A stretch of DNA of 64,000 bases. It comes from Spirochaetota bacterium (GTDB lineage: Bacteria > Spirochaetota > UBA4802 > UBA5368). Below the pieces are notes generated by a model. It was given only the letters and a program-made list of their open reading frames with translations. It did no database searches and was not told the DNA's origin. The stretch covers positions 3,265-67,264 of the forward strand of contig DATIKU010000036.1 in the NCBI GenBank assembly GCA_035477215.1. Direction: 5' to 3'. The position numbers and the translations under genes are program-made. This document shows positions 1-64,000 of the stretch, piece after piece. Numbering within the stretch: position 1 is the stretch's first letter; every line of letters begins with the position of its first letter.

Positions 1-392
1 GCACTCCCGCCGAGGCGCTCGACCGGCACGGCCGTACACTGGGCCTGGTTTTTCGCGGTGAAACGAACGTAAACCTATCGCTGGTCCGCGAGGGCCTGGC
101 CCTGCCCTACCTGGTGCACCCGGCCATGGGCATGGCCGTCGAGTTCGCCGGCGCCTGCGCCGAGGCGCGCCGCGAGGGCCGCGGCCTGTTCGCCCCGGGA
201 CGCGCCCTTCCGGAGGAACCCGCGCGCTTCCGCCTCCGCCTGGGCGGCCGCGCCCCGTACTGGTGGGTCGGAAACCTGCGCACCGGGCGCTACGGCCCGC
301 CCGAAAGCTTCGGCCGCCACCTTCCTGAGGAGCGCATCCTCTTTGAAAACGAGGAGCGGGCAATTGCCGCGGGGTACGCGCGTGAGGAATGA
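1..392 (+). CDS. SNase-fold (thermonuclease-like) nuclease, C-terminal part; 5' end lies outside the window
   Basis: Frame 3 is open from the window edge: TPAEALDRHGRTLGLVFRGETNVNLSLVREGLALPYLVHPAMG... The DR-GR-LG ... VN..LVREGLA block resembles the conserved C-terminal core of staphylococcal-nuclease-family proteins. Stop TGA at 390-392. Confidence 0.6.
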   Translation, partial: TPAEALDRHGRTLGLVFRGETNVNLSLVREGLALPYLVHPAMGMAVEFAGACAEARREGRGLFAPGRALPEEPARFRLRLGGRAPYWWVGNLRTGRYGPPESFGRHLPEERILFENEERAIAAGYAREE

Positions 393-413
393 GGGGGAAG
401 GCCATCCATATCG

Positions 414-477
414 GAGGAAGGGCGGGAAGCCCCGGGCGACGATGACGATCGTCGCAGGGGGCCATAATCTTCAATCT
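414..477. repeat. 64-bp direct repeat, copy A (left flank of the HepT/MntA cassette); contains hairpin GCGACGAT-GACG-ATCGTCGC
   Basis: GAGGAAGGGCGGGAAGCCCCGGGCGACGATGACGATCGTCGCAGGGGGCCATAATCTTCAATCT aligns base-for-base with 1244-1307. I count 2 mismatches (420 G vs 1250 A; 448 A vs 1278 G). Confidence 0.9.
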
Positions 478-498
478 GTAATCTTGACCCTTAAAGTC

Positions 499-840
499 TC
501 ACCAGTTATGGACAATGCTCTCGAGGTCCGACACAAGGCGCGGAATGTCCTCTCTCACTATGTCCCACAGGATATCGAAATCCACCTGGTTGTACCCATG
601 AATAAGCCGGTTTCGGAGCGCAATTATCTGACGCCACTGAACGGCCGGATACTCGTCACGCGTCCGGTCCGAAACACGCGACGCGGCCTCCCCGATTATC
701 TCAAGGAGCCGCACAAGGGAAAGATTCAGCCAGCGTAGTTCATCGAGGTCCGAACGACTTTTCCCCTCAGCGAAGCGGAGCACCTCGCCGGCATGGTCGA
801 GCATATCGAGAATTCGAACGCGGTCTTTCTCAGGAAGCAT
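499..840 (-). CDS. hepT: HepT-type (DUF86, HEPN-fold) toxin of a HepT/MntA toxin-antitoxin pair
   Basis: 113 aa. ALRNRLIHGYNQVDFDILW contains the R-x4-H-x-Y HEPN motif. The start overlaps the upstream nucleotidyltransferase gene by 11 nt (830-840). Confidence 0.85.
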   Translation of the reverse strand: MLPEKDRVRILDMLDHAGEVLRFAEGKSRSDLDELRWLNLSLVRLLEIIGEAASRVSDRTRDEYPAVQWRQIIALRNRLIHGYNQVDFDILWDIVREDIPRLVSDLESIVHNW

Positions 841-1126
841 AGGCCGTTTCCGCTTCAGCCAGCACCCTGTCGCGAAATCGCGGATTTAAAAAACCTTCGG
901 TGTTGAGATCGACCCTGCGGCCGAGTATCCCGGAGAGTTCCATTTCGATATCGAAAAACCGAAGACCGACGCTTACTCCGGGCTCGAACTCCACCAGCAC
1001 GTCGATATCACTGTCGGCGCCGAAATCATCGCGCAGAACCGAACCGAAAAACGACAGGCGGCGGATACGGTTCCTGCGGCAGAAGTCCGCGATTTTTTCC
1101 CGCGAATAATCAATTTTCATTTTCAT
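830..1126 (-). CDS. mntA: MntA-type minimal nucleotidyltransferase antitoxin
   Basis: 98 aa. FFGSVLRDDFGADSDIDVLVEF matches the G-S-x(9-10)-D-x-D pol-beta-type NTase motif. Shows the typical antitoxin-first, overlapping gene order with hepT. Confidence 0.85.
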   Translation of the reverse strand: MKMKIDYSREKIADFCRRNRIRRLSFFGSVLRDDFGADSDIDVLVEFEPGVSVGLRFFDIEMELSGILGRRVDLNTEGFLNPRFRDRVLAEAETAYAS

Positions 1127-1243
1127 CGAAGCATCCCCGCCACTATCCGTTATGTAGCAAATCGTATAAACCGTTTCAACTCTTTTTTATTCAATACGTC
1201 CGCGCGCCGTCGGGCATGGCGGTTGTGAAATGCCGAGTATAGA

Positions 1244-1321
1244 GAGGAAAGGCGGGAAGCCCCGGGCGACGATGACGGTCGTCGCAGGGGGCCATAATCT
1301 TCAATCTTCAATCTTCAATCT
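1244..1321. repeat. 64-bp direct repeat, copy B (right flank of the TA cassette), followed by a 3x TCAATCT tandem heptamer
   Basis: 1244-1307 matches 414-477 (2 mismatches). 1301-1321 reads TCAATCT TCAATCT TCAATCT. The repeat abuts or overlaps the stop of the anti-sigma gene (1315-1317). Confidence 0.9.
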
Positions 1322-1890
1322 TTAATCGAAATCCCCACAAATCCGTTCAGATTTTCCGACAGCAGGTACTCGCCCGGGCCAACGCGCTCGAAGACGGCAA
1401 AGCCGTCGTAGACGCGGGCCACCGTGTAGCCGCGCTTACCGATGAGGTAGTACTTCGCCGAGTCGTCGACCGCGCGGACCTCGAGGGTGGCGCCCCGTTC
1501 CGTCGCGATGACCCGAAACGGCAGTTCGCCGCGGCGCATAGGCAGACGGTAATCGGCGACGGGCGCGTCGGAGTCGCCGAGCACGTGGGCGCGCGCGCCG
1601 GAGTCCAGATAGGGGCTGGCGGCCGGACGCACGGCTCCGGAGGCGACGGCGAAGGCGACCGACGGCAGGCGGGTGGTCTCGTCCGCAGCGGTTTCGGCGA
1701 GCGCCTCCTCGTAGAGGTAATAGTCCTCGAATAAGTAGCGGCACGAGTCGCACGCGGCCATGTGGGCCATCACGCGCTCGCGCTCGGCCTCGCTTCCGAT
1801 GAGCCCCTCGGCGAAGGCCATCACCAGTTCGGACATGTCGTCGCGGCATGGGGGCGCCTCAAGGATTTTATTCAGCCGTTTTTCGTCCAT
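1315..1890 (-). CDS. Anti-sigma factor, zf-HC2 type, apparently soluble (no clear TM segment)
   Basis: 191 aa. N-terminal VMAHMAACDSCRYLF matches the H-x3-C-x2-C zinc anti-sigma motif. Starts 9 nt after the ECF sigma gene stop. The only hydrophobic stretch (LPSVAFAVASGAV) is too short and weak for a TM helix. Confidence 0.7.
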   Translation of the reverse strand: MDEKRLNKILEAPPCRDDMSELVMAFAEGLIGSEAERERVMAHMAACDSCRYLFEDYYLYEEALAETAADETTRLPSVAFAVASGAVRPAASPYLDSGARAHVLGDSDAPVADYRLPMRRGELPFRVIATERGATLEVRAVDDSAKYYLIGKRGYTVARVYDGFAVFERVGPGEYLLSENLNGFVGISIKD

Positions 1891-1899
1891 GGCGCCCTC

Positions 1900-2556
1900 C
1901 TAATCGAACCCCACGTCGGGATGGCGCCTTTTAAGCGCGGACAACACGAGCTTTCGCGCCTTCGCGTAATGCTCGGATACGGTGGACTGCCGCAGGTTCA
2001 GGGCGCGCGCCGCATCCTGCTGGGTCATGCCGTCGAGGGCGATCATCGCGAAGATAAGGGCCTGCTTTCCGGGGAGGCGCGCCGCCTCGGCCTTCACGAA
2101 CTCCAGCATATCGCGGTCCTCCAGTGCGAGCTCGAAACCCGCGCCGCGGCCGGGCCCGGAGGCCGGAAAAGACCGCCGGTCGAGCTCTTCGGCGTCGAAG
2201 CAGTGTTCGGTTTTTTCGCGGCGCGTTTTCATCGCCCGCATCTGGTCCCTAAACTCGTTGCGTGCGATTATGACAAGGTACGCGGAGAGGGGGCAGAGGC
2301 CCCGGAAGGAACGCAGACCGTCCCTGAGAATTTTTTCGAAAACCGCCTGCGTGATGTCGTCGAGATCGTGCTCGTTGAACGCGCCGTGGTAGTTGCGCCC
2401 GAGCTTGCGCACGTACGCCCGGATGATATCGTGATGCTCGGCGATGGCCTTCATCGCGTTGCGGTTGTCCGGTGGATCGATGGGATGGTCCGGTTTCATG
2501 GCGATCAGGCCGCGCTTGTTCTCATGAAACCGTACCGTGTACACGAATTCCATCAT
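1900..2556 (-). CDS. ECF-type RNA polymerase sigma-70 family factor
   Basis: 218 aa. Region 2-like DITQAVFEKILRDGLRSFRG...LSAYLVIIARNEFRDQMR and region 4 HTH LPGKQALIFAMIALDGMTQQDAARALNLRQSTVSEHYAKARKLV. The true start could be the internal Met20 (MKPDHP...). Confidence 0.8.
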   Translation of the reverse strand: MMEFVYTVRFHENKRGLIAMKPDHPIDPPDNRNAMKAIAEHHDIIRAYVRKLGRNYHGAFNEHDLDDITQAVFEKILRDGLRSFRGLCPLSAYLVIIARNEFRDQMRAMKTRREKTEHCFDAEELDRRSFPASGPGRGAGFELALEDRDMLEFVKAEAARLPGKQALIFAMIALDGMTQQDAARALNLRQSTVSEHYAKARKLVLSALKRRHPDVGFD

Positions 2557-2741
2557 CCGTCAATCCTTTTACGAAGGGCCCGCGCCGCTCATATGCTCAT
2601 CCCATGCATGGTACGACGAGGATACATGGGGAAATATCGGCAAAAAACGCGCGGTACGCGCAAAATGCTTGAATTTTACACTCGACGGGCGCAGGATAGG
2701 CGCGAACCGTTCAATCCAATAAACAGAAAGGAAGCACCCTA

Positions 2742-4352
2742 TTGATCGAGCAGAGGCCGGCGCACGCCGTCGATCCGGAACTCACAAGGCGCCTGAAGGC
2801 CGCAAAACGCAAGGAGCGCTTCAGGCTGTATTTCGACGAGGTCCGTCCGCGCATAACCGAAATACTTCGCGAGCAGGCCGGGGAGAGGGCGCGCTCGGGC
2901 CTCATCCCCCGCTACGGCAGGCTGGCGCTCACCCTGGGGCACAATCCCATCCCCTCGCTCATCGTCGCCAACGCCTTCGCGCCGCCGAAACTCGTCCTGT
3001 TCCATCCGCCGCGCCACGGCAAACTGCTTCGGGAAAGGGTGCTTCCCGCGCTCGACGGTTCCATTCCGCGCGGGGGCATTGAGACGATAGAGCTTTCCTC
3101 CGCCGACCACGACGCCAACTACGCCGCCATCCGCGGGGCCCTCGCGTCGCGCCCGTTCGACGGCCATACGTTATGCGACATCACCGGCGGCAAGAAGATA
3201 CTCTCCATGCAGCTGGGCCTCATCGCCCGCGAGCTCGGATTCGACCTGTGCTACATCGACAGCGAGTCGTACATCCCGAACTCGGACATCCCGGAGCCAG
3301 GCAGCGAATCGCTCTACATACACTCCGCCGATCGCGACGGCCTGACCTCCATCCGCATGGAAAGCGCCCCCCGCCTCACCGTCAGCCTCGTCCCGGCCAC
3401 GGGGGCCGCCGTCTTCAATTTCGACGCGGACGGCACCCCTTACAAGTTCACCCTGTCCGACCTCAGCGATTCGGTCGTGGAGACCGTGCGCGCGGAGATC
3501 GACGCCATATACGCGCGCATCAACGCCAATGTTCTGCGCGGAGAGGATTCACAGCGCGAGCTGGACGATCTCGCCGGCCTGGTACGCTCCATGCTCATGC
3601 CTCAGGGCCTGGACGAGCGGATACGGGGCGCCGCCGGAGGACTTCGACTGCACCTCGACACCGAGCTCGCCGGCATTCCCTGGGAGGTCGCGTTCAACCG
3701 GCTGTACGGAACGCCTATTCCCCTCCAGCGCATGTTCAACCGGACCATCGATTACCGCCGGCTCGAGCCGACCACGCAGAAAAAGGAGGGGGCGCTCGTG
3801 ATTCTGGGCTCCGCCGAGGGCATACCGCTCTTCGGCGAGATCGCCGACTGGCTCGGGGCCTACTCCCTGCGCTCCCCCGTCAAGATACGGACCGCCGTCG
3901 CCGAGTCCCGCGGCGCGCTCCAGAAGGAGCTCGGCACGCGCCGCTACGACGCCGTGCTGTATTTCGGCCACTCGGAGTACGGCCCGTCTGAGGAGGAGAC
4001 CGGTTGGCGCTGCGTAAACGGCGAGATTTTCCATTGTGGGAGCCTCCGCTGCATAGAGAACACGCCGCCCGACCTCATCATCTCCAACTCCTGCCACAGT
4101 GCGCGTTCCATGCCCTTCGCGGCGCACTCCTTCGCCTGCAGCGCCATGCGCGCCGGGGTGCGCACCTACATCGGCACGCGCTGGCTGCTCGAGTTCGAGC
4201 GCAGCCGCGCGTTCCTGGAGGCCGTCACCGACGCCATGCTGGTCCCCAGAGTGTCCCCGGCGCGGGCGTTCGCGCGGGCCCTGGCGGCGCTCGCCGAACG
4301 CTTCGGCGGGCGCGACATCGCGCTGTACAATTACGTATACTACGGGAAGTGA
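2742..4352 (+). CDS. Fusion protein: N-terminal CARF-like (Card1/Can2 DUF1887-like) sensor domain plus C-terminal CHAT (caspase-fold) protease domain
   Basis: 536 aa. TTG start at 2742 with GAAAGGAAG 7 nt upstream. LCDITGGKKILSMQLGLIARELGFDLCYID (nt 3174-) resembles the CARF x-TGG-x-K loop. The CHAT-like part has LRLHLDTELAGIPWEVAF, AVLYFGHSEYG (His410, nt 3969-3971) and DLIISNSCHSA (Cys451, nt 4092-4094). The ORF itself is very likely real; the domain calls come from motif memory only. Confidence 0.65.
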   Translation: MIEQRPAHAVDPELTRRLKAAKRKERFRLYFDEVRPRITEILREQAGERARSGLIPRYGRLALTLGHNPIPSLIVANAFAPPKLVLFHPPRHGKLLRERVLPALDGSIPRGGIETIELSSADHDANYAAIRGALASRPFDGHTLCDITGGKKILSMQLGLIARELGFDLCYIDSESYIPNSDIPEPGSESLYIHSADRDGLTSIRMESAPRLTVSLVPATGAAVFNFDADGTPYKFTLSDLSDSVVETVRAEIDAIYARINANVLRGEDSQRELDDLAGLVRSMLMPQGLDERIRGAAGGLRLHLDTELAGIPWEVAFNRLYGTPIPLQRMFNRTIDYRRLEPTTQKKEGALVILGSAEGIPLFGEIADWLGAYSLRSPVKIRTAVAESRGALQKELGTRRYDAVLYFGHSEYGPSEEETGWRCVNGEIFHCGSLRCIENTPPDLIISNSCHSARSMPFAAHSFACSAMRAGVRTYIGTRWLLEFERSRAFLEAVTDAMLVPRVSPARAFARALAALAERFGGRDIALYNYVYYGK

Positions 4353-4396
4353 GCCCGCGGCGGCACCTCCCGAAAATACATCGAGGACGCATACCG

Positions 4397-7300
4397 ATGA
4401 AAAAAATCCAGGCCGAAACGGCCGACCTGCTTTTCGGCCAGGTCCGCGACATCGACGCGGCCGTGTACGACGCCGCCCTCAAGCTCGACCGGTTCCGCGT
4501 AACGCTCGAGGAGCTCTTCCTGCACCTCACGCGCGACGAGCGCCTGTGCTTCGCCTCCGATCACGCCGGGCGCATGTACTTCATCTACGACACCTATAAC
4601 GCTCCGAAAGACCTCCAGAGGGAGCTTAACGCCCTGCGCGCCTACACCAATCTCTTCCATCACCCGGGGCATCCCGACCCGGACACGGAGAAGTACCTCG
4701 TATGCCTGAAGACCCTGTGCGGCGCGATAGAATACTTCTCGCCGCATGGCGCGCCGAAAGCGCTCACCGAACGCTACGGCCCCGTCGCGCATATCTCCAT
4801 GAAGGGGAAAGAGACCCCGCCGAGGGAGCGGATCGAATTCCTCCGCGCCGTAGTCCGCGCGGTGAAGCGCGCGAAGCCGGCGGGCAGATCGGCGGAGAGT
4901 TTCCTGGCATGTTCCGACGGCAACGGCGACGGCCTCGGGATCTCGTTCTGGGACCACGACGGCGACGCGCCCGGGCAAAAGATAGGCGACATGGCCGACC
5001 TCGCCTGGATCCCGGCCACGGTGCACCTTTTCGACATAGAGAAGCTCTCGAAGGGCGAGCGGTTGTATTCCACCACGCGGTCTTCCATGGTGGTGCTCGA
5101 GCCCGACTACCTGGTCGACGCCACCGCGGTCGCGGGCTGTTTTTCAAACAGCGGGGCGAACCCGCTTGTGCACCTCCTCAACCGGTTCAGGCCCTACGAG
5201 ATACGGGAGTCCATTGTCAGGGGAACCATCGCCAACCATCTGCTGGACCGCCTGGTCGCCGACGGCAAGGCGCCCTTCGAGCGGCTCTTCGGCGAGGCGA
5301 CGGCCGAATGCGCGCTCGACATCGCCGCGCTGCTGCACGGCGACGCGGGGCCCGACCCGGCGGCGATCGATTCTCTGAAGAACTCGGCAAGGACCCACTA
5401 CGCCGTTATAAAACAATGCCTGCAGGAATTCCGCTCCTCCCAGATCCACATCGAGCCGAGTTTCATCTCCCCGCGGTACGGCCTGCAGGGACGGCTGGAC
5501 CTCCTGGTGGAGCACGGGGGCGAACGCTGGGACGTCATCGAGCTCAAGTCGTCCGGGCGGGTCCCGGACGGCCGCGGGCCGTGGCCCAACGACGCCGCCC
5601 AGGCCCTGTGCTACGAGCTCATGCTCGACTCGACCTTCCGGGGCCGCGAGGGCGCGGGCTGTATCCTCTACTGTTCCGACGCGAGCGGAAGAACGCCGCT
5701 TCGCCATGTTGAAAGCAAAACGTCCAGCCGCCAGAACGCGCTCATGGTGCGCAACCGCATCGTGTCCCTCGAGCGGCGGCTCGCTTCCGGCGACACGTCG
5801 GTGCTCCACTCCATCCGCCCGGACGCCTTCGCCGGCATGCCGGGATATGTGCGCGAGTGGGCCGGGGAATTTCACCGCGCCCTCGCATCGACCGCGCCGC
5901 TGGAGCGCGCCTGGTTTTCCGCCTTCGCCTCGTTCGTCGCGCGCGAGCAGTGGACGGCGAAGCTCGGCGCGGCCTCCCGCGCCGGAAGCGCCGGCCACGC
6001 GGCGCTCTGGAACGCGAGCGTCGACCAGAAACAGCAGTCCTATTCCATACTGCACTACCTCGAGATTGAGCCTAAAAAGTGTGATTTCGAAAAATTTCAC
6101 CTAACCTTCAAGCGCAGCCTCTACACCGACAGGGAGACCGGCTTCCGCACGGGCGATATCTGCCTTCTCTATCCCGTGGAGAAACAGGGCGAGTCCAGGC
6201 CATGGGAGCGGACCGTGCTCAAGGGGACGATCCGCGAGCTGTCGCCCGACCTCGTGACGGTGGCCCTGCGAAACAGGAACGCCGACCGGCGCTACCTGAA
6301 ACAGTTTCCCTACTGGTCACTCGAGCGCGACCTCATGGAGTCCGGCTTCAACGACCTCTACCGCGCGCTCTACGCCTTCCTCTGCGCCCCGGCCGAAACG
6401 CGCGGCCTCATCCTCGGCCTCTCTCGCCCGCGCTTCGAGGAAACCTGTCCCGTGCCGCTCGACTACGACGGCGGCGACGGCGCCGTGGCCGACGCGCTCG
6501 GGCGCGCGCTCTCTTCGCGCGACTATTATCTCGTACAGGGCCCGCCCGGCACCGGCAAGACCTCCATCGCGCTGAAGGAGATCGTGCGACACCTGCACCG
6601 CGGAACGTCCGAAAACCTCATGATAATCGCCTTCACCAACCGCGCCGTGGACGAGATCTGCGACAACCTCGCCGAGGCATCCATACCCTTCATCCGCCTC
6701 GGGCGCGACGCGGGGAACGCGCAGAAGAGCATGCAGTCGCTCAGTGATGAAATGGGCCCCGCCGAGCTCTATGGGCGCCTGCGCGCCGAGCGCGTCTTCG
6801 TCTCGACCGCGGCCTCGGCCCAGCGCGCGCCGGCGCTCTTCCGCATAAAGCGCTTCCGCACGCTCATCGTGGACGAAGCCTCGCAGCTCACCGAGCCCGC
6901 CCTTGCAGGCCTTTTAACGCGCTTCGAGCGCTTCATATTGATCGGCGACGAGAAACAGCTTCCGGCAGTGGTGACCCAGGCCGAGGAACACTGCGTGGTG
7001 GACGACACGAAGCTTCGCGACATCGGCCTGGCCTCGCTTTCGGGCTCGCTCTTCGAGCGGCTGGTGCGAAACGCCGCGGCCAGGGGCTGGAGTGAGGCGC
7101 ACGGCATGCTCGTAACCCAGGGGCGCATGCATCGCGACATCGCCGAATTCTCCAACCGCGAGTACTACGGCGGAAGGCTCACGGAGGCCCTCGAACGGCA
7201 GACGGCCGCGCGGGGGATGTTCGATCCCGCCTCGGGCGACGTGCTCGAGCGCGCGCTCGGCTCCGCGCGCGTGGTCTTCTTTCCGTCCACGGCGGAATCC

Positions 7301-7762
7301 GGAACGCGCACCCACAGGGGAGAGGCGCGCGCGGTGCGGCGGATCGTCGAATGCGCGCTTAGCGCACTCGGCGGGGATTTTACGGTTAGGTCGCTCGGCG
7401 TCATCACCCCCTTCCGCGCCCAGATAGGCGAAATCCGAAGGGAGATCGCCGAAATCGATTCGCCGCTCGACCTCGACGCGCTCGTCACCGTCGACACCGT
7501 CGAGCGCTTCCAGGGGAGCCAGCGCGACATCATCGTGGTCTCGTTCGCCCTCAACCATCCCGGTAGGATCGCCCAGGCCCAATCGCTCTCCCCCGACGGC
7601 GCGGTGGACCGCAAGCTCAACGTCACCCTTACGCGCGCCCGCGAGCACCTGGTGCTGCTGGGATGCCCAGGGGTGCTCGAGAAGGCGCCGCAGTATGCAA
7701 AACTGCTGGAGCACGTCCGGAAGCTGGGCGGGCACCTGGACCCAGGCCCGTTATTCCGTTAG
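4397..7762 (+). CDS. Dna2-like nuclease-helicase: Cas4/RecB-type PD-(D/E)xK nuclease domain plus SF1B (Upf1/Dna2-like, AAA_11/AAA_12) helicase
   Basis: 1121 aa from ATG 4397 (GAGGA 8 nt upstream). The track ORF from 4004 is an out-of-context extension. Nuclease motifs: GLQGRLDLLVEHGGERWDVIELKSS ... QALCYELML (D368, E382, K384). Helicase motifs: GPPGTGKTS (nt 6539-6565), FTNRAVDEI, LIVDEASQLTEP, LIGDEKQLPAVV, TQGRMHRDIAEFSNREYYGGRL, GVITPFRAQ, VERFQGSQRDIIVVS, LNVTLTRAREHLVLLG. Confidence 0.85.
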   Translation: MKKIQAETADLLFGQVRDIDAAVYDAALKLDRFRVTLEELFLHLTRDERLCFASDHAGRMYFIYDTYNAPKDLQRELNALRAYTNLFHHPGHPDPDTEKYLVCLKTLCGAIEYFSPHGAPKALTERYGPVAHISMKGKETPPRERIEFLRAVVRAVKRAKPAGRSAESFLACSDGNGDGLGISFWDHDGDAPGQKIGDMADLAWIPATVHLFDIEKLSKGERLYSTTRSSMVVLEPDYLVDATAVAGCFSNSGANPLVHLLNRFRPYEIRESIVRGTIANHLLDRLVADGKAPFERLFGEATAECALDIAALLHGDAGPDPAAIDSLKNSARTHYAVIKQCLQEFRSSQIHIEPSFISPRYGLQGRLDLLVEHGGERWDVIELKSSGRVPDGRGPWPNDAAQALCYELMLDSTFRGREGAGCILYCSDASGRTPLRHVESKTSSRQNALMVRNRIVSLERRLASGDTSVLHSIRPDAFAGMPGYVREWAGEFHRALASTAPLERAWFSAFASFVAREQWTAKLGAASRAGSAGHAALWNASVDQKQQSYSILHYLEIEPKKCDFEKFHLTFKRSLYTDRETGFRTGDICLLYPVEKQGESRPWERTVLKGTIRELSPDLVTVALRNRNADRRYLKQFPYWSLERDLMESGFNDLYRALYAFLCAPAETRGLILGLSRPRFEETCPVPLDYDGGDGAVADALGRALSSRDYYLVQGPPGTGKTSIALKEIVRHLHRGTSENLMIIAFTNRAVDEICDNLAEASIPFIRLGRDAGNAQKSMQSLSDEMGPAELYGRLRAERVFVSTAASAQRAPALFRIKRFRTLIVDEASQLTEPALAGLLTRFERFILIGDEKQLPAVVTQAEEHCVVDDTKLRDIGLASLSGSLFERLVRNAAARGWSEAHGMLVTQGRMHRDIAEFSNREYYGGRLTEALERQTAARGMFDPASGDVLERALGSARVVFFPSTAESGTRTHRGEARAVRRIVECALSALGGDFTVRSLGVITPFRAQIGEIRREIAEIDSPLDLDALVTVDTVERFQGSQRDIIVVSFALNHPGRIAQAQSLSPDGAVDRKLNVTLTRAREHLVLLGCPGVLEKAPQYAKLLEHVRKLGGHLDPGPLFR

Positions 7763-8508
7763 GCGGTCTTGCTTCCCGGCCTGCGGTCCGGCACCACCAG
7801 CACGGCGCTCATGCGCGAGATCCTGAACGTGCGCTCCTCCCCGCGAAGGCGGCAAAAGCCCGTCATATACGCCTCACCGCGGTACGACAGTACGCGAAGC
7901 GGCCTCACCCAGCGCCGCGTGGAGTTTAACCGCCTGTCCTCGTAATCGAACGCCACCCAATGACCGCGCTGTATGGCGATCTCGATGACGAAGGCGAGCT
8001 CCGAGGACTTCGATTCGATGGGAAAGGCCTTCGTCATGTCCGCGTCCGGCTCCGCCCCGGGCTCCGTGGCCGCCGCGCGCCGGGCCCTGCCGGAGGAAGG
8101 AGCGGGCGCCTTCCGGCTCTTCTCCCCGGCGGGCGGATGCGCACCCGACCTGGCGGCCGCCGAAACACGCACCGCAACCGCCTCCTCCTTCATCTCGCGC
8201 TCGAGGCGCTCGCGCCGCAGGGCGCGGAGCGCGAGCTCGCTTTTTACCAGCAGACGCACCAACAGACCCAGCGTAAGGTAGAGTGACGCCTCGCTCCAGG
8301 CGATAAACTCGAACTCCGGATACGTCGGAAGATATATTCCGTGCCGGTTGACCCAGTGGTCCGTCACCGCGGCGACAAGGTCGAACGCGCCTCCCGCCAC
8401 CTCGCATGCGGAGGCGTAGAGCGCGCTCCAGCCCGGAAACGCGTTTTCGACGACGCAGGCGGTGTTGAACGCCATGAAGCCTGTCAGCAGCCAGTGGCTC
8501 TTTTTCAT
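7759..8508 (-). CDS. Membrane-associated WYL-domain protein (N-terminal hydrophobic segments, coiled/low-complexity linker, C-terminal WYL)
   Basis: 249 aa. N-terminal hydrophobic stretches HWLLTGFMAFNTACVV, WSALYASACEVAGGAFDLVAAV, FIAWSEASLYLTLGLLVRLLV. C-terminus HWVAFDYEDRRLNSTRRWVRPLRVLSYRGEAYMTGFCRLRGEERTFRISRM matches the WYL-domain pattern. Its stop overlaps the helicase stop (convergent). Confidence 0.65.
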   Translation of the reverse strand: MKKSHWLLTGFMAFNTACVVENAFPGWSALYASACEVAGGAFDLVAAVTDHWVNRHGIYLPTYPEFEFIAWSEASLYLTLGLLVRLLVKSELALRALRRERLEREMKEEAVAVRVSAAARSGAHPPAGEKSRKAPAPSSGRARRAAATEPGAEPDADMTKAFPIESKSSELAFVIEIAIQRGHWVAFDYEDRRLNSTRRWVRPLRVLSYRGEAYMTGFCRLRGEERTFRISRMSAVLVVPDRRPGSKTA

Positions 8509-8538
8509 GTCTCCTCCTCCGCGGCGGGATACGGTGAC

Positions 8539-8832
8539 TCACTCCGCTTTCGGTCCTATGTACAGGTAACAGCGCGCGTCGGGATTCGATATCCGCACGG
8601 TGCAGGGCGCGCCGAACTGCGCGTGCAGTACGAACTCCTCCGTGTTGCCGCTCTCGGAACCGGCGTACAGGCGCGTGAGCGGGGCCGAGAGGCCCTGCGT
8701 CACGCGCCACTCGAAGCTGGTGACGCCGGCCAGGAGTATCGACTGTCCCATTCCCGCGCGAAGGCGGTATCCATACTCTTTCTTCAAGATGTGAATGTCG
8801 GTTGCGCCGGTAAGTATGATGTCGTGGCACAT
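8539..8832 (-). CDS. Small hypothetical protein (about 97 aa, beta-rich); start uncertain (ORF open to 8934)
   Basis: Lies between the two WYL genes on the same strand. ATG 8832 (MCHDIILTG...) has GGAGG 9 nt upstream, whereas ATG 8841 has the SD directly abutting it. I recognise no family. Confidence 0.5.
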   Translation of the reverse strand: MCHDIILTGATDIHILKKEYGYRLRAGMGQSILLAGVTSFEWRVTQGLSAPLTRLYAGSESGNTEEFVLHAQFGAPCTVRISNPDARCYLYIGPKAE

Positions 8833-9030
8833 CTCGTTCATCCTCCGTGACGCGGGGTCCGCGGGGTCCCCGAACGTAATGGTACTTGAGACGGGCGCGG
8901 CGGACCGATTATCGGTTTTTTTTCGAATGACCATGCCGCCGGCACCATTCCCTGTGCATCGCGTCCGCCATCCGGCGCGGAAGCCGTGGGCCGCCTCACG
9001 ACGACGCGCTCAACGGACGCGCGGTACTTC

Positions 9031-9058
9031 CATTATTGAAATGAGTACGCCAATAATG
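9031..9058. promoter_or_regulatory. Candidate operator: 8-bp inverted repeat CATTATTG-N12-CAATAATG in an AT-rich patch
   Basis: Read directly: cattattg (9031-9038) ... caataatg (9051-9058). It lies in the 193-bp gap between the WYL regulator stop (9128) and the downstream small gene. WYL regulators commonly bind inverted repeats. Confidence 0.3.
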
Positions 9059-9127
9059 CGGAAAACGCGGAGGGAATGGTACACCTTCGAGGTCGAGGTT
9101 TAAAAAACAGGCGCAGGCGCAAAGCGG

Positions 9128-10054
9128 TCAGCGGGCGCGCCGGTACACCGAAGAGCTCTCTTTGAGCATCTGGACCATGGTCTTGCGCAGTTCGGGCGGC
9201 TCGAGGATCTCCACGTTTCTTCCGTACAGGAAGAGCTGCTTGCAGAGGAAGCGATCGTCCGAGACGGTGAAAGAGGCGCGGTAGTGGTGTTCGCCGTCGG
9301 GGCGGATGTCCGGGTCGAGAATGGAGAGGTTTTCCTCCATCGTGCCGAGGAGCTTTTCGTGGAAGCGAAGGGCCACGGCGTATTTCGGGCCGATGAACGA
9401 GCCCAGCGAATCGCGGAAGACCTCCTCTACCGGCGGGGCGTCCTCGGGGAACTCGTCGTCGAGCACGGCAAGAGCGTTGATCCGGTTGAAGATAAAGAGC
9501 GCGGTGACGTTATGCGTGAGGCTTCTGCACACCAGGTACAGGTTGTTGTTGCGGAACACCAGGTGATACGGGTGCACGCGGTAGCGCCGCGGCTCGCTCG
9601 CCGCGGCCGGGGTGTAGTCGAACTCCATCTTCTTTTTTAATAATGCGGCGAAGTAGACGCGGGCCAGCATCCACAGGCCGTCCTCCGGATGGCGCGCGAT
9701 GAGCTTACGCAGTATAATGTCGCGGCCCGTGTCCGCGGTCACGAAACCCGAATAGACCGCGGCCATGCGGAGCTGGAGCTCCTCGCCGAGCGGGATGCGG
9801 AGCCCCGTGTGCCGCTTGCCCTTTTCGGTGGCGACCTCTATTCCGAAATCGTTTACCAGGTACTTCTGGATATAGTCGCGCACGGCCTTGTCGGTGATGG
9901 GGTCGCGCGGCTCGTCCATGGAGAGCAGGTCGGCGAGGCTTCCGGCGTTCCACTGCACCGTATCCGAAGGATTCTGCAGAAGCGCCAGCACGTGCAGGCA
10001 GCGCTTGATGACGCCGAGCCGGGTTTCGGGATTGGGGATGGGAGCGTCTTTCAT
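9128..10054 (-). CDS. HTH-WYL-WCX transcriptional regulator (BrxR/CapW/PafBC-like architecture)
   Basis: 309 aa from ATG 10054 (GAGAGGAG SD upstream). N-terminal wHTH-like LGVIKRCLHVLALLQNP...LADLLS. WYL core RRYRVHPYHLVFRNNNLYLVCRSLTHNVTALFIFNRINALAVL. C-terminal extension. The track ORF start (10222) reads through a palindromic repeat. Confidence 0.75.
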   Translation of the reverse strand: MKDAPIPNPETRLGVIKRCLHVLALLQNPSDTVQWNAGSLADLLSMDEPRDPITDKAVRDYIQKYLVNDFGIEVATEKGKRHTGLRIPLGEELQLRMAAVYSGFVTADTGRDIILRKLIARHPEDGLWMLARVYFAALLKKKMEFDYTPAAASEPRRYRVHPYHLVFRNNNLYLVCRSLTHNVTALFIFNRINALAVLDDEFPEDAPPVEEVFRDSLGSFIGPKYAVALRFHEKLLGTMEENLSILDPDIRPDGEHHYRASFTVSDDRFLCKQLFLYGRNVEILEPPELRKTMVQMLKESSSVYRRAR

Positions 10055-10172
10055 TTCGGCTCCTCTCTGTTTTTGTCGCATGGTAGCGGACACCCGCGGG
10101 AAACGCAACACTTTTTGCGGCTGAACGAAATCCCTCCGGCGGAGCGGGTACATTAAATCCCAAGCGTGCGCG

Positions 10173-10289
10173 GTCATTGCGAGGAGGCCGCGGGCCGACG
10201 TGGCGATCTCAAAGGACAACACGTCGATTCATGGAGCATCCGCTATAAAGAGATTGCCACGCCCCGATGAGACAGGGGCTCGCAATGAC
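10173..10289. repeat. About 117-bp palindromic (hairpin-forming) intergenic element, copy 1
   Basis: GTCATTGCGAG (10173-10183) pairs perfectly with CTCGCAATGAC (10279-10289). The inner arms CGTGGCGATCTC / GAGATTGCCACG pair with one G-U position. Same arm sequences as 27103-27216. Confidence 0.8.
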
Positions 10290-10629
10290 AGGGTATTCCC
10301 GTAACACTTAACGCTCCATAACGGCCGGGGAGTGCAATGGCACAGCGCTACCGCGACCCCCGGGCGTTAAATCACAACACCGGCGGAGCGGGACTGACCG
10401 CCTCATCTCCCCCGGAAGCTTTTAACATCAAACTTTTTCCCAGGTAGACCGCGAAGGTAGAGCTCCCCGGAGCCTCTTCGGCTATATTCGGTACATACAG
10501 ACAGTCGCTGGCGGCACCCCGGCGACCTTCCATCCGTATGCCGGGGTGCCGTCCTCTTTCCCGCGCAGAAAGGCGCGGCACTCTCCGTTCGGCCCGCCGG
10601 GTGACCGGATGGATACGCCAGGAGGCGGC

Positions 10630-11088
10630 ATGGAAAAACAGGACCGCACCACCACAACGCGCGACGGGTCCCCGGCCAAAATCCCCGAGGCTCAGGACAC
10701 GGAAGCGCGCGGAGGGCCGCACCGGAGCGAAAGCGAAGGCCCCGTCAGGAACGACACAGGGAGCCTGCCTGCCCGAAAGCACACCGCCGGAGAGCTTTTC
10801 AATATCGACGAGTTCAGGCTACAGTCGTGGAAAAACAGCGAGTCTTACCGTTCGGCGCTTAACAGCGTGCTCGCGAGTCTCGCGCAGACGAGCTCGGACA
10901 TCCTGTCGGCCTGCTTCGGTATGGCCCTCGCGGGCCAGTGGAGAGAGTGGGACGCTACCGTTTCCGTGGGCACGGAGATCGCCATCGACGACGAAATGCT
11001 CATGGACACCGGGGACAAAACGATCACGGCGCTCATAAAGCTCAAGCAGCGGATAGATGATTTTCTTGAGGTTTGTCCGCCCCCGTGA
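10630..11088 (+). CDS. Hypothetical protein (disordered N-terminus, structured C-terminal about 100 aa)
   Basis: ATG 10630 is preceded by AGGAGG with a 4-nt spacer. The C-terminal part (ELFNIDEFRLQSWKNSESYRSALNSVLASLAQ...IKLKQRIDDFLEV) has protein-like composition. No family recognised. The upstream part of the track ORF (10546-) is R/P/G-rich and doubtful. Confidence 0.4.
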   Translation: MEKQDRTTTTRDGSPAKIPEAQDTEARGGPHRSESEGPVRNDTGSLPARKHTAGELFNIDEFRLQSWKNSESYRSALNSVLASLAQTSSDILSACFGMALAGQWREWDATVSVGTEIAIDDEMLMDTGDKTITALIKLKQRIDDFLEVCPPP

Positions 11089-11104
11089 GCAGCCATGCAA
11101 CCGA

Positions 11105-11456
11105 TCAGCCTTCGTTACGGTCGATCTCGCGTAGAATTTTGGACAGGACACCTCTCAGGGGCGGCAGATCTTCTTTTATGGTATTCCAGAGAATCCTCAT
11201 TTGGATACCGAAATACTCATGGGTAACCTTGTCCCTCATGCCGGCCATGCTGCGCCATGGCACCATCGGTTACGCCTAACGGAGATCGTCCCGCACCTTT
11301 TTCGCCGCCTCGCCGATAATCTGTATCGCGCGCACGGTCGCGTAGATGGTCTTGCGGTCCGCGATAAATTCGTCGTACGTCATCGCGCCGGTAAAATCAT
11401 TATCGCATCGATCGAATCGATGATGTCCTGGATGTAATCACTCGCGCTCCTTCCGG
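11105..11456 (-). pseudogene. Decayed HepT (DUF86) toxin gene: one frameshift plus in-frame TAG and TAA
   Basis: My manual minus-strand translation gives DYIQDIIDSIDAIM.., then a frame change to FTGAMTYDEFIADRKTIYATVRAIQIIGEAAKKVRDDLR*A*PMVPWRSMAGMRDKVTHEYFGIQMRILWNTIKEDLPPLRGVLSKILREIDRNEG*. R-x4-H-x-Y is present (RDKVTHEY). Confidence 0.75.
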
Positions 11457-11752
11457 TCACAGGTACACGAACTCTTCGAGGATTCTTCTGCCGATACGGG
11501 GCTTGAGTCCCTCCAGCGTGACGAGATCCACGCTGACGCCCACGGTATTCGACAGGTACTCTTCCATTTCGACGAGCCCGAACAGCCCGAGCGAGGGTTC
11601 CGGACCGAGATCGACAAGAACGTCGAGATCGCTTCCTTCTGCTCGTTGCGTATATACGATCCGAAAACGCCTATGCGTTTAACGTTGTATCTTTCGGACA
11701 GCACCGGAACGGTTTCCCTCAATCGTTCCAGAACAGCGTCCGTCGATTTCAT
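11457..11752 (-). pseudogene. Frameshifted MntA-type nucleotidyltransferase antitoxin gene
   Basis: The ORF reads MKSTDAVLERLRETVPVLSERYNVKRIGVFGSYIRNEQKE, then turns to nonsense. The adjacent frame continues SDLDVLVDLGPEPSLGLFGLVEMEEYLSNTVGVSVDLVTLEGLKPRIGRRILEEFVYL*. The frameshift therefore sits inside the G-S-x-D-x-D motif, near 11640. Confidence 0.8.
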
Positions 11753-11922
11753 CGTGAAAACCTCTCATTATAATCAAGCGCGCCACGGGAAAAGCGGCGA
11801 ACCCGTCTGCCGGCAACGGGAATCCATTCGACCGTCACAGCGCGCGTTCCCAACGGTCTTGTTATGATATAAGCGAATATGCGACCTGTCAAGCCAATCA
11901 TTACGCCACCGCGTTCCAGCCC

Positions 11923-12405
11923 CTATTGTCTACGCCGGCTCACGATGAACCTGCCCGTAAGCTCCCGCATCTCGCCGGCCTAACGGGACGTCTCCGTGCC
12001 GATGGCCGCGGTCTCCCCGGCCAGGGACGAATTGTTCCGCGTGACCCTGTCCACCTCGAGCACGGCGGTGTTGATCTCCCCGATGGCGCGTTTCCGCTCG
12101 CGGCTCGCCGAGGCGTTGGCCGGGGCGCTCGTATGAGGACCGCGCGCGACAGGGCCGCCAGGCGGCGGCTTCCCACGAAAAAGGAGAGCGCCGAGAGAAA
12201 GATGACCAGGAAGCCCGGCATCTCGCGCGGGAGCTCCATGAAGCCGCGCTGGAACTCGTTTATTTGAGAAGGTTTCGGCCAGAAAGTTGTTGAGTGTGGC
12301 GTCCACCACGCGCTGAGAGAAGCCGAACACGGCCACCGCCGCGAAGAAGAGCGCGAACTGTCGGGATTGTCCCGAAAACCAGCGTTTGAGCGTACACGTA
12401 TTCAC
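11923..12405 (-). pseudogene. Chimeric gene debris: MFS-transporter N-terminal remnant (frameshifted) joined to a methyl-accepting chemotaxis protein C-terminal remnant with an in-frame TAG
   Basis: RWFSGQSRQFALFFAAVAVFGFSQRVVDATLNNFLAETF and, in a second frame, MELPREMPGFLVIFLSALSFFVGSRRLA look like an MFS N-terminus. ASASRERKRAIGEINTAVLEVDRVTRNNSSLAGETAAIGTETSR*AGEMRELTGRFIV looks like the end of an MCP signalling domain. Confidence 0.55.
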
Positions 12406-12756
12406 ACGTCTTCACCCCGTCTCATTCAGCACTCGACTTAAACATGACTCCTGCCCCGAACCGATTATTCTTCACCAACGCTGAACCATCGGCCCGGCGC
12501 TGGTTTTGTCCATGGAAAACGGGCGCGGTACACACCTCGAGAACTGCACCATAAAAGGCTAAATAATTTTAATTGACTTTTGTGCAAATGTTTTGTATTC
12601 TATGCAAAATGGCGAATAGTCGTTTTGTCCGGGGAAGATGCTTCCGCCCCTGAGTGTGGCTTCCGATATGTAGCCATATTCCTGGAAGAACCGTGCTTCA
12701 GACAGAGAGGGATTTTCTCTGTATTCAACCCGAATATCAAACATAAGGGGAATAAA

Positions 12757-13629
12757 ATGAAAAAGTATAAAACCGCCATGGGGCTTAATGGTTTTGGCTG
12801 GGCTCACGTCGTATACAATCACCCATATGATTTTGATGCGATCCTGGCCCACGCGGCGAGACTTGGCTTTGACGGTGTTGAATTATTCGGGATGCCTGAT
12901 AACTATCCTGTCGATAATTCAAAACGGCTTGCGCTGAGAAAACGAATTGAAGATCATGGATTGGTTATCGCCAGCATACAATCGCTGCCGGGGGGACTCG
13001 GCAACGGGCATCCCGCGAGTGCTTATTCCATCTGCCGAAAAGACTATGTGGCGTTTATCCAGAACATGTTGGATTTAGCCGTTACGCTCGGCTGTAATGC
13101 GATGGGTGTTTGGGCGGGCGAATTATTCGGCAGCGGCCCCAATGAACAGAGCATCAACTATATGGCGGAGGTCTATACACAGTGCGCCCGACTTGCGGAA
13201 GACGCCGGCATTCCGCTTGTTCTGGAAGCAGAGCCCGTGCAACAGGTTAATACTCCCGAGATCTGGTTTCGGATATTAAAAGCCGCGAACAGTGATCATT
13301 TAAAGGCGCTGTGCGATTTCACACATATCAATATCTTCAGCAAACAGAACCCGTTACCATTGCTTGAAGAGCTCCAACCCTATATCGGTTATCTCCACCT
13401 GGCCGGCAACGACGGCACCTGCACACAGATAGAATCCCGCAGTTCAACCCATCTGGCGTTGACCGAGGGTTCAATGGACTGGAAGTCGATGTTAAATCAA
13501 ATTCTCGACGATGGATATACGGGCTGGCTGGATATCGATGTATGGGAAAACAGGGAACCCTTCAAGGCCACTGAAGAGAGCAAACGCGCACTTGACGCAT
13601 TTTTAGCCGAACGTCAACGGTCAAAGTAA
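12757..13629 (+). CDS. Sugar phosphate isomerase/epimerase (xylose-isomerase-like TIM barrel)
   Basis: 290 aa from ATG 12757 (AAGGGGAATAAA upstream). LNGFGW...FDAILAHAARLGFDGVELFG..., PLVLEAEP, YIGYLHLAGNDG are typical AP-endonuclease-2/xylose-isomerase-like TIM motifs. The gene and its upstream region are visibly AT-richer than the surroundings. Confidence 0.75.
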   Translation: MKKYKTAMGLNGFGWAHVVYNHPYDFDAILAHAARLGFDGVELFGMPDNYPVDNSKRLALRKRIEDHGLVIASIQSLPGGLGNGHPASAYSICRKDYVAFIQNMLDLAVTLGCNAMGVWAGELFGSGPNEQSINYMAEVYTQCARLAEDAGIPLVLEAEPVQQVNTPEIWFRILKAANSDHLKALCDFTHINIFSKQNPLPLLEELQPYIGYLHLAGNDGTCTQIESRSSTHLALTEGSMDWKSMLNQILDDGYTGWLDIDVWENREPFKATEESKRALDAFLAERQRSK

Positions 13630-13740
13630 GGGTTATTCGCTTACGGTTTTTCCTGTTTTCGATGAACTTTTTGATGGCCCGGTAGCCGCATTATGCTGCC
13701 CGCTCGACACGTTCCGGATATTCACCGCTTCGCCGCAAAG

Positions 13741-14268
13741 CGAAAGGTGGGTACGAACGACCATCACCGAATTCAACCGCCTCTACTCGACGGGCTTTGT
13801 GTCGATATTCCAGCTCGCGGATAGGCCGCCTTCCGCAATGCGAGATTCCCGGTCGCCGTCGAGCGGAACATGGAGGCCTGGCAGAAGACCCACGTGTGCT
13901 GGATACTGCCTCTGGCGGCCGCCCTGTACATGGCCGGCACTTCCCCCGCCTCGCTCGCCGGAAGAAGCGACATCCTGCGGCTCATGCTTCGCTCCATCAG
14001 GGAGTGCTTCGCGGCGCTTCACGCCATCGGCGTTCCGGTCACGCCGTCCAAGCTCCGCGTCTTAGAGCTGATGCCCGGGCGCCTCATGCTGAAAGCCCTG
14101 AGATTCGGCATGGCGAGGGCCGACATGGAGTTCCTTGCCGCCCTGCACGTGCGCAACGCCCCGGGCGAGATGAGGCTTCTCGCCGACGGGCTCATGGAGC
14201 TGGTGCGCGGCGCCGGAGTGAAGGCCCCGGCGCTCGAAGCGATACTGGCGCATATTCCCTCGAAATGA
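13741..14268 (+). pseudogene. Ketopantoate-reductase-family (ApbA/PanE-like) C-terminal fragment; N-terminal Rossmann part absent, in-frame TAG at 13822-13824
   Basis: AAFRNARFPVAVERNMEAWQKTHVCWILPLAAALYMAG... resembles the C-terminal domain of 2-dehydropantoate-2-reductase-like proteins. No room or ORF exists for the N-terminal domain after the isomerase stop (13629). Confidence 0.45.
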
Positions 14269-14448
14269 GCGTACGCCCGCCGCACGGGCCTTCCCATCAC
14301 CCCCCGAAAAAAATTTTCCGTTTGACCCGCGGGGGCGCAAAATGTCTTGCGTTTTTACCGCCGGTGCGTTTTTCAATGGTCGTTGCGCACCACCGGCGAC
14401 CGGCCGCACCGGCGCCGCGTTTACTCTCACTCGTCAAAGGACTGTTCC

Positions 14449-15039
14449 ATGGCCGCCGACAACGCCTGCCAGAGCGAGCACGGGCTCTTCATCGCCTCCG
14501 GGTGCCTTCAGTGCGCCGGTAACGAGGAGAGCTGCTGCGCCGAAAGCTACGTTCCGCTTACCATCGCCGACATCTCGGCCATACTCGATCTGGGCTACAC
14601 GCTCGAGGAGGCCGCGCAGGCCGGCGAGTACTACGAGGAATACCTGGACGACGCCGAGTTCTGGTGGCGCGCCGGCATGACCGAAATCGACGGGCGGCTT
14701 TTCCGCCTCACCACGCGCAAGAACGAGCGCGCGCAGTGCGTCTTTCTCCGCAGGGGCCAGGGGTGCGTGCTGGGCGAGCGGCGCCCGCGGGTGTGCAAGA
14801 TATATCCCTTCTGGGTGGACGAAAGCGGCCGGATCGTCGTGGAGCCGGGCGAGGAGGAGTGCTGCCTCATCGCCAAGGGCGCGGTGCCCGTGGAGCGCGG
14901 CATCCGCATGATCGACGAGAGCCCCGAGAGCATCATGGAGCATTTTCTGGCGACAAAGCACGACTGCGAGGAGAACAGGGACCGGCACCGCGAGCTGCTC
15001 GAGCGGCTCCTGGCCGGACGCGAGGCCCGGGCGCTCTAA
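14449..15039 (+). CDS. YkgJ-family (UPF0153) cysteine-cluster protein
   Basis: 196 aa from ATG 14449. Cys-rich: GCLQCAGNEESCC ... AQCVFL..GQGCVLGERRPRVCKIYPFWV ... EECCLI, the pattern of the putative Zn/Fe-chelating CxxCxxCC family. Confidence 0.6.
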   Translation: MAADNACQSEHGLFIASGCLQCAGNEESCCAESYVPLTIADISAILDLGYTLEEAAQAGEYYEEYLDDAEFWWRAGMTEIDGRLFRLTTRKNERAQCVFLRRGQGCVLGERRPRVCKIYPFWVDESGRIVVEPGEEECCLIAKGAVPVERGIRMIDESPESIMEHFLATKHDCEENRDRHRELLERLLAGREARAL

Positions 15040-15068
15040 TTTCTTTTCTCAGAGAGGGGAGATGATGT

Positions 15069-15093
15069 GAAGGCCCGCCGGACGCGGGCCTTC
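15069..15093. terminator. GC-rich hairpin between convergent genes (GAAGGCCCGC-CGGAC-GCGGGCCTTC)
   Basis: Perfect 10-bp stem read directly from the sequence. No clear U-tract on either strand, so terminator function is tentative. Confidence 0.4.
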
Positions 15094-15104
15094 GGGGAAC
15101 ACGC

Positions 15105-15215
15105 CTACTCGCGATCCCGGTTCTGCTTTTTCTCCTTCTTCGCCTGTTTCTTTTCCTTGGTGGTCTTCTGAGGTTTCTTCTTCGCTTCCTTCTTGATCTC
15201 GCCCGTTTTAGGCAT
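15105..15215 (-). CDS. Small lysine-rich basic peptide, 36 aa (below the ORF-track cut-off)
   Basis: Manual translation: MPKTGEIKKEAKKKPQKTTKEKKQAKKEKKQNRDRE*. GAGGTG lies 6 nt upstream of ATG 15215, the stop TAG is at 15105-15107, and the hairpin 15069-15093 follows immediately. Confidence 0.45.
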   Translation of the reverse strand: MPKTGEIKKEAKKKPQKTTKEKKQAKKEKKQNRDRE

Positions 15216-15429
15216 CGCTTTCACCTCGCGTTGTGCAAAATGTTCTGATGACGATACACACATGCCCGCCTGTTGTCAAATTATGTTTGCATCGGCGTGC
15301 GAAAAATTCGTTCGCGCGGCGGTCCCCGACACCACGCGCCGACCGGGTATAAATATCCTTGTAATATCGGTCGCCCCCCCTATCATTCCACACGATCGCA
15401 ACGCCAATCGCGCTTTTAAGGAGGACATC

Positions 15430-17220
15430 ATGAATTCGTCGCGTTCGCGCATCCTCAAAATAACCATTCCTGTCGTCATCACGCTCGCACTGTGCGCCGT
15501 TCTGGTATGGTGCATGCAATGGCGCATCATCGCCTGGTATCTGGGCCTGCCGGCCCCCGGACATTCCGTAACCGTGCGGAAGGACGTTATGGTGCCGATG
15601 CGCGACGGTGTACGACTGTCGGCCGACATCTACCGCCCCTCGAAAGAGGGAAAGTACCCGGTGATAGTGCTGCGCACCATGTACGGCAAGCGCAACCCGG
15701 GCCACAAATACTCGTTCACCGCGAGCCTCTTCGCCTCCCAGGGCTACGTGTTCATCGTTCAGGATGTGCGCGGCAAGTTCGACTCCGAGGGTGAATTCTA
15801 CCCCTATATCTCCGAGGCGAAGGACGGGCACGACACCATCGAGTGGGCGGGTTCGCGGGAATGGAGCACCGGGAAGGTCGGCGCCTACGGCTTCTCCTAC
15901 TGGGGCTCCACGCAGTGGCTTCCGGCCCCCCTTCGAAGCGCATACCTGAGGGCCATGGTCCCCATTGTGACGAGCCAGGACGTCTACCCGCGCTGGATCT
16001 ACAACGGCATCTTCAGGCTTAACGACGTGCTGGTGTGGCACTACGAGAACGCCCCGAAACGCGCACAGAACGCCGAGGGCGTGGACTGGGACAGGGCCGT
16101 GCGCACCCTCCCGCTTTCAAAGGCCGATGACTCGCTCGGGGCCGACATCCCGGCGTACAACGACTGGATAGCCCATCCGCGCCCCGGCCCCTACTGGGAC
16201 CGCGTGCGCGTGGACGACAAGGTGGCCGACATTCAGGCGCCGGCCCTCATCATCGACGGATGGTACGACTACTATCTGAACCTTGCGATCGATGACTTCA
16301 GGCGCATGAAGGCCGCGGGCGGCAGCGACGAGGCCCGCCGGAGCGTGCTGCTGGTGGGGCCATGGACGCACGCCTCGAAATCGAAGTTCGCGGACGCCGA
16401 CTTCGGCAAGCAGGCCTCGTTCATGAAGCAGGTGCGCGTGATACTCGCATGGTTCGACTACTGGCTGAAGGGCGAGAAAAACGGCATCCTCGACGACGGG
16501 CCCGTGCGCTTCTTCACAATGGGCGCGAACGAGTGGCGCACCGCGAACGAATGGCCGCCGGCCGGAACGCGGTACACGCCGTACTACCTTAAGAGCGACG
16601 GCGGGGCCAACTCGGCGAAGGGCGACGGTGTTCTCTCCGAAACGGCCCCCGCGGCCGGAAAGCCCGACTCGTACATCGCCGACCCGGAAAACCCCGTGCC
16701 GAGCGTCGGCGGGACCTCCATCTTCGGGAAGCTCAAGGCCGGCCCCTTCGACCAGCGCGAGGTCGAGTCGAGGGACGACGTGCTCGTCTACACCTCCGCG
16801 CCGCTCGAATCTGATATCGAGGTCACCGGACCGGTGAGGCTTGTGCTCTACGCCTCCTCGTCGGCGCGTGACACCGACTTCGCCGTCAAGCTCGCACAGG
16901 TGCGTCCGGACGGCACCTCGGTGAATATCCAGTCCGCGGTGTATCGCGCGAGCAACCGGGAGTCGCTGCTCAGGCCCGCGCCACTCGAGAAGGACAGGGT
17001 TTATAGATTCGAGATCCAGGTTGGCAACACCAGCATGCTCTTCAAGAAGGGGCACCGCATACGCCTGCAGATAGCCGGTTCGAACTTCCCCGAATACGGG
17101 CGCAATCTGCAGACCGGCGAGGACAACGGCACGACCGCCGCGACTGTTAAGGCGCGCCAGAGCGTGTTCCACGACCGGGAACGCCCGTCGCACCTCATCC
17201 TGCCCGTCATGCGGCGATAG
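15430..17220 (+). CDS. CocE/NonD-family hydrolase (S15 X-Pro dipeptidyl-peptidase-like), N-terminal membrane anchor
   Basis: 596 aa from ATG 15430 (AAGGAGG upstream). MVPMRDGVRLSADIYRP...YPVIVLRTMYGK, GYVFIVQDVRGKFDSEG, KVGAYGFSYWG (nucleophile elbow) and the C-terminal jelly-roll RIRLQIAGSNFP are typical of the family. Confidence 0.8.
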   Translation: MNSSRSRILKITIPVVITLALCAVLVWCMQWRIIAWYLGLPAPGHSVTVRKDVMVPMRDGVRLSADIYRPSKEGKYPVIVLRTMYGKRNPGHKYSFTASLFASQGYVFIVQDVRGKFDSEGEFYPYISEAKDGHDTIEWAGSREWSTGKVGAYGFSYWGSTQWLPAPLRSAYLRAMVPIVTSQDVYPRWIYNGIFRLNDVLVWHYENAPKRAQNAEGVDWDRAVRTLPLSKADDSLGADIPAYNDWIAHPRPGPYWDRVRVDDKVADIQAPALIIDGWYDYYLNLAIDDFRRMKAAGGSDEARRSVLLVGPWTHASKSKFADADFGKQASFMKQVRVILAWFDYWLKGEKNGILDDGPVRFFTMGANEWRTANEWPPAGTRYTPYYLKSDGGANSAKGDGVLSETAPAAGKPDSYIADPENPVPSVGGTSIFGKLKAGPFDQREVESRDDVLVYTSAPLESDIEVTGPVRLVLYASSSARDTDFAVKLAQVRPDGTSVNIQSAVYRASNRESLLRPAPLEKDRVYRFEIQVGNTSMLFKKGHRIRLQIAGSNFPEYGRNLQTGEDNGTTAATVKARQSVFHDRERPSHLILPVMRR

Positions 17221-17232
17221 CCATATACGCGC

Positions 17233-17257
17233 GGGGAAGGCCCCGTCGGCCTTCCCC
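17233..17257. terminator. Hairpin GGGGAAGGCC-CCGTC-GGCCTTCCCC between convergent genes
   Basis: Perfect 10-bp stem in the 68-bp gap between the stops at 17220 (+) and 17289 (-). Confidence 0.45.
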
Positions 17258-17288
17258 GTGTCCGCCTGCCGCGCGCGGCGCCCCGGGC

Positions 17289-18803
17289 TCAGATATCCAG
17301 CAGGTTCTTCGTCGAGAAATTCGGTTCGGACGTGCAGTTGATCCCGAGCTTACGCAGTCCCGCGTCGTCGCCGGGCGAGGGGATGTGCGTCATGTGCATC
17401 TCGCATCCCTTAAGGTCAATGAGCTTCTCCATGGCGATGAGCGCCGTGGGATTTGCCTCGGCGCTTATGCACAACGCGATGAGCGTTTCCTCGAGGTCGA
17501 GGCTTAAGGTCCTCGAACCGAGGATATTGCCCTTGAGGCGCATGATCGAATCGATGATGTGCGGCGAGAGAAGATGGATGCGGTCCGGTATGCCGGCGAG
17601 CTTTTTCACCGCGTTGAGGACCAGGCTCGGCGCGGCGTGCAACAGCGGCGAGTTCTTGCCCGCGACGATCGAGCCGTCGTGAAGCTCGACCGCGGCGCCG
17701 CAGAAGATCCCCTCGTTCCCCTTGCCCGTCTCCTTCGCCTCGAGGGCGGCCTTCCTTGCGGGGATAAACACCGGGCGGCTCTCGGGCGCAATCTCGAGCT
17801 CCTTCATGAGGAGCTCGACCCGCTGCACGGTTTCGCGCTCCACGAAACCCATAACGTACTCGCACGAGTAGCGGAAGTAGCGCCGTATGATCTCCTGGCG
17901 CGCCGCCTCGCGCACCACCTCGTCGTCGGTAATGCCGAATCCCGCCCGGTTGACCCCCATGTCGGTCGGCGATTTATACGCGGTCTTCGAGCCGCCAATC
18001 TTCTCGAGTATGCGCCGAAGCACCGGGAAGGATTCGACGTCGCGGTTGTAGTTGATGGCGATCTCGCCGTACGCCTCGAGGTGAAACGGATCGATGAGGT
18101 TGTAATCGGCGATGTCGGCGGTGGCCGCCTCGTAGGCCAGGTTGACCGGGTGCTTGAGCGGGATGTTCCAGATGGGAAAGGTCTCGAACTTCGCGTAGCC
18201 GCTGCTTTTGCCGCGTTTGTGATCGTGGTACACCTGCGAGAGGCAGGTCGCCATCTTGCCGCTCCCGGGGCCCGGGCCGGTCACCACAACGAGCGGGCTT
18301 TTTGTCTCTATATACTCGTTCGCGCCGTAGCCCTTGTCGCTCACCACCAGGTCCACGTCGGTGGGATAGCCGCGCGTGAAGCGGTGCGTGTACACCCGGA
18401 CGTTCTGCCGCTCCAGCTTCTTTTTGAATATGGCCGCCGAGGGCTGTTCCTCGTAGCGGGTAATCACCACCGCGCAGATGTCGATGCCATAATCCTTGAG
18501 GTCGTCGATGAGCTTGAGGGCGTCGGCGTCGTAGGTGATGCCGAAGTCGGCCCGCACCTTTTTGCGCTCGATGTCGCCGGCGTAGATGCACAGGATGATA
18601 TCGGCGCGGTCACTGAGCTGCTGCAAGAGGCGCATCTTGACGTTCGGATCGAAACCCGGAAGCACCCGCGCGGCGTGATAATCGAACAACAGCTTCCCCC
18701 CGAATTCGAGGTAGAGCTTGTTGTTGAAAGCGCTCACCCGTTCGAGGATGGCTTCTTTCTGCTCCCCGAGATATCTTTCATTGTCGAATCCGGTCTTTCT
18801 CAT
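17289..18803 (-). CDS. DUF1846 / UPF0371 family protein
   Basis: 504 aa. MRKTGFDNERYLGEQKEAILERV...KLYLEFGGKLLFDYHAARVLPGFDPNVKMRLL is the characteristic N-terminus of the UPF0371 family. Confidence 0.8.
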   Translation of the reverse strand: MRKTGFDNERYLGEQKEAILERVSAFNNKLYLEFGGKLLFDYHAARVLPGFDPNVKMRLLQQLSDRADIILCIYAGDIERKKVRADFGITYDADALKLIDDLKDYGIDICAVVITRYEEQPSAAIFKKKLERQNVRVYTHRFTRGYPTDVDLVVSDKGYGANEYIETKSPLVVVTGPGPGSGKMATCLSQVYHDHKRGKSSGYAKFETFPIWNIPLKHPVNLAYEAATADIADYNLIDPFHLEAYGEIAINYNRDVESFPVLRRILEKIGGSKTAYKSPTDMGVNRAGFGITDDEVVREAARQEIIRRYFRYSCEYVMGFVERETVQRVELLMKELEIAPESRPVFIPARKAALEAKETGKGNEGIFCGAAVELHDGSIVAGKNSPLLHAAPSLVLNAVKKLAGIPDRIHLLSPHIIDSIMRLKGNILGSRTLSLDLEETLIALCISAEANPTALIAMEKLIDLKGCEMHMTHIPSPGDDAGLRKLGINCTSEPNFSTKNLLDI

Positions 18804-19300
18804 GGTCCCTGTCGGTGATTGGATTTTCGTTCTCTGCGGGCCCGGCGCTCACGGAACGCCATACTGTACACACGGGGCTTCCGGTTTCAAGAAAATAATC
18901 GAACCAGGCACGGGCGCGCAAACGTTTGCGCGCCTGCGCCGCCGACCACAACCTGTCCCTGGCCATCATCCGGGGCGAACTCCTTTATCGTAACGACCCC
19001 GGCGAACAGGCCTAACTCGAACTGTACGTTCTCCGCCGCGCCGGCGACCCGGCGCACTATTGGCGGGAACGGCGGCGCATACTGCCGGAGGTGCGATAGA
19101 TGGCGCCGTCGCGACTTCATGAATCGGTTATTGCCGGAAGGGTACGGTGGGTCAGAGAAATGATCCAGTGGATTCGCACCCGGCATGACCGGTAAATGTG
19201 TTGCGCTGCGCCTGTCATGCGGTCTATAGTTGCGACGGCCGCGGGGCGGTCGCGCCGCACCCCTCCCGCGTCGATACCCAGATCACTCCCGGGGGGAAGC

Positions 19301-20617
19301 ATGCGACAACTCCGATTCGGCACAAAACTCTCCTACGCCATGGGAGGCATGGCGCTCAACCTCGCCAACCTTGTAATCTCGCAGTGGCTCATGAAACTCT
19401 ACGTGCCCTCGCGCGATTCGGCCCTGGTGGCCGGGGCGCTCTTCGCTGGGATATTCTTCTCCGGACGCCTCATGGACGGCATCATCGATCCGGTGGCCGG
19501 TTTCGTGAGCGATCACTTCAAGTCGAAGCGCGGGCGGCGCATCCCCTTCATCGCCGCCATGACGATTCCCGCGGCGCTGGTGAGTTTTCTCCTCTGGGTG
19601 CCGCCCTACCCGGATGGGTCACACTGGCTCAATGCCGTGTACCTCTTCGTGATGGTTCAGCTCTTCTTCATCTGCTGGACCTTCCTGGCCAATCCCTACA
19701 TGGCACTGCTCCCCGAGATCACCTCCGACCTCGACGAGCGCGTGAACATCACCACCATGCAGGCGGTCTTCCTGATGATCGGCACCTTCATCTTCGGCGC
19801 GATGGGCGCGATCAAGGACGAACTCGGATGGATCGGCATCGGCGCGGTCACCGGGGCGCTCACCCTTGTCTCGTTTTTCCCGACGGTTTTCACGATAAAG
19901 GAGAAATCCTCGATCGGACGCATCGCGAAGGAGCGCTTCCGGTTCACCACGATCATGGACTGGACACGGACCACGTTTAAAAACAGGTCCTTCGTTATTC
20001 TGGTCGCCGCGACATCGTCACTGTGGTTCGCGCTCAACATGGTGATCCTGGTGGTGCCCTTCTGGGTGCAGTACGCCCTCGACATGACCGACCGCGAAGT
20101 GGTGCTACTCATGGCGCCGTTATTGGTCGTCAATATCGTATTCTTTTTCGTATTCAATTATATCGCCAAACGCCTCGGCAAATTCACCGCATTCGTCGCG
20201 ACGCTCGCCAGCGCCGCGGTCACCATGCCGCTTCTCGGCCTCTCGGGTTACCTTCCCTTCGGGGACATGATGCTCCAGTCGCAGATCGCGATGGCGCTGG
20301 TGGGCATTCCCGTTTCGGGAATCATGGTGCTGCCGCCGGCGCTCCTGGCGGACGTTATCGATCACGACGAGACACTCACCGGCAAGCGGCGGGAGGGCAT
20401 CTACTTCGGCGTGCAGGCGATTTTCCAGAAGATCGCCATAGGGCTCTCGATCGCCGTGGCGACCGCGCTCATGTACGGCGGGGGTTCGGAAACCGCGTCG
20501 GTATGGGGCCTGCGGATGATCTCGGTGAGTGCCGGGGCCGCCGCGCTCGTTTCGCTTGCGTTTTTCACACGCTACCCCATCCGCGAAAAGGACGGGAAGG
20601 CTTTCGTCAGGAACTGA
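19301..20617 (+). CDS. MFS transporter, glycoside-pentoside-hexuronide (GPH) cation symporter-like
   Basis: 438 aa from ATG 19301. KLSYAMGGMALNLANLVISQWLMKLY, FFSGRLMDGIIDPVAGFVSDH..SKRGRRIPF (the GPH signature D-x-x-x-G...S-D) and multiple TM segments. Confidence 0.75.
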   Translation: MRQLRFGTKLSYAMGGMALNLANLVISQWLMKLYVPSRDSALVAGALFAGIFFSGRLMDGIIDPVAGFVSDHFKSKRGRRIPFIAAMTIPAALVSFLLWVPPYPDGSHWLNAVYLFVMVQLFFICWTFLANPYMALLPEITSDLDERVNITTMQAVFLMIGTFIFGAMGAIKDELGWIGIGAVTGALTLVSFFPTVFTIKEKSSIGRIAKERFRFTTIMDWTRTTFKNRSFVILVAATSSLWFALNMVILVVPFWVQYALDMTDREVVLLMAPLLVVNIVFFFVFNYIAKRLGKFTAFVATLASAAVTMPLLGLSGYLPFGDMMLQSQIAMALVGIPVSGIMVLPPALLADVIDHDETLTGKRREGIYFGVQAIFQKIAIGLSIAVATALMYGGGSETASVWGLRMISVSAGAAALVSLAFFTRYPIREKDGKAFVRN

Positions 20618-22073
20618 CCGGCCCGGCATGGCCGCAGAGTATCGCGTCGATCTCGCTTTCTTCGGGAAGGCGGTTGTTGTGCGCGATGAATCGGTAGAGG
20701 CGCGCGGATGCGGTCTCGACGCGTTCCATGGTCTCCCTGTTCACGCGGTACAGGCCGAACTTCGGGCCGAAGCCCTTCGCCCACTCCCAGTTGTCCGTTA
20801 TGCTCCAGTGCGTGAAACCCGTTATGGGACATCCCTCGCCTATGAGCCGGTGCACCCAGGCCAGATGCTCGAGGATGAAGCGCGGCCTGCGGTCGTCAGC
20901 CGCGTCGGCGAGGCCCGACTCGGCGATGAAAAGCGGCACGCCGGGGTAACGGCCCTCGAGCTTTTTGCACAGGCGGTAGATCCCCTCGGGATAGATCTCC
21001 CAGCCCATGTCGGTGGTGCGCGACGATGCGCAGGTTTTGCGCCCGATGAAGCCGGGTTTCAGGGGATTGAACGAGAGGATCTCGCGCGTGTAGTAGTTCA
21101 CGCCGATCCAGTCGAGCGTGCCGCGGATCGAGTCGTCGTGCTCCCGTACCGTGGGGCCCATGAGAACCCTTAGCTCGATGGTCCCGGTGTACAGCGCGTC
21201 GAGCAGGTTCTCGTTGAAGATGCGGTCCATCTGCCGCGTGATGACGCGGTCGAGCAGGAAGCCCTTGGGCTCGTAATGAAAGAAAAAGTATATCTGGCCG
21301 ACACGCGGAGCCGACGCCCCACCGGGCGGTGCGGCGTGTTTTTTTATGAGGTGATACGCCCGTGCGTGCGCGTGAATGAGCGTGCGGTAGACAGAGAGGG
21401 CCCGCTTTATATCCTTCTGATTCGGCGGGATTTCGCCCACGGCGTACCCGGCGAGCGCATAGATCTGCGCGTCGATCATGGTGCTCCAGTAATCGACGCG
21501 GCCGCCGAACCTCGTCGCGCATTGGCGCACCAGGGCCTCCCAGCGCCCCATCACCTGCGCGCTTTCCCATCCGCCCTCGTCCGCCGCCCAAAGGGGGAGC
21601 GTGAAATGCCATAGATTAAGGAAGACTGTAAAGCCGCGCCGTCGCATGGCGTCGATCATCGCGTCGTAACGCCTGAAGGCCTCTTCATCGTAGCGGCCCT
21701 TCTCCGGCTCCAGCCGGCTCCATTCGATGCCGATGCGGTGGGCGTTCTGCCCGTCGCGCGCGGCGAGGTCGAAGTCGGACTCGTAGCGGTTGTAGAAATC
21801 GGCAGCGATGCCGCAGCGGTCGCCGTTTTCAATGGGCGACGGCTCCTGCGCCTCCCAGCGCGCCCAATCGTTGGCCAGGTTCCCCCCCTCGTGCTGATAG
21901 GCGTCCTCGCCGGTGGCCCAGAGAAAGCCCCCGGGGAAACGCTGGCCGGAGATGGATACCGGATCCGATGGACGCGGACGGCGAATGATGCCGTACAACA
22001 CGGTCACCGCGAGCGACACGGCAAACGCATACAGCATAACGAGCACGGCCATGATGATCCCCCTGCGCCGCAT
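20607..22073 (-). CDS. Glycoside hydrolase family 1 (beta-glucosidase-like) with N-terminal TM anchor
   Basis: 488 aa. FLWATGEDAYQHEGG, HRIGIEWSRLEP, TVFLNLWHFTLPLW, LFIAESGLAD, THWSITDNWEWAKGF are GH1-like blocks. 11-nt convergent overlap with the GPH gene. Confidence 0.75.
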   Translation of the reverse strand: MRRRGIIMAVLVMLYAFAVSLAVTVLYGIIRRPRPSDPVSISGQRFPGGFLWATGEDAYQHEGGNLANDWARWEAQEPSPIENGDRCGIAADFYNRYESDFDLAARDGQNAHRIGIEWSRLEPEKGRYDEEAFRRYDAMIDAMRRRGFTVFLNLWHFTLPLWAADEGGWESAQVMGRWEALVRQCATRFGGRVDYWSTMIDAQIYALAGYAVGEIPPNQKDIKRALSVYRTLIHAHARAYHLIKKHAAPPGGASAPRVGQIYFFFHYEPKGFLLDRVITRQMDRIFNENLLDALYTGTIELRVLMGPTVREHDDSIRGTLDWIGVNYYTREILSFNPLKPGFIGRKTCASSRTTDMGWEIYPEGIYRLCKKLEGRYPGVPLFIAESGLADAADDRRPRFILEHLAWVHRLIGEGCPITGFTHWSITDNWEWAKGFGPKFGLYRVNRETMERVETASARLYRFIAHNNRLPEESEIDAILCGHAGPVSS

Positions 22074-22152
22074 CCGGCGTGTTACGGACCCGGGCGGCGA
22101 AAGAGTATCACACAGTGAAGCAATGTAAAGAAGAATACCCGGTGCGCCCCAC

Positions 22153-24114
22153 TTATTCGTACCGCAGCGCCTCGATGGGATTCAAGCGCGAGGCCTGGAC
22201 CGCCGGCCAGAAGCCGAAGGCGATTCCGATGATGATCGAGACCGCCGTGGATAGCACGATTGAAAATATCGAAATCTTCACCGACCACCCCGCGAAGACA
22301 GTAATGAAAATGGTGATGCCCGTGCCGAGTAAAATGCCCGCCAGACCGCCGGTGACCGTGAGCATCCCCGACTCGATGAGAAACTGAAGCCGGATGTCCT
22401 TTCTGCGTGCGCCGATCGCCTTGCGAAGGCCGATCTCCTTCACGCGTTCCTTGACCGAGACAAGCATGATGTTCATGATTCCGATCCCGCCCACGAGGAG
22501 AGAGATCGCGGCGACGATCCCCAGGAGGAGGCTCATCGTGCGCGTGGTGCTTGAAAGCGCCTCGCGGATCTCCGAGAGGTCCATTATTTCAAACGACTCT
22601 TCATTGTCCGGGGCGAGCCGGTAGCGTTTGTTCAACAAAAGCCTTGCCGATTTTTTCGCCTCATCGATACGCTCCTGGCTGGCCGCCTGGATATCGATGG
22701 TGTCGACGTAGGTCTTGCCCAGCAGCCGGTACATCGCGGTGGTCACGGGCACCACCACCACGTCGTCCTGGTCGCTTCGAAACGACATGCCCTTGGCCGG
22801 CAGTACGCCGATCACCGTGAAATTGATGCGGTTGATCTTGATGCTCCGTCCCACCGGCGATGTGGCGCCGAATAATTCACGCACAACGGTCGCGCCCGCC
22901 AGGGCCACCTTGCTCCGCATGCGAAATTCCTCCGGTGTGAAAAAACGCCCGGTCACTGGTGTCGCCGAGCGTATCGACGCATAACTCGGCCCGACACCTT
23001 CGACGAGGGAATTCCAGTTTTTATTACCGTGTACCAACTGCACGCGCGAGCGTACGGAAGGGGAAACTGCCGATACCGCGGCAATGCGGGAAAGCCCCTC
23101 GGCGTCGCCAAGCGTGAGCCGGGTGATCGCTCCCGTCTGCACCGCCACCCCGCCCGCGCGCCGTGCGCCCGGCATTACGGTCAGAACGTTCGTTCCAAGC
23201 GAGCTCAACCGCTCGGAAATAGACGCCTTTGCCCCTTCGCCCAGCGCCATCATGGATATCACCGCCGCCACGCCGATCAGAATGCCCGTAATGGAAAGGA
23301 GCGAGCGCAGCTTGTGGGTCAGTATCGATCCCAGCGCCTGGCGGAAGTAGTCCGCATACTGGGCCCTGTCGACGCCCGATCGACCGCTTTCGAACGCCCG
23401 CTCCCGCAAAGCCGGGGGGGCCGGGGCCTGCGCACGGCCGCGCGGTTTACTTCGCTCATCCGAGACCACTACGCCGTCCCTCATGCGGATGATGCGCCGG
23501 GCGTGCGCGGCAACCTCGTTCTCGTGGGTGACCATGACGATCGTCTTCCCCCGGAGGTTCTGCTCCTGGAGAATCGCCATGATCTCCTTCGCGCTCTTCG
23601 TGTCGAGGTTGCCAGTCGGCTCGTCGGCGAATATCACGCGCGGGTCGTTAACGAGCGATCGCGCGATCGCCACACGCTGCTGCTCGCCGCCCGATAGTTC
23701 GCCCGGCCGGTGCTCGACCCGCCCTCCCAGGCCGACGTCTTCAAGGCGCGCACGCGCGGCGGCGCGAAGCTCCCTCTTTCCCGCATATATGAGCGGCAGC
23801 TCCGCGTTCTGGAGCGCGGAAAGGCGCGGAAGCAGGTGAAACTGCTGAAACACAAAGCCGGCGACGTGGTTGCGGAGCGTCGACAGGCTGTCGTCATCGA
23901 GACGGCTGATATCGCGCCCGAAGAGCAGATAGCTTCCGCGGTCGGGTTTATCGAGAAAGCCGAGGATATTGAGCAGGGTCGACTTGCCGGAACCTGAGGG
24001 TCCCATGATGGCCACGAATTCGCCCTCTTCTATCCGCAGGCTCACGTTATCGAGGGCGGCGACGCTGACCTTCCCGGTTTCGTACAACCGCGATATGTTT
24101 TTCAGCTCTATCAT
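22153..24114 (-). CDS. macB: MacB-type ABC transporter, fused ATPase plus FtsX-like permease
   Basis: 653 aa. Walker A GPSGSGKST, signature LSGGEQQRVAIARS, Walker B VIFADEPT, then 4 TM with a large periplasmic loop and a C-terminal FtsX-type domain. Confidence 0.85.
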   Translation of the reverse strand: MIELKNISRLYETGKVSVAALDNVSLRIEEGEFVAIMGPSGSGKSTLLNILGFLDKPDRGSYLLFGRDISRLDDDSLSTLRNHVAGFVFQQFHLLPRLSALQNAELPLIYAGKRELRAAARARLEDVGLGGRVEHRPGELSGGEQQRVAIARSLVNDPRVIFADEPTGNLDTKSAKEIMAILQEQNLRGKTIVMVTHENEVAAHARRIIRMRDGVVVSDERSKPRGRAQAPAPPALRERAFESGRSGVDRAQYADYFRQALGSILTHKLRSLLSITGILIGVAAVISMMALGEGAKASISERLSSLGTNVLTVMPGARRAGGVAVQTGAITRLTLGDAEGLSRIAAVSAVSPSVRSRVQLVHGNKNWNSLVEGVGPSYASIRSATPVTGRFFTPEEFRMRSKVALAGATVVRELFGATSPVGRSIKINRINFTVIGVLPAKGMSFRSDQDDVVVVPVTTAMYRLLGKTYVDTIDIQAASQERIDEAKKSARLLLNKRYRLAPDNEESFEIMDLSEIREALSSTTRTMSLLLGIVAAISLLVGGIGIMNIMLVSVKERVKEIGLRKAIGARRKDIRLQFLIESGMLTVTGGLAGILLGTGITIFITVFAGWSVKISIFSIVLSTAVSIIIGIAFGFWPAVQASRLNPIEALRYE

Positions 24115-24122
24115 TCCGGCGC

Positions 24123-25097
24123 CTAATTCCTTTTTCTGCCGGGAGGCGTCGGCATGAAAGGGTTTTTCTTATTGGTGCCGGTCGCGGAGCGGACCTCGGC
24201 ATTCCCGTCGGCCACAAGAACCTTCTCTCCTTCATTCAGCCCGGACAGTATCTCGATGCGCGACTCGTCGGATATGCCGATCTTCACCTCGCGCAACTCG
24301 GGCGGCGCTTTTTCCCCCCTGCCGACGCGTATGTAATTGGTCCGCCCCTCCATGAGGACTGCCTCGATCGGCAGAAGGAGCGCGTTTCCCCGCGCCGACT
24401 GGATGATATTGATGGTTGCGCTCATGCCCGACCTGAAAACCTCGGGCACCCTGTTCGGGATGATCTGCACCTTATACATTGTCACGTTGTTGGTGACGGT
24501 CGACTCGTATGATATGTGCCGAACCCTGCCGTTTACCTCGACCCCGGGATACGAATCCAGGCTCAACTCCGCCGTCATGCCGATCTTTACGTTGCCGATG
24601 TCCGTTTCGTCGACATTGGCCGTGACGATCAACCGGTCGGCCAGCACCAGCACCGCAGTGGTGGTGCTCACCGTCTGCCCCGGCTCGACGTCGCGGACGA
24701 TCACCATGCCCGTTATGGGGGCGACAATCGGCGAAGGCTTGTAGGCGCTTTCCCAGTATTTCAGTTCGGCATCACCCTGCATGCGTGCCGCGTCGATAAG
24801 GGCCGCGCGCTCATTGGAGCTCATCCAGGCCAGGAGCTGCCCCTTTCGGACCGTCTGCCCCTCGACCACCAGGACGCTTTCGATCCTCCCTGCGATGGTC
24901 GGCTTTATCTCCAGGCGGTTGCGCGGCTCCACCGTCCCCGTCGTGCTGATGTATTTCCTGATCAATCCCCTTTCGGGGAGCACGGTGCGACTGGCCACGG
25001 CCTGTTCCTTCGAACACGCGAGTCCCGCGAGCGAGACGGCAAGCGCGAACGCGGCGGCACGGATGACCTGTTTCTGCACGTTAGATTTCATTTTCAA
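24123..25097 (-). CDS. macA: Periplasmic adaptor (HlyD/MacA-type membrane fusion protein), lipoprotein-like signal
   Basis: 324 aa. Signal LAVSLAGLACS. Biotinyl-lipoyl-like GRIESVLVVEGQTVRKGQLLAWM ... APITGMVIVRDVEPGQTV hairpin architecture. Confidence 0.8.
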   Translation of the reverse strand: MKMKSNVQKQVIRAAAFALAVSLAGLACSKEQAVASRTVLPERGLIRKYISTTGTVEPRNRLEIKPTIAGRIESVLVVEGQTVRKGQLLAWMSSNERAALIDAARMQGDAELKYWESAYKPSPIVAPITGMVIVRDVEPGQTVSTTTAVLVLADRLIVTANVDETDIGNVKIGMTAELSLDSYPGVEVNGRVRHISYESTVTNNVTMYKVQIIPNRVPEVFRSGMSATINIIQSARGNALLLPIEAVLMEGRTNYIRVGRGEKAPPELREVKIGISDESRIEILSGLNEGEKVLVADGNAEVRSATGTNKKNPFMPTPPGRKRN

Positions 25098-26448
25098 GCG
25101 TCACTCCCTGCGCGTTTTTCCATGAGGCCTCGGCTTCGAGCGCGCTCGCACGCGCGTTAAGATAGTTCTTCTTGGCCTCGACCAGCTCGTTCTCGATGAT
25201 GATCCAGTTGTCGAAGCTCACCTGCCCGATATTGTACTGGGCCGCCGCGATGCGGGCGCGCTCCTCTGACGCGCGAAGATATTTTTCCTTTATACCGAAG
25301 GTGTCGATGGCGTACATGAACGCGATCCATTTCTGCTCCAGCGTTACGGAGGCCGAGCCTTTCGCACTTTCGAATTCGGCGACGGCCTGACGATAGGCCG
25401 CGTTTTCCTTCGAGCTCCGGTAAACGCGTTTTCCCCCTTCGAAGAGAGGAAGGGTGATCCCCACCCCGGCCGATACCTGGCTTTCCCTTGGCGGCCACGA
25501 AGTGTCGGATTTCCCCGCGCTGGCGGTTCCGTACACCTCGGGGAAATGCCCGGCCTCGGCGGATTTCCGCGCGTAATCGGCGTATTCCTTCTGCAATTCC
25601 GCCTGACGCACGGCGGGCGTGCGCGACGCCAGCGACGCGAAGTCCGGATATCCGGTACCGGTTTCCGGTAAGGAGAGGTCGCCCTTAACCGTAAATTTTT
25701 TCCACTCCTTCAGCCCCATCTCGCGCGCCAGCTTGTGACGTGCCAGCGAAACGGCACGGTCCGCCTGTACGCGATCCGCCACGGCCTGGGCCAGGTTTAC
25801 CTCGGCGGTAAGGAGGGAGCCGCGATGCTCCTTCCCCGCGTTGTGCCGCATTCGAACGAGGTCCAGGCTCTTCTTCCTCCTCTCCACTATCTCGTCGGAG
25901 ATACCCAGCAACTCCTGCGCCCTGAGCAATTCGATGAACGCGCTTCGCAGGCTGTAGCGCACAGTCGAGGATGTCGCCATGGTACTGTAAACGGCCTGCC
26001 GTACCTGCGCGTCGGCGCCCCTGGTGTCATAGAGCGCCCTGCCTCCATCGAAAAGAAGCTGCTTCGCGGTGATCCCGTACGAGTAGGTGGTATCGTCCAC
26101 GGTTCCCTGCGAAGGGGCCGAAGCGTCCTTCCGCGTCCTGTCGATGTCGAGCGATGTGCTCACCTGCGGCAGGAGGGCGCTCCGGGTGATTCCCTTCGCG
26201 TCCCTGGCCTGCTGCAGCTTTTCCTTCGCCGATACGATATCGGGATGGTGCGCTCTCGCGAGCGCCGCGCACTCCTCCCAGCCGAGCGTCTCCACGACTA
26301 TCGGGGCGTCGGCGTACAGCGACGGAGCCAGGAGCAGCACGAGCGCAAGGCATTCTGGAATGAGACGTTTCAGCGCGGTAACTCCCCCGGACCCCGATCC
26401 GCCCCGCGTGGTTTCAGATTGATCCTTCACGGATATACTCCCCTTCAT
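25081..26448 (-). CDS. TolC-family outer membrane efflux protein
   Basis: 455 aa. Repeated coiled-coil/beta pattern (LLPQVSTSLDIDRT..., VSAGVGITLPLFEGGKRVY...). Operonic with the macA/macB-like genes. Confidence 0.8.
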   Translation of the reverse strand: MKGSISVKDQSETTRGGSGSGGVTALKRLIPECLALVLLLAPSLYADAPIVVETLGWEECAALARAHHPDIVSAKEKLQQARDAKGITRSALLPQVSTSLDIDRTRKDASAPSQGTVDDTTYSYGITAKQLLFDGGRALYDTRGADAQVRQAVYSTMATSSTVRYSLRSAFIELLRAQELLGISDEIVERRKKSLDLVRMRHNAGKEHRGSLLTAEVNLAQAVADRVQADRAVSLARHKLAREMGLKEWKKFTVKGDLSLPETGTGYPDFASLASRTPAVRQAELQKEYADYARKSAEAGHFPEVYGTASAGKSDTSWPPRESQVSAGVGITLPLFEGGKRVYRSSKENAAYRQAVAEFESAKGSASVTLEQKWIAFMYAIDTFGIKEKYLRASEERARIAAAQYNIGQVSFDNWIIIENELVEAKKNYLNARASALEAEASWKNAQGVTLENEI

Positions 26449-26495
26449 CTAATTGCTGTGTGCCCAACGGCGCCCGATCGACGCCGCCATGCGCG

Positions 26496-27056
26496 TCATT
26501 TCAGTTTCCCGCCGGAAAGAACTCCGCGTCGCGGCCCGTCCTCCGGCGGGCCGGAGTGCGAAGCGTCCCGGGGAGGACCGTCCATTCCCGGACCGCCGGC
26601 AGGCCGCTCGCCGCGGGCCCTTTTTTCGGCGATCATTTTATTGAACTCCGCCTTCTGCTTTTCATCGAGCAGCTTCATGATCTCCACATCGGTGCGCTCC
26701 ATAACGCTTCGGATTTCCTTGAAAAACAGCTCCCTCTTTCCGTCCATCAGCCCGCGGTTGGATTCGAGCAGGGCCCCTACCGCGCGGGCCTGTTCATCAT
26801 TCAACGCGAGGCGCTCGACGAACTTCTTCATCACCCTTTGCTTGAACTCTGCATCGTCGTGCCGAAACGGCCTGTCTCCGCCGCGTAAAAACATCGGCGG
26901 CCCATGACGCTCCACCTCTCCCATGAACTGAGACCGTGCGAATTCGTGAAAGTTACGCTTCACGTACCATCGATCCGCCCCCACGCCGATAAACACGCCC
27001 AGCACGAATATAAAAGCCAGCATGGCCGCGGCCGTGTAATTGGACATCGCTTTCAT
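26496..27056 (-). CDS. CpxP/Spy-like periplasmic protein (LTxxQ-type motifs), N-terminal anchor
   Basis: 186 aa from ATG 27056 (AAAGGAGGG upstream). LALNDEQARAV and LLDEKQKAEF are LTxxQ-like repeats. Confidence 0.55.
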   Translation of the reverse strand: MKAMSNYTAAAMLAFIFVLGVFIGVGADRWYVKRNFHEFARSQFMGEVERHGPPMFLRGGDRPFRHDDAEFKQRVMKKFVERLALNDEQARAVGALLESNRGLMDGKRELFFKEIRSVMERTDVEIMKLLDEKQKAEFNKMIAEKRARGERPAGGPGMDGPPRDASHSGPPEDGPRRGVLSGGKLK

Positions 27057-27102
27057 CCGAGCCCTCCTTTTTTGATTAGAGTTGTTGCGTATCTGAAAAG
27101 AT

Positions 27103-27216
27103 GTCATCGAGAGGAGCGCAGCGACGCGGCGATCTCAAAAGGCAACAGGTTCTTACTAAAAAACCAAATGCGTTATGAGATTGCCACGCCCCGATAAGGC
27201 CTGGGCTCGCAATGAC
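27103..27216. repeat. About 114-bp palindromic intergenic element, copy 2 (left arm degenerate)
   Basis: GCGGCGATCTCAAAAGG ... GAGATTGCCACGCCCCGATAAGGCCTGGGCTCGCAATGAC. The right half is near-identical to 10250-10289. Lies 47 bp upstream of the CpxP-like start. Confidence 0.75.
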
Positions 27217-27247
27217 ACTCGGTAAAGCAACAATTCTATCATACATC

Positions 27248-27685
27248 TTACCTGACGTAAAACTCGTGAGGATAGACGCCTTCTCCAACCGCAAGATACA
27301 CAACCTCGGTCTCGCTCATGCTCCCCAGCAGATACTGCCCGAGCGAAGCGTCGCCGTTTTCGTTGATTATTCCGATCGATCCGATCAGCAAAACAACGGC
27401 CGCAGCGGCGGCGGCGAATGGAACAGGGCCGAACGGGCGCCCGGGCCATAACGCCCTGCGCTTCCCCTCACGATATTTTCGGATAATTTCGGCCGTAGGC
27501 GCCGACGCCGTTACGGTCCCTCCCGCCCGGATGAGAATGCGGCGCAGGGCCTGGATCTCGTCAAGGCGCGCGCAGCAGACGGAGCAAATGGCAAGGTGCT
27601 CCTCGATGCCGGACATCTCGACAGGGTCCGCGCACTCGCCGTCGGCATAGCGGTTGAGCAGTCTCCCGGCATTTTTACACTTCAT
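27248..27685 (-). CDS. Membrane-anchored zf-HC2 anti-sigma factor
   Basis: 145 aa. EEHLAICSVCCARL matches H-x3-C-x2-C. TM segment PFAAAAAAVVLLIGSIGII. 11-nt overlap with the upstream ECF sigma gene. Confidence 0.75.
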   Translation of the reverse strand: MKCKNAGRLLNRYADGECADPVEMSGIEEHLAICSVCCARLDEIQALRRILIRAGGTVTASAPTAEIIRKYREGKRRALWPGRPFGPVPFAAAAAAVVLLIGSIGIINENGDASLGQYLLGSMSETEVVYLAVGEGVYPHEFYVR

Positions 27686-28175
27686 GGTCCACCTCCCCCC
27701 GAATAATGGGATGCAGAATTCTTTTCAACAGTTCGCGCGCCCGGAAGAGGCGCGATTCGACCGTCCCCACGGAGCACTCGAGTACGTCAGCGATTTCGCG
27801 GTACGACCTGCCCTCGAACTCCCGTAAAATAACGACCGTACGATATTTAACCGGTAGATCCATGAGCGCGCCGCGCACCATATCCGAAACGGCCGACTTA
27901 TGCGTGAAATCGTCCGCGCCTGCGACGTCATGATAACGCTCGTCGAACGGCTCCGCCGCCCTTCTTTTGCGTTTCCTGAGCGAATCGATGCAGGTATTGA
28001 CGCCGATACGGTAGATCCACGTCGACAGATCCGCCTCACCCCTGAACGACTCCATCCTGTCGAGCAGCTTCACGAACACGTCCTGGGCAAGGTCGCAGGC
28101 CTCGTCGCGGTCGCGTACGAAAGAGAAGCAGAGGTTGTACACTCTGCCGTAATACCGTTCGACAAAATCCTTCAT
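27675..28175 (-). CDS. ECF-type sigma-70 family factor (RpoE-like)
   Basis: 166 aa from ATG 28175. An upstream in-frame Met (MRLRN.. or MESM..) is possible. ACDLAQDVFVKLL, STWIYRIGVNTCIDSLRKR, LPVKYRTVVILREFEGRSYREIADVLECSVGTVESRLFRAR. Confidence 0.8.
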   Translation of the reverse strand: MKDFVERYYGRVYNLCFSFVRDRDEACDLAQDVFVKLLDRMESFRGEADLSTWIYRIGVNTCIDSLRKRKRRAAEPFDERYHDVAGADDFTHKSAVSDMVRGALMDLPVKYRTVVILREFEGRSYREIADVLECSVGTVESRLFRARELLKRILHPIIRGEVDHEV

Positions 28176-28480
28176 CCCCCGTTCGCCGCCGAACGCGGAC
28201 ACGGGTGATGGGACGGCGTCATTCCGCAATCTCATGCTCTCCATGATACCATTTTGACGCATGGGATACACGTAATATTCCATTTTTTTCACGCCCGCCG
28301 GTCGGAGGACAAAAAAAGGACGGGGTATCTCCCGCCCTTTTTCCGTGTCCGTTATCGACGGCTTAAAGCCGGTACGCGATGCCCCCGATGTACAGCGGTT
28401 CGAATTCACCGTCCCCGAAGGCGCCGTCCGCCTCGAAGATATAGCTCGTGCCGCCCCGGCGAAGACCGAAAGCGTGTCGG

Positions 28481-28942
28481 TCATTCTGAACCCGAGAACG
28501 ACCCTGCCCTGCAGGGCCATTCTGTCGGTCCGGTCGCCCTCGCCCGGTTGACCCCCGACGAGAGCTGCACCGCGCTCACGGAGGCGCCGGGCTTGCGGCG
28601 GAACATGTTGTCGTTACCGCGCGCCACACAGCCGGAGCGGTCGATGAGCGCCCTGGTCTCGGCCGTCACCCCGGTAAAATAGGTGGGGGAGCCGATGATG
28701 ATGCCGTCCGCCGCGAGCATTTTCGCTATGCATTCGTTTACGATGTTTGTATCGATCGAACAGCGACGGTCCTTCCGCTCCCTGCACTTGCCGCAGGCCG
28801 TGCAGCCCCGGACGGGCTTTACGCCGATGTGCACAAGCTCGCATTCGATTCCCGCGGCCTCGAGAGGCTCGAACACCTTTTTGATCAATATGGACGTATT
28901 CCCCTGTTTCCTCGGACTGCCGTTAAACGCGACGACCTTCAT
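28481..28942 (-). CDS. Flavodoxin-like / NADPH-dependent FMN reductase family protein (iron-sulfur-flavoprotein-like), 3' end probably disrupted
   Basis: ATG 28942 with a GGGAG SD. MKVVAFNGSPRKQGNTS..., CTACGKC, ADGIIIGSPTYFTGVTAETRALIDR. After RRKPGASVSAV the frame becomes atypical, while another frame continues VGGQPGEGDRTDRMALQGRVVLG, which looks like the expected continuation. Confidence 0.6.
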   Translation of the reverse strand: MKVVAFNGSPRKQGNTSILIKKVFEPLEAAGIECELVHIGVKPVRGCTACGKCRERKDRRCSIDTNIVNECIAKMLAADGIIIGSPTYFTGVTAETRALIDRSGCVARGNDNMFRRKPGASVSAVQLSSGVNRARATGPTEWPCRAGSFSGSE

Positions 28943-29060
28943 TCCATTCACTCCCTGTCCGGTATTCACGTCGTACGGTTCGCTCTCCCGGGAGCGCACT
29001 CGATGGGGAGCTTCTATCGCGGATAAAACCGGGGGCAATTACAAATTGTTACGGCGTGCA

Positions 29061-29089
29061 AAAAGGACGCGGTCACCCGCGTCCTTTTT
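29061..29089 (-). terminator. Rho-independent terminator (bidirectional shape) after the acyl-CoA dehydrogenase gene
   Basis: AAAAGGACGCGG-TCAC-CCGCGTCCTTTTT: a 12-bp stem flanked by A-run and T-run, 90 bp downstream of the stop at 29179. Confidence 0.7.
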
Positions 29090-29178
29090 GTCGCTTGAAA
29101 GAAACCCGCCGCGGAACCCGGCAACGTCGGTCAACCGCAACCGGGGATCCCGATCCCGCTACCTTTCCCGTGCCGCAC

Positions 29179-31050
29179 CTATTCCTCCGGAGCCCCGGTG
29201 AAGATGGAGCGGCTCGCCTTGATGACGGCCGACTCCCCGCCCAGTATCGAATCGAGCTTGCCGAAGTACTCGGGGAATTCGTAGCCGATGAAAAACTGGC
29301 CGGCGAGCACCTTGCCGGCGTAGAAGGCCGCCTCGGCGTTGTCGGCAAGTATCTTCTCGCGCTCCTCGCCCTTCGCCTCGCCAAGGAGCTCTTTCATCTT
29401 CGGCGTGCAAAGCGTCATGCTCCACAGGTGCAGCCACGCCAGGCACACCATGAACATTCCCTTGCGAAGCTGCGAGGCGTTCATGAAGAGGTTCATAAAC
29501 GCGCCCTTGGCCATCTGGCCTTTTAAAAATTCGATGGTCTCGTCGAGCTTCGCCACGCCTTTTACCACCAGGTCTATGTACTTGTCCTCGACGACTCCCT
29601 TCGCCTTCTTCACCACATCGTCCACCCGCTTTTTCCAGACCTGGTAGTTATACTGGTCCTTGTTCATTAAAATCTTGCGCATGGTCAGGTCCATGGACTG
29701 GATGCCGTTGGTCCCCTCGTAAATCGCGAAGATCTTGGCGTCGCGGTAGAACTGCTCCACCGGGTAATCCGCGCAGTAGCCGTAGCCTCCATAGACCTGC
29801 ATGGCCTCCGAAGCCACGAGCACGCCGGCGTCGGTGTTGCCCGCCTTGCAGATCGGGATAAGGATATCGATCAGCGCCTTCGCCTCCTTCTGGGCGTCGC
29901 CTTCGTACACGTGCTCAAGGTCCAGGTGGTGCGAGAGGTAATAGGTGAGCATGCGCATCCCTTCAACGTAGGACTTCATCCACAAAAGCATCCGCTTTAC
30001 GTCAGGGTGCTCTATAATTGCCACCTGTGGCGCCTCCGGGTTCATCATCTGCGTTATGTGGGCGCCCTGCTTGCGGTTCTTCGCGTAGCTTATCGAGTGC
30101 ATGTAGGCGGTGCTGGCGACCGAAAGGCCCTGAATCGCCACGTCGGTGCGCGCCTCGTTCATGAGCTGAAACATGATCTTCATGCCCTGCCGCTCCTGGC
30201 CCAGGAGCCACCCCCGGCAGTTGTCGTTGTCGCCGAAAGAGAGCGTACAGGTCGCCGAGCCGTGAATGCCGCACTTGTGCTCGATACCGCTGCACACCAC
30301 GTCGTTGGACGCGCCCACGGAACCGTCCGGGTTCACCAGGTACTTTGGCACAAGGAAGATCGATATGCCTTTGGTCCCGGGAGGGTCGCCCTCGATGCGC
30401 GCGAGCACCGGATGGATGATGTTTTCGTAGAGGTCGTTATCGCCGGCGGTGATGAATATCTTCTGGCCGACGATCTTGAAGGTTCCGTCGCTCTGCCGGT
30501 AGGCCCTGGCCTTGAGCGCTCCCACGTCGCTTCCGGCGTCCGACTCGGTGAGGCACATGGTGCCGCCCCAGGTGCCGCTTAGCATCTTTCCGAGATAGAT
30601 ATTTTTCAGTTCGTCGCTCGCGTAGTTCATGAACAGCGCCGCGGCGCCGTGCGCCAGCGCCGGGTAGGTAGTCAGGGATACGTTGGCCGTGCAGAAGTAC
30701 TCGTAGCAGGAAAAACCCACCGAGTGCGGAAGCCCCATGCCGCCCACCTCGGAGTCGTCGAAGATGCCGACGAATCCCGCCTCGTTGAACGCCTTCAGCG
30801 GCGCGCGGAACGATTCGGGCGCCTTCACCAGCTTCTTGTCCGGATCGTAGGTAACGCCCGTTTTGTCGCCGTCGGCGTTTGTAGGATAGATCTGCTCCAC
30901 CGCCATCTTCTCGGCGAGCTGAAGCGTGTCCTCGTACATGTCCTTGTCGAAGCCGGAATACTTCTCGAATTTTCCCAGCTCGTCGACCTTCAACATCTCG
31001 AAAAGGACGAACCGCACGTCCCTCGAGTCCACCAGCTTGTTAAGCGCCAT
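29179..31050 (-). CDS. Long-type acyl-CoA dehydrogenase (about 620 aa, with C-terminal extension domain), paralogue 1
   Basis: 623 aa. WGGTMCLTESDAGSDVG, KIFITAGDND, GIHGSATCTLSFGDN, YGGYGYCADYPVEQFYRDAKIFAIYEGTNGIQ are ACAD N/M/C-domain motifs. Confidence 0.85.
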   Translation of the reverse strand: MALNKLVDSRDVRFVLFEMLKVDELGKFEKYSGFDKDMYEDTLQLAEKMAVEQIYPTNADGDKTGVTYDPDKKLVKAPESFRAPLKAFNEAGFVGIFDDSEVGGMGLPHSVGFSCYEYFCTANVSLTTYPALAHGAAALFMNYASDELKNIYLGKMLSGTWGGTMCLTESDAGSDVGALKARAYRQSDGTFKIVGQKIFITAGDNDLYENIIHPVLARIEGDPPGTKGISIFLVPKYLVNPDGSVGASNDVVCSGIEHKCGIHGSATCTLSFGDNDNCRGWLLGQERQGMKIMFQLMNEARTDVAIQGLSVASTAYMHSISYAKNRKQGAHITQMMNPEAPQVAIIEHPDVKRMLLWMKSYVEGMRMLTYYLSHHLDLEHVYEGDAQKEAKALIDILIPICKAGNTDAGVLVASEAMQVYGGYGYCADYPVEQFYRDAKIFAIYEGTNGIQSMDLTMRKILMNKDQYNYQVWKKRVDDVVKKAKGVVEDKYIDLVVKGVAKLDETIEFLKGQMAKGAFMNLFMNASQLRKGMFMVCLAWLHLWSMTLCTPKMKELLGEAKGEEREKILADNAEAAFYAGKVLAGQFFIGYEFPEYFGKLDSILGGESAVIKASRSIFTGAPEE

Positions 31051-31374
31051 TTAACCCTCCTCGAATATCGTGTATAGTATATCGTCGCCGTCCGACTGTC
31101 CGCGCCGCCGGTTCCACTATCCTGGCCGGCGCACCGGACATTAATGCGCGCGATTAAAAACACCGTGGAAATCGCGACTAACGTGATGGCGGGCCCCTTG
31201 CGATTTCCGATAATGCAACAGGTATCAGCTTTCAATATCAACCAAATGATCAGGCTGAACTATGATATAAACATAATACAGTAATTTAATTATACAACGT
31301 GGAACGTTTTTCCCTGTCAATCACGATTCGATCCGGGATGATTTTTTTGAACTCACCCCCTATCGCGTATAAAC

Positions 31375-31405
31375 AAAAACGGCAGCCTTCCGGGCCGCCG
31401 TTTTT
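31375..31405 (-). terminator. Rho-independent terminator after acyl-CoA dehydrogenase paralogue 2
   Basis: AAAAACGGCAGCC-TTCC-GGGCCGCCGTTTTT: an imperfect stem with flanking A/T runs, 26 bp after the stop at 31431. Confidence 0.65.
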
Positions 31406-31430
31406 GTTTGTTCCGTGAATGAAAAGCCGT

Positions 31431-33305
31431 TTAGGCCTCCAGCGCTCCGGTAAATATTTCCGGGCTCGCCTTGATGACGGCGGCTTCGCCGCCGAGCAGG
31501 CCCTCGATCCTTCCGAAGTACTTCGGGAACTCCATACCGATGTAAAACTGCGACGAGAGCACCTTGCCCGAGTAGAACGCCGCTTCGGGATTGTCCGCGA
31601 GGAGCTTGTTGAGGTCCGCGCCCTTCGCGTCGCCCACGATCGCCTTCCTCTTCGGGATGGTGATGGTGAGCATCCAGAGATGCGCCCACGCCATGGCGAG
31701 CATGTACATGGCCTGCTGGAGCAGGGTCGCGTTCATGAACAGGTGCATGAACTTGCCGCCCGCCATCTGGCCCTTCATCATCTCGATGACTTCGTCGAGC
31801 TTCGTCATGCCCCTTGCAACCATGTCGATGTACTTGTCTTCGACAACTCCCTTCGCCTTCTTGACAACTTCGTCCACGCGCTTCTTCCATGCGTTGTAGT
31901 TGAACTGCTCGGGGTTCATGAGGATCTTGCGCATGGTGAGGTCCATGGACTGGATGGCGTTGGTGCCTTCCCAGATCGGGAGGATCTTGGAGTCCCTCAT
32001 GTACTTCTCCACAGGGTAGTCCGCGCAGTAGCCGTAGCCGCCGTAGCACTGCACCGCCTCGGAGGTGATTTCAACGCTCTTGTCGGTGCAGCCCGACTTG
32101 CAGATCGGGGTGAGGAGCTCGACCAGTCCGTTCGCTTCCTTCTGGAGGTCGCCTTCCATAACGGTGGCCAGGTCTATGTTGTAGAACATGTAATAAGTAA
32201 GGAAGCGCTGTCCCTCGAGGTGCGACTTCATCCACAGCAGCATGCGGACGACGTCCGGGTGCTGGATGATCGGAACGAGCGGCGCTTCCGGGTTCAGCAT
32301 CTGGGTGACGTGCGCGCCCTGCAGCCTGCCCTTGGTGTAGGTGACCGCATGCATGTACGCGGCGGACGCGTTGCCCTGACCCTGGATCGCGACGCCCATG
32401 CGGGCGAAGTTCATCATCTTGAACATGATCTTCATGCCCTGGCGCTCCTTGCCGAGGAGATAGCCGACGCACTTGCCGTTGTCGCCGAACGCCAGCTGCG
32501 CGGTCGCCGAACCGGCGATACCCATCTTGTGCTCGATACCGGTGCAGGTGACGTCGTTGAACTCGCCCAGCGAGCCGTCCTTATTGATGAGATACTTGGG
32601 AACGATAAAGATCGAAATGCCCTTCGTACCCCTGGGATCGCCCTCGATTCGGGCGAGCACCGGGTGGATCATGTTCTTGTAGTAGTCGTTTTCGCCGGAA
32701 GAGATGAATATCTTCTGGCCGGTGATTAAATAGGTGCCGTCGGCCTGCTTGACGGCCTTGGCCTTGAGGTTACCCACGTCGGAACCGGCTTCGGGCTCGG
32801 TGAGACACATGGTGCCGCCCCACTCGCCGCTCATCATCTTGGGCATATACTCGTGCTGCTGCTCTTTCGTGCCGAATTCGACTATGAGCTCCATCGCGCC
32901 GTGCGAAAGGCCGGGATACATTCCAAGGGGATAGTTCGCCGCGCACATGTACTCCATGACCGCCGCGTTGATCGCGACCGGCATGCCGGACCCGCCATGA
33001 TCGGGCTCGTCGGAGAGACCGAAAAGGCCGGCCTGATAATACGCGTCGAGGACGGGCTTGTAGCAGGGGGGAATCGCAACCTGTTTAGTCTGAGGATCGT
33101 ACTTGCAACCGCCTTCCTTGTCGCCCAGCGCGGCGGTCGGGTAAATCTGCTCGACCGCTATCTGCTCGGCGAGGTCGAGGGTGGCTTCGAAAGTGTCCTT
33201 GTCGAAATCGGCAAACTTGGAATACTGGTTCAGCTTTTCCGCTTCCAGGGCTTCGAAAAGCACGAAACGCACGTCCCGAGAATCAACCAATGGATTTAAG
33301 GCCAT
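31431..33305 (-). CDS. Long-type acyl-CoA dehydrogenase, paralogue 2
   Basis: 624 aa from ATG 33305 (GGAGG upstream). Collinear with 29179-31050, for example MALNPLVDSRDVRFVLFE vs MALNKLVDSRDVRFVLFE and YGGYGYCADYPVEKYMRDSKILPIWEGTNAIQ. Confidence 0.85.
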   Translation of the reverse strand: MALNPLVDSRDVRFVLFEALEAEKLNQYSKFADFDKDTFEATLDLAEQIAVEQIYPTAALGDKEGGCKYDPQTKQVAIPPCYKPVLDAYYQAGLFGLSDEPDHGGSGMPVAINAAVMEYMCAANYPLGMYPGLSHGAMELIVEFGTKEQQHEYMPKMMSGEWGGTMCLTEPEAGSDVGNLKAKAVKQADGTYLITGQKIFISSGENDYYKNMIHPVLARIEGDPRGTKGISIFIVPKYLINKDGSLGEFNDVTCTGIEHKMGIAGSATAQLAFGDNGKCVGYLLGKERQGMKIMFKMMNFARMGVAIQGQGNASAAYMHAVTYTKGRLQGAHVTQMLNPEAPLVPIIQHPDVVRMLLWMKSHLEGQRFLTYYMFYNIDLATVMEGDLQKEANGLVELLTPICKSGCTDKSVEITSEAVQCYGGYGYCADYPVEKYMRDSKILPIWEGTNAIQSMDLTMRKILMNPEQFNYNAWKKRVDEVVKKAKGVVEDKYIDMVARGMTKLDEVIEMMKGQMAGGKFMHLFMNATLLQQAMYMLAMAWAHLWMLTITIPKRKAIVGDAKGADLNKLLADNPEAAFYSGKVLSSQFYIGMEFPKYFGRIEGLLGGEAAVIKASPEIFTGALEA

Positions 33306-33833
33306 GATAACCTCCTGCAAGTTTTAATAATTCATTGAATAGAAAGCCAGGGAATCCGCATCCACACTTTCGGGCACGACTGCCCATTAAACATTGACAA
33401 TATTCTTATCTTTAAATAAGAATCCCCGCAATTGCGCATTCCCGCGGCGAACGGCATTTGCCTTGTTCGCCGGTTGAAACTGTAAAAACACGCTCATGGA
33501 TGTCAACATGAATTCATTCTTTTTTGTATATTTTAGGCATTTTTTAGGGCATCTATCATCATTCTGAGTGGTTAAATATATTCAATATTATATATACGCA
33601 TAATATTATGTGGTACTTTCCGGCCCATGGGCCCGCCGGGGCACGGAAGTGAGAACGATCTTGTACACGAAAAATGGGGGCGTGTTCGACCCGCCCCCGC
33701 CTGTGACGCGGGGAGACCGGGCGGGAAAAATTGATCCATATTGCACCGGTTTGTCCGATTTCGATCAACGGGTAAAATCGCGCCCGGTTGCCTTGCGCGG
33801 CCGCAACGCGCGCCGCCATATACGGGGAGGTCC

Positions 33834-34763
33834 ATGAAGCACGACAAGTACTGGATGGCGCTGGAGCAGGTGAAGGGAGTGGGCCCGGCCTCAATGCGAG
33901 AGATTTACGACGCGCTTAAAGGGCCCGGCCTCTCTATCGTCGACCTCTTCACGCTCAGCCCCGAGGAGATGCGCGCCGAGCTTTCACTCCGCGATCCGAT
34001 CGCCTCCGCGATCGACACCGCGCGCGGGAGGATTTCACTGATCGAGGACGAGTATTTTACGCTCATCGACGCGGGGATCGAGATCGTCCTCTTCTTCGAG
34101 GAAGGCTATCCCGAACGTCTGGCGCGCCTGCTTAAAAACGAGGCGCCATCGATGCTGTACGTGTATGGAAACCGCTCTCTTCTGCGAAACAAGGGCGCGG
34201 CGGTGCTGGGTGAAAAAAGCATAAGCGAAAAGGGCGAACTGGTCACCTACCTTGCGGCGCAGGAGCTGGTACGCCATCACATAACCGTTATCAGCGGCCT
34301 CGCCCGCGGCGCCGACACGATCGCGCACCGCGTGGCACTCGAAAGCGGCGGGGAAACCATAGGCGTTTTACCGTACGGATTCTCCCAGCTCAAGATGCCC
34401 GAGTCCCTCAGGGAAGTATACAATCCCGACTCCATGCTCCTTGTGTCGGCCTTCGGCTTCCCGGCCGAATACTCCACGTTCAACGCCTTCCGGCGCAACA
34501 GGCTCGCCTGTGCGCTGTCGAAGGCCGTGTACATCGTCGAAGCGCCCGCGGAGGGCGGCACCTTCGAAGCGGCCAAGTCGGCGAAGACGCTCGGCGTGCC
34601 GCTCTACACCACCGAGTACGCGGAGTACCCCGACACGGCCGCGGGCAATCCCGTACTCATGCGCGATCTCGGGGCGCACCCCGTCCGCGGGCGCCTCATC
34701 AACAACGCGCTCTCGCCCAACCTCGACCGGCTAATCGCCGACGTCAAGTTCGGGGACCGATAA
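33834..34763 (+). CDS. dprA: DNA-processing protein DprA (Smf family)
   Basis: 309 aa from ATG 33834 (GGGGAGG upstream). N-terminal SAM-like WMALEQVKGVGPASMREIY. Rossmann-like core AAVLGEKSIS..VISGLARGADTIAHRVALESGGETIGVLPYG...FRRNRL. Confidence 0.75.
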   Translation: MKHDKYWMALEQVKGVGPASMREIYDALKGPGLSIVDLFTLSPEEMRAELSLRDPIASAIDTARGRISLIEDEYFTLIDAGIEIVLFFEEGYPERLARLLKNEAPSMLYVYGNRSLLRNKGAAVLGEKSISEKGELVTYLAAQELVRHHITVISGLARGADTIAHRVALESGGETIGVLPYGFSQLKMPESLREVYNPDSMLLVSAFGFPAEYSTFNAFRRNRLACALSKAVYIVEAPAEGGTFEAAKSAKTLGVPLYTTEYAEYPDTAAGNPVLMRDLGAHPVRGRLINNALSPNLDRLIADVKFGDR

Positions 34764-34768
34764 ATTTA

Positions 34769-34797
34769 CCCGGCGACGATCATGATCGTCGCCTGGG
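34769..34797. terminator. Hairpin CCCGGCGACGAT-CATG-ATCGTCGCCTGGG between convergent dprA and tupA; same stem sequence as in the 64-bp repeats at 414 and 1244
   Basis: The GCGACGAT...ATCGTCGC stem can be read directly. It lies in the 49-bp gap between stops 34763 (+) and 34813 (-). Confidence 0.5.
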
Positions 34798-34812
34798 AAA
34801 CCGATATGCCGC

Positions 34813-35652
34813 CTATTTCATCGCATCGGGAAAGAAGAGCGGTGATCCGTATTTCGCGATACCGTATTTTTTGATGAGCCTCTGCGCCTCTGCCGACACC
34901 ATGAAGTCAGCGAACGCCTTCGCCCCGGCCGCGTTCACCTTCGGCCATTTCGCCTCGTTCACCTCGATCACATGGTATATGTTCAGGAGGTCCTTGTCTC
35001 CTTCGCGGAGAATGGCGAGCGCAAGCCCTTTCTTCATGGAGAGATAGGTCCCGCGGTCGCTCAGGGTATAGCCGGATTTTTCCGATGCCACCGAGAGCGT
35101 CTGCCCCATGCCGAGGCCCGTTTCATGGAACCACTTCGCGCTTTTCGGGTCCGTCTCCGCCGATTTCCACAGCTTCGTCTCTTTTGCGTGGGTACCCGAA
35201 TTGTCCGCTCGCGAGATATACAGCGATCCGGATGACGCTATTTTCTTCAGCGCATCGACGACGGATCCCGCCCTGTTTATTCCGGCCGGGTCCTTCTTCG
35301 GTCCAACGATAACGTAATCGTTGTGCATGACGATGCGCCTGTTCTTCCCGAACCCCGCGTCCATGAACTTCTTCTCGGCGTCCGGCGAGTGCACCAGCAG
35401 CACATCGGCCTCGCCGCGCTCTCCCATGGCCATCGCCTGCCCCGAGCCCACACCGATGGGCTTTACGAAGTATCCCGTCCTCTTCTGGAAAACGGGAATG
35501 AGCTCGTCGAGCAGCCCCGAATCGAGGGTGCTGGTCGTCGTGGCCAGAATTACCCCTTTATCCTTCCCCTTCTCCTCCGACCACAGGGCCGTAGCCGCCG
35601 CGAACATCGTCACCGCGGCGCACAGCGTTATTATCTTTACTGTACTCCTCAT
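34813..35652 (-). CDS. tupA: Periplasmic tungstate/molybdate-binding protein, TupA-like
   Basis: 279 aa from ATG 35652 (AGGAGG upstream), with a signal peptide. VILATTTSTLDSGLLDELIPVF carries the TTTS motif I associate with the TupA family, then GVGSGQAMAMGERGEADVLLVHSP. No permease or ATPase gene follows. Confidence 0.7.
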   Translation of the reverse strand: MRSTVKIITLCAAVTMFAAATALWSEEKGKDKGVILATTTSTLDSGLLDELIPVFQKRTGYFVKPIGVGSGQAMAMGERGEADVLLVHSPDAEKKFMDAGFGKNRRIVMHNDYVIVGPKKDPAGINRAGSVVDALKKIASSGSLYISRADNSGTHAKETKLWKSAETDPKSAKWFHETGLGMGQTLSVASEKSGYTLSDRGTYLSMKKGLALAILREGDKDLLNIYHVIEVNEAKWPKVNAAGAKAFADFMVSAEAQRLIKKYGIAKYGSPLFFPDAMK

Positions 35653-35808
35653 GGATACCTCCTGATCGGTTATCCTCATACATGTATTACACGCGGCAGT
35701 CAAGCCGCGCCAAGGCGCATACTCGATTCGGTTTCACGCGGAGAATACGCCGGCCAGGAGTCCGCGTTCACCTCGGCGGCCGGGGGTGGGCATTTCGCGA
35801 ACCGCGCG

Positions 35809-36021
35809 TCAGTCGACCGCGAGCATCACATTGGAGGCCTTTATGACCGCGTACACCTCTTTTCCCTGCGCGAGACCAAGCGAATCGGCGGATGTTTTGG
35901 TAATGATGGATACGATCTCAGTGCCCCCGGGAAGCTCCACCACTACTTCCGTGTTGACGGCCCCGTGCGTCAACGCCTTAACTTTGCCTTTGATCATGTT
36001 ACGCGCGCTTATCTTCATCAT
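35809..36021 (-). CDS. mop: Molbindin (Mop), single TOBE-domain molybdate/tungstate-binding protein
   Basis: 70 aa. MKISARNMIKGKVKALTHGAVNTEVVVELPGGTEIVSIITKTSADSLGLAQGKEVYAVIKASNVMLAV is the canonical Mop/TOBE pattern. Confidence 0.85.
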   Translation of the reverse strand: MMKISARNMIKGKVKALTHGAVNTEVVVELPGGTEIVSIITKTSADSLGLAQGKEVYAVIKASNVMLAVD

Positions 36022-36105
36022 GGTGCCTCCTGTATCTTTCGTTAACGCATGACGATAGAATGATATACACGCGCACGTTAGAAATCAACATTCTTTCCGT
36101 TTGCC

Positions 36106-36403
36106 TCAGGAATCCAGCCTGAAGCGTACGGGGAGCCTGATCCGGCGGCGCATGGGGACCCGGTCCTTCGCGAGGGCGGGCCGGAAGCTGATGCCCCGCG
36201 CACAGGCGATCGCCGCCGCGTCGAACTCGCGCCCGGGCGATTTTACGACGCTGCCGAAGAGCACCGTGCCCGCATTCCCGCCGCGTTTCACGCCGGGCAT
36301 CCGTTCGATGTCGGAAAGGTCTGCGCGCTTCCCATCAAAGGTTCAGGGCAAAGGCGGCCGCGTAAAACGTCGCCACCCCGTACATAATGGAGTGAATGTT
36401 CAT
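36106..36403 (-). pseudogene. Mini TonB-like gene split over two frames: 22-aa TM start (MNIHSIMYGVATFYAAAFALNL*) plus TonB C-terminal-domain-like ORF
   Basis: ATG 36403 directly abuts the upstream stop. After 22 hydrophobic codons comes a TGA. The adjacent frame then reads TFDGKRADLSDIERMPGVKRGGNAGTVLFGSVVKSPGREFDAAAIACARGISFRPALAKDRVPMRRRIRLPVRFRLDS*, resembling a shortened TonB_C. No Pro-rich linker is present. Confidence 0.4.
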
Positions 36404-37483
36404 CTATCTGATCTCCTCGATCAGCATGATATGAGAAAGCCCCCACACGTCCCTGTCCACGTAATAATCGTTGACGGGTCCCAGCATGGGACCGGCCGCG
36501 GGTTTCTTGCCGTCCATTTTATCGATGAGCATCATGCCGCGCCCGTCAGCGGTCCTGAATATCTCGGTACCCGAGAGAAGCGAGCGATAGCCGTCGCAGG
36601 CGACGAAGAGAAAGAAATTTTTCGGTCCGCAGCCGGGAAAGTTTTTAACGAGCAGCGAGGCAAGGCTGTAGCCCTCCGCGTTCGAAATCCCCTTGTAACC
36701 CTGACCGTGGCCGGTGCGCACCCAGCCCTTCACCGCCGCGCGCTCGACGCCATCCAGGCGCACGGGTTTCGCCTTTCCGCCCGCAAGTACCGTAAGCGAC
36801 GCGGAGACGCACTTTTCGCCTTTCTTCATTACAGGAAGCAGGGAGTTGTCCACCTCGACCTCGCTGATGGATATGCGTTTGACATCATCGAGATAGCGGC
36901 CGGTATCCGGCTCGGCGGCGCATACCAGCCGCAGCCCTTTGATGTTTTCCCGATGGGCGTTCCATTTATAGGGCTCGTCCTTTTTCGGCTTGCTGGGCAC
37001 GAGCTCTTTGCGGTCAAAAGCGAGTACGACTGGATCCGAATCGTCGGTCATGGTGAGCTCGCCGTAGCTGAAATGCACGCGCCCTCCGTCGGCGTTCTCG
37101 AACGTGACGATCATGTCCAGCGGACGGTCGAAGGCGGCCTTCTCCGGTTTCTTGACGGCCACGCCCTCCAGGATGTGCAGCACCGGTATGCCGGAGTAGC
37201 GGTAGGTCCCCATGAATTTGCCGTCGGGCTCCACCTCGCGCGTGCGGATGTAGGTCGGCGAGAATGCGTTGAGCGCATCGGCGCCGAATGTGTAGACCTT
37301 CTTCGTGAGCCCTGAGACCTCGAGCGTGGTGCCGCTTTTAACGTCCTGCTTCACCGCGAGCGGCGTGGCCCCGGTTACGGCCATGATCTCCATCTGGTTT
37401 TTCGGGAAGACGAGCCGGTAACCGGCGAAAAGCACCAGCGCGCCCGCCGCCACCGCGATCAGGATGATGTGATTTTTTTTCAT
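36404..37483 (-). CDS. Membrane-anchored periplasmic protein with two tandem Oxidored_molyb-like (YedY/sulfite-oxidase-fold-like) domains
   Basis: 359 aa with an N-terminal TM (IILIAVAAGALVLFAGY). Two repeats follow the pattern ...YSGIPVLHILEG...MIVTFENADG...LRLVCAAEPDTGRYLDDVKRISISEV and ...GYSLASLLVKNF...FLFVACDGYRSLLSG...VDRDVWGLSHIMLIEE. Confidence 0.45.
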   Translation of the reverse strand: MKKNHIILIAVAAGALVLFAGYRLVFPKNQMEIMAVTGATPLAVKQDVKSGTTLEVSGLTKKVYTFGADALNAFSPTYIRTREVEPDGKFMGTYRYSGIPVLHILEGVAVKKPEKAAFDRPLDMIVTFENADGGRVHFSYGELTMTDDSDPVVLAFDRKELVPSKPKKDEPYKWNAHRENIKGLRLVCAAEPDTGRYLDDVKRISISEVEVDNSLLPVMKKGEKCVSASLTVLAGGKAKPVRLDGVERAAVKGWVRTGHGQGYKGISNAEGYSLASLLVKNFPGCGPKNFFLFVACDGYRSLLSGTEIFRTADGRGMMLIDKMDGKKPAAGPMLGPVNDYYVDRDVWGLSHIMLIEEIR

Positions 37484-37718
37484 TTGCGTGCCTCGGTCTG
37501 GTTTGAAGTCGGTTAACAGCGAAGTCAGGTATTTTAACCGGCCCGGCGATTAATCGGACCTTCCTCTCTATGAAAAATTCGCACGGGCGGGATTTATCCC
37601 ACCCGTGCGCTTCAGCATACGCTTAGATTATGGACTTACACATTTTAGAACCGCGACCTGGTACCGCATTCTTCTTCGATAAATCTGCCTGACGGTGTTA
37701 TCCACCTATCGAATGCCG

Positions 37719-40070
37719 TTAAAACTCTGCGCTGCCCCCCATGTAGAACATCCTGCCGGGACCGGGGTTAAACGGATCGGCATTGTAATCGTCGAGGACG
37801 TTCTTGCACAGCACATAGATTTCAAACTTTTCCATGATCTTCTGGGAAAGCTTTACGTTGAAGATGAGCGGATCATGAAGCTCAACCGTTTTATAATAAT
37901 CTGTGGAATAATCTCCCGGCGTAGCTACAGCACCCCCTGGATTGGATTGCATTACATAGAATTTCTCATTCATCTTGTAAGTGCCCCAGATATTGAGGCT
38001 CGTGCCAGTGATGAAATCGAAGAGTATCTGCGTCATGAACTGATGCTCGGGACACTCCTGAACCTCCTTGCCTTTGGTCACATAAGAGTCATCATCATCC
38101 CTTGCATTGGTATAGATGTATGACTGTGAAAGAGATACATCTGCGATTTTCATAACATTCTTGATGTTGAAAGACACAGTGTTCTCAACACCCTGCATAG
38201 TCCGACCATCAATATTCGTAACTAAATCTGGGCCACCGGCAGGATCCCGGAATTTTTCAAGCTTATCCCGGAACTGTGTATAAAAATAATCACTCCGGAA
38301 ACTGATAGCCTTATCAAGGAAGAACAATTCAAACCCGATATTATAGTTTATTGATCTTTCAGGTTGTAGTTCCTCAGTGACACTGGCTTTATCATTATCA
38401 GAAATTTGTGAGAGGGACGGAAACTCGACTTTCATCCCCGCGGAACTCCTAACGACAAGAAAGTTTTTCAAAGGTTCATAGATTACACCCGCGACAGGAT
38501 TGATTGAATCGACGGTTCCCCACAGCATGGAATCCTCATCGGGGAGAAGCCCATCCGCATAGGGATCGGTTGACAACGAACGCTTCTTGAAGCGATCGAA
38601 TTTCTGTGCGTCATACGATGCTCCCACGGTTATACCAATATCACCTACTTGCGTATTGAATTTCATTTCATCTTCAATACCAACCGTTATATACGACGCA
38701 TCCATGTCTCTCACTTTATAATAGGAACCCGTTGGGACCAATGCAACCATATCCTGCTGTTCCTTGATAAAATTTTCATTTCTGTAATGAAGCACGGCTG
38801 AAAGCTTGTTCCATGAGGCAAGTTTATAGGTTGGATAGATATAGAACCCGTAACTCGCTTCGTAGTGCTTAGACGGCTTCCATCCATTTGAATAAATCTG
38901 GGTATGTTCAAGATCTCGCCAGTAATAGAGGTTATTCATCTGAGAAACATAGAATATGCTTGCCCGAACCGATAAATCCCCTGACTCAAAATGTATATAC
39001 GGAGAAACATCATATCGATAATCATCGCTCCATTCCCAGGCCCTCTGCTCAAAAATATTAGCAGTTGTCGGGTCAGCTTTCCATTGACCAACGCCACCTG
39101 CGGTAATCTCGTAAGCGTTCAATGCATTGGGATAAAAACCAAGAAAAAGCTGTTTATTTTGATAGTAGCTTGCTGAAACGCCGGCTTCGAGTGAATCGGT
39201 AAAATTATAGCCGGCTTTTCCTGAAACAAAATACTTCCGGTATTCCGTGTGGTCCCACGAATCCCCGCCGTTAATATACGTCCTCAATGCGGCATTCGCG
39301 GCATATATTGTATCATAGTCATAACCTGCACCATACACTTCGCTGTTGGTGAGTTTTTTAAACCACTCCTTTCTTTTATCGGCATCAAGTTTTTTTGATA
39401 CGTTATATCCATCTGAATTCATCATTGATGCCGTCAGCCAGTAGTAGAAATCACCTATTGGCGCACCATGAGAAACGTTAAGCAGGTAATTATTATGCTC
39501 TCCATACTCAGCACTCACATTCGTGTACATCTCTTCAGGTTTTTTAGTGACAACATTGATTGTACCGAACGTACCCCTCGCCCCGTAGAGCGCCGACGAC
39601 ACGCCTCTGTTCACAATGATCTTGGAAGCATTCATAACGGGAATTCGTGATATATCCCCGCCGCCGCCATCATAAATCTCTTCGAATGGCAGGCCATCGA
39701 CCAGAATAACTATTTTACTTTGCCTGAAGCCCCTCAGGGTAAATCCGGCCTGCCCCTTCTGGGTCTGATACACATTCATTCCGGGGACCATCTGCAGCGA
39801 CTGGTCAAGCGTCTTGTCCCCCCTCGCCTTTATGTCCTTCTCCGTTATCTCCGTCGTCGTCGACGCGTCCTCGATGTTCGCGATCGCGCGGTCTTTAACC
39901 ACGATCTCGCCCATCTCGAAGGCCTTCGTCGCCTTCGCTCCTTCCTTTGAATCGGTTGCCTTTTCCTTCGCCACCGCGGCATCCCCATCCACGGATGCGT
40001 CCTGGGCGAAGAGCGGTCCGGCGGCGAACGCCAGCGCCACAACAAAAAGCCAGATGTAGAATTTCTTCAC
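37719..40070 (-). CDS. TonB-dependent outer-membrane receptor
   Basis: 783 aa. GTG start at 40070 (GGAG upstream) and a signal peptide. Plug-domain motifs TEITEKDIKARGDKTLDQSLQMVPGMNV, TLRGFRQSKIVILVDGLP. 22-strand-type beta-barrel composition with a C-terminal ...MGGSAEF. Markedly AT-richer than its neighbours. Confidence 0.9.
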   Translation of the reverse strand: MKKFYIWLFVVALAFAAGPLFAQDASVDGDAAVAKEKATDSKEGAKATKAFEMGEIVVKDRAIANIEDASTTTEITEKDIKARGDKTLDQSLQMVPGMNVYQTQKGQAGFTLRGFRQSKIVILVDGLPFEEIYDGGGGDISRIPVMNASKIIVNRGVSSALYGARGTFGTINVVTKKPEEMYTNVSAEYGEHNNYLLNVSHGAPIGDFYYWLTASMMNSDGYNVSKKLDADKRKEWFKKLTNSEVYGAGYDYDTIYAANAALRTYINGGDSWDHTEYRKYFVSGKAGYNFTDSLEAGVSASYYQNKQLFLGFYPNALNAYEITAGGVGQWKADPTTANIFEQRAWEWSDDYRYDVSPYIHFESGDLSVRASIFYVSQMNNLYYWRDLEHTQIYSNGWKPSKHYEASYGFYIYPTYKLASWNKLSAVLHYRNENFIKEQQDMVALVPTGSYYKVRDMDASYITVGIEDEMKFNTQVGDIGITVGASYDAQKFDRFKKRSLSTDPYADGLLPDEDSMLWGTVDSINPVAGVIYEPLKNFLVVRSSAGMKVEFPSLSQISDNDKASVTEELQPERSINYNIGFELFFLDKAISFRSDYFYTQFRDKLEKFRDPAGGPDLVTNIDGRTMQGVENTVSFNIKNVMKIADVSLSQSYIYTNARDDDDSYVTKGKEVQECPEHQFMTQILFDFITGTSLNIWGTYKMNEKFYVMQSNPGGAVATPGDYSTDYYKTVELHDPLIFNVKLSQKIMEKFEIYVLCKNVLDDYNADPFNPGPGRMFYMGGSAEF

Positions 40071-40225
40071 GGTTTTCTCCGTTCACATGTATGATAACGC
40101 AGGCTGGTAAATCCCTCTCCCGGTTGGAAAGGGCGGCGGGCAGGGAGGTAAAATGAGCGGTTTTACCGGTGGAAACACCCGCATGCCAGGAGCCGTATCA
40201 CACGGATGATTCTGAAAAACCTGCG

Positions 40226-40320
40226 CCGTACCCTTTCCAACGCGGGAGGCCGCTCCGTTTCCGGTTCGACCCTGATGCCCTCGTCTCCATGGCCGGATGC
40301 CTTAGAAAATGAGGGTCGGG
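40226..40320 (-). promoter_or_regulatory. Candidate Moco-type (molybdenum/tungsten cofactor) riboswitch aptamer in the 5' leader of the TonB-dependent receptor
   Basis: The minus strand reads CCCGACCCTC...GAGGGCATCAGGGTCGAACCGGAAACGGAGCGGCCUCCCGCGUUGGAAAGGGUACGG. The GGAAACGG...GCCUCCCG-N4-GGAAAGG core matches what I recall of the E. coli moaA Moco RNA (..CGCCUCCCGUAUCUGGAAAGGUGUAC AUG). The outer helix CCGACCCU/AGGGUACGG is plausible. Confidence 0.5.
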
Positions 40321-40567
40321 ATTACGCTGGAAGTATGCTCAGACATACACCGAAAAAGTCAACCAAATATGTAATATTTTGTTATATACAGTAATATTTT
40401 TCATTTTTTAAAAATATAAATCATTATTATTACCATTATACACCAATTATCCGGGAATATATACACGTAATGTTTTGATTATCACCATATTTACTGAAAA
40501 AATCATGGAGGAGGGAGTCAACCGAGGGTGGTTGCCAAACGGGGTCTTCCAGAAGTACCATTTATTT

Positions 40568-41509
40568 TTACGGCGTCGAATACACGATCTTCCCGGAGTC
40601 GTTGAAGTCGTAGTTACCCAGCGCGGCGACCTTTGCGCGGAAGTCGGTCGAGTTGAGCGCGCCGATGAAGGCCTGCACCCCCTTCTTGAAGAAGGTCTCC
40701 TTGGTGAGCACCATGTCGAAGCTCTCGCGCACGATGGGAGCGAACGGAAGCCCCAGCAGGCGCGACACCGCGACGGTGGCGATTCCCACGTCGGCCTGGC
40801 CGGCGAGTATGGCCAGCCCCGCCTCGAAGTGCGTGTAGACCTCGTTTTCGTAGCCGGTGATGGCCGACGGATCGATGCCGCCTTTCTGTAAATGGTAATC
40901 CAACAGCAGGCGCGTTCCCGAGCCCTTCTGGCGGTTGACGAAGCGCACGCGCCCTCCGGCGAGATCGGCGAAGGCCTGCACGGGCCGTTCGAGCGAAGTA
41001 CCCGAGAGAAACCCCAGCTCGCGATAGAACAGGTGCACCACCGCCACGCCGCGCCCTTCGAGATAGCGCGCGAGATACGGGATGTTGTATTCGCCGCTTT
41101 CCGGATCGAAGAGATGGCACCACGCCATGTCGGTGGCGCCCTCCGCGAGAAGGCGCAGGCCTTCGCTCGAACCGGTCGAGGACGAAAAGATGTTGAAGCC
41201 GTCGCCCTCGTGCTTCATGGTGCCGAGCAGTATGTCGAGCACCGGGTCGTTGCTTCCCGCCGCCAGCAGCGCGTCATCCGTCACGGCGCGCACGCGGTGC
41301 TCGTCCTTCACCCCCTCGAGCGCGTGCGAGCGAATCCACTGGTCGATGAGCTGCCGGGGGAACACCCACTTGCCGGTAACGCGCGTGCAGGGGATCCTGC
41401 CGTCCTTTATAAGCGCGTATACCTGTTTCTCATGGATGCCAAGGTACTCGGCCACCTGCTTGGTGTTCATCATTTCGCCCGGCATATGTCCCTGCCGCGT
41501 CGCCGTCAT
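40568..41509 (-). CDS. Excisionase/MerR-type HTH plus periplasmic-binding-protein-like (ModA-like) domain regulator; resembles tungstate-responsive TunR-type regulators
   Basis: 313 aa. MNTKQVAEYLGIHEKQVYALIKDGRIPCTRVTGKWVFPRQLIDQWI is an HTH_17-like domain. The C-terminal part AAGSNDPVLDIL...SSSTGSSEGLRLLAEGATDMAWCHL...NRQKGSGTR...GQADVGI is a PBP-like anion-binding fold. ATGA overlap with the upstream PAS gene. Confidence 0.65.
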   Translation of the reverse strand: MTATRQGHMPGEMMNTKQVAEYLGIHEKQVYALIKDGRIPCTRVTGKWVFPRQLIDQWIRSHALEGVKDEHRVRAVTDDALLAAGSNDPVLDILLGTMKHEGDGFNIFSSSTGSSEGLRLLAEGATDMAWCHLFDPESGEYNIPYLARYLEGRGVAVVHLFYRELGFLSGTSLERPVQAFADLAGGRVRFVNRQKGSGTRLLLDYHLQKGGIDPSAITGYENEVYTHFEAGLAILAGQADVGIATVAVSRLLGLPFAPIVRESFDMVLTKETFFKKGVQAFIGALNSTDFRAKVAALGNYDFNDSGKIVYSTP

Positions 41510-42912
41510 CGTTTGCTGTGCCGCCGGTATCGCTCGAGCTCCCTGGTGGCCGCTTCCAGCTCGGCCGTGCGCGAAGCGATGCGCTCCTCGAGCTCCTGGT
41601 TGAGGCGCCGTACCTCTTCCTGTGCGCGCCGGTGCTCGGTTACGTCGACCAGGCTGAGAATGAGCCCGCCCACGGCGCCGTCGGCCTCCCTCACCGGCTG
41701 CAGGCTCCAGTCGCAGTAGATCACGTCCTCGCCGGGACGCGGCGAATAGTCGATCGGGTCCATAAAGGCGTAATGCGGCCGCGCTTTCTCAACAACGCCG
41801 CGGAAGGTCGCCCTGTGAGACGGGTTCATGAAAACCTCGAAATGGTTGCGGCCCGGATAAAACTCGGGATCACGGCCGTTAAGCCATGCGTAGGCGTGGT
41901 TGACGCGTATGTAGTTGAAGTCCGTATCGAGATAGGCGATCATCAGGTTGATGTTCGAGAACATTTTTTCAAGGAGCTCGTTGTTCCGCCCGAGGGCCTC
42001 CTCAACGCGCTTTTTCTCGGTGATGTCCTCGGTGGTCGCCAGGAGGCGCGCCGGAAGGCCGTCCGCGTCGCGGTTGAACACCACGTGGCGGCTCCGCAGC
42101 CAACGCCACTCGCCGTTGGCGTGCTTGGCGCGGTACTCGATCTCGGCGATCTCGCTGTCGCCGATCCGGGAGGTCTTGTTCAAATATTCGATCATGCCGG
42201 GCGAGTCGTCCGGATGCACCACGATACCCGCCATGCCAAAGCCTTCATCGCGCATTTGCTCCGTCGTGTAGCCGAGGATCTTCGCAGCCTGGCCGTTCGA
42301 ATAAGCGGTCCTGCGCTTCTTCAAATCGTAGACGTGCAGAATGCTGGGCGTTGTGTCGGCGATGCGCCGAATGAAGTTCCGCGTTACCCGAAGCTCCTTC
42401 TCGTGATGCTTCAGCTCCGCCTCGACAGACGCCAGATCGCTGAGGTCCGTGATCAGTATGCACGCGTGCGTCTCTCCGGCCAGGTTCAGGGGGAAGATGG
42501 ATACGTACGCCGGCACAGTACGCCCGTCGCCGGCACGGAGGTCCAGCTCGATCCTCGCCGCGACGCCGTCGAGTCCCCTGTAGAATAAATCCAGGAAGAC
42601 ATCCATCTCCTCCTGGCTGATGAAATCGTAAAAGTTCGCGCCGGTGATTTTTTCGGGCGGAAAGTCCGTAAGGCGGAGAAAGCCCTGGTTCCAGATGCGG
42701 ACAGTGGCGTCAGTATCGAGCACAACGGCGCCCTCGTTCATCGTGTCGACGATCGCGCGGTATGCGCGGTCGGCCTCGGCCTGCGCGAAAGGGGCCGGGA
42801 CACGCCGGGCCGACGCGGTCTTCCCCTTCGTGCCGGCGCCGCCTGCGTTCGGCTCAATCCGTTTTTCGCTCCCAGGGTCGGACCGCCAGGTCGTTTTCGG
42901 CTTTCTGCTCAT
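41506..42912 (-). CDS. PAS-domain sensor protein (three PAS/PAC-like modules) lacking any recognisable output domain
   Basis: 468 aa. YRAIVDTMNEGAVVLDTDATVRIWNQGF..., RRIADTTPSILHVYDLKKRRTAYSNGQAAKILGYT...GEWRWLRSRHVVFNRDADG, LEKMFSNINLMIAYLDTDFNYIRVNHAYA.... Ends in the coiled coil EEVRRLNQELEERIASRTAELEAATRELE, where a HisKA domain would normally begin. Confidence 0.7.
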   Translation of the reverse strand: MSRKPKTTWRSDPGSEKRIEPNAGGAGTKGKTASARRVPAPFAQAEADRAYRAIVDTMNEGAVVLDTDATVRIWNQGFLRLTDFPPEKITGANFYDFISQEEMDVFLDLFYRGLDGVAARIELDLRAGDGRTVPAYVSIFPLNLAGETHACILITDLSDLASVEAELKHHEKELRVTRNFIRRIADTTPSILHVYDLKKRRTAYSNGQAAKILGYTTEQMRDEGFGMAGIVVHPDDSPGMIEYLNKTSRIGDSEIAEIEYRAKHANGEWRWLRSRHVVFNRDADGLPARLLATTEDITEKKRVEEALGRNNELLEKMFSNINLMIAYLDTDFNYIRVNHAYAWLNGRDPEFYPGRNHFEVFMNPSHRATFRGVVEKARPHYAFMDPIDYSPRPGEDVIYCDWSLQPVREADGAVGGLILSLVDVTEHRRAQEEVRRLNQELEERIASRTAELEAATRELERYRRHSKR

Positions 42913-42975
42913 CAGGGAGATAGTACACCCGTGGGGGCCGGGCCTGTCAATATTAATTACCCGGGCGAGGGAGGG

Positions 42976-43647
42976 TCAGCGTCCGGCGAGACTCTTTACA
43001 AAGAGAAGCGCGCGCGCGTCCGGGGCGTCGGGCCACAGCCCCGGCCCGAGCGTGCGCTCCTGTATAAATCCGTGCTTCCGATAAAACGGCAGCGCCTTTT
43101 CGTTGCGCATGGAGGTAGACAGGTGTATGCCGGCGACCCCCGCGGCGCGAACACGCGCTTCGAAGAGCTCCATGAGGACCGAGCCGGCCCCGCCACGCTG
43201 GAATCCGGCGAGCAGATTGATATGAAGGTGCGCCGGATAGGCCTCGAACACGTCATCCATGGCGCCCTGGGTGGCGCTAATCCGGCGGAAATGCGACAGC
43301 GCCCTAAAGGACTCCGGATAGCGCCACCAGCTCACCGCCAGGGCGCGCAGAACGATCCGCGGGATCATTCGGCGACGGAAGCGGCGCGCCTGGGCGCGCG
43401 AATCGGTAGTGCCCAGAATGTAGCCCGCAACGCGGTCATCGGCGTCGACGGCGACGAACGCGTTCCACGGTTCATAAAGCGTATAGTAGCTCGCGAAGAG
43501 CAATGCGAGAAGCCTGCGGTCATCGAAGCGGCCGCTTCCTTCGAGGTCCTCGCCATGGTAGCCGGTATGGTAACACACCCGGGCTATGCCGGCGGCATCC
43601 CCGCGCACGGCCGAACGGAAACGGAGCGGTCCTGAATAAGCGTTCAT
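42976..43647 (-). CDS. GNAT-family N-acetyltransferase
   Basis: 223 aa. AGYILGTTDS..., AHLHINLLAGFQRGGAGSVLMELFEARVRAAGVAGIHLSTSMRNEKALPFYRKHGF matches the acetyl-CoA-binding motif A (Q/R-x-x-G-x-G/A). Confidence 0.75.
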   Translation of the reverse strand: MNAYSGPLRFRSAVRGDAAGIARVCYHTGYHGEDLEGSGRFDDRRLLALLFASYYTLYEPWNAFVAVDADDRVAGYILGTTDSRAQARRFRRRMIPRIVLRALAVSWWRYPESFRALSHFRRISATQGAMDDVFEAYPAHLHINLLAGFQRGGAGSVLMELFEARVRAAGVAGIHLSTSMRNEKALPFYRKHGFIQERTLGPGLWPDAPDARALLFVKSLAGR

Positions 43648-43721
43648 ATCAATTCGCCCTGATTGATTACAGTCAGCGGGACCGTGCGGCCGGGAAAACC
43701 GGCGGGGATGCCGACGCGGCG

Positions 43722-44381
43722 TCAGTTGTAGGTGGCCGAGAACACTATCCCCGCGACCGTATTATACACGGTATAGCGCCCGCTGAAGGGCGCCGAGTCC
43801 CGCGTCTGCATCCTGCTTGCGTACGCAAAGATTGCGACCCCCAGGCCCCAGTTATCGGAGACCCACCATTCCTTGCCCGCGGAGACATACACGCCGGCGC
43901 CATGATCGGTGCTGCCCTCTGCCTTGTCGATCTCGAGCCGGTCCCTGCTCAAAGTAACCGAACCGGAAATATACATATTGACGGGCATGAAATACCAGCA
44001 CGCGCCCAGGCCCGTATCAGACATCGTGAGCGTGACGTCGCTTTGCGGGGTGGTCGCGATATAGCCCCGCTCGCCCTTTATGGACGGATCAGTCAGACTG
44101 ATGGCCCCCAGTTCACCGTAGATGATGAGGTTCTCGAACACCGCCCCCCCAAGCTGAAAACGAAACGCCCCAGCGTTGCCGCTCATCGTAATGTCGCGCC
44201 CGCCGACGTCTTTTTCCAGCGTGCGTCCGAACCCAAAACCGGTCTGAAAGCGTAAAAAGAGTCCGTCATGGCGGAAAGCGCTCTCGGGCGGAGCCGCCTC
44301 TTCCGGCTGCGCATGGAGCGAACCGACCATCGAGAGTGCAAGAAGCGTCGAAACCGCGATGGCGAAGGCGCGATGTCTCAT
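43722..44381 (-). CDS. Outer-membrane beta-barrel protein (small porin/OmpW-like class)
   Basis: 219 aa. Signal peptide MRHRAFAIAVSTLLALSMVGSLHA and alternating amphipathic beta strands rich in G/Y/F. Confidence 0.55.
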   Translation of the reverse strand: MRHRAFAIAVSTLLALSMVGSLHAQPEEAAPPESAFRHDGLFLRFQTGFGFGRTLEKDVGGRDITMSGNAGAFRFQLGGAVFENLIIYGELGAISLTDPSIKGERGYIATTPQSDVTLTMSDTGLGACWYFMPVNMYISGSVTLSRDRLEIDKAEGSTDHGAGVYVSAGKEWWVSDNWGLGVAIFAYASRMQTRDSAPFSGRYTVYNTVAGIVFSATYN

Positions 44382-44461
44382 GCCGCCAGCTTAGTCAATG
44401 CCCGGTGAAAAACAAGCACAAAACGGAAAGCGACGCCGGTTCGTCGCCGACGGCGGACCAT

Positions 44462-45430
44462 CTACCGGCAGCAGTTTTCGGGGGTTTCTCCGCATGAGAG
44501 ACCGCGCTCGACCTGTATGGCCGTGTGGCTAATGCCGAATTCCCGCTTAAGCATGGCGTTCGCGCCGGCGATCACCGCGTCGGTATCGCCGGACTCGCCC
44601 GGCAGAGTGCGGATATGGCACGACAGAAAAACCTCGGACGAACTGATCGACCATATATGCAGCCCGTGAACGCCGCACACACCCGGAAGGGCGAGGAGCC
44701 CGCGATATACGGCATCGGTATCGACCCCCGACGGCGTCCCCTGCATAAATATCCGCAGGGATTCCCGCACGATGTCCATTGAGCTCCAGATGATCATGAC
44801 CGCAATCACCAGGGCCACCGCGAGGTCGAGCAGAATGATGTCGGTGAAAACAAGCGCCACGCCCACCCCGATAACGGCGACCGACGAGATCGCATCATAC
44901 ACCATGTGCAGGAAGGCGGCCCGCATGTTGAGGTTGTCTTTTCGGCTGCGGTTGAGCACCAGTATGGAAAACACGTTCCCGGCGAGGCCCACCAGCGCGA
45001 CGGGCAGCAGGATGTAAGGGTTCACCGGCACCGGGTTCATGTACCGCTCGACCGCTTCGTAGACAATGTACAGGCCGATGGCCACGAGGCTGAGGGCGTT
45101 TACGAGCGCCACGAGCACCTCGAAGCGCTTGAGGCCGAAGGTAAAACGGCGGCTTGGAAAGCCCTTCGAGACGCGCTCCCCCGCGTATCCGAGCGCGAGC
45201 GCGAGGACGTCGGCCAGATTGTGTCCTGCGTCGGAGATGAGCGCGAGGCTTCCAGAAAGCACGCCCCCGATGTATTGCGCCGCGGCAATGACGGCGTTGA
45301 ACGCTATTACCAGAAGGAGCTTCCTCCCCCCGGTCCACTCGCGGCATTCGCCGGCATGGTCGTGATGATGACGGTGATGCACGCTCCCGCCCCTCCTGTC
45401 AGATCCGTCCGTATCTTGCATATAGCGCAT
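44462..45430 (-). CDS. Cation diffusion facilitator (CDF) family metal efflux transporter (CzcD/ZitB-like)
   Basis: 322 aa. His-rich N-terminus HHRHHHDH, LALISDAGHNLADVLAL (TM2 H-D site), FLHMVYDAISS (TM5) and a C-terminal cytoplasmic domain. Confidence 0.85.
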   Translation of the reverse strand: MRYMQDTDGSDRRGGSVHHRHHHDHAGECREWTGGRKLLLVIAFNAVIAAAQYIGGVLSGSLALISDAGHNLADVLALALGYAGERVSKGFPSRRFTFGLKRFEVLVALVNALSLVAIGLYIVYEAVERYMNPVPVNPYILLPVALVGLAGNVFSILVLNRSRKDNLNMRAAFLHMVYDAISSVAVIGVGVALVFTDIILLDLAVALVIAVMIIWSSMDIVRESLRIFMQGTPSGVDTDAVYRGLLALPGVCGVHGLHIWSISSSEVFLSCHIRTLPGESGDTDAVIAGANAMLKREFGISHTAIQVERGLSCGETPENCCR

Positions 45431-45434
45431 GCGC

Positions 45435-46589
45435 TCAGTGTTTTCCCGTCAGCAGATCATAGAGCCTTCCCAGCGAACAGACGTAGCCGAACTCGTTGTC
45501 GTACCAGAAGTTGAGGTCGACCATGGTGTAGTACCGGTCGCCCCGCTTCGACGTACGACGGTGGGTGAACCTGGAATCGTAGATCGTCGAGTGGGTGCAT
45601 CCCACGATGTCGGCGCTTACCAACTGCTCTTCCGAGTAGCGCATGATGTCCGGATTCTTGCGCGCGTACTCCCTGAACATTCCGTGGACGTGTTCGTTGT
45701 CGTAATCTCCCAGGAGCGACACGTCGAGGATCACGATCGAGCCGGTCATGGTGGGCACACGGATCGACGATGCCTGGGAGCCTATGCCCAGTTCGCGGAT
45801 GTCGGGGATCACCTCTATCACCGCGTTCGCCGCGCCGGTCGAGGTCGGTATCATGTTGTTCAGCGTGGAGCGCTTTTTGCGTGTGTCCTTTTCGCCGTCT
45901 TTCGGAAGAATGTCCAGCACGCTCTGGGAGTTCGTCGCCGCGTGCACCGTGGTGAGCGAGTACGAGATGAAGCGCTCGCCGAAATGGTCCACAAGGGCCT
46001 TGATCGGCGGGGCGCAGCAGTTGGTGGTGCACGACGCGTTCGATATCACGCTGTGCCGCGCGGAGTCATACGCCGAAAAGTTCACGCCGCCAACGAGCGT
46101 CACCGCGTCATCGGGCATCGGAGTTCCCTTCTTTTTTATCTTGAATGGGGCGCTGAGCACCACCTTCTTCGCATGGCCGAGGTGCCCCCGGAGAGCGTTT
46201 TCGTCGTTCACCGTCGGATCGGTGTACTTGCCGGTCGTGTCAAACACCACCTCCACGCCGTTCTCCGCCCAGGGCACGCCGCCCGGCGTACGGTGTGCGG
46301 CGTCCGAAAGCCAAATGATCCTCACGCCGTTGAGAAACAGTTCGCCGTTTTTCACCTCGACCGCGCCCCGGCCCAGAAAGCCCCCCACGAAACGCGAATA
46401 GGGACCGTAGGTCGAATCGTACCCGAGGTAGGTCGCAAGGTCCTCCACCCCCCGGCCCGTCTTTCTGCCCGTCGCGATCACGACCGCCCCGTGCTCCTTC
46501 CTCGCCGAGATGAGCCATACCAGAAGCTTGCCGATTCGGCCGATGCCGAAAACGCCGACCGGCGCCTTCGGCGACACTGCACTGCTCAT
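45435..46589 (-). CDS. Glyceraldehyde-3-phosphate dehydrogenase family protein (divergent, about 384 aa)
   Basis: ATG 46589 (GGAGG upstream). NAD-binding VGVFGIGRIGK, catalytic SNASCTTNCCAPPIKAL and WYDNEFGY near the C-terminus. Confidence 0.75.
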   Translation of the reverse strand: MSSAVSPKAPVGVFGIGRIGKLLVWLISARKEHGAVVIATGRKTGRGVEDLATYLGYDSTYGPYSRFVGGFLGRGAVEVKNGELFLNGVRIIWLSDAAHRTPGGVPWAENGVEVVFDTTGKYTDPTVNDENALRGHLGHAKKVVLSAPFKIKKKGTPMPDDAVTLVGGVNFSAYDSARHSVISNASCTTNCCAPPIKALVDHFGERFISYSLTTVHAATNSQSVLDILPKDGEKDTRKKRSTLNNMIPTSTGAANAVIEVIPDIRELGIGSQASSIRVPTMTGSIVILDVSLLGDYDNEHVHGMFREYARKNPDIMRYSEEQLVSADIVGCTHSTIYDSRFTHRRTSKRGDRYYTMVDLNFWYDNEFGYVCSLGRLYDLLTGKH

Positions 46590-46655
46590 ACCGCACCTCC
46601 GTAGACCACTGCTCTGTTTATGACAGGATTGTCTTCTCCCTTCCGCCAATCCATT

Positions 46656-49600
46656 TTACAACCTTTTTTTAACCGTCGCGTGAAAGCCCGAGTATACGTG
46701 CCCGGTCGAACCGTCTATGGTCAGAAAATCCCCCTCGGCTATCACGAACCGCCCCTTTCCCTGCGCCTCGAGGTTCACAACCGCGCGGTTGGCCCCTTCG
46801 TCGACCCTCATGACCGAGAAGTCGCTCACGCCGGATTTTTCGAGCCGGCGCATCTGCAGAACGGCGTGCGAGGTCATGCCGCCCACGCTGGTAAGAATGC
46901 CTTCCGATTTCTTTATGCCGATCACGTCCTCGGGGTTGGTCTCCGGCCTCACCAGAATGATCTTGTCGCCTTTAAAACGCTTGCGAATGATATCGATCCG
47001 GTCGATATCGAACACCGCGCGCCCGCAGACCGCGCCGCCCGAGGCGGCCAGCCCCTTGCCCAGCAGGTATTCCAACAGAGCGAGCGGTCCCTCATCGAGC
47101 TCGTCCGTCTCGAAGATGTGATTGGTGATGCCGCGTATCTGGAGAATATAGAGCGTATCGTTCTCAAGGGTGAATTCTATCTCTACCTCGTTGCCCCAGC
47201 GCTCGCGGATGCGCTTCACGGCATCGTACACCTTGCGGTACTGCTCGGGATAGCTTCGCTCCATGGACGAGAATGGACTCGAGGCCGTGTAGGTCGAGCG
47301 CTGCTGTTCGCTGATCGGGAACACGCGCGCCACGCCGCTGACGATGTCGTGCCCCTGTGCGCGGGTCTTGTACTCGCCGAAGAGGCCGATGTTCTCGTAG
47401 CCCAGGTAGTGGCTGTGCACGACGCCGGTGATGGAATTGGGAGAGTTGTTGCCGAAGACCATCTTCTGTACGATGACCGCCGTGCCCCACTCGTCGGACA
47501 TGTTGACGAACTGCCGGTAGTTGCGTGCAACCGGCGAGTTCCACGACTGGTACACCGCCACGATCGCATGATAGAGCTGTTCGTAGTGGTCCTTCGGCAC
47601 CGAGAAACCGGCCCGGTTGATCGCATAGCGGTATTTCTTGGTGAGTATCTCCATCTGCCTGCCGGTAAGCTTCTCCTTGAGGTCGACGGCCGCCTCCTCC
47701 TTGGCCTGCGTCATGAGCCGCTCGTAGAGCGCGCGGTCCATCCCGTAATAGGAGAGCGCGAAGTCGTGGATAAGCCTCCTGTAGCAGTCGTAGGCGAACC
47801 AGGGGTCCTGCCGCGCGTAATAATCGATGACGTCCTGGGTGATCCCGACGTTCGTTATGGTGTCCATCACGCCAGGCATCGAGAACACCCCGCCGCTTCG
47901 CACCGACAGAAGCACCGGGTTGGAGGGATTGCCGAAGCGCCCGTCGGTGAGCCGGTCGACGTACTGCCTGAGCGAGAAGATGATCTTGCGCTGAAAGCGC
48001 GGATTGCGCACGTCGCCCTCGCGCAGGCGCTTGTAGAGCTCGGCCGAGAGCACTATGCCCTCGGGCACGCTTATGCTTTCCATGTTCGCGGCGATCACCA
48101 GCCCCTGCGCCTTGCCTCCGGCGAGCCACAGCGGCACGAAGAGCTCGCTGTAGGAATGCCGTCCCGGGTATTTGCCAATGGGGAAGAAGATATCCCCTTT
48201 GGCGCGCCGAACATCGCACGCATTGAGGCACACCGAATCGTCGCCCCGCCCAAGGGCCTGGTCCATGCGCTCCCGCAGGCGGATGAGCATGTTGTCGAAG
48301 AGCTGGAGCAGCGGCGAGAGCATGATCTGGCTGCGCAGAAAACGGTCGGCGATGACGTCGGCGCTGCCGCGGCCTTCGCCGGGAAGATAATCCTCAACGA
48401 TTCGGCCGGCGCCTATATTGTTGATGATGGCGGTACAGACGTACTTGTACATCTCGTTGAAGTGGTCCGACACCTCTCCGTGGATGGTGAAGAGGCTCGT
48501 GACGATGTCCCTGAACTGGGACAGCCTGAGATTCGGCGCGTCCATGAGGCTCAGGACCGAGCGCATCTCCTGGCCTGAAAGGCCGTCAATCTCGAAGGTC
48601 CTGCCGAAAAGTCGCATAACGCGGCGCGTCTCCCCGAAGTCAAGCGCCCTGCCGGAGAAGACGCTGCACGTTTCCACCATGGACTCGAAGAGCCTTTCGC
48701 GGATGAGGTTGCAGTGGAAGAACACCTTCAGCGTGTCGAACTTCTTCTCCTTGTACGAGCCGTACATGGAGGGAATGCCGAACGCGATGTGCCGCTTGAA
48801 CTCGATGGTGTCGAGCGGCTCGAACACCTTTCCCGAAAGCAGGATGTCCCACTTGAGCGAATACTGGAGGTCGAGCAGCGCCCCGAGCGCCGCGTACGGG
48901 TCGCTTCCGCGCAGCGCCTCGAACAGGTCCTCCGGCGGGGCGAAGAGCCCCTCGCGCGCGTACGCCTCGAGCTTCTCGACGTCGCGCACCTTAGAAAAGT
49001 TGTACTTGTCGAAGATCATGCGGTAGACGTGCAGAAAGGTGATGAACTTCTCGATGTTGACCCTTGAGATGTCGAGAAAGCGCACGTTCTCGAACATCTT
49101 CCGGAATTCCTCGTCCGAGATGTCGTAGAGGAACTTCCATATCTTCGTCTTCGAGGTGTCGATGTCGAACATGTTCTTGATGAAATGCAGCATCTTAGTC
49201 ATCTCGGCGGGAAAGCGCGTGTCGAAATACTCCTCGAAACAGCCGATGGCGTCCGTGCGCTCCGCGTCGCTCACGCCCTGCATCGCCGCCACGGCGGCGA
49301 ATTCGATGAAGCGCTTCTTCCCCACCGCGCCCAGGAAGTCCCAGAAGTGCCCGTCGGCGACTTCGCTGAAATGCCTCCGCGCGGCCTCGAACAGCGCCTG
49401 CGCCGCCGGTTCGTTGTCGAGATTGATCAGACGCCAGGCGCGCGGCAGGGTATCGTACACCTCCGCCGGCACCAGGCCCTCGAGCAGGCGCCCCTCGCCG
49501 GTCATCCAGAATTCCATGATACGCTGAATGAGGAGCACCGTGCGGCTCGACGACTCCACGTGCACCTGCTTCCTGAGAAAGTGCACCAGGTCGTTCATCC

Positions 49601-51056
49601 GGTGGTTGGTGTCGATCTTCTCGGTGAAGGAGCGTATGTCGCCCGTCGCCCCGATATCGTGATAAAAGGCGGGAAAGACCGCCGCAAGCGAGGTGATGAG
49701 ATGGAATACGTCCTTATAATCGCTGTTGAGGAGCTGCGAGATGTCTCGCTGGAAGACATCTGTGTCCTTGAGGAACACGCCGCCGAGCTTCAGGTTGACG
49801 ATGAGCCCGGCGGCGAGCTTCTTCATGACAGGCGGATCGATCTCGATGAGCCGCATCCACGTGCGGATGTTCTCAAGGTGGCTGGAGTTGACGATCACCG
49901 ACCAGTCCGATGCGATGCCGGAGAACTCGGGGAATCGAAAGCGCGACTGGATGAGGATGTCCACGAAATGGTCGATGAGCGAGACCCTTCCGGACTCGAC
50001 GACCGTCTTGCCGATGGTGTAGATGGTGGCGAAGGCCGAATAATAGCTACCGTCCGATTCGACCTCACGCAGGAGGAGCGGCATCACCATGTCGACGACG
50101 CTTTTAAGGAGCGAACCCCGACCCGAGCCGTCGAGCGCACCGCAGAAGGAGGCGACGCTACGCGAGATGAAAAGCTGGAGGTCCCGGTCATCGCCCTCCT
50201 GCGCCCTGCGGATGAGGAAGGCGAGCAGCGCGAGAACCCCCTCCTCGCTCGAAACGGAGCCCCGTTCCACAAGACCCCTGCCGACCGCGCAGATGCGCTC
50301 CCACGTGCGCGTGTTGCGCGAGAAATCGGCCACGGATGCGATCCGCGCGAAGCGTTCCGCCGCGCTCCCCGCATTGGGCCGGGCGGCCAGAAGCACATCC
50401 TCCCGCTTCCTGCGCTGCGAAACCTTTTCCAGAAGCTCGAAGAGCTCCGCGGTGCCGGCGTCACGGCCCAGCGCCGCGCGCAGATTCTCCACCTCGACAT
50501 CGCGCGCCGAGACCGATCGCTCCGCGTGAAGGGCGAGCTGCCCCACGAGCAGGTCGCTTACCAGGTCGAGGATGCCGTCCCCCGCACCGGAGTTCGCCGC
50601 GAGGACGCCACCGACCCTGCAAACCCTTTCGTTGACCCCCTCGAAATAATAGCCGTCGGCGCTCTCGCGCTTCATGAGGTCCAGGTAGTCGCGGGCGAAC
50701 TCGTGGAAACGGAGCGCGATCGGCCCAAGCTCGGCGCGCCCCTCCGCGATCGCAGTGAGTACGAACAGGTACCGGTCGAAAAATGTCTCGCCGGCCCTGA
50801 GGGTGGATCCCTTTTTTCTTAGCGTGGCCTCGCGCAGGTAGTGGAAGATGACCGGCAGCACCGTATCCGCGTGGGGGGAAATATCGTGGATATGATCGAA
50901 CAGGTACGAGCGGATGCCCGCCACCACATGTTTCCAGTCGATATTGGGGTGCGACATCTCCGCGATGAGACTCTCAACCCTCACGATGGCGCCGGCCCGC
51001 CCCTCGATCGGGACAAGCAGGTTCCGCGGATCATAAGCGTCGGGTTCGACCATCAT
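46656..51056 (-). CDS. 1466-aa protein: about 930-aa helical N-terminal region of unknown function plus PPDK-type ATP-grasp nucleotide-binding domain plus PEP-utilising-enzyme phospho-histidine swivel domain; no PEP/pyruvate TIM barrel
   Basis: C-terminal third: GGKAQGL, PVLLSVRSGGVFSMPGVMDTITNVG, WGTAVIVQKMVFGN, EVEIEFTLENDTLYILQIR, SEGILTSVGGMTSHAVLQMRR (His1397 codon at 46866-46868), FLTIDGSTGHVY. The ORF then stops. Confidence 0.75.
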   Translation of the reverse strand: MMVEPDAYDPRNLLVPIEGRAGAIVRVESLIAEMSHPNIDWKHVVAGIRSYLFDHIHDISPHADTVLPVIFHYLREATLRKKGSTLRAGETFFDRYLFVLTAIAEGRAELGPIALRFHEFARDYLDLMKRESADGYYFEGVNERVCRVGGVLAANSGAGDGILDLVSDLLVGQLALHAERSVSARDVEVENLRAALGRDAGTAELFELLEKVSQRRKREDVLLAARPNAGSAAERFARIASVADFSRNTRTWERICAVGRGLVERGSVSSEEGVLALLAFLIRRAQEGDDRDLQLFISRSVASFCGALDGSGRGSLLKSVVDMVMPLLLREVESDGSYYSAFATIYTIGKTVVESGRVSLIDHFVDILIQSRFRFPEFSGIASDWSVIVNSSHLENIRTWMRLIEIDPPVMKKLAAGLIVNLKLGGVFLKDTDVFQRDISQLLNSDYKDVFHLITSLAAVFPAFYHDIGATGDIRSFTEKIDTNHRMNDLVHFLRKQVHVESSSRTVLLIQRIMEFWMTGEGRLLEGLVPAEVYDTLPRAWRLINLDNEPAAQALFEAARRHFSEVADGHFWDFLGAVGKKRFIEFAAVAAMQGVSDAERTDAIGCFEEYFDTRFPAEMTKMLHFIKNMFDIDTSKTKIWKFLYDISDEEFRKMFENVRFLDISRVNIEKFITFLHVYRMIFDKYNFSKVRDVEKLEAYAREGLFAPPEDLFEALRGSDPYAALGALLDLQYSLKWDILLSGKVFEPLDTIEFKRHIAFGIPSMYGSYKEKKFDTLKVFFHCNLIRERLFESMVETCSVFSGRALDFGETRRVMRLFGRTFEIDGLSGQEMRSVLSLMDAPNLRLSQFRDIVTSLFTIHGEVSDHFNEMYKYVCTAIINNIGAGRIVEDYLPGEGRGSADVIADRFLRSQIMLSPLLQLFDNMLIRLRERMDQALGRGDDSVCLNACDVRRAKGDIFFPIGKYPGRHSYSELFVPLWLAGGKAQGLVIAANMESISVPEGIVLSAELYKRLREGDVRNPRFQRKIIFSLRQYVDRLTDGRFGNPSNPVLLSVRSGGVFSMPGVMDTITNVGITQDVIDYYARQDPWFAYDCYRRLIHDFALSYYGMDRALYERLMTQAKEEAAVDLKEKLTGRQMEILTKKYRYAINRAGFSVPKDHYEQLYHAIVAVYQSWNSPVARNYRQFVNMSDEWGTAVIVQKMVFGNNSPNSITGVVHSHYLGYENIGLFGEYKTRAQGHDIVSGVARVFPISEQQRSTYTASSPFSSMERSYPEQYRKVYDAVKRIRERWGNEVEIEFTLENDTLYILQIRGITNHIFETDELDEGPLALLEYLLGKGLAASGGAVCGRAVFDIDRIDIIRKRFKGDKIILVRPETNPEDVIGIKKSEGILTSVGGMTSHAVLQMRRLEKSGVSDFSVMRVDEGANRAVVNLEAQGKGRFVIAEGDFLTIDGSTGHVYSGFHATVKKRL

Positions 51057-51211
51057 GCCGCCCTATCGGCGAGTCCGCCGATCATTTGTCGGTAGCGCTG
51101 ATGCAGAATGTGAAATCATCGGGTTCGCCCGGTGTGCGTGATATCCGTTTTATACTATTATAATAAATATTTACGAATAGCCCCTGTTGTGTCAACGACA
51201 AGTCGCCCCGG

Positions 51212-51242
51212 AAAAACAAAAAAGGAGGATGGGGATCCTCCT
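51212..51242 (-). terminator. Rho-independent terminator after the sigma-factor gene
   Basis: The minus strand reads AGGAGGATCCCCATCCTCCT followed by TTTTTGTTTTT, about 40 nt after the stop at 51282. Confidence 0.8.
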
Positions 51243-51281
51243 GAAGCGGGAATGGGGTAGAGACCGGCTTGGGCAAGCCTG

Positions 51282-52118
51282 TTACATCAGATAGTTTTCC
51301 AGGTGCGCGTACGTCTTCCTGATTTTCTTCATGGCCCTCGACTCGATCTGCCGCACCGTTTCGGCGGAGATGCCGAATTCGGCCCCCACCTCCTTCAGCG
51401 TGACCGGCCGCTCGTCGTCGAAACCGAAGCGCATCCGTAAAATCTTTTTTTCGTTATTCATGAGCGAGGACATCGCCTCTTCCAGTTCCCCGCGGAGATC
51501 CTTCCGGTAAACGGCCTGGTCGGGCGACTGGTACTTCTCGTCGCACACCACCTCATAGAGGTTGAACTCGTCGTCGTTGAGCGGATGCTCGAGCGATACC
51601 GTCGGCTGAAACACCTCGATGATATCGACCACCGTGTTCTCATCGACCCCCAGGAGATCGGCGATCTCCCTGGTCGACGGCTCCTTGCCCAGGTCGTTCG
51701 TCAGCGATTCCTGCGCCATCCTGACCTTTTTGAAGAGGTCGCCCTTGCGAATCGGGATGCGGATTGCCCGGCTCCGTTTTGCGATAAAGCGGGTGATGTA
51801 ATGCTTTATCCAGTACGACGCGTAGGTCGAAAAACGGCAGCCCATCTTGTAATCGAACTTCTCGGCCGCCCGCATGAGACCGATGTTCCCCTCCTGCACC
51901 AGGTCGATGAGCGAGGGTTCCAGGCCGGTGTAGTTCTTCGCAATCTTGACCACCAGTCGAAGGTTGGCGTTTACAAGCCGCTCCCTGGCGAGCTCGTCTC
52001 CTTCTCCTTTCGCGATGGCCAGCTCGACTTCCTCCTCGGCCGTGAGGAGCTTCACCGCGTTGATTGCGTGGAAATACTGACTGATGCTGATTTCATCATA
52101 GCCTTCGTACGCTCTCAT
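51282..52118 (-). CDS. RpoD/RpoS-family (group-2-like) sigma-70 factor, 278 aa
   Basis: ATG 52118 (AAGGAG upstream). LRLVVKIAKNYTG, DLVQEGNIGLMRAAEKFDYKMGCRFSTYASYWIKHYI (regions 2.1-2.4), region 3 STREIADLLGV, region 4 LKEVGAEFGISAETVRQIESRAMKKIR. Confidence 0.85.
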   Translation of the reverse strand: MRAYEGYDEISISQYFHAINAVKLLTAEEEVELAIAKGEGDELARERLVNANLRLVVKIAKNYTGLEPSLIDLVQEGNIGLMRAAEKFDYKMGCRFSTYASYWIKHYITRFIAKRSRAIRIPIRKGDLFKKVRMAQESLTNDLGKEPSTREIADLLGVDENTVVDIIEVFQPTVSLEHPLNDDEFNLYEVVCDEKYQSPDQAVYRKDLRGELEEAMSSLMNNEKKILRMRFGFDDERPVTLKEVGAEFGISAETVRQIESRAMKKIRKTYAHLENYLM

Positions 52119-52505
52119 GCAACTCTCCTTCTCTAAGGGGTACTGACCATTAACAAGCAATAATCGTTCCAGAAGTCCCTGCGCTCGATCATTAATCAAT
52201 ATTACTTCAAACAGCGCCCCTGGCGGAAACACGATCGTCCCGGGAGCGCAAAAGCGCCGGTTTTTCCAGTATAAACAGCGTTTATGCGGTTTATTTTACG
52301 TGCATCGACTGCGGAAGGCGGCTATATTCATGCGCTCCGGCAAAGTGGAGGTACCGGTATATCCTGATAGGGCCGTTCGACCGGCAACAAATAGCGCATC
52401 TGGAGTGTAAAAAGCACACAATAGTGTATTATTTACACATATCTCGCTCGCCAGTGTGTAATTTTTACACTGGTGGTTCTTTTCGAATAGATAGTGCGCG
52501 GGGGG

Positions 52506-52706
52506 TTACTTGATGTTATACTTCTTTTTAAATTTATCCACGCGTCCGGTGGCGTCCAGAATCTTGTGCTGCTTCGTATAGAAGGGATGGCATGCGGAGC
52601 ATATTTCCACGCGGAGGTCCTTGGAGGTCGAGCGCGTCTTGATCTCGTTTCCACACGCGCACCTGACGACGGTTTCCTTATATTCGGGATGAATGTTCGG
52701 CTTCAT
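52506..52706 (-). CDS. rpmE: 50S ribosomal protein L31
   Basis: 66 aa. [46 protein letters not shown]...[10 protein letters not shown] is the canonical Zn-ribbon (type A) form. Confidence 0.95.
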
Positions 52707-52719
52707 TTCAGTCTCCTCA

Positions 52720-54129
52720 TCATGTATTCATCGCCTTGAAGAACGCCTTGTTGTTCTTCGTGGCCTTCATTTTCTCAACCAGTAGCTCCATCGCCTCGGT
52801 GGGACTCATCGCCGAGATGACTTTGCGCAGTATCCATAGCTTGTTAAGCTCCTCATCGTCAAGCAGTAATTCCTCTTTGCGCGTTCCCGATTTGTTGATG
52901 TCGATGGCCGGGAATATGCGCCGGTCGGAGAGCTTGCGGTCCAGGTGCAGCTCGGAATTACCCGTACCCTTGAACTCCTCGAAGATGACCTCGTCCATGC
53001 GGCTTCCGGTGTCGACGAGCGCCGTGGCCAGAATGGTGAGGCTCCCGCCCTCCTCGATATTGCGCGCCGCGCCGAAGAAGCGCTTGGGCTTGTGCAGGGC
53101 GTTGGAGTCCACGCCGCCCGAGAGGATCTTGCCGCTGGTCGGCACCACCTGGTTGTACGCGCGCGCCAGGCGCGTGATCGAATCGAGCAGGATGACGACG
53201 TCCTTCTTGTGCTCCACGAGTCGTTTGGCCTTTTCGAGCACCATCTCGGTCACCTGCACGTGGCGCGAGGCGGGCTCGTCGAAGGTGGACGATATCACCT
53301 CGCCGTTGACCGTGCGCTGCATGTCGGTGACCTCTTCGGGGCGCTCGTCTATGAGCAGCACGATGAGGAATATTTCGGGATGATTGGTGGTGATGGAATT
53401 GGCGATCTTCTGCAACAGCATGGTTTTACCGGTCCTCGGCGGGGCGACGATGAGAGCGCGCTGACCCTTGCCGAAGGGCGTCATGATGTTGACGATGCGC
53501 ATGTCGACATTTTCCGACGCGGTCTCCATTACGATGCGCTCCATCGGATACAGGGGCGTAAGGTTGTCGAAGAGCGTCCGGCTCTGCAGGCGGTCCGGGT
53601 CTTCGAAGTTGACGGCCTCCACCCGGAGCAGCGCGTAGAAACGCTCGTTGTCCTTGGGGGGCCGTATCTGACCGGTGACGGTGTCGCCGGTGCGCAGACC
53701 GAAGAGGCGTATCTGCGACGGGGAAACGTAGATGTCGTCGGGACCGGGCAGATAGTTGTAATTCGGGGAGCGCAAAAATCCGTACCCGTCGCTGAGTATC
53801 TCGAGCACGCCGCTCGAAAAGATAAGGCCGTTACGCTCGGTCTGGGCCTTGAGCAGCTCGAAGATCATGTCCTGCTTCTTGAGACCGGAAACGCCATCGA
53901 CGCCCATGGTGCGCGAAAGCGCCAGAAGCTCGTTGATGGTCTTGGATTTCAGGTCGGAGAGGTCCAGCCTGTTTTCGGGCGGAAGATTGCGCCTGTGAGG
54001 CGCCGGCGAAGCGCTCTCTCCACCGTTTTCTCCGGCCGGCCGGGGCGACGCGGAACCGCTTCTTTTTTCTTCGTCCGAGCCGGCGGTATACCTGCCCTCA
54101 GGCCTGGAAGTCCCGTTTACTCGTGCCAT
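52720..54129 (-). CDS. rho: Transcription termination factor Rho (with about 55-aa low-complexity N-terminal extension)
   Basis: 469 aa. [44 protein letters not shown], Walker [42 protein letters not shown]. Confidence 0.95.
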
Positions 54130-54503
54130 AATTCACCTTTGCTGTTATTAAGAGTCTCTCGTGTTCCGTCACACAGGATTGTCGATGGTAATGCCGCTCT
54201 CCAAAAATGCCGTACGGCGGGAAGGCACATAAAAACAGTGCCGCACTATACTCGATTCGCTAATGGCCGAAGATTGTGTTTCTTCCAAGGATGTGTTTTC
54301 GCCGAATCTGCGCTGTCTATCGTTCGATACCGTATGGTAATCCGCTTCTGCAAGGCACCCCGACGGGCCGCCGAAAAGCACCGCAGCCACGAAGGCTTAA
54401 AGATCAAACGCTTTTTACACCGCACCGAGGCAAGGAGGTTGTCGTTAACTGCCCGTCTCTGCGTACAATATAGTTCGCCGCAGATTTTCGTCAACAAAAT
54501 TTT

Positions 54504-55499
54504 TCACTTTTTAGGCCCGCGCCCTGTCCGCCCCTTGTCAACTATACCCAGCTTTTTCATCCGCGCCGAGAGCGTCGCGCGCGAAAGGCCCAGGTCTTCG
54601 GCCGCCTTTTTGGCGTCCCCGCCCTGAGCGATGATGGCATTAACGATGGCGGTCCGCTCGGCCGACTCGAGCGTCTGCGCGAGCGGCTGTTTCTTCCCTC
54701 TGCGGGCGGCCTTCCCTCCGGCCGACGGCGCGTTCAGCTCCCTTCCGCAGTAAATGAGGTATCCCACGTTTTTACCGCCGCTCTGAAACGGCACCTTCTC
54801 GTAGTAGATGCGCATATCCTTGTTGTAAAAATAGGGTTCATCGCTGCCGTCCGCGCGGGTATGCACCTCGTTTTTGTCGGAATTGCCGAGCGACTTCTCG
54901 ACGAACGCCGTATCGACCTCGCGCTTGAGCGCCGCCTCGTACAGGTCCTCGAAATGGCTGTTGTAGAAGATGGTGCCCCCCCTCTCGTTCAGGGCGTACA
55001 GGGCCCGGGGGATGTGTTCGAGGATGAGGTATATCATCCACTCCATCGCCTGCTTCTCGCGGTCCCCGGCGGCGTCAGCGGCCGTGGACTCGGCCCCGCG
55101 CGGCGACTCGCAGGCGGCGAGGAGCTGGAGGCGCGACCAGGTGCCCTGGATTTCACCGAAGAGGTTGATGGTGACGAACTCGCGGTTTTCGGCCACATGG
55201 GGCAGTACCTCGTCCAGCCGCATTTTGCGCGCGAGGCCCGTGATGAACGCGTCGATGGAGAGTTTTGCCGCGCGCTCGATATCGCTGAGCTCGGCGACGA
55301 CATCTTCCTTCCTTAATATTCCGAGCAGTATACCGCGATGGGATACCACGGGGACGAGGGGCACGTTGTTCATGTAAAAAATCCTCACCACGTCCTCGGG
55401 CTTTTTGGCCCCGGGGTCGTAGGGATTCTCCCGGAATTCCCTGAAACCGCCCTTGCCTTCCCCCCGTTTTTCAGTCATCTGCTTATATACCCAGTACAT
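54504..55499 (-). CDS. Regulatory protein with N-terminal CBS-like module and C-terminal Fis-type HTH
   Basis: 331 aa. VPLVPVVSHRGILLGILRKEDVV is CBS-like. C-terminal ERTAIVNAIIAQGGDAKKAAEDLGLSRATLSARMKKLGI is HTH_8-like. The start may be Met8 (55478), which would remove the 17-nt overlap with dapB. Confidence 0.55.
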   Translation of the reverse strand: MYWVYKQMTEKRGEGKGGFREFRENPYDPGAKKPEDVVRIFYMNNVPLVPVVSHRGILLGILRKEDVVAELSDIERAAKLSIDAFITGLARKMRLDEVLPHVAENREFVTINLFGEIQGTWSRLQLLAACESPRGAESTAADAAGDREKQAMEWMIYLILEHIPRALYALNERGGTIFYNSHFEDLYEAALKREVDTAFVEKSLGNSDKNEVHTRADGSDEPYFYNKDMRIYYEKVPFQSGGKNVGYLIYCGRELNAPSAGGKAARRGKKQPLAQTLESAERTAIVNAIIAQGGDAKKAAEDLGLSRATLSARMKKLGIVDKGRTGRGPKK

Positions 55500-56277
55500 C
55501 GAACATCGAGTAGAGCCCCGGCTTCCGGCCCGCTATATACTCGAGGGCCCGCACGGCCCCTCGCGCGAAGTTGTCGCGACTGGTTGCGCGGTGGGTGAGC
55601 TCCACGCGCTCGCCGATCCCGGCGAAGTAGACCGTGTGCTCGCCGACGATATCGCCGCCGCGCAGCACCTGCACGCCGATCTCGCCCGATGTGCGCCCGC
55701 CGATGATGCCGCTGCGGTCGTACGCCTCGCCCGCCGCGGTCAGATGGCCCGACGAGCCCTTCACCACCTCGATGAGGCGCTTGGCGGTGCCGGATGGGGC
55801 GTCCTTCTTGAAGCGATGGTGCGCCTCGAAGACCTCGACGTCGAAGTCGTCGCCGAGAACGCGCGCGGCGGTCTCGGTGAGGCGAAAGAGCAGGTTGACG
55901 CCAACCGACATGTTGGGCGACACCAAAAGCGGGATCGAGCGCGCGGCCTCTTCGAAGCGGCGGCGCTGCTCGTTCGAAAAGCCCGTGGTGCCCACAACGA
56001 GCGGCTTGCCCAGGCCCTGGGCAAGGGAGAGGAGCTGCATGGTGGCGGCCGGCGCGGAGAAGTCGATAAGGCCGTCCACCCGCGCGGCGTCGGCCTCGTT
56101 GATCGCGGAGACCAGCACGCCGGTGTTTTCGCCGTGAAGCAGGGACCCCACGTCCTTACCCATGCAGGGCGCGGAGGGCGCGTCGAAGGCGGCAAGCGCC
56201 GTGTGGCCGCGCTCTACAAGGACGCGCAGGATGGCCGTTCCCATCCTGCCCGAAACCCCGCAGAGCCCCGCTCTCAC
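55483..56277 (-). CDS. dapB: 4-hydroxy-tetrahydrodipicolinate reductase
   Basis: 264 aa. GVSGRMG, LIDFSAP, PLVVGTTGF, SPNMSVGVN, EVFEAHHRFKKDAPSGTA. ATGA-type overlap with dapA upstream. Confidence 0.9.
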   Translation of the reverse strand: MRAGLCGVSGRMGTAILRVLVERGHTALAAFDAPSAPCMGKDVGSLLHGENTGVLVSAINEADAARVDGLIDFSAPAATMQLLSLAQGLGKPLVVGTTGFSNEQRRRFEEAARSIPLLVSPNMSVGVNLLFRLTETAARVLGDDFDVEVFEAHHRFKKDAPSGTAKRLIEVVKGSSGHLTAAGEAYDRSGIIGGRTSGEIGVQVLRGGDIVGEHTVYFAGIGERVELTHRATSRDNFARGAVRALEYIAGRKPGLYSMFDVLGI

Positions 56278-57152
56278 AGCTTAACCCCGTAGTCGACAAG
56301 GGCCTGGCGCAGCTTCGCGCGGTGCTCGTCGGAGAGCGGGACCAGCGGCAGCCGGATGTCGCCGGCGCAGCGTCCCATCATCTCCATCGCCGCCTTGACC
56401 GGTATGGGATTTGTCTCGTAAAACATGGCGCGGCAGAGCGGGAGTATCTTATAGAAAAGCGTTCTGGACTCGTCGAATCTGCCTTCGTTAAACAGGGTCA
56501 CGATCTTCTTCATGTCGGCGGGCAGCACGTTGGCGAGGACCGAGATGACCCCCTTCCCGCCGATGGCGAGCAGCGGCAGGAGCAGGTTGTCGTCGCCCGA
56601 AAGCAGCGTGAGGCGGTCGCCGCAGAGCTCGATGACGCGCATCATCTGCACGAGGTCGCCGGTGGCCTCCTTGATGGCGACGATGTTGGGCGCGCGGCCC
56701 AACAGCTCCAGTATGCTCTCCGGCAGAAAGTTGACGGCCGTGCGGACCGGTATGTTATAGAGGATAACCGGTATGGCGATCGATTTCGCCACGGTCTCGA
56801 AATGGGCGACGAGCCCCCTCTGGGGCGGCCTGTTGTAATAGGGGTTTACGAGCAGCACCCCGTCCACGCCGTATTCCTGCGCGGCCTGGGAAAGGTGCAC
56901 CGCCTCGCGGGTTGAGTTGGAGCCCGTTCCGGCGATCACCTTCACCCGTTTGTCGACCATCGCGACCACGCGCTTTACGTATTCCTTGTGCTCCTCGAAC
57001 GAAAGCGTGGGCGATTCCCCGGTCGTGCCGACCGGCACCACGCCGTCCACACCGCCCTTCACCTGCGCCTCGATCAGACCCTCGAGCGAGGTATAATCTA
57101 TTTTGTCGTCCCGAAACGGCGTTACGAGCGCCGTAAACACACCCTTGAACAT
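56274..57152 (-). CDS. dapA: 4-hydroxy-tetrahydrodipicolinate synthase
   Basis: 292 aa. GVFTALVTPF, VVPVGTTGESPTLSFEEH, VIAGTGSNSTREA, LLVNPYYNRP, IVAIKEATGD (Schiff-base Lys). Confidence 0.9.
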   Translation of the reverse strand: MFKGVFTALVTPFRDDKIDYTSLEGLIEAQVKGGVDGVVPVGTTGESPTLSFEEHKEYVKRVVAMVDKRVKVIAGTGSNSTREAVHLSQAAQEYGVDGVLLVNPYYNRPPQRGLVAHFETVAKSIAIPVILYNIPVRTAVNFLPESILELLGRAPNIVAIKEATGDLVQMMRVIELCGDRLTLLSGDDNLLLPLLAIGGKGVISVLANVLPADMKKIVTLFNEGRFDESRTLFYKILPLCRAMFYETNPIPVKAAMEMMGRCAGDIRLPLVPLSDEHRAKLRQALVDYGVKL

Positions 57153-57193
57153 GACATCATCCCCTTTGTTTTATCGCGTGGCGGCCGCGTCAA

Positions 57194-57541
57194 TCATTTC
57201 CGCTGCACGTCCACAAGCTGAAAAAGCCGCTCCTCGAAATACTGTTTGTCATACGCCTTGTCTTTAAAGTCGTCGTCGAAGAGGAAGAGTATGAGCACAC
57301 GCTCCGCTTTTAAAAAATCGATCGAAACGGGATGGGCGTGCACTTTTATAAAATCGCTTCCCGTCGTAATGATAATGTTCACGACCTCGCCCTTTTTGAG
57401 CGGGGCCTCCTCCCTCCCGGCGTTCTGTTTCATTACGTACCGGTCGCTTTCGTATCCCCTGAGGCCCGCAACGTGCTCGTCCTTAATGAAGGAAGAGCAG
57501 GAGCAGAGAAACACGAGAGCGGCAACCGCCCATTTTTTCAT
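57194..57541 (-). CDS. Small putative lipoprotein
   Basis: 115 aa. MKKWAVAALVFLCSCSS has a lipobox-like L-C-S-C. No family recognised. Confidence 0.5.
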   Translation of the reverse strand: MKKWAVAALVFLCSCSSFIKDEHVAGLRGYESDRYVMKQNAGREEAPLKKGEVVNIIITTGSDFIKVHAHPVSIDFLKAERVLILFLFDDDFKDKAYDKQYFEERLFQLVDVQRK

Positions 57542-57648
57542 CGATAACCTCGCTGCCGGCAGAAATCACACCGCGGCGCGGGGGCGCCGGCGGAGCGCCT
57601 TCCCGCAGCCTTCATTGGTAGTAAAAATGGCAGGGCATTGTCAAGGAT

Positions 57649-58053
57649 TTATTTATGATAGGCGATGCCCTCGCACGAGGCGATGTGCCTGCCGGCACCG
57701 CCACGCACGTCGATCTTCCACACGCTGACCTTCTTGCCGATGTTGACCGGGAGGGCCTCGGCCACGATCTTCTCCCCGTCCATCGCCCCCGCGAGATAGC
57801 TTATTGAAAAGTGCACCGCCAGCGCCTTCGTCCCCATGGAGTTGCAGGCCACCGCGAAGGCCTGGTCTGCCACCGCGTGGACCGTTATGCCGTGCGCGCG
57901 CTCGGCGGCGTTGAGGTACTCGTGCATGACGGTGAGCGAACAGCGCGCGTAGGCCTCCCGCGCCTCCTCCACCACGATGCCGAGGAAGGTTGCCATGGGG
58001 TCGCGTCCCACGATCTCACGGGCGTATTCCACCGGGCTGTTGATGATCGTCAT
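57649..58053 (-). CDS. PaaI-family (hotdog-fold) thioesterase
   Basis: 134 aa from ATG 58053 (GGGGAGGGG upstream). ATFLGIVVEE...YARCSLTV...LNAAERAHGITVHAVADQAF...VHFSISYLAGA follows the PaaI/YbgC-like pattern. Confidence 0.7.
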   Translation of the reverse strand: MTIINSPVEYAREIVGRDPMATFLGIVVEEAREAYARCSLTVMHEYLNAAERAHGITVHAVADQAFAVACNSMGTKALAVHFSISYLAGAMDGEKIVAEALPVNIGKKVSVWKIDVRGGAGRHIASCEGIAYHK

Positions 58054-58261
58054 CGTCCCCTCCCCTACGGCGCGTGGAGCTTGCGGAAGTCGTGATTCGG
58101 CGCCGCCGACCCGCACAGGGTCTGTATGAATACGAGACCGTGTATTATTCGCTTTTGCATCGCGTCCTCCGGCGCTTGTGATGCGCAATCATAGAGGCGA
58201 AAATGGGAGATGTCAAGTATTATACGCGGGGGCCCCGGCAGAGACGCACGATCGGGCGTTT

Positions 58262-58696
58262 CTACGGGCGTTCGGCCTTCCTCTTCAGATGCTCGAGCCA
58301 GCGATCGATTGACCTGTCGAGGAACTTCGGCATCACGATGCTCAATATCAGCGCCAGCCAGCCTTCCATGGTTTCTTCGGTGCTCACGATGGTGCCCTCG
58401 CCCTTTTTCTTGAAGTACCACTTGTGACGGGCGCGCGTCCCCAGCGCCCTCCCGTTCCAGATTACCTCCTCGCCGTCAACCACCTTCTCTATGGTGGATT
58501 CAATCGTCATGCCGCCGGACTTCCAATGGAACACCGTTCCGGGCGCGAGCTTGCCGCCGAGGGCGGCCTCGGTGATGCCGGGGTGCCAGGCGGGCCATTT
58601 GTTGATATCGGCGTGGATGGCCCACACTTTTTTTACCGGGGCGTTGACGTAGAGGGCTTTTATTGATTCCAGTTTTCCGAAAAAGGGGATTCCCAT
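58262..58696 (-). CDS. SRPBCC-superfamily (START/polyketide-cyclase-like) protein
   Basis: 144 aa from ATG 58696 (AAGGAG upstream; ORF open to 58759). VNAPVKKVWAIHADINKWPAWHPGI...GTVFHWKSGGMTIESTIEKV. Confidence 0.65.
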   Translation of the reverse strand: MGIPFFGKLESIKALYVNAPVKKVWAIHADINKWPAWHPGITEAALGGKLAPGTVFHWKSGGMTIESTIEKVVDGEEVIWNGRALGTRARHKWYFKKKGEGTIVSTEETMEGWLALILSIVMPKFLDRSIDRWLEHLKRKAERP

Positions 58697-58833
58697 TTGA
58701 TTCTCCTTTATGGATGGATGATTCCATGAGTCCGTCAGTGTATCTTTATCGTTATTCATTATCCGCTTTTTCGTGAGGGAGTCAATCAGTTAATTTGACG
58801 GTTGTCTTCCAAGTGTTTTCAATCCGGTGATTT

Positions 58834-59139
58834 TCAAGTCTGTACGTCGTTCAGTTTCAACCGGGCCGCGCAATCGCCATCGGTTCCGGTCGGGGCGGTG
58901 CGAGAGAAGAGCCGCCGGTCGGCCGACGGAACGACGCCCGCATGTGCGGCTTCAGCAAGCGTTGAGGCAAGGAGGGCGCATAGCCGGTTTATGAACGACT
59001 GGCCTTCAATACGGCCGTACAGCCATTCCGCGGAGGGCCGCGATTTTCCCCTGATGTTGCTTTGTTTCACCCCATCGGCAAAGGGAAGTAAAACCGAGAT
59101 GACGGTTTCGGCACCGGGGTGCCATTCGCGCGGGGTCAT
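58834..59139 (-). pseudogene. Isolated ORF that looks like an internal fragment of a larger Fe-S/reductase-type protein; doubtful gene
   Basis: 101 aa. ...PGAETVISVLLPFADGVKQSNIRGK..PSAEWLYGRIEGQSFINRLCALLASTLAEA.. recalls the N-terminal part of DUF1730/4Fe-4S reductase-like proteins but ends prematurely. No SD noted. Confidence 0.25.
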
Positions 59140-59373
59140 GCAGAGGCCGCCGATTACGGCGGGAGAAGCCGTCGACAGGCCGGTTTTGTTTTCCCTATGT
59201 TATCAACCATACAACGACGGAACCGTCAAGCTGAATCGTTACATGGAAAAGCCCGTTGACTTTTCCCCGAAGCTTGTGTAATGTGCTGAAATCACTCACA
59301 TTGCCTGTATTTAACGGCTTTATAAGCCGCAATTTTAAATGATGAAGAACGCATTTACCGCAAAATAGAGAGA

Positions 59374-60366
59374 ATGACGGCCATGGGCATAATAAATGCA
59401 CAGCATTATCCGGGGAGGCATTGTGCAAGCACGGCGCTCTGCAATCTGGTGAATTATCATGGGATCCGATGGAGCGAGGCCCTGTGCTTCGGAATAGGGT
59501 GCGGTCTTGGGATATGGTATCTTGAAAACGGCGGGGAATCGCTCGAAAGAATAATCCATGTGCGTTCGGAGGACATCGAAGAGCAGTTTTTTACACGCAT
59601 TGGACGGACTTTCCAATGGAGTATATATGCCGATCCCGGTGAAAGCGAAAGCGACCTGTGTGCAGTACTGGACGAAGGGAGGCCTGCCATGGTGCAGTCG
59701 GACATTTATCATCTTCCCTATTATAATTCCGGCACGCATTTCCCGGGCCATGTGATTACCGTCTGGGGATATGATGTTGATCGAAAGGTATTTTATGTTA
59801 CCGATACCGAGCGCGAAAACATGCTCGAGGTCCCGTTCGAGGCGATGAGAAAGGCACGCTACAGTAAAATGGGATTTTTTACCATCAAGGGAAATATGTA
59901 CGCGCCGGAGAACATCAGCATGCCCGACAGCCTCCCCGCGGTACTGAGCGGCGCTATCATCGATTCCAGCCGCAGGCTTATGGATGCGAAATCAAAATAT
60001 CAGGGGATTCAGGCCCTGAAGACCTGGATCGAAGAGCTGGATGACTGGAAGCGTTTCAACGACTGGAAATGGACGGCGCGTTTTACGTACCAGGTGATCG
60101 AGAAACGCGGCACCGGCGGCGGCGGGTTCCGGCTGATTTATGCCGAGTTCCTCAAGGAGGCGGCATCCCTCGTGCCGCAGATACCGGCTCTCGGGCTGCC
60201 TGAGCTGATGCGCGAGGCGGCACGGGCATGGAGTGATCTCGCCCGGGCATTAAAGGGGGCGTCGGAGCGCGAGGTCTTCGATGCCGGAGAGGTCCGCACA
60301 AGGCTCGAGAAGGTGCTCGCGCTGGAGTCGCGGTATCATGAGAGCGCGCTGCGGCTTGCCGTATAA
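59374..60366 (+). CDS. BtrH_N / DUF4872 family protein (papain-like cysteine-peptidase-fold family)
   Basis: 330 aa. HYPGRHCASTALCNLVNYHGIRWSEALCFGIGCGLG, MVQSDIYHLPYYNSGTHFPGHVITVWGYD is the BtrH N-terminal-domain pattern with Cys/His. AT-richer 5' region. Confidence 0.65.
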   Translation: MTAMGIINAQHYPGRHCASTALCNLVNYHGIRWSEALCFGIGCGLGIWYLENGGESLERIIHVRSEDIEEQFFTRIGRTFQWSIYADPGESESDLCAVLDEGRPAMVQSDIYHLPYYNSGTHFPGHVITVWGYDVDRKVFYVTDTERENMLEVPFEAMRKARYSKMGFFTIKGNMYAPENISMPDSLPAVLSGAIIDSSRRLMDAKSKYQGIQALKTWIEELDDWKRFNDWKWTARFTYQVIEKRGTGGGGFRLIYAEFLKEAASLVPQIPALGLPELMREAARAWSDLARALKGASEREVFDAGEVRTRLEKVLALESRYHESALRLAV

Positions 60367-60671
60367 CGCGGGATGGATTGAAGGCGACGTGATGAATGCG
60401 AAGCGGAGCGGCCACCCGCCGTGGCCTGCGCGCCGGCAGGGCATCCCCGGCATTCGGCCCCGGTGAAATGCCCGGGCAGGGCCTTGAACTGCGGACAGTG
60501 TTCGAAGACCGGCCAGAACTTTTTGAAGCGTTCGGCGTAACCGTCGAACGAGCCCAGGAGCTCCCTCAGCTTTTCGCCGTGGAACCTGATCTCGCCCTCG
60601 GCGTACGCCATGCACTTTCCGCGGTTGAGCCCGCAGGGCGCGAGCCGTTTGAGCATGTCCTCGTGCTTCAT
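60336..60671 (-). CDS. DUF3795-like cysteine-motif protein, possibly degenerate
   Basis: 111 aa. MLKRLAPCGLNRGKCMAYAEGEI... resembles the DUF3795 C-G-x-N-C-x-x-C start but has Arg at the third Cys position. The expected C-terminal Cys-rich half is absent in all frames. The 3' 31 nt overlap the convergent BtrH-like gene. Confidence 0.4.
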   Translation of the reverse strand: MKHEDMLKRLAPCGLNRGKCMAYAEGEIRFHGEKLRELLGSFDGYAERFKKFWPVFEHCPQFKALPGHFTGAECRGCPAGAQATAGGRSASHSSRRLQSIPRYTASRSALS

Positions 60672-60693
60672 GACACCCCTCCTTATCGGTACC

Positions 60694-61557
60694 CTATTCC
60701 TTTACAAACTCCATCGCCACGAACGGGACCGTCAGCGTGAAGCCGGTCCCCTCTTCGCATTTCGCGTTGATCCGCGTCTCGATGTCGGCGAATATACGCT
60801 GCCGCGCCTCGGCGGGGACGCAGCTCTTCCAGCCGTCGAGAAAGGCCAGGCGGATGAAGAAGTGTTTGAGCATCGCCGTGCCGTCGGCGAAACGGTAATC
60901 GAAGCCGTCCGCGATCGACCTCTTCCGCGCGAAGCGGTTCTCCCCGAAGAGCCTTTCGATAAGCGCGATGGGCGGCCTTTTCGCGCGTATATGCTCGTCG
61001 ATGACCGGCAGGTATTCCGCCATTCCGTGCGCGCGCAGGCTTTCCCGGTACACGTCGTAGAACTCGATCATCGTCGCGTCGAGGTTCATGGTCATGACGA
61101 ATTGACAGCCGGGCCGGGCCACGCGCGCGCATTCGCGAAGCACCGCCGGGAGGTCGGGTACGTTGTTGAGGCCGTTGTTGCTGACGATAAGGTCGACCGA
61201 GGCGTCGCCGAGCGGCAGGCTTTCGGCCGCGCCTTCGATGAGCCTGATGTTCGTTATGCCGCAGTGCGCGGCCTTGAGGCGTGCCCTGTTCGCGGCGGCG
61301 CCCCACGGGTCCACGCCGTACACCGTGCACGAGGGCCCCAGCCTCATGGCGAGCTCGAGCATCGGGAAGCCGGTGCCGAAACCGATGTCGAGGGCGGTCA
61401 TTCCTTTTCGGTACTCGACGAGCTCGAGAAGGCGCCTGCCGAATGGCGCCGACCAGAGCGGCACCTCGTCGCAGCAGGAGACGAGGATTTCGTCGTTGAA
61501 GTCGATGCCGGGTTCGATGTCGCTCATTGTACGGGTTCCGTGATCGGCGGTATCCAT
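60694..61557 (-). CDS. Class I SAM-dependent methyltransferase
   Basis: 287 aa. ALDIGFGTGFPMLELA (motif I), VYGVDP, DLIVSNNGLNNV (motif post-II/III). Confidence 0.75.
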   Translation of the reverse strand: MDTADHGTRTMSDIEPGIDFNDEILVSCCDEVPLWSAPFGRRLLELVEYRKGMTALDIGFGTGFPMLELAMRLGPSCTVYGVDPWGAAANRARLKAAHCGITNIRLIEGAAESLPLGDASVDLIVSNNGLNNVPDLPAVLRECARVARPGCQFVMTMNLDATMIEFYDVYRESLRAHGMAEYLPVIDEHIRAKRPPIALIERLFGENRFARKRSIADGFDYRFADGTAMLKHFFIRLAFLDGWKSCVPAEARQRIFADIETRINAKCEEGTGFTLTVPFVAMEFVKE

Positions 61558-61571
61558 GATAACGGCCGGTG

Positions 61572-62381
61572 TTAAGCAAGAAGCAACAGGCTTATCGCCA
61601 TGACCGCCATCCCGGCGATTAAACCGCCGATGGCGATATGATGTTTACCGTATTCCTCGGCGGTGGGCAACAGTTCGTCAAGGGAAATATAAACCATGAT
61701 GCCCGCCACCCCGGCGAAGACCACTCCGAACACGATATCGTTGAAAAAGGCCCGCAGTATGAAATATCCCACCAGCGCTCCGACCGGTTCCGCAAGACCT
61801 GAAAGCAAGGACAGCCAGAACGCCTTCGTTTTGCTTTTTGTCGAATAGTAAATCGGAACCGATACGACCATTCCCTCGGGGATGTTATGAATCGCGATCG
61901 CGACGGCGATACTGACGCCCAGGGCGGGATCGCTCAGGGCCCCCATGAACGTGGCCAGACCCTCCGGAAAATTATGAATGCCGATTGCGAGCGCCGAGAA
62001 CAGGCCCATTCTCAGCAGTCTTCTGTCGTTCCTTGCGCTTTTGTACGCATCCTCGTTTATATTCCCGATTTCGTGGGGGTTTTCGACCGACGGTACCATT
62101 TTATCGATCAGGGCGATGAGCGCCACTCCGGAGAAAAAAGCGATAACCGTCACATAATAGCCCGTTTTTTCGCCAAGGACCCCGCTCAACGAATACCTTG
62201 CCTTGACAAATATTTCGACAAAAGAAACATAAATCATCACACCCGCGGAAAATCCCAGCGAACCGCATAAAAAATTCGGATTGTACTTCTTTGAAAAAAA
62301 AGCCATCACGCTGCCGATACCGGTGGACAGGCCGGCGAAAACGGTCAGTCCAAACGCGAACAGTATGTTTTCGGTGTTCAT
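61572..62381 (-). CDS. zupT: ZIP-family zinc transporter ZupT
   Basis: 269 aa. [57 protein letters not shown] are canonical ZupT blocks. Confidence 0.9.
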
Positions 62382-62654
62382 TGTGCCTCCTGGCGGGCCC
62401 TGATCGCGCTCATGCCGTCGGGTTTCGCCGTTGTGGGGCGGTCACCGTTTGGCCCCGCCATCACATGTCTGCCTTTTACCCGCAATATCCTCCATCCGGC
62501 TTTCTGGAACAGTTTCAGCATTTCTTTTCCGGACAGCGGCATGGGCGCCCCGACGACGCAATGATATAACCAATTATGGCCGGCATGTCGATCTGAGTCA
62601 AGCGATCCCCTCTACGCACTATCGACGGTCGAGGCCACATCGGGTATTCCGCCC

Positions 62655-63467
62655 TCAGATATCCGGAAACTCCGGCTTCTTTCTTTCGAGGAAGGCCGAC
62701 ACGCCGTGGAAGCACTCGCCCGAGACGATGAGCGAAACCGCGCTCCCGGCCTCCTCGGCGAGCGAGGCGTCGTAGGCGACGTTTCGGCTGTTGCGGATGA
62801 GCGCGAGCGCGTGGCGGACGGCCCGCGGGCCGTTGTCGGCGATGAGCGCTGCCATGCCGAGGGCCTCGTTGAGCGCGGCGCCGGGTTCACAGACGCGGTT
62901 GACCAGGCCCATGGCGAGCGCCTCGTCGGCGCCGACCTCGCGTGCCGTGAGGACGAGGTCTGCGGCGCGCGAGGCGCCCACGAGGCGCGCCAGGGCCGCA
63001 CCCCCGCCCCAGTCGGGCATGAGGCCGAGTTTCGCCTCCGAGAAGCAGACGACGGCCGTTTTCACCATGACGCGCAGATCGCAGCGCACCGAAAGCTCCG
63101 CGCCGCCGCCGAAGGCGCTGCCGTTGAGCGCCGCGATGATCGGCACCGGCAACGACACGAAGGCGTCGACGGCGCGCCTGATGTGCGCGATGGCCTCGCG
63201 CGCGGGAGTTTCGTCCTTGGTGGTGACGGAATCGACTATGCGCCGTACCATGGGGTTGTCGGGCCGCACGTCGAAGCCCGCGCTGAAGGAGCGGTCCCCG
63301 GTGCCGGTGACGACGATCGCGCGCGGCAATGAGGCGGCGAGCTCCTCGGCGCGTTTTTGCAGCAAATCGAACATCACGTCGTTGAAGGCGTGCAGGCGGT
63401 CGGGCCTGTCGAGCGTGACGAGCGCCACCCGCCCTTTCCGCTCGAGACGAATGTTTGCGTCTGCCAT
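62655..63467 (-). CDS. Enoyl-CoA hydratase/isomerase (crotonase) family protein
   Basis: 270 aa. RVALVTLDRPDRLHAF, VVTGTGDRSFSAGFDV, PIIAALNGSAFGGGAELSVRCDLRV. Confidence 0.85.
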   Translation of the reverse strand: MADANIRLERKGRVALVTLDRPDRLHAFNDVMFDLLQKRAEELAASLPRAIVVTGTGDRSFSAGFDVRPDNPMVRRIVDSVTTKDETPAREAIAHIRRAVDAFVSLPVPIIAALNGSAFGGGAELSVRCDLRVMVKTAVVCFSEAKLGLMPDWGGGAALARLVGASRAADLVLTAREVGADEALAMGLVNRVCEPGAALNEALGMAALIADNGPRAVRHALALIRNSRNVAYDASLAEEAGSAVSLIVSGECFHGVSAFLERKKPEFPDI

Positions 63468-63552
63468 GTCCGTGTACCTCCCGCTTAATGACTCAACGCA
63501 TCGCGCGCGACGCGCGTATTCATCACGTCAATGCCGTTTTACGTTATGCGCC

Positions 63553-64000
63553 TTATTTCAGAGCGACCACGGTGCGCCCGCGGTGCGTTCCGGCCTTCAT
63601 TGCCGTAAATCTTTCCTCGAGCCCGCCGAGCGTGGTTTCCGAGGCCATGTCGGAAAGCCAGGGGAACTTCCACGCGCCCGCGAGCAGGCCCCAGACCTCG
63701 CGCCGCAGGTCCATGGGGCAGTTCTGCGAATCGATGCCGAAGAGCGAGACTCCGCGCAGAATGAACGGATAGACCGTGACGGGAAGCTCGGGCACGATGT
63801 TCCCGCAGCAGGTGGCCGCGCCGCCGGCAACGACCGACTTGAGGCCGTAGGCCAGCACCGGGCCCCCGATGGTGTCGACACATCCCGCATAACGCTCTTT
63901 GAAAAGCGGCCGCGCGGGCGCATCGACCGCCTCGGCCGGATCGAGTATGGCGGAGGCGCCGCACTTTTTGAGCAGGTCGTCGGCGCCGGCGCTCCCCTGA
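63553..64000 (-). CDS. Zinc-independent MDR-family quinone oxidoreductase (YhdH/AcuI-like), C-terminal part; 5' end outside the window
   Basis: I translated the frame manually to the window edge without stops: QGSAGADDLLKKCGASAILDPAEAVDAPARPLFKERYAGCVDTIGGPVLAYGLKSVVAGGAATCCGNIVPELPVTVYPFILRGVSLFGIDSQ...GTHRGRTVVALK*. Confidence 0.7.
   Translation of the reverse strand, partial: QGSAGADDLLKKCGASAILDPAEAVDAPARPLFKERYAGCVDTIGGPVLAYGLKSVVAGGAATCCGNIVPELPVTVYPFILRGVSLFGIDSQNCPMDLRREVWGLLAGAWKFPWLSDMASETTLGGLEERFTAMKAGTHRGRTVVALK

Follow-up and report, generated by a model that had tools for sequence, protein, structure and literature searches.

In the CalpL-CalpT-CalpS system, which has a type III-B context, a cyclic oligoadenylate (cOA) sensor-protease that combines a SAVED domain with a Lon Ser/Lys protease (CalpL) has a soluble cytoplasmic anti-sigma, CalpT, as its substrate, and an ECF-type sigma factor, CalpS, is released. 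In type III-E Craspase, the protease has the CHAT fold, and what activates it is contact with the effector protein in its RNA-bound state. There, Csx29 cuts Csx30 within a small flexible loop, and the ECF-type sigma factor that is released has its motifs at cas1 and other genes of the locus (PMC10028731). The Haliangium type III-B system starts with SAVED-CHAT, a cA3 sensor that cuts a second protease, PCaspase, which cuts a sigma factor (PCc-sigma) itself, with no anti-sigma in the circuit (bioRxiv 10.1101/2023.06.23.546230). In Myxococcus xanthus, DdvS controls an island comprising CBASS and type III-B; the CHAT domain of DdvA is periplasmic, fused to a transmembrane anti-sigma and incomplete in its active site (PMC11506125). 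A sequence-only reading of the locus described here had called it a third protease-to-sigma circuit, which, these last two systems being already known, was an undercount.

The locus lies in a 64-kb stretch of Spirochaetota DNA (the window) and has at its core three genes, laid out as that reading had them. A CARF-CHAT gene (2742-4352, + strand, TTG start, 536 aa) is separated by a divergent intergenic region of 185 bp (2557-2741) from the gene of an ECF sigma factor (1900-2556, - strand, 218 aa), whose stop codon lies 9 nt from the start of a zinc-finger anti-sigma gene (1315-1890, - strand, 191 aa); in many relatives the stop and start codons of this pair overlap. The trio probably works as an alarm switch, of a kind not described before, by which defence genes in the vicinity are turned on through a putative cleavage of the anti-sigma.

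The 536-residue protein joins a Csm6-type CARF domain (residues ~56-205) to a CHAT domain of the separase/Csx29 type (~282-536), a fusion of which no description was found in the literature searched. PADLOC CARF1 models match residues 56-194 (E = 5.6e-9), and a PDB profile search with this Rossmann-like domain leads to TtCsm6 (the best CARF match), Crn1 and Can2. Its ligand-loop signature, C145-D-x-T-G-G-K-K152 (DITGGKK), is invariant, and K152 lines up with K137 of TtCsm6. The Pfam CHAT model (PF12770) covers residues 282-517 (E = 2.6e-6; 27.5 bits, cut-off 24); the His-Cys dyad of this caspase-hemoglobinase fold, H410 (in GHS) and C451 (in SCHSA), is invariant in the 15 and 17 orthologues of two alignments. 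When the AlphaFold model (pLDDT 84.3) is submitted to Foldseek, it finds separase (7.8e-10), Csx29 (1.4e-9), the Thermus Csm6 CARF (1.4e-9) and DdvA (8rot, 2.6e-6); on cA4-bound TtCsm6 it superposes with an rmsd of 3.2-3.4 Å over ~190 columns. Neither SAVED nor Lon is matched in Pfam, PADLOC or Foldseek.

The anti-sigma had been read as a soluble zf-HC2 protein, and both parts of that reading hold. Pfam scores it at 23.4 bits (cut-off 22.2; 6.4e-5), and the residues of the zinc motif H43-MAA-C47-DS-C50, together with C15, are all four invariant in 18 orthologues. Its AF2 model (pLDDT 79.5) comprises a four-helix N-terminal anti-sigma domain (residues 3-65), which with its H-x3-C-x2-C motif is that of a class I CHCC/ZAS anti-sigma, and a C-terminal beta-sandwich of a generic kind (111-190). 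No membrane helix is found in the window protein, for which the highest 19-residue Kyte-Doolittle score is 0.96, as against 2.34 for the window's other anti-sigma (27248-27685, PFAAAAAAVVLLIGSIGII); the maxima of the 18 orthologues (0.84-1.71) fall at non-conserved positions. Against the PDB there is no sequence match below E = 0.7 and no fold match below E = 0.07, and none to CalpT or Csx30. Between the two domains, residues 101-106 (A-H-V-L-G-D; 1573-1590, - strand) form a candidate cleavage loop with pLDDT below 50. L104 is invariant in the 18 locus-derived orthologues, in which position 103 is Val in 16 and Leu or Met in two; in a second set of 22 anti-sigmas it is V103 that never varies, and L104 is nearly invariant. 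This V103-L104 loop is a plausible site of proteolysis, and is likened to the flexible loop at which Csx30 is cut. The family is small: 24 clusters among 5.8e9 proteins, and 61 matches among 1.84e9 representatives, of which ~40 are full length at roughly 190 aa. CARF-CHAT was present in all six of the contexts checked, and the family is essentially confined to CARF-CHAT loci.

The sigma factor has the sigma2 and sigma4 domains only, as befits group IV (Pfam Sigma70_r2 and r4_2; NCBIfam TIGR02937, 63.6 bits, above its threshold of 42.9), and its PDB profile match is RpoE (1or7, 1.4e-14). Its N-terminal extension of ~35-60 residues and its sigma2-sigma4 linker are variable, and the protein as a whole diverges faster than the anti-sigma and CARF-CHAT.

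A survey of the neighbourhoods of homologues of the 536-aa protein, which the sequence-only reading had proposed as a check, bears out the association. Across 23 informative, non-redundant CARF-CHAT lineages (29-81% identity), the sigma family is found nearby in 21 and the anti-sigma in 19; the sigma family is absent from all three outgroup lineages with a CARF-HEPN Csm6, whose CARF is related. At least four arrangements of the trio occur, among them a tightly packed sigma/anti-sigma/CARF-CHAT operon (L020), and at one decayed locus (L060) all three genes are fragmented together. Two lineages (L015 and L023) have no sigma/anti-sigma pair within 5-7 kb of CARF-CHAT. Pairwise identities of the three genes are correlated at 0.79-0.89; the trio being largely confined to Spirochaetota, part of this co-occurrence reflects shared descent. 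In two relatives (L033 and L021) genes for Cas10/Cmr2, Cmr3, Cmr1 and RAMP proteins adjoin the module, and in L006 and L033 it borders directly on CRISPR arrays. Cas1-Cas2 and Cas_APE2256 proteins recur at relatives' loci, and so does a protein of 426 aa, which in L033 scores as Csx1. That relatives lie inside type III-B CRISPR-Cas loci supports CARF as a ligand sensor.

A conserved ECF-type promoter, T-rich-CCGATAT-N16-CGTCnTA, accompanies the trio. At a score of at least 20, 46 sites are found, compared with 1-3 in shuffled sequence (about 2 expected), and none in the CARF-HEPN outgroup loci. In no fewer than 12 divergent lineages, sigma has this motif in its upstream region. In the window it is represented by P1 (2612-2640, - strand; CCGATAT-N16-CGTCGTA with an upstream T-tract; PWM score 29.4), 56 nt ahead of the start codon (ATG) of sigma. 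P1 is the predicted autoregulatory promoter of the sigma operon: its conserved -35 and CGTC-type -10 elements are those expected of an ECF factor that would recognize its own promoter. P2 (8887-8915, - strand; CCGATAA-N16-CGTCTCA with a T/A tract; PWM score 22.2) is likewise predicted, from its sequence, to be a sigma-dependent promoter, here of an operon for a 100-aa ORF and a WYL protein. Its -35 and -10 are conserved around a variable spacer in L027, L028, L007 and L055, and in the distant L016 the motif also lies upstream of a homologue of the small ORF. No other site in the window scores 20 or more, and both lie within a 9-kb island. In relatives the motif is found upstream of cas1 (in 4-5 lineages) and also precedes S8 proteases, CARF-CHAT operons and small ORFs of no assigned function. 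A regulon of unrelated envelope-stress genes, which would have told against the original proposal, is not what this distribution suggests; as predicted from the motif, the targets are local defence-island genes. The other two objections open to computation, a neighbourhood that is not conserved and a membrane-inserted anti-sigma, were not borne out either.

In the model that we favour, and hold to be moderately likely, sigma, anti-sigma and CARF-CHAT form one signalling module of type III (mainly III-B) CRISPR-Cas immunity that works through cleavage of the anti-sigma. The CARF domain would bind a cyclic oligoadenylate made by Cas10, most likely cA4, since the closest solved CARF relatives bind cA4. 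Binding would activate the fused caspase-like CHAT domain through His410/Cys451; the CHAT domain would cut the soluble anti-sigma, most likely at the exposed loop with V103-L104; and the ECF sigma, thus freed, would take RNA polymerase to promoters of the conserved type. In the window these would be the sigma/anti-sigma operon, in positive feedback, and the small-ORF/WYL operon; in relatives they would also include cas1-cas2, CARF-CHAT operons, secreted S8 proteases and other island genes. Whether all of this adds up to a new and independently assembled CRISPR circuit, in which cOA-activated CARF-CHAT cuts at the Val-Leu loop and frees a sigma factor with a sequence-readable regulon (its own operon, cas1-cas2, the protease gene, secreted S8 proteases and small effectors), is a matter on which our judgement is evenly balanced. 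If it does, the circuit would link interference with the acquisition of spacers and with a second wave of defence.

Zinc-finger anti-sigmas can also free their sigma factors by thiol oxidation, with no protease involved, and this counts against the cleavage model. The ZAS motif of the anti-sigma is intact, which is in keeping with another, less likely, reading: that the pair is a mere upstream expression switch of the defence island, responding to a cue of its own (thiol or redox stress through the zinc finger, perhaps, or a phage protein through the beta-sandwich), and that CHAT cuts something else, which may be host proteins, the Dna2-like nuclease-helicase described below, a DUF3800 protein or an S8 pro-enzyme. 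In one clade (L041, L042, L043 and L040) the motif precedes an operon of u143b and CARF-CHAT, so that sigma stands upstream of CARF-CHAT there and could be a simple expression regulator. In the window clade, however, there is no such motif upstream of CARF-CHAT. Known systems offer precedents, DdvA/DdvS being exactly such an island-level regulator (PMC11506125) and the substrate of SAVED-CHAT being another protease rather than an anti-sigma. Against this, sigma and anti-sigma are the sole partners kept in all clades, whereas the Dna2-like, DUF3800 and S8 proteins each occur in a subset; the anti-sigma family, moreover, is essentially exclusive to CARF-CHAT loci, and the positive feedback loop fits the cleavage model as well.

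It is improbable that the module has been orphaned in the source genome, as a remnant with no access to cyclic oligoadenylate that is silent or re-purposed. The window contains no cas gene, CRISPR array or other cyclic-nucleotide synthase, which tells against the favoured model too; the close relative L055, whose locus is at one end of a contig of 2 Mb, shows none of these within 10 kb; and L060 is a decayed copy. CARF effectors are, however, often encoded away from their own type III locus, and the window leaves out ~15 kb of the source contig. The three ORFs are intact, none of the invariant residues (catalytic, zinc or CARF) has been lost, and P1 and P2 are conserved among close relatives. 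Least probable of all is that CHAT trims the N-terminal extension or the linker of sigma itself, as PCaspase cuts a sigma factor in Haliangium: the variability of both regions and the faster evolution of sigma would suit such a role, but these regions hold no invariant loop motif comparable to L104 of the anti-sigma, whose dedicated extra domain and family exclusivity would be left unexplained.

Set beside the described systems, the cleavage model resembles CalpL-CalpT-CalpS: the type III-B context, seen here in relatives, a cOA sensor-protease with cA4 as its probable ligand, a soluble cytoplasmic anti-sigma as putative substrate and a released ECF-type sigma. The parts differ. CARF and a Cys/His CHAT protease stand in place of SAVED and Lon, and the anti-sigma is a zinc-finger domain with a beta-sandwich, whereas the large fragment of CalpT is MazF-like; with neither SAVED/Lon nor a CalpT-type anti-sigma, the locus is not a CalpL-CalpT-CalpS system. 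With Craspase it shares the CHAT protease fold and a motif at cas1, but a diffusible nucleotide is proposed as the activator in place of protein contact. TPR, Cas7-11, Csx30 and Csx31 are missing, and its sigma scores 22.9 bits on NF041236, for which the cut-off is 100, so that identity with type III-E was also rejected. The likeness to the Haliangium system is that a CHAT protease, putatively cOA-activated, is encoded with a sigma factor, in relatives at type III-B loci; PCaspase, PCi and the kinase are missing. With DdvA-DdvS the locus has in common a CHCC zinc-finger anti-sigma domain, an ECF sigma and the involvement of CHAT. Here, however, CHAT keeps its dyad intact and is part of a separate, predicted cytoplasmic protein with CARF; the anti-sigma, a product of its own gene, has no membrane helix, which sets it apart from the DdvA type. 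Csm6/Csx1 RNases have a homologous CARF, and Csm6 proteins are the nearest CARF relatives in our scans, but their effector is a HEPN RNase rather than a protease and the Csm6 loci examined have no sigma/anti-sigma pair or motif.

Starting 44 nt downstream of CARF-CHAT, and probably in the same operon, is a gene whose product joins a Dna2/Cas4-like nuclease to an SF1 helicase (4397-7762, + strand; Pfam AAA_11/AAA_12/Dna2; PADLOC MkoA, 1e-54, and Cas4; gene call in L001), which also stands beside CARF-CHAT in a distant clade. The first gene downstream of P2 (8539-8841, - strand) encodes the 100-aa protein, which is conserved in alignment with relatives, carries an HILKK motif and has no match in Pfam or NCBIfam; the second (7759-8508, - strand) encodes a WYL-domain protein of 249 aa (Pfam WYL, 4.8e-14; PADLOC WYL, 1.4e-14). 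A segment that takes in the upstream region of CARF-CHAT and codons 1-25 of the gene (2638-2817) has an RNA fold that is not unusual (z = -0.10) and is 97-100% identical to one relative, the flanks of which are ~50-80% identical. At the edge of the island, a WYL-WCX protein with the architecture of CapW/BrxR-like regulators (9128-10222, - strand; Pfam WYL and WCX) is kept in close relatives.

The CARF-CHAT protease gene (2742-4352, plus strand, 536 aa, with a Pfam CHAT match at residues 282-517) is separated by a divergent intergenic region of 185 bp (2557-2741) from an ECF sigma gene on the minus strand (1900-2556, 218 aa, Sigma70_r2 and r4_2 in Pfam), whose end lies 9 nt from the start of a zinc-finger anti-sigma gene (1315-1890, minus strand, 191 aa, Pfam zf-HC2). 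ORF calling places all three genes exactly where the sequence-only reading had put them. The ECF assignment of the sigma passes, with 63.6 bits for TIGR02937 against a curated NCBIfam threshold of 42.9. A tandem repeat of 4.6 GATTGAA units with one TGA per unit (1296-1327, minus strand) starts within the anti-sigma stop codon, and a HepT/MNT toxin-antitoxin pair (DUF86 and nucleotidyltransferase; 499-1126, minus strand) lies directly downstream of the anti-sigma gene. Between close clades, identity of the sigma (1900-2556) is 43-51%, compared with 70-75% for the anti-sigma and 74-77% for CARF-CHAT; the faster divergence of the sigma is strongest in its N-terminal half.

Residues 56-194 of the 536-aa protein match PADLOC CARF models. 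The CARF loop C145-D-x-T-G-G-K-K152 is invariant in an alignment of 15 homologues (34-82% identical to the window protein), and so is a caspase-type dyad comprising H410 (in YFGHS) and C451 (in SNSCHSARS). Thermus Csm6, the ring nuclease Sso2081 and Can2 are the best PDB sequence matches of the CARF-CHAT profile, with K152 aligned to K137 of TtCsm6. The AlphaFold model (pLDDT 84.3) is matched by Foldseek to separase (7.8e-10) and Csx29/TPR-CHAT (1.4e-9), and also to TtCsm6, the cA4-bound form included, and to DdvA. The invariant loop and dyad, taken with these matches, argue that the protein, as read from alignment and model, is a Csm6-type CARF fused to a separase/Csx29-type CHAT protease with its active site intact. 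A phage-borne origin is unsupported: the viral contigs that were searched yielded no CARF-CHAT relatives.

Relatives' loci for comparison with the window (denoted by L numbers; coordinates are positions within each locus) were gathered by lookups of homologue-encoding contigs, by pattern scans of one genome per species and by pattern scans of JGI metagenomes, and were analyzed by ORF calling, jackhmmer with the three window proteins and clustering of all ORFs. Merging loci with CARF-CHAT proteins at least 95% identical leaves 30 CARF-CHAT lineages; three lineages whose protein is a CARF-HEPN Csm6 serve as the outgroup. A sigma of the trio family is found in 21 of the 30 CARF-CHAT lineages and the anti-sigma in 19; seven lineages are uninformative, their contigs breaking off within about 1-2.5 kb of CARF-CHAT. 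Only L015 and L023 are truly devoid of a sigma/anti-sigma pair within 5-7 kb of CARF-CHAT, and none of the three outgroup lineages has one. The co-occurrence on which the sequence-only reading would have its proposal judged therefore holds across the neighbourhood survey.

The trio persists while its arrangement varies. The genes are divergent and adjacent in the window and in L002, L003, L006, L030 and L033; convergent, with a DUF3800 protein of about 680 aa between them, in L016, L021, L022, L040-L042 and L056-L059; on the same strand with other genes intervening in L005, L018 and L039; and tightly packed as a sigma/anti-sigma/CARF-CHAT operon in L020. (In L055 the gene caller extended the CARF-CHAT ORF across the sigma position, where blastn confirmed the sigma sequence.) Genes for an S8 peptidase, a Dna2-like helicase, Cas1-Cas2, Csx1, Cas_APE2256, a GAF-HD protein and a WYL protein each occur in only some lineages. 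Pairwise identities of the three trio proteins correlate, with r = 0.79-0.89. In the reverse direction, a search of 5.8 billion proteins with the anti-sigma profile gives only 24 clusters, none of them named and most from Spirochaetota, and when 1.84 billion representatives are searched exhaustively by HMM there are 61 matches at E <= 1e-3, about 40 of which are full-length (roughly 190 aa). CARF-CHAT is present in all six of the anti-sigma contexts that were opened; in one of the six, the decayed locus L060 (5270-8451), CARF-CHAT, sigma and anti-sigma all survive only as frameshifted fragments, the three genes appearing to have been lost together. Thus, the anti-sigma looks like a dedicated partner of CARF-CHAT.

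That this anti-sigma is soluble, as had been proposed, is borne out by hydropathy: its maximum Kyte-Doolittle 19-residue score is 0.96, which leaves it without a membrane helix, and the maxima of 18 orthologues are 0.84-1.71, with peaks at non-conserved positions, in contrast with 2.34 on PFAAAAAAVVLLIGSIGII in the window's other anti-sigma (27248-27685). The latter, a membrane-anchored zf-HC2 protein, and the second ECF sigma (27675-28520; both on the minus strand) are unrelated to the trio pair and constitute an ordinary envelope-type sigma/anti-sigma pair. C15, H43, C47 and C50 are invariant in the 18 orthologues and make up a CHCC zinc site of the kind that is also present in DdvA (PMC11506125). 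The AlphaFold model of the anti-sigma (pLDDT 79.5) consists of a four-helix N-terminal domain (residues 3-65), a low-confidence linker followed by a beta-hairpin, a low-confidence loop (residues 101-106) that contains V103-L104, and a beta-sandwich (residues 111-190). Sequence and fold searches of the PDB give no significant match to any solved structure; a common origin with CalpT or Csx30 is therefore rejected, and no label more specific than generic beta-sandwich can be given to the C-terminal domain. L104 is invariant in the 18 orthologues, 16 of which have Val and two Leu or Met at position 103; in a second set (n = 22) V103 is invariant and L104 nearly so. Around these two positions the sequences follow x-[V/L/M]-L-[S/G/A/D/E]. 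Csx30 is cut by Csx29 within a small flexible loop, and deletion of Met427 blocks that cleavage (PMC10028731). The V103-L104 loop is a candidate cleavage site in the trio's anti-sigma.

At least 12 divergent lineages, ranging from very A+T-rich to the 62% G+C of the window, carry in front of the sigma gene a T/A-rich tract followed by CCGATAT, 16-17 nt and (C/G/T)GTCnTA. ECF promoters typically have a CGTC-type -10 element. The strict pattern has 29 sites against 4.2 expected. A weight matrix trained on 12 sites upstream of sigma finds 46 sites scoring at least 20 in 415 kb of CARF-CHAT loci (1-3 in shuffles) and 29 scoring at least 24 (none in shuffles), with no site at either threshold in the Csm6 outgroup loci. 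Only two sites in the 64-kb window score at least 20, both of them within a 9-kb island: P1 (2612-2640, minus strand, score 29.4), 56 nt upstream of the sigma ATG, and P2 (8887-8915, minus strand, score 22.2), upstream of a 100-aa ORF (8539-8841) and a WYL protein (7759-8508). The P2 hexamers are kept in close relatives, with a variable spacer, and in the distant L016 the motif precedes a homologue of the 100-aa ORF. A T-tract hairpin at 2647-2662 (minus strand), flagged as terminator-like by a scan, is not taken for a terminator; its T-tract is read as the A/T-rich element conserved 5' of the -35, since all 12 training sites, every one of them from another locus, have such an element along with the motif. 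The window and the relative L026 are 97-100% identical over a block at 2638-2817, against about 50-80% in its flanks. The left boundary of the block coincides with the -35 of the ECF-type promoter, and the block takes in the region upstream of CARF-CHAT together with the first 25 codons of the gene. A structured RNA is rejected by a fold z-score of -0.10; possible readings are a tract exchanged by recombination and a regulatory region to which a protein binds.

Outside the sigma upstream regions the motif stands before the conserved 100-aa ORF, before S8 subtilisin genes in six lineages (L006 9469-9497, L011 7256-7284, L004 9498-9526, L022 4372-4399, L039 2108-2136 and L042 6285-6313), before a Peptidase_MA-like gene (L033, L014), before a ClpB-like ATPase gene (L005), before the u143b/CARF-CHAT operon (L040-L043) and just upstream of cas1(-cas2) (L006 3492-3520, L033 5773-5801, L041 1573-1601 and L039 10842-10870), with a weak site before cas1 in L040. 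The sites at cas1-cas2 suggest that spacer acquisition is induced upon activation; in type III-E, CASP-sigma motifs have likewise been reported at cas1. L015 and L023, the lineages without a pair nearby, keep strong motif sites (33.1 and 28.2), as does L012 (27.1), whose contig ends just past the site; the retention of these sites suggests that the sigma is encoded elsewhere in those genomes. The motif-bearing S8 genes are large (about 1050 aa, with fn3 repeats); the L004 copy starts with a signal-peptide-like hydrophobic stretch, and several have a small ORF just 3' of them, which in L006 carries a lipoprotein signal.

The best-supported model is that the trio works as a circuit leading from cyclic oligoadenylate through CHAT cleavage of the anti-sigma to sigma release. 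Cyclic oligoadenylate made by Cas10 would bind the CARF domain (probably as cA4, judging by the nearest CARFs) and activate the CHAT protease; activated CHAT would cut the soluble anti-sigma, and the ECF sigma so released, presumably recognizing the motif, would activate its own operon and the motif-bearing genes of the island. The main rival has the sigma/anti-sigma pair merely regulating expression of the island on another cue and gives CHAT a different target. The motif before CARF-CHAT in one clade is compatible with such an island regulator and, to the same degree, with a positive feedback loop. Chance adjacency in a sigma-rich genome, with its second pair at 27248-28520, is rejected because the trio's own specific sigma and anti-sigma families travel with CARF-CHAT.

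Among relatives, Cas10/Cmr2, Cmr3, Cmr1 and RAMP genes adjoin the module in L033 and L021, CRISPR arrays border it directly in L006 and L033, Cas1-Cas2 and Cas_APE2256 proteins recur, and a recurring 426-aa protein scores as Csx1 in L033. The 64-kb window, outside which lie about 15 kb of the source contig, contains no CRISPR array and no homologue of Cas10, Cmr3, Cmr1, Cas1 or Csx1, and the close relative L055, whose locus lies at the end of a 2-Mb contig, has no cas genes or array within 10 kb.

The circuit proposed for the trio shares its protease-to-sigma logic with CalpL-CalpT-CalpS and Craspase-Csx30-CASP-sigma, and also recalls SAVED-CHAT/PCaspase/PCc-sigma and DdvA/DdvS. Membership tests place the trio in none of the CalpL, Craspase, SAVED-CHAT and DdvA systems. 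Its sensor is a CARF domain in place of SAVED or effector contact; its protease is CHAT and not the Lon of CalpL; its anti-sigma represents a distinct ZAS and beta-sandwich family and not CalpT or Csx30; and its sigma scores far below the III-E sigma model. In the library searched, no paper mentions a CARF-CHAT fusion and related searches turned up only the known systems, although the 2020 CARF classification (Makarova et al.) may hold an entry; a 2024 survey of type III effectors includes SAVED-CHAT and CalpL without CARF-CHAT (PMC11229360). Protease-to-sigma signalling is a recently recognized output of CRISPR immunity with few known examples. If the model is right, CARF-CHAT is a new effector family, and the same logic has been rebuilt from different parts (CARF, CHAT and a ZAS anti-sigma) in a convergent rewiring, which would argue that type III signalling has repeatedly been selected to reprogram transcription. 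In that case the targets of the sigma would also be directly predictable from the sharp promoter motif; with cas1 among them, the proposed coupling of interference to adaptation could be put to the test. The protease might further serve as a tool, being caspase-like, sequence-specific and gated by a small molecule, with a compact substrate of 191 aa.

Several neighbours of the trio deserve mention. A fusion of a Dna2/Cas4-like nuclease with an SF1 helicase (MkoA-like, PLuB-helicase-like) follows CARF-CHAT in the window (4397-7762, plus strand) and recurs beside it, in a clade with only about 30% identity, in L040 (1915-5355), L042 (12083-15544), L057 (14880-18320) and L061 (14835-18254); in three of these four loci (L040, L057 and L061) its gene has cas1-cas2 on one side and the protease gene on the other. 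The fusion protein may belong to the module as an additional component. In one clade (L016, L021, L022, L040-L043, L056-L059 and L061; for example, L022 6202-8286) the DUF3800 protein, about 680 aa long, is encoded between CARF-CHAT and the anti-sigma, and in L012 and L015 it also adjoins CARF-CHAT; it is a candidate alternative substrate or effector. In one clade a GAF-HD (HD_5) protein is encoded directly upstream of the sigma (L021 15047-17107, L022 9656-11713, L040 11262-13316, and L056, L057 and L061), adjoined in the last three loci by a cNMP-binding protein; these two are possibly extra nucleotide-signal inputs or turnover enzymes. Elsewhere in the window, and bearing no relation to the trio, is a molybdenum-cofactor riboswitch (40214-40332, minus strand; Rfam RF01055, 58.2 bits).

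Follow-up and report, generated by a model that had tools for sequence, protein, structure and literature searches.

A CARF-CHAT sensor-protease encoded beside a sigma/anti-sigma pair is probably an undescribed CRISPR-linked switch from viral alarm signal to gene expression

The window analyzed here, a 64,000-nucleotide stretch of DNA from a Spirochaetota bacterium, contains a gene for a two-domain sensor-protease (CARF-CHAT) at 2742..4352 on the plus strand, which starts at a TTG codon preceded by a Shine-Dalgarno-like AAAGGAAG 8-15 nt 5' of the start and encodes 536 amino acids. The third-position GC content of the gene (GC3 = 0.86) is typical of real genes in this window, where overall GC is 60%, and the translated protein is identical to a 536-residue CARF-CHAT protein in a public protein collection (P0001). 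The ORF call and translation recovered the reading frame exactly as originally predicted, and the T-G-G of the putative ligand loop (3183-3191) and, by codon arithmetic, His410 (3969-3971) and Cys451 (4092-4094) fall at the positions first given. Divergent from CARF-CHAT, on the minus strand, lie the genes for a 218-residue ECF-type sigma factor (1900..2556; Pfam Sigma70_r2 and Sigma70_r4_2) and a 191-residue soluble zf-HC2 anti-sigma factor (1315..1890). Downstream, beginning only 41 nt 3' of CARF-CHAT, is a plus-strand gene (4394..7762) for a 1122-residue protein that joins a Dna2/Cas4-like PD-(D/E)xK nuclease to an SF1 helicase (Pfam AAA_11, AAA_12 and Dna2; PADLOC MkoA, 7e-55, and Cas4, 4e-5; NCBIfam PLuB_AAA, 1e-73, which falls under the cut-off of that family). 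This nuclease-helicase adjoins CARF-CHAT in six lineages, the distant L039 and L041 among them, and is probably an effector co-expressed with CARF-CHAT. Two minus-strand genes follow, one for a WYL-domain protein of 249 residues (7759..8508; Pfam WYL, 4.8e-14) and one for a WYL-WCX regulator-like protein of 364 residues (9128..10222; Pfam WYL and WCX; PADLOC WYL, 9e-25), homologs of which occur in nine loci.

The original prediction that the window lacks Cas10, CD-NTase and CRISPR arrays held as far as the scans reached. Neither Cas10 nor CD-NTase appeared in Pfam or PADLOC scans of ~40 of the larger ORFs, with only housekeeping genes found beyond ~11 kb, and no array was returned by Tandem Repeats Finder across the whole window or by a direct-repeat scan of its first 14 kb. 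No C14 caspase gene was present among the window ORFs scanned, and no gene of Cas7-11 size lies near CARF-CHAT.

Residues ~1-195 of the protein (2742..3326, plus strand) comprise N-terminal helices and a Csm6-like CARF sensor domain, an assignment based on both sequence-profile and fold evidence. PADLOC CARF1--CARF_HEPN models match residues ~56-193 with E = 5.6e-9 and 7.3e-9, BLASTP matches the CARF-6H-HEPN protein P0115 at E = 9e-18, and a profile of the CARF-CHAT family searched against the PDB retrieves Thermus thermophilus Csm6 over residues 25-204 at E = 8.7e-4, with Can2 a weak match in the same search (E = 0.02). An AlphaFold2 model of CARF-CHAT (mean pLDDT 85.6) places a Rossmann-like CARF fold in the N-terminal half, and Foldseek aligns this half with the CARF domains of TtCsm6 (8jbb_A, 194 columns, rmsd 3.3), Cam1 (8t65, 8t66), Can1 and Cad1. 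The putative ligand loop D146-I-T148-G149-G150-K151-K152 (3177..3197, plus strand), which has the form [DN]x[ST]xxx[RK], follows CARF strand beta4 and emerges directly after strand 142-146 of the model. The DITGGKK sequence is near-invariant in our alignment of 16 family members, and its D, T, G and K152 never vary, distant subfamilies included; the aligned counterparts are DLTSGTK in TtCsm6 and DITGGRK in the ring nuclease Sso2081. The N-terminal half is a CARF domain, as predicted, and matches only CARF models and structures; Pfam reported no SAVED family. The more specific proposal of a Card1/Can2-type CARF stood with respect to the fold and the DxTGGxK-type loop but failed with respect to the subtype, for which the Csm6/CARF1/Crf1 type is closer. 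The Card1/Can2 subtype was ruled out because Csm6-type relatives are the best matches and the Pfam CARF_Card1 model, which recognizes 5 of the 16 family members, gives no match to the window protein at E values up to 1.

The C-terminal part of the protein begins with a beta-sandwich and helical linker at residues ~196-300 (3327..3641, plus strand; delimited by the secondary structure of the model), which travels with the CHAT domain: a linker-CHAT module starting at about residue 205 is also found at the C-terminal end of proteins with a Pkinase-TPR architecture, for example P0028, and the hhalign match to generic CHAT proteins begins at residue 219 and so takes in the linker. The caspase-fold CHAT protease domain itself covers residues ~301-536 (3642..4349, plus strand). 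Pfam PF12770 (CHAT) matches residues 282-517 with 27.5 bits against a gathering cut-off of 24 (E = 2.6e-6), and all 16 family members match this model, the best at 1.7e-11. The predicted catalytic residues are His410, in the motif FGHS (3969..3971, plus strand), and Cys451, in the motif SNSCHSA (4092..4094, plus strand), both invariant in the family and in distant subfamilies, with strands 404-412 and 445-450 of the model leading to them. Alignment by hhalign of the CARF-CHAT family with 20 generic CHAT proteins (99.9%, E = 3.3e-31) pairs FGHS with AGHA and SNSCHSA with SNSCQSA in columns that are invariant on both sides, supporting the original prediction that His410 and Cys451 are the CHAT pair. 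Foldseek matches the C-terminal half of the model to separase (5fc3_B, 4.8e-10) and to Csx29/TPR-CHAT (8eex_B and 8d9f_A, ~2e-9). Pfam, the profile-profile alignment of the catalytic pair and the fold all support the C-terminal half as CHAT. Because the profile search of the PDB with the CARF-CHAT family returned CARF matches and no CHAT structure, kinship of this half to solved structures rests on the fold together with Pfam and hhalign. Pfam finds no TPR, HEPN or Csm6 6H domain in the window protein.

The architecture of an N-terminal CARF and a C-terminal CHAT domain in one 536-residue protein is therefore confirmed. NCBIfam assigns no family to the protein, the fusion is missing from a 2025 table of type III signaling components, and, in agreement with the original prediction, no description of a CARF-CHAT fusion was found in the searchable literature, a scope outside which the 2020 CARF classification (PMC7498327) falls. 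The functional residues are kept among CARF-CHAT proteins that are 29-81% identical, and also in distant subfamilies. This conservation bears on a reading in which CARF-CHAT is a relic that is decaying or has lost catalysis, or in which its CARF domain does no more than degrade or soak up ligand, as a ring nuclease or a sponge, and no proteolysis follows. CARF domains of the Csm6 type are able to degrade their own ligand, which lends the sponge variant some substance, but the ORF is full-length with a high GC3, and the retention of His410, Cys451 and the CARF loop as invariant or nearly so despite divergence to ~30% identity implies purifying selection on both domains. We regard a relic or sponge as highly improbable.

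The family extends over 32 non-redundant lineages, and a sigma and/or anti-sigma gene lies within 10 kb of CARF-CHAT in 24 of them, mostly Spirochaetota. Six of the eight lineages that appear to lack the pair have a flank shorter than 3 kb on at least one side. Sigma orthologs adjoin CARF-CHAT genes from locus to locus, anti-sigma orthologs occur in 28 of 45 loci, and the pair is orthologous across loci; L050, from a CARF-CHAT subfamily further removed, likewise has a sigma gene next to it, together with genes for two zf-HC2 proteins. Searched against the PDB, the sigma profile retrieves ECF sigma factors, sigma-H, sigma-E and SigW among them. The anti-sigma factor scores 23.4 bits with Pfam zf-HC2 (cut-off 22.2) and carries an H-x3-C-x2-C zinc finger, with C15, H43, C47 and C50 invariant among its orthologs. 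Its sequence, on reading, shows no long hydrophobic stretch, and a PDB profile search with it gave nothing meaningful and no match to CalpT, Csx30 or a classical anti-sigma factor. A single-sequence structure model is poor (pLDDT 47), with a helical N-terminus and a beta-rich C-terminal domain. Across 21 aligned orthologs, Leu104 (1579..1581, minus strand), in the context x-V-L-[GSDA], is the sole invariant residue of an otherwise variable linker, making it a speculative cleavage position.

This linkage by itself is compatible with two arrangements, one in which the protease cleaves the anti-sigma factor and one in which the pair regulates the protease locus. Under the latter, CARF-CHAT would be a ligand-gated protease with another substrate: it might activate or destroy the nuclease-helicase, the recurrent neighbor G3 or an S8 pro-peptidase as a step in a proteolytic cascade, or else break down host proteins at large and so bring about abortive infection, and the sigma/anti-sigma pair would control only expression of the island. 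Other large neighbors are indeed conserved: besides the nuclease-helicase in its six lineages, G3 (674 aa) is found at 12 loci and the S8 peptidase at 8, and G3, like G10 (134 aa), F13/G23 (~510 aa) and F20 (~707 aa), has no Pfam or PADLOC match. Two lineages, L022 and L017, retain the protease with no pair beside it. Both halves of the arrangement have precedents, since SAVED-CHAT initiates a protease cascade onto PCaspase and, in Myxococcus, the DdvS/DdvA sigma/anti-sigma pair controls a CBASS-CRISPR island (PMC11506125). Against this, none of these neighbors keeps company with CARF-CHAT as steadily as the sigma and anti-sigma genes do (24 of 32 lineages versus at most 12), and the anti-sigma factor, to judge from its sequence, is soluble and cytoplasmic and hence would lie within reach of the protease. 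A different substrate therefore strikes us as unlikely, if a serious contender, and cleavage of the anti-sigma factor remains the preferred reading.

CRISPR-Cas parts (arrays, cas1, cas2, Csx1 or Cas_APE2256) lie near CARF-CHAT in 11 of the 32 lineages. In L030 the gene sits inside a complete type III-B locus, in the order Cas10-Cmr3-Cmr4-Cmr5-Cmr6, array, cas1-cas2, array, anti-sigma, sigma, CARF-CHAT, Csx1 and Cas_APE2256, and the GGDD motif of Cas10 is intact. Taken together, the conserved divergent pair and the type III-B linkage in relatives point to what is probably the substrate and to where the signal probably comes from, respectively. Neither the pair nor this linkage formed part of the original prediction.

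The window and its five closest lineages (at least 74% identity) present a different setting. Here the genes near CARF-CHAT are a HepT/MNT toxin-antitoxin pair, WYL regulators and the nuclease-helicase instead of cas genes or arrays, and the 10-kb flanks in the five relatives contain no Cas10, CD-NTase or CRISPR array. The window lineage could accordingly be independent of CRISPR, with a CARF domain that senses another nucleotide-like ligand or a signal from elsewhere and with sigma factor, anti-sigma factor, protease and nuclease-helicase forming a stand-alone stress or defense circuit. It is common, however, for ancillary genes of type III systems to act in trans, and a type III locus may reside in the genome outside the visible 64 kb; moreover, the ligand-loop residues are as conserved in the window clade as in the CRISPR-linked clades. 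That some CARF clades, Crf3 and Crf6 among them, typically have no CRISPR association counts in favor of such independence, which on balance we consider improbable.

Upstream of the sigma gene, by 84 nt, is a T-tract followed by CCGATAT (2634..2647, minus strand), a candidate sigma-dependent, autoregulated promoter element that is conserved at this position in many lineages, including cases in which CARF-CHAT is not adjacent (L004 and L018). The W-tract-CCGATAT form occurs at 25 sites in 19 loci versus 2.4 expected, and enrichment in the loci is confined to this form; the bare CCGATAT 7-mer is not enriched across the window (12 sites versus 8.9 expected). Relatives carry the motif upstream of cas1 (L008, L030 and L037), S8 peptidase and G25 genes. 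A conserved -35 element upstream of CCGATAT was sought and not found, and the motif is absent from the most distant CARF-CHAT clade. Its placement upstream of sigma, cas1 and S8 genes suggests a putative regulon. Expression of the protease from sigma-dependent promoters, as regulation of the protease locus by the pair would have it, is disfavored by the orientation of the motif, which never points towards the CARF-CHAT gene. The latter has a TTGAC-type -35 element of its own, and both features fit a constitutively expressed sensor.

We propose, at a probability of roughly 55%, that CARF-CHAT is a cyclic-oligoadenylate-gated protease that cleaves the anti-sigma factor and thereby frees the ECF sigma factor for CCGATAT promoters. 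In the putative mechanism, the Csm6-like CARF domain, probably as a homodimer, would bind a cyclic oligoadenylate produced by the Cas10 of a type III CRISPR system, and ligand binding would switch on the CHAT protease, for which His410 and Cys451 would serve as the catalytic pair. The soluble zf-HC2 anti-sigma factor encoded divergently upstream is the most likely substrate, with cleavage perhaps at or close to the invariant linker residue Leu104, and its cleavage would release the partner sigma factor. The freed sigma factor would then activate promoters composed of a T/A-tract and CCGATAT, which in the window would mean its own operon and in relatives also cas1-cas2, the large S8 peptidase gene and other genes. 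Our best guess for the ligand is cA4. Csx1 is a cA4 effector, and effectors that respond to different cyclic oligoadenylates are seldom found in one locus (PMC11229360), so the co-occurrence of CARF-CHAT with Csx1 favors this ligand; the guess is nevertheless a weak one because the nearest CARF relatives, those of the Csm6 type, often bind cA6. More tentatively, and with doubt as to the whole, the family may represent an independently assembled third route in which a type III-B cyclic oligoadenylate signal would pass through CARF-CHAT and the sigma factor and, by way of a dedicated W-tract-CCGATAT promoter motif, induce cas1-cas2 (and so spacer acquisition) as well as secreted or effector proteins, and which in the window lineage would have come loose from CRISPR-Cas, been wired to the nuclease-helicase and come to hear signals made elsewhere.

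Only a handful of proteases, namely CalpL, SAVED-CHAT and Craspase, are under the control of a CRISPR signal, and they draw attention for their part in immunity as well as for their use as protein switches that can be programmed. If the proposed mechanism is correct, a CARF-gated caspase-like protease constitutes a new sensor-effector pairing, and the circuit of CRISPR signal, protease and sigma factor has arisen three or more times out of unrelated components, which would argue that type III immunity generally includes an arm that reprograms transcription. For this family a substrate can be predicted, and there are candidates for the cleavage residue, the promoter motif and the regulon, to which cas1-cas2 would belong; a feed-forward link from interference to spacer acquisition thereby becomes directly testable. 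On the more tentative third-route reading, the module in the window lineage would be a portable alarm-to-transcription defense cassette. A compact 536-residue protease activated by a small molecule and directed at a defined substrate could serve as a tool.

Of the known systems, CalpL/CalpT/CalpS, in which CalpL cleaves CalpT and CalpS is released, resembles the CARF-CHAT loci in several ways: a cyclic oligoadenylate sensor is fused to a protease, genes for an ECF-type sigma factor and its cytoplasmic anti-sigma factor lie alongside, the setting is type III-B (for CARF-CHAT, in relatives), and the output is transcriptional, which for CARF-CHAT is predicted, as is the ligand of its sensor. CalpL, however, combines a SAVED sensor with a Lon Ser/Lys protease, whereas CARF-CHAT combines a Csm6-like CARF with a caspase-fold CHAT domain of the Cys/His kind, and no similarity between CalpT and the zf-HC2 anti-sigma factor can be detected, so the two pairs are analogous and not homologous. 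Activation by oligomerization, as in CalpL, is not to be assumed for CARF-CHAT. The type III-E Craspase (Cas7-11, Csx29, Csx30 and CASP-sigma) has the same protease fold and likewise places a protease beside an ECF sigma factor and a sigma-binding protein, although binding in the CARF-CHAT loci is predicted. There Csx29 cleaves Csx30, a binder of CASP-sigma, and CASP-sigma motifs are located upstream of cas1 (PMC10028731), much as CCGATAT does in the three lineages named above. Csx29 differs in being switched on by target RNA bound to Cas7-11 with no second messenger, where CARF-CHAT has a CARF domain in place of the TPR/Cas7-11 interface, and there is no kinship between Csx30 and the anti-sigma factor of the zf-HC2 type. 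SAVED-CHAT, from a Haliangium type III-B/CBASS hybrid, shares the fusion of a second-messenger sensor to CHAT and a sigma factor in the locus, but its sensor is a SAVED domain that responds to cA3 with filament formation and its substrate is a second protease, PCaspase. With Csm6 (Crf1) CARF-CHAT shares the CARF domain, including the N-terminal helix and the post-beta5 segment YxDxxxY...PxPGxE; in place of the 6H and HEPN RNase part of Csm6 it carries the beta-sandwich/helical linker and CHAT. Card1/Can2 (Crf4) have the CARF fold and the DxTGGxK-type loop in common with CARF-CHAT but carry a PD-(D/E)xK nuclease, whereas CARF-CHAT has no fused nuclease domain and bears in its place a predicted caspase-like protease.

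The ORF at 2742-4352 (+), which reads from a TTG start and encodes 536 aa, exists as the original prediction had it, with a Shine-Dalgarno-like sequence (AAAGGAAG) just 5′ of it and a GC3 of 0.86, like other real genes in the 60% GC window. Codon arithmetic returned the predicted residue positions, placing the DITGGKK loop of the CARF domain at nt 3177-3197, His410 at nt 3969-3971 and Cys451 at nt 4092-4094. NCBIfam holds no family for the protein. Residues ~56-194 were matched by the PADLOC CARF1--CARF_HEPN models (E = 5.6e-9 and 7.3e-9) and by Csx1 models (E about 3e-5); the PADLOC names (CARF1, CARF4, CARF_m13) are presumably modelled on the 2020 CARF classification. An AlphaFold2 model was built from the 16-sequence family alignment (mean pLDDT 85.6) and compared with the PDB by Foldseek, where its N-terminal half resembled T. 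thermophilus Csm6 (TtCsm6; 8jbc, 5fsh, 8jbb) and also Cam1 with cA4 or cA6 (8t65, 8t66), Can1 and Cad1. On sequence, the family profile matched TtCsm6 at E = 8.7e-4, aligning DITGGKK with DLTSGTK and likewise the Y-I-D...P-x-P-G-x-E segment that follows; it also matched the ring nuclease Sso2081 (DITGGRK) and, weakly, Can2. A search of 1.84 billion library representatives gave as the closest CARF-only relatives CARF-6H-HEPN (Csm6) proteins, one of which gave E = 9e-18 against residues 1-200 by BLASTP, and Pfam CARF_Card1 matched 5 of the 16 family members, the window protein not among them. The predicted Card1/Can2-class CARF domain thus stands as a CARF domain and falls as to subtype: given the TtCsm6 profile and fold matches, the CARF-6H-HEPN relatives and the failure of CARF_Card1 to match the window protein, the sensor is of Csm6 type rather than Card1/Can2 type.

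The CHAT assignment was borne out by three approaches. Pfam CHAT (PF12770) matched residues 282-517 at 27.5 bits (cut-off 24 bits), the C-terminal half of the model resembled separase (5fc3_B, 4.8e-10) and Craspase Csx29/TPR-CHAT (8eex_B and 8d9f_A, about 2e-9) by Foldseek against the PDB, and hhalign aligned the family to 20 generic CHAT proteins with 99.9% probability (E = 3.3e-31). In that alignment His410 and Cys451 each paired with an invariant residue of the CHAT proteins, His and Cys respectively, in agreement with their proposed role as the CHAT dyad. The gene may be a relic, a reading against which the conservation of both domains argues strongly: His410, Cys451 and the CARF loop vary little or not at all within the family and are kept in far more distant CARF-CHAT-like proteins of ~520 aa. 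Members of this subfamily at L050 (P0086) and L051 (P0081) carry the loop as D-x-T-G-x-x-K together with the catalytic His and Cys.

Sixteen clusters of CARF-CHAT came out of a word-indexed search across 5.8 billion proteins, and about 18 full-length clusters at 50% identity, plus a handful of the ~520-aa proteins, out of an exhaustive profile search; nearly all the genomes are Spirochaetota or Leptospirales MAGs, with one Desulfomonile MAG besides. Ser/Thr kinase-TPR proteins carry the linker-plus-CHAT module at their C-terminus as well, so CHAT domains of this lineage are also joined to sensors of other types; three proteins of about 1280 aa from outside the window (P0028, P0029, P0032) end in the module (E about 1e-84 to 1e-68). 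No characterized CARF-CHAT fusion was found in the searchable literature. With subscription journals outside the reach of the search, the term "CARF-CHAT" was absent, and queries that paired CARF and CHAT with protease and type III brought up nothing but papers on SAVED-CHAT, CalpL and Craspase. Among the type III effectors surveyed in 2024, CalpL and SAVED-CHAT are the only proteases listed, no CARF-plus-protease family appears in a 2025 tabulation of type III signalling components, and PADLOC has no cognate model, its best match being a CARF-HEPN model at 33 bits.

Two genes lie divergently upstream of the CARF-CHAT gene: at 1900-2556 (-) that of an ECF sigma factor, and at 1315-1890 (-) that of a zf-HC2 anti-sigma factor, in whose sequence no transmembrane segment could be read. 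A tandem repeat with a 7-nt unit (AATCTTC, 4.6 copies, 1296-1327) extends across the anti-sigma gene's 3′ end, and just past that gene is a HepT/MNT toxin-antitoxin pair (HepT-like RNase and MNT nucleotidyltransferase; 499-840 and 830-1126, -), its MNT gene being found in L010 as well. Downstream, after a 41-nt gap, a 1122-aa Dna2/Cas4-like PD-(D/E)xK nuclease fused to an SF1 helicase (4394-7762, +) carries the motifs GRLDLL, IELK, QALCY, GPPGTGKT and DEASQ; it may serve as an effector, an adaptation factor or a substrate. Two WYL proteins (7759-8508, - and 9128-10222, -) flank the island; one has a WCX domain, and WYL-WCX homologues occur in 9 loci. Past about 11 kb the window holds housekeeping genes, among them a second, unrelated ECF sigma gene (Sigma70_ECF, 27675-28520, -).

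As far as the scans of the window reached, they upheld the statement that it holds no Cas10, CD-NTase or CRISPR array. In the lineage of the window the module may work independently of CRISPR. Among the 32 non-redundant lineages to which the 49 collected loci collapse, 11 have CRISPR arrays, cas1, cas2, Csx1 (PADLOC 2.4e-126) or Cas_APE2256 proteins near CARF-CHAT. L030 is a complete type III-B locus with an intact Cas10 GGDD, ordered Cas10, Cmr3, Cmr4, Cmr5, Cmr6, array, cas1-cas2, array, anti-sigma, sigma, CARF-CHAT, Csx1, Cas_APE2256. The nuclease-helicase adjoins CARF-CHAT in 6 lineages and in the distant L039 is flanked by cas1 and CARF-CHAT. Sigma and/or anti-sigma orthologues lie within 10 kb of CARF-CHAT in 24/32 lineages; six of the eight lacking the pair have very short flanks, and absence is genuine in L022 and L017. 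C15, H43, C47 and C50 are invariant in the anti-sigma orthologues. At L050 the CARF-CHAT-like gene has genes for a sigma factor and for two zf-HC2 proteins beside it; the association with sigma/anti-sigma pairs may predate the present family. In a distant clade of 12 loci, G3, a recurrent neighbour of ~674 aa without a Pfam or PADLOC match, sits between the anti-sigma and CARF-CHAT genes and seems to share an operon with the sigma/anti-sigma pair, and in 6 of these loci a 134-aa protein (G10) is encoded immediately 5′ of CARF-CHAT. G3 was located at L018 1948-3978, L036 2330-4351, L038 5750-7771, L043 11609-13624 and others. Eight loci have a ~1050-aa Peptidase_S8-fn3 protein and a small lipoprotein nearby (L002 7326-10469, L003 6278-9457, L005 9533-12721, with an adjacent lipoprotein of ~150 aa).

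Many lineages carry, 45-250 nt 5′ of the sigma gene and oriented with it, an A/T-tract that leads into CCGATAT and often on into TYCCC (window 2634-2647, -); L004 and L018, whose sigma genes stand apart from CARF-CHAT, are among them. The element also precedes cas1 in L008, L030 and L037, the S8 peptidase gene in L003, L005 and L037, a Peptidase_MA-like gene of 534 aa in L008 and L030, and several small ORFs. Sites in relatives include L001 3615/4262/9920/11641, L003 9526, L005 3492/9469, L008 511/9437, L030 5773/9843/14175 and L037 10842; in total 25 sites were found in 19 loci against 2.4 expected (maximum of 7 in 200 simulations). A conserved -35 element paired with CCGATAT was looked for and none was found, and the element is absent from the most divergent clade. 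It never points towards the CARF-CHAT gene, which has its own TTGAC-type -35 element. Directly upstream of the window element, a GC hairpin (GCGCGTACCGCGCG) followed by T6 (2648-2662, -) is terminator-like, yet that strand has no gene upstream for it to terminate; only the closest relatives (L011, L012) share the hairpin. As a putative promoter, the CCGATAT element would define a candidate regulon of the sigma factor, to which the S8 peptidase gene may belong.

The best-supported reading is that the CARF domain would bind a cyclic oligoadenylate and turn on the CHAT protease, which would cut the soluble anti-sigma factor and set free the ECF sigma factor to transcribe its own operon and defence genes. 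Alternatively, the protease may act on some other protein or set off a proteolytic cascade, in which case the sigma and anti-sigma factors would serve to regulate the island. For the ligand, cA4 is a weak guess, made because CARF-CHAT co-occurs with Csx1 and effectors with different signals are seldom found in one locus (PMC11229360); the frequent use of cA6 by Csm6-type CARF domains counts against it. Across 21 aligned anti-sigma factors, Leu104 (nt 1579-1581) is the sole invariant residue in the variable linker (x-V-L-[GSDA]) and might, speculatively, mark the cleavage position. Precedents for the proposed pathway are CalpL/CalpT/CalpS and, second, Csx29/Csx30/CASP-sigma, in which CASP-sigma motifs are located at cas1 (PMC10028731).

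Follow-up and report, generated by a model that had tools for sequence, protein, structure and literature searches.

Cobalamin uptake in Escherichia coli relies on the BtuB-BtuF-BtuCD system, which is controlled by a B12 riboswitch and energised by ExbBD-TonB. Other TonB-dependent transporters serve metals besides iron, namely OprC (copper), CntO (metal-pseudopaline), ZnuD (zinc) and the lanthanide receptors. For tungstate, TupA is known from the ABC transporter TupABC of Eubacterium acidaminophilum, and TunR regulators were reportedly described in Desulfovibrio by Kazakov et al. in 2013; we know of no outer-membrane component in these systems. The SUOX family includes sulfite oxidase and YedY/MsrP, the latter with a membrane partner, MsrQ. 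PruR are periplasmic pterin-binding proteins (PMC11194511). Pseudomonas aeruginosa has a secreted ModA that works with an outer-membrane protein, IcmP (as cited in PMC11734730).

We analysed a 64,000-nt stretch of DNA (the window) from contig DATIKU010000036.1 of assembly GCA_035477215.1, which belongs to a Spirochaetota bacterium, an uncultured anaerobic spirochaete. Positions 34813-42912 hold a locus (Table 1) that resembles each of these systems in part. As with BtuB, the gene of a TonB-dependent transporter has a cofactor-sensing riboswitch in its leader, the energy would come from ExbBD-TonB, and a periplasmic binding protein is accompanied by an ABC importer encoded partly elsewhere. Here, however, the riboswitch is a P3-less Moco/Tuco element, the receptor is similar to BtuB at the plug only, the binding protein is TupA-like, and there are in addition a tandem SUOX-fold protein (P359) and, ancestrally, a CcsA/ResB-like pair. 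The TupA-like protein with its TTTS motif, the permease of TupB type, the ATPase with a TOBE domain and the regulator that combines an HTH with a PBP-like domain all have counterparts in TupABC/TunR, but tupA ends the receptor operon, tupBC are unlinked and TupA stays below the equivalog cut-off. Each half of P359 has the PruR/SUOX fold (Z about 14); like PruR the protein is exported without catalytic context, and like MsrP it had, ancestrally, heme-binding-type membrane proteins as partners. It differs in being a membrane-tethered tandem of two domains without Tat signal, whose gene adjoins a TonB-dependent receptor and not a DcpA-type signalling protein. What the non-iron transporters would have in common with this locus is that a scarce metal, either free or in a chelate, crosses the outer membrane with energy input, and their folds match the receptor equally well; their sequences are nevertheless related at the superfamily level only, and both the regulation and the partners of this locus point to tungsten. 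None of the loci examined showed genes for metallophore biosynthesis. ModA/IcmP likewise devotes an outer-membrane step to a group-6 oxyanion, but its binding protein is secreted by a T6SS and its outer-membrane protein is not of the TonB kind; the components are unrelated to those of this locus.

We interpret the locus as half of a TonB-energised system, the half in the outer membrane and periplasm, for acquisition of tungsten, possibly also of molybdenum, which would feed TupA-TupBC. In the absence of experimental data we consider this reading probable, without being sure of it. An earlier note on this DNA had proposed W/Mo acquisition across the outer membrane; the recurrence of the gene linkage and the lack of siderophore or cobalamin affiliation of the receptor support it. 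In what chemical form the substrate is taken up is unsettled: an oxyanion, a complex and a pterin cofactor all come into question.

Layout and regulation of the locus

Table 1. Features of the locus and its immediate surroundings, by position in the window.
Feature	Position	Strand	Description
dprA	33741-34763		convergent to the locus
TupA-like periplasmic tungstate-binding protein	34813..35703	-	likely start 35652; PBP_like_2 166.6 bits
Mop molbindin	35809..36021	-	70 aa, single TOBE domain; TIGR00638 90.9 bits (cut-off 55)
Promoter-like site	36060-36088		upstream of mop
Deletion scar	36106..36403	-	CcsA-like start, exbD and TonB fragments
TonB_C (TonB C-terminal) fragment	36106-36300	-	26.6 bits
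exbD fragment	36268-36338	-	71 nt
Start of CcsA-like gene	36338-36403	-	first 65 nt; blastn against L017
P359	36404..37483	-	359 aa, exported, membrane-tethered; two SUOX/PruR-fold domains
Terminator-like hairpin	37580..37609	-	between receptor gene and P359; 13 pairs, 10 G-C, then T-run
TonB-dependent receptor	37719..40070	-	783 aa; Plug domain 72.8 bits
Foreign central segment of receptor gene	37895..39763	-	GC 0.44 (genome 0.57)
Candidate expression-platform segment	40112..40141	-	complementary to conserved 3' aptamer core (about 40225-40248)
Moco/Tuco riboswitch aptamer, P3-less class	40214..40332	-	RF01055 58.2 bits (gathering score 36), E 2e-11, full-length
AT-rich intergenic promoter region	40333..40567	-	GC about 0.42; upstream of riboswitch
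TunR-like regulator	40568..41509	-	313 aa; PF12728 HTH_17 53.8 bits; PF12727 PBP_like 201.8 bits
PAS-only protein	41506..42912	-	468 aa; Pfam PAS_4, PAS_9, PAS_3

All the genes that the earlier note had listed on the minus strand were found in place. The first has three PAS domains without an output domain (Pfam), and its stop overlaps by 4 nt the start of the TunR-like gene, whose product joins an excisionase-type HTH to a periplasmic-binding-protein-like oxyanion-binding domain; this pair recurs in the congener locus L017 (74% and 93% identity). The dN/dS values of the TunR-like gene (0.10 against L017) and of P359 (0.13 against a congener) indicate purifying selection on both, which counts for the tungsten reading. 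The aptamer is the only riboswitch at gathering score within the window, and its score is on a par with those in relatives. Its alignment to RF01055 lacks the P3 hairpin positions, and since the P3-less class correlates with use of the tungsten cofactor (Regulski 2008, PMC2408646), this too favours tungsten. The candidate expression platform rests on the MFE fold of 40055-40340 (z-score -3.9); the direction of switching is inferred only. A promoter probably lies in the AT-rich region and a TunR operator possibly does; neither is mapped. The sequence CGTGTATAT, which is repeated in this region and upstream of mop, showed no genome-wide enrichment (29 occurrences, with about 27 estimated by chance). 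Scarcity of the W cofactor would, in the inferred direction, let the riboswitch permit receptor expression; the TunR-like regulator would add oxyanion-responsive transcriptional control, perhaps modulated by the PAS protein. Of the dual control proposed earlier, the anatomy is thus present, with a TunR-like gene upstream and a riboswitch in the leader, but its operation is inferred only.

The TupA-like protein reaches 219 bits with the NCBIfam TupA model NF041772, below the equivalog cut-off of 400, which counts against the tungsten reading; its ATTTST motif is invariant in 13 homologues. It gave the single TupA match and is the sole TupA/ModA/WtpA-type protein found in the genome, where the search returned no ModA over the cut-off and no WtpA. 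The locus is indeed devoid of permease and ATPase genes, as had been claimed, and the search for tupBC elsewhere located an orphan pair, a tupB-like permease and a TOBE-bearing ATPase, on contig C13, unlinked to the locus. This separation of the only binding protein, encoded here, from its orphan permease and ATPase on another contig counts for tungsten. So do the seven AFOR_N matches of the genome, corresponding to seven AOR-type tungstoenzyme genes, together with MoaA, MoaC and MoeA; a MoCF domain gene is also encoded and, to judge from its genes, the organism makes its own pterin cofactor.

Linkage in relatives

We collected 76 loci with relatives of the receptor and searched 8 kb around them for TunR, Mop, TupA and the riboswitch. 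At least one independent W/Mo marker was present in 47 of the 76, so that the linkage is not unique to this genome (uniqueness would have refuted the earlier proposal); it recurs across Spirochaetota, Desulfobacterota and others. TunR homologues (at least 38% identity) were found in 24 loci, Mop homologues in 19 and tupB-like genes in 17, while in 34 the receptor gene is followed directly by P359. The tupA-tupB-tupC genes are often divergent from the receptor with a common promoter region (L034, L036, L039), which together with the marker count supports the tungsten reading. Further support comes from 11 other loci with a Moco riboswitch on the receptor's strand, and from a distant clade in which the receptor sits inside a riboswitch-controlled MoeA-MoaA-MoaC operon adjoining a riboswitch-controlled AOR. 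The distribution of P359 points the same way: the 15 relatives in which an orthologue occurs all possess MoaC and 3-14 AOR genes, and the 7 relatives devoid of both MoaC and AOR have no P359. Against tungsten count the 15 loci wholly devoid of markers and the 14 more with P359 alone, many of which are short.

P359 and its lost partners

P359 has no Pfam match of its own (5 of 20 homologues touch PF00174 weakly) and no sequence-level match to PDB entries. In its AF2 model (pLDDT 86), domain 1 (about residues 50-207) aligned with PruR 7rkb at Z 14.2 and domain 2 (about 228-357) with PruR 7kom at Z 14.6 (VIA-align). Both halves also superposed on the Moco domains of sulfite oxidase and sulfite dehydrogenase at Z about 14, so the label "tandem Oxidored_molyb-like" given earlier is right at the fold level. 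This fold is typical of pterin/Moco binders and not of oxyanion binders, which weighs against the tungsten reading, as do the CcsA/ResB-like partners, needless for a plain oxyanion route. Alternatively, the receptor would import a ready-made W/Mo cofactor, molybdopterin or a precursor, to be bound by P359 in the periplasm and, in the ancestral operon, carried across the inner membrane by the CcsA/ResB-like pair; TupA, Mop and TunR would be mere neighbours from the same metabolism. Besides the fold, the absence of a twin-arginine motif in P359 agrees with this, indicating a protein exported without cofactor and not a Moco enzyme exported folded. In domain 2 a D-G-Y is invariant and a Trp nearly so; these could correspond to the pterin contacts N102, Y104 and W160 of PruR (PMC11194511), an inference from motif positions without residue-level superposition. 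The CcsA-like partner keeps His residues and a motif rich in Trp, as is typical of proteins that handle a planar cofactor. By analogy, a cofactor-sensing riboswitch ahead of a cofactor importer would follow the logic of BtuB and its B12 riboswitch. However, neither the window genome, with its MoaA, MoeA and MoCF domain gene, nor any of the 15 P359-bearing relatives is auxotrophic, MoaC being present in all. The CcsA/ResB-like pair has been lost here with receptor and P359 intact and mop and tupA behind them, and the promoter region of the receptor is often common to tupABC. Natural fusions of a P359-like module with WtpA, seen in proteins of two sources (TIGR03730, 288 bits for a cut-off of 242.75), tie the module to an oxyanion-binding protein and count for tungsten. 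We regard scavenging of a pterin compound as possible but unlikely.

What the earlier note had taken for a mini-TonB remnant does contain a TonB C-terminal fragment, but it is not a single remnant: it is the composite scar of a deletion of ~3.9 kb. Its exbD and tonB pieces are 90% and 78% identical (blastn) to the genome's own exbD and tonB on contig C58, and congeners carry ~3.9 kb of intact genes at this place. Three of them have a single operon from receptor and P359 through TonB, Mop and TupA, which counts for the tungsten reading; the ancestral order is receptor, P359, CcsA-like, ResB-like, ExbB, ExbD, ExbD, TonB, Mop, TupA. With this deletion the CcsA/ResB-like pair, membrane proteins of heme-handling type that are conserved partners of P359, disappeared from this genome, and our queries detected no second copy of either in the genome. 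The pathway is possibly altered or crippled as a result. One could go further and see receptor and P359 as decaying after this loss and the break-up of the operon, mop-tupA alone working from its own promoter and tungstate entering through porins. The non-coding fragments, the missing second copy, the promoter-like site before mop and the hairpin after the receptor gene fit such decay; the hairpin, which sits within a block homologous to L017, may separate the genes that follow from riboswitch control and in this respect also counts against the tungsten reading. Yet neither reading frame is truncated or interrupted, P359 has all the residues that are invariant in its family together with a low dN/dS, the riboswitch has not lost score relative to relatives, and C58 keeps an exbB-exbD-exbD-tonB block that is intact and orthologous to that of the operon (ExbB 89% identical to the one of L017). 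The receptor gene itself is, from sequence comparison, a recombinant mosaic whose centre was replaced in situ by recombination: the central segment has no DNA homology to L017 (blastn), whereas identity is 77-85% at the two ends of the gene and in the two flanks, and residues 61-180 share 88-93% identity with the low-GC locus L012. This recombinant allele is again an intact, full-length reading frame, and on all these grounds decay of the module seems improbable to us.

The receptor and its cargo

After a signal peptide, the receptor has a TonB box, GEIVVK (residues 54-60), then a plug and a barrel of the 22-strand type; its C-terminal residue is Phe. Its AF2 model (pLDDT 84.9, pTM 0.85) matched solved TonB-dependent transporters over about 720-850 alignment columns; BtuB, FpvA, PfeA, OprC and others were retrieved by Foldseek at E 1e-25 to 1e-30, all about equally close to the fold with 11-16% identity. 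The profile of its family (180 matches, mostly Spirochaetota MAGs) met these transporters at the plug only. A place within a siderophore or cobalamin clade would have spoken against the earlier proposal, but neither NCBIfam, family profile nor fold puts the receptor in any defined family. That it carries siderophore iron, cobalamin or heme and adjoins tungsten genes by coincidence is very improbable, because the cobalamin or iron receptor names automatically given to relatives in public records and the best NCBIfam match, BtuB, rest on plug-level similarity only (70.7 bits for a cut-off of 836), and the CcsA/ResB-like neighbours, although they recall heme handling, stand beside a recurrent linkage to riboswitch, TunR, Mop, TupABC, AOR and Moco biosynthesis; neither a Fur box nor a B12 riboswitch nor iron genes were noticed.

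Under the favoured tungsten reading, the receptor would carry a tungsten species, an inferred substrate, across the outer membrane, energised by the ExbB-ExbD-ExbD-TonB set that was once in the operon and is now on C58. Membrane-tethered P359 would handle the imported species in the periplasm. Tungstate would end on TupA, a hand-off that is likewise inferred, and enter through the unlinked TupB-like permease and TOBE-bearing ATPase; Mop would buffer the oxyanion in the cytoplasm and the metal would supply the seven AOR-type enzymes. We found no published description of an energised outer-membrane route for tungsten in the literature. The linkage, seen in dozens of related genomes, points to such a route.

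The receptor locus and its control elements

Seven co-directional features span 34813-42912 on the minus strand, and the gene set that the earlier note had recognised there was confirmed (see the table). The regulator combines an excisionase-type helix-turn-helix with a PBP-like (COG1910-type) domain, which we take to be the architecture of the tungstate-responsive TunR family, reportedly the subject of Kazakov et al. in 2013. By this architecture it is predicted to be of TunR type; there are no data on tungstate binding or on its operator. An AT-rich spacer separates its gene from the riboswitch, the sole hit in the window that reaches an Rfam gathering score. A covariance-model scan aligned the full length of RF01055 (model positions 1-135) with a score of 58.2 bits, the gathering threshold being 36. 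The positions of the P3 hairpin are deleted in this cmscan alignment, and the matches to related aptamers (15 of 15) are 127-133 nt long. P3-less representatives of RF01055 track tungsten-cofactor (Tuco) metabolism almost perfectly (Regulski et al., PMC2408646), in a paper from which the word TonB is absent. The window aptamer meets the P3-less criterion and is thus predicted to belong to the tungsten-cofactor subclass, for which no ligand-binding data exist here. In the minimum-energy fold a 30-nt segment between the aptamer and the start codon pairs with the conserved 3' aptamer core, consistent with an expression platform of as yet unproven switching direction. A candidate operator word found 5' of both the riboswitch and mop, CGTGTATAT, was dropped, as the genome holds 29 copies against about 27 expected by chance from our own estimate. 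The only other Moco/Tuco riboswitch of this genome (46.7 bits, also P3-less) is located on another contig, C18, 5' of a cytochrome c3-like ORF and an operon encoding the [NiFe] hydrogenase small and large subunits, HycI and HypB, with HypF divergent. Such a hydrogenase operon is an unusual target for a Moco/Tuco riboswitch.

The receptor begins with a hydrophobic N-terminus ending in AQD, followed by a TonB box (GEIVVK, residues 54-60) nearly invariant across 31 homologues and by a plug (PF07715, 72.8 bits, residues 69-170); its final residue is Phe. No Pfam match to the barrel family PF00593 was obtained. Its AF2 model (pLDDT 84.9) matched BtuB, FpvA, PfeA, FecA and OprC over about 720-850 alignment columns (E 1e-25 to 1e-30), and identities to these and other structures were 11-16%, none being preferred. 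The superfamily criteria, i.e. a plug, a TonB box with signal peptide and C-terminal aromatic residue, and a 22-strand barrel round the plug, are met. Scores remained below the curated cut-offs for BtuB (70.7 vs 836 bits), CirA (43 vs 745) and FepA (32 vs 493), and the receptor-family profile matched solved chains at the plug only. Judged from its sequence, the receptor belongs to the TonB-dependent transporter superfamily but to none of its characterised families; membership of a defined siderophore or BtuB family, which would have spoken against the earlier note, was not found. The periplasmic binding protein scored 218.8 bits with NF041772 (equivalog cut-off 400) and 166.6 bits with PBP_like_2. 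Its ATTTST motif is invariant in 13 TupA-like sequences and contains TTTS, presumably the anion-binding motif of TupA tungstate-binding proteins. With the motif and the predicted PBP fold met and the equivalog score not met, it is best called TupA-like.

Positions of the features discussed (window coordinates unless a contig, C, or a locus, L, of this or a related genome is named)
Feature	Position	Strand	Description
PAS protein		minus	468 aa, three PAS domains, no output domain; 4-nt overlap with regulator gene
TunR-like regulator		minus	313 aa; HTH PF12728 (HTH_17) 53.8 bits, PBP-like PF12727 201.8 bits
RF01055 aptamer	40214-40332	minus	
Segment pairing with aptamer core	40112-40141		
TonB-dependent receptor	37719-40070	minus	783 aa; signal peptide, TonB box, plug, C-terminal Phe
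Low-GC centre of receptor gene	37895-39763		1.87 kb
Terminator-like hairpin	37580-37609	minus	13 pairs, then T-run
P359	36404-37483	minus	359 aa
Scar fragment 1	36338-36403		first 65 nt of CcsA-like gene
Scar fragment 2			71 nt of exbD, 90% identical to C58 copy
Scar fragment 3			last 64 tonB codons, 78% identical to C58 copy
Mop		minus	70 aa, single TOBE/Mop domain; TIGR00638 90.9 bits vs cut-off 55; typical molbindin
tupB-like/ATPase pair	C13:17973-19762 (L011:5974-7763)		
exbB-exbD-exbD-tonB	C58:47460-49640 (L088:3462-5635)	minus	
Second riboswitch	C18:111498-111619 (L004:11499-11620)	minus	
CcsA/ResB-like pair	L039:11705-13343; L017:6638-8257		
Distant-clade locus	L086:4403-16117		
Tandem receptor genes	L012:160-5177; L025:7826-13046		
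Second P359-like matches	L030:5482-6357; L040:15534-16460; L042:13400-14221; L062:13400-14314		27-30% identity

P359, a predicted tandem SUOX/PruR-fold protein, and its partners

Window P359, the exported protein encoded next to the receptor, has no match of any kind in Pfam. Five of 20 homologues touch PF00174 weakly (E 0.006 or worse), and the P359 profile gave no sequence-level match to solved structures, so that the link to SUOX and PruR rests on fold comparison only. The model (pLDDT 86) comprises two domains. Domain 1 (residues 50-207) matched Klebsiella PruR (7rkb; Z 14.2, rmsd 2.3, 121 residues aligned) and domain 2 (residues 228-357) matched Vibrio vulnificus PruR (7kom; Z 14.6, rmsd 2.1, 117 residues aligned). 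Both also matched the Moco domains of sulfite dehydrogenases at Z ~14, and unrelated chains fell to Z <6. As modelled, P359 meets the criterion of a PruR-type fold (SUOX-like, ~130-150 residues, no catalytic domain). PruR proteins are periplasmic SUOX-fold binders of small pterins without the Mo-ligand Cys (PMC11194511). In domain 2 of P359, D297-G-Y299 is invariant and W347 nearly invariant, the Tyr being missing from domain 1; these residues might be counterparts of the Asn, Tyr and Trp that contact the pterin in PruR, a type also marked by a PW motif, an inference made without residue-level superposition. The N-terminus (MKKNHIIL...) is a hydrophobic anchor devoid of a twin-arginine motif, suggesting that P359 is exported without cofactor, and several homologues carry a Cys at a lipobox-like position after their hydrophobic N-terminus. 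The criteria of a SUOX Moco enzyme, namely a PF00174 match and Tat export of a folded, cofactor-loaded protein, are not met as far as the sequence tells.

The small P359 family counts 368 representative clusters (E <=0.001) among 1.84 billion proteins, and dN/dS relative to the congener is 0.13 for P359 and 0.10 for TunR. A protein atlas returned unnamed clusters and one PF00174 cluster at 0.87, taken as a lead only. Complex prediction for TupA (residues 28-279) with P359 (residues 44-359) scored 0.00, which is no verdict and evidence neither way. Database proteins of ~590 residues (P0158, P0166, P0170, P0152 and P0212) carry a distant P359-like tandem SUOX module together with a tetrapyrrole-methylase-fold domain. 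Four tungsten loci hold a second, weak P359-like match; these are probably paralogues of the ~590-residue type, as in three relatives' genomes (G010, G011 and G015) with open frames of ~600 residues.

The partners of P359 are two truncated membrane proteins, CcsA-like (~248 aa) and ResB-like (~290 aa), whose genes, where present, always come after that of P359 (37 of 76 loci with receptor relatives). The pair keeps a Trp-rich GA.W...GW...W..H motif and conserved transmembrane His residues, and is of a heme-handling type that occurs here outside cytochrome c biogenesis.

Recurrence of the operon and its history in the window genome

The 76 loci were found by scanning one genome per species and hold receptor relatives of 32-70% identity, mostly in uncultured Spirochaetota and Leptospirales, with some in Desulfobacterota, Smithella and Bacteriovoracaceae. 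Neighbours were counted by tblastn with the window proteins and the proteins annotated in L039, L017 and L086; the counts cover these genome loci and the genome search, metagenomic homologues P0002-P0120 being left out. P359 directly follows the receptor in 34 loci, while TunR occurs in 24-26, Mop in 18-19, TupB in 17 and TupA in 16. For the riboswitch, a covariance model was built on five receptor-linked aptamers plus the second riboswitch of the genome; it placed an aptamer upstream on the receptor strand in 11 loci, three of which hold two copies. At least one of TunR, Mop, TupA and the riboswitch is present in 47 of the 76 loci, which bears out the recurrent linkage to tungsten markers that the earlier note had proposed as a check. 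In the fullest form (L034, L036 and L039), tupC-tupB-tupA is divergent from receptor, P359, CcsA-like, ResB-like, exbB, exbD, exbD-like, tonB, mop and tunR. In a distant clade (L063, L067, L080 and L086), one riboswitch precedes a gene for an aldehyde:ferredoxin oxidoreductase-type tungstoenzyme (AOR); a second one stands in front of a string made up of a small lipoprotein-like gene (243 aa), the receptor, an unknown protein of 243 aa, an ABC_membrane protein with no ATPase, a MobB-like NTPase, MoeA, MoaA, MoaC and MoCF. These varied neighbourhoods indicate that the link of the receptor clade to tungsten/molybdenum-cofactor metabolism extends widely and does not hinge on a particular gene order.

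Three congeners (L101, L102, and L103 with L017) have receptor, P359, CcsA-like, ResB-like, ExbB, ExbD, ExbD, TonB, Mop and TupA in one string, so the arrangement of the window genome is derived. Comparison with L017 and with C58, another contig of the genome, showed that the presumed mini-TonB remnant does contain a 3' fragment of tonB but is a composite scar of CcsA-like, exbD and tonB pieces. A small ORF at 36403 was rejected as a TonB N-terminus, being the start of the CcsA-like gene. Some 3.9 kb has been reduced to a scar of 300 nt, the energising block is located elsewhere in the genome, and the CcsA/ResB-like pair is lost; no operon-type copy of either was found in the genome. Contig C58 carries an intact exbB-exbD-exbD-tonB block, flanked by a HEAT-repeat gene and ligA. 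The ExbB of this block shares 89% identity with that of the L017 operon, and the block is 70-89% identical to the one inside the congeners' receptor operon, to which it is orthologous; it thus appears to have been relocated.

The assembly (3.57 Mb, 95% complete) contains only one TupA-like gene, with no ModA over cut-off and no WtpA. The tupBC genes, sought outside the locus as the earlier note had advised, were located on contig C13, where a TupB-like permease (NF038017, 271 bits) and an ABC ATPase with a TOBE domain form an orphan pair that lacks a neighbouring binding protein and is flanked by alpha/beta hydrolase and PHP-family phosphatase genes. Their identities to the tupB and tupC adjoining tupA in L039 are 71% and 50%, respectively. 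Seven AFOR_N (aldehyde:ferredoxin oxidoreductase family) matches were found, together with MoaA, MoaC, MoeA and a MoCF domain gene.

The centre of the receptor gene has a GC content of 0.44, compared to 0.57 for the genome, and is not homologous to the congener at the DNA level. Identity to the congener is 77-85% for the leader, the first 100 and last 55 receptor codons and P359. The protein encoded by the foreign part is up to 93% identical to that of low-GC Spirochaetia MAGs, while the two gene ends, like the riboswitch and P359, are native. By these comparisons the receptor is a recombinant mosaic, produced by in-situ allelic replacement of the surface-exposed part. In two low-GC relatives, receptor genes are tandemly duplicated before a single P359. 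A strong terminator-like hairpin between the receptor gene and P359 is conserved in the block in common with the congener and might serve as an internal attenuator.

The imported form and its significance

Diffusion through porins is the usual assumption for tungstate and molybdate. The energised outer-membrane uptake of W/Mo inferred in the earlier note is supported as far as comparative genomics goes, and is experimentally untested. We consider a metal route ending in tungstate somewhat probable, but the sequence cannot fix whether the imported tungsten enters as free tungstate, in a thio- or organic complex, or bound to a pterin. In favour of this route, tupABC and the receptor have common promoter regions, tupA stands at the operon end in the window's genus, and oxyanions are the target of both Mop and TunR. 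In two proteins from independent sources a P359-like tandem (27% identity, E 3e-21) is also naturally fused to WtpA, the WtpA part being bona fide (288 bits vs cut-off 242.75), and several AORs accompany MoaC in every P359-bearing relative, so that none has to obtain the pterin by scavenging. The P359 fold, the Trp-rich motif and conserved His kept by the heme-handling-type partners and the logic of a cofactor-sensing riboswitch would all suit import of a pterin or cofactor, but we regard this as unlikely. Cofactor auxotrophy was rejected for the genome and its relatives, MoaC and other such genes being present.

The logic of a metal route, a TonB-energised system feeding TupA-TupBC, resembles that of riboswitch-controlled BtuB with BtuF-BtuCD and of metal-specific TonB-dependent transporters. 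In full-text literature searches no paper was found that connects a TonB-dependent receptor with tungstate, TunR or the Moco riboswitch, and none that describes such a receptor. The novel elements are the conserved spirochaetal operon containing P359 and the CcsA/ResB-like genes, the fusion with WtpA, the reconstruction from congeners, the natural deletion and the mosaic receptor. We tentatively put forward, as a possibility short of an expectation, that the locus represents the first TonB-dependent pathway for tungsten that can be recognised as such, in which a conserved core of the receptor, the Sec-exported tandem SUOX/PruR-fold protein and the CcsA/ResB-like pair would form periplasmic machinery of a new type, either freeing tungsten from an imported thio-, organic- or pterin-bound complex and passing tungstate on to TupA/WtpA or carrying the tungsten cofactor itself inward; the window genome would then represent a natural partial knockout of it.

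Concrete constructs and comparisons for experiments are available in the 11-gene operon, the fusion with WtpA and the natural deletion variant, and testable functions are gained for the small, uncharacterised P359 family, for Sec-exported SUOX-fold domains and for truncated CcsA/ResB-like proteins outside cytochrome c biogenesis. In anoxic, sulfidic habitats, where W and Mo are in short supply or bound, organisms such as this spirochaete rely on many AOR-type tungstoenzymes; a dedicated, energised route through the outer membrane would alter the view of tungsten limitation in such habitats.
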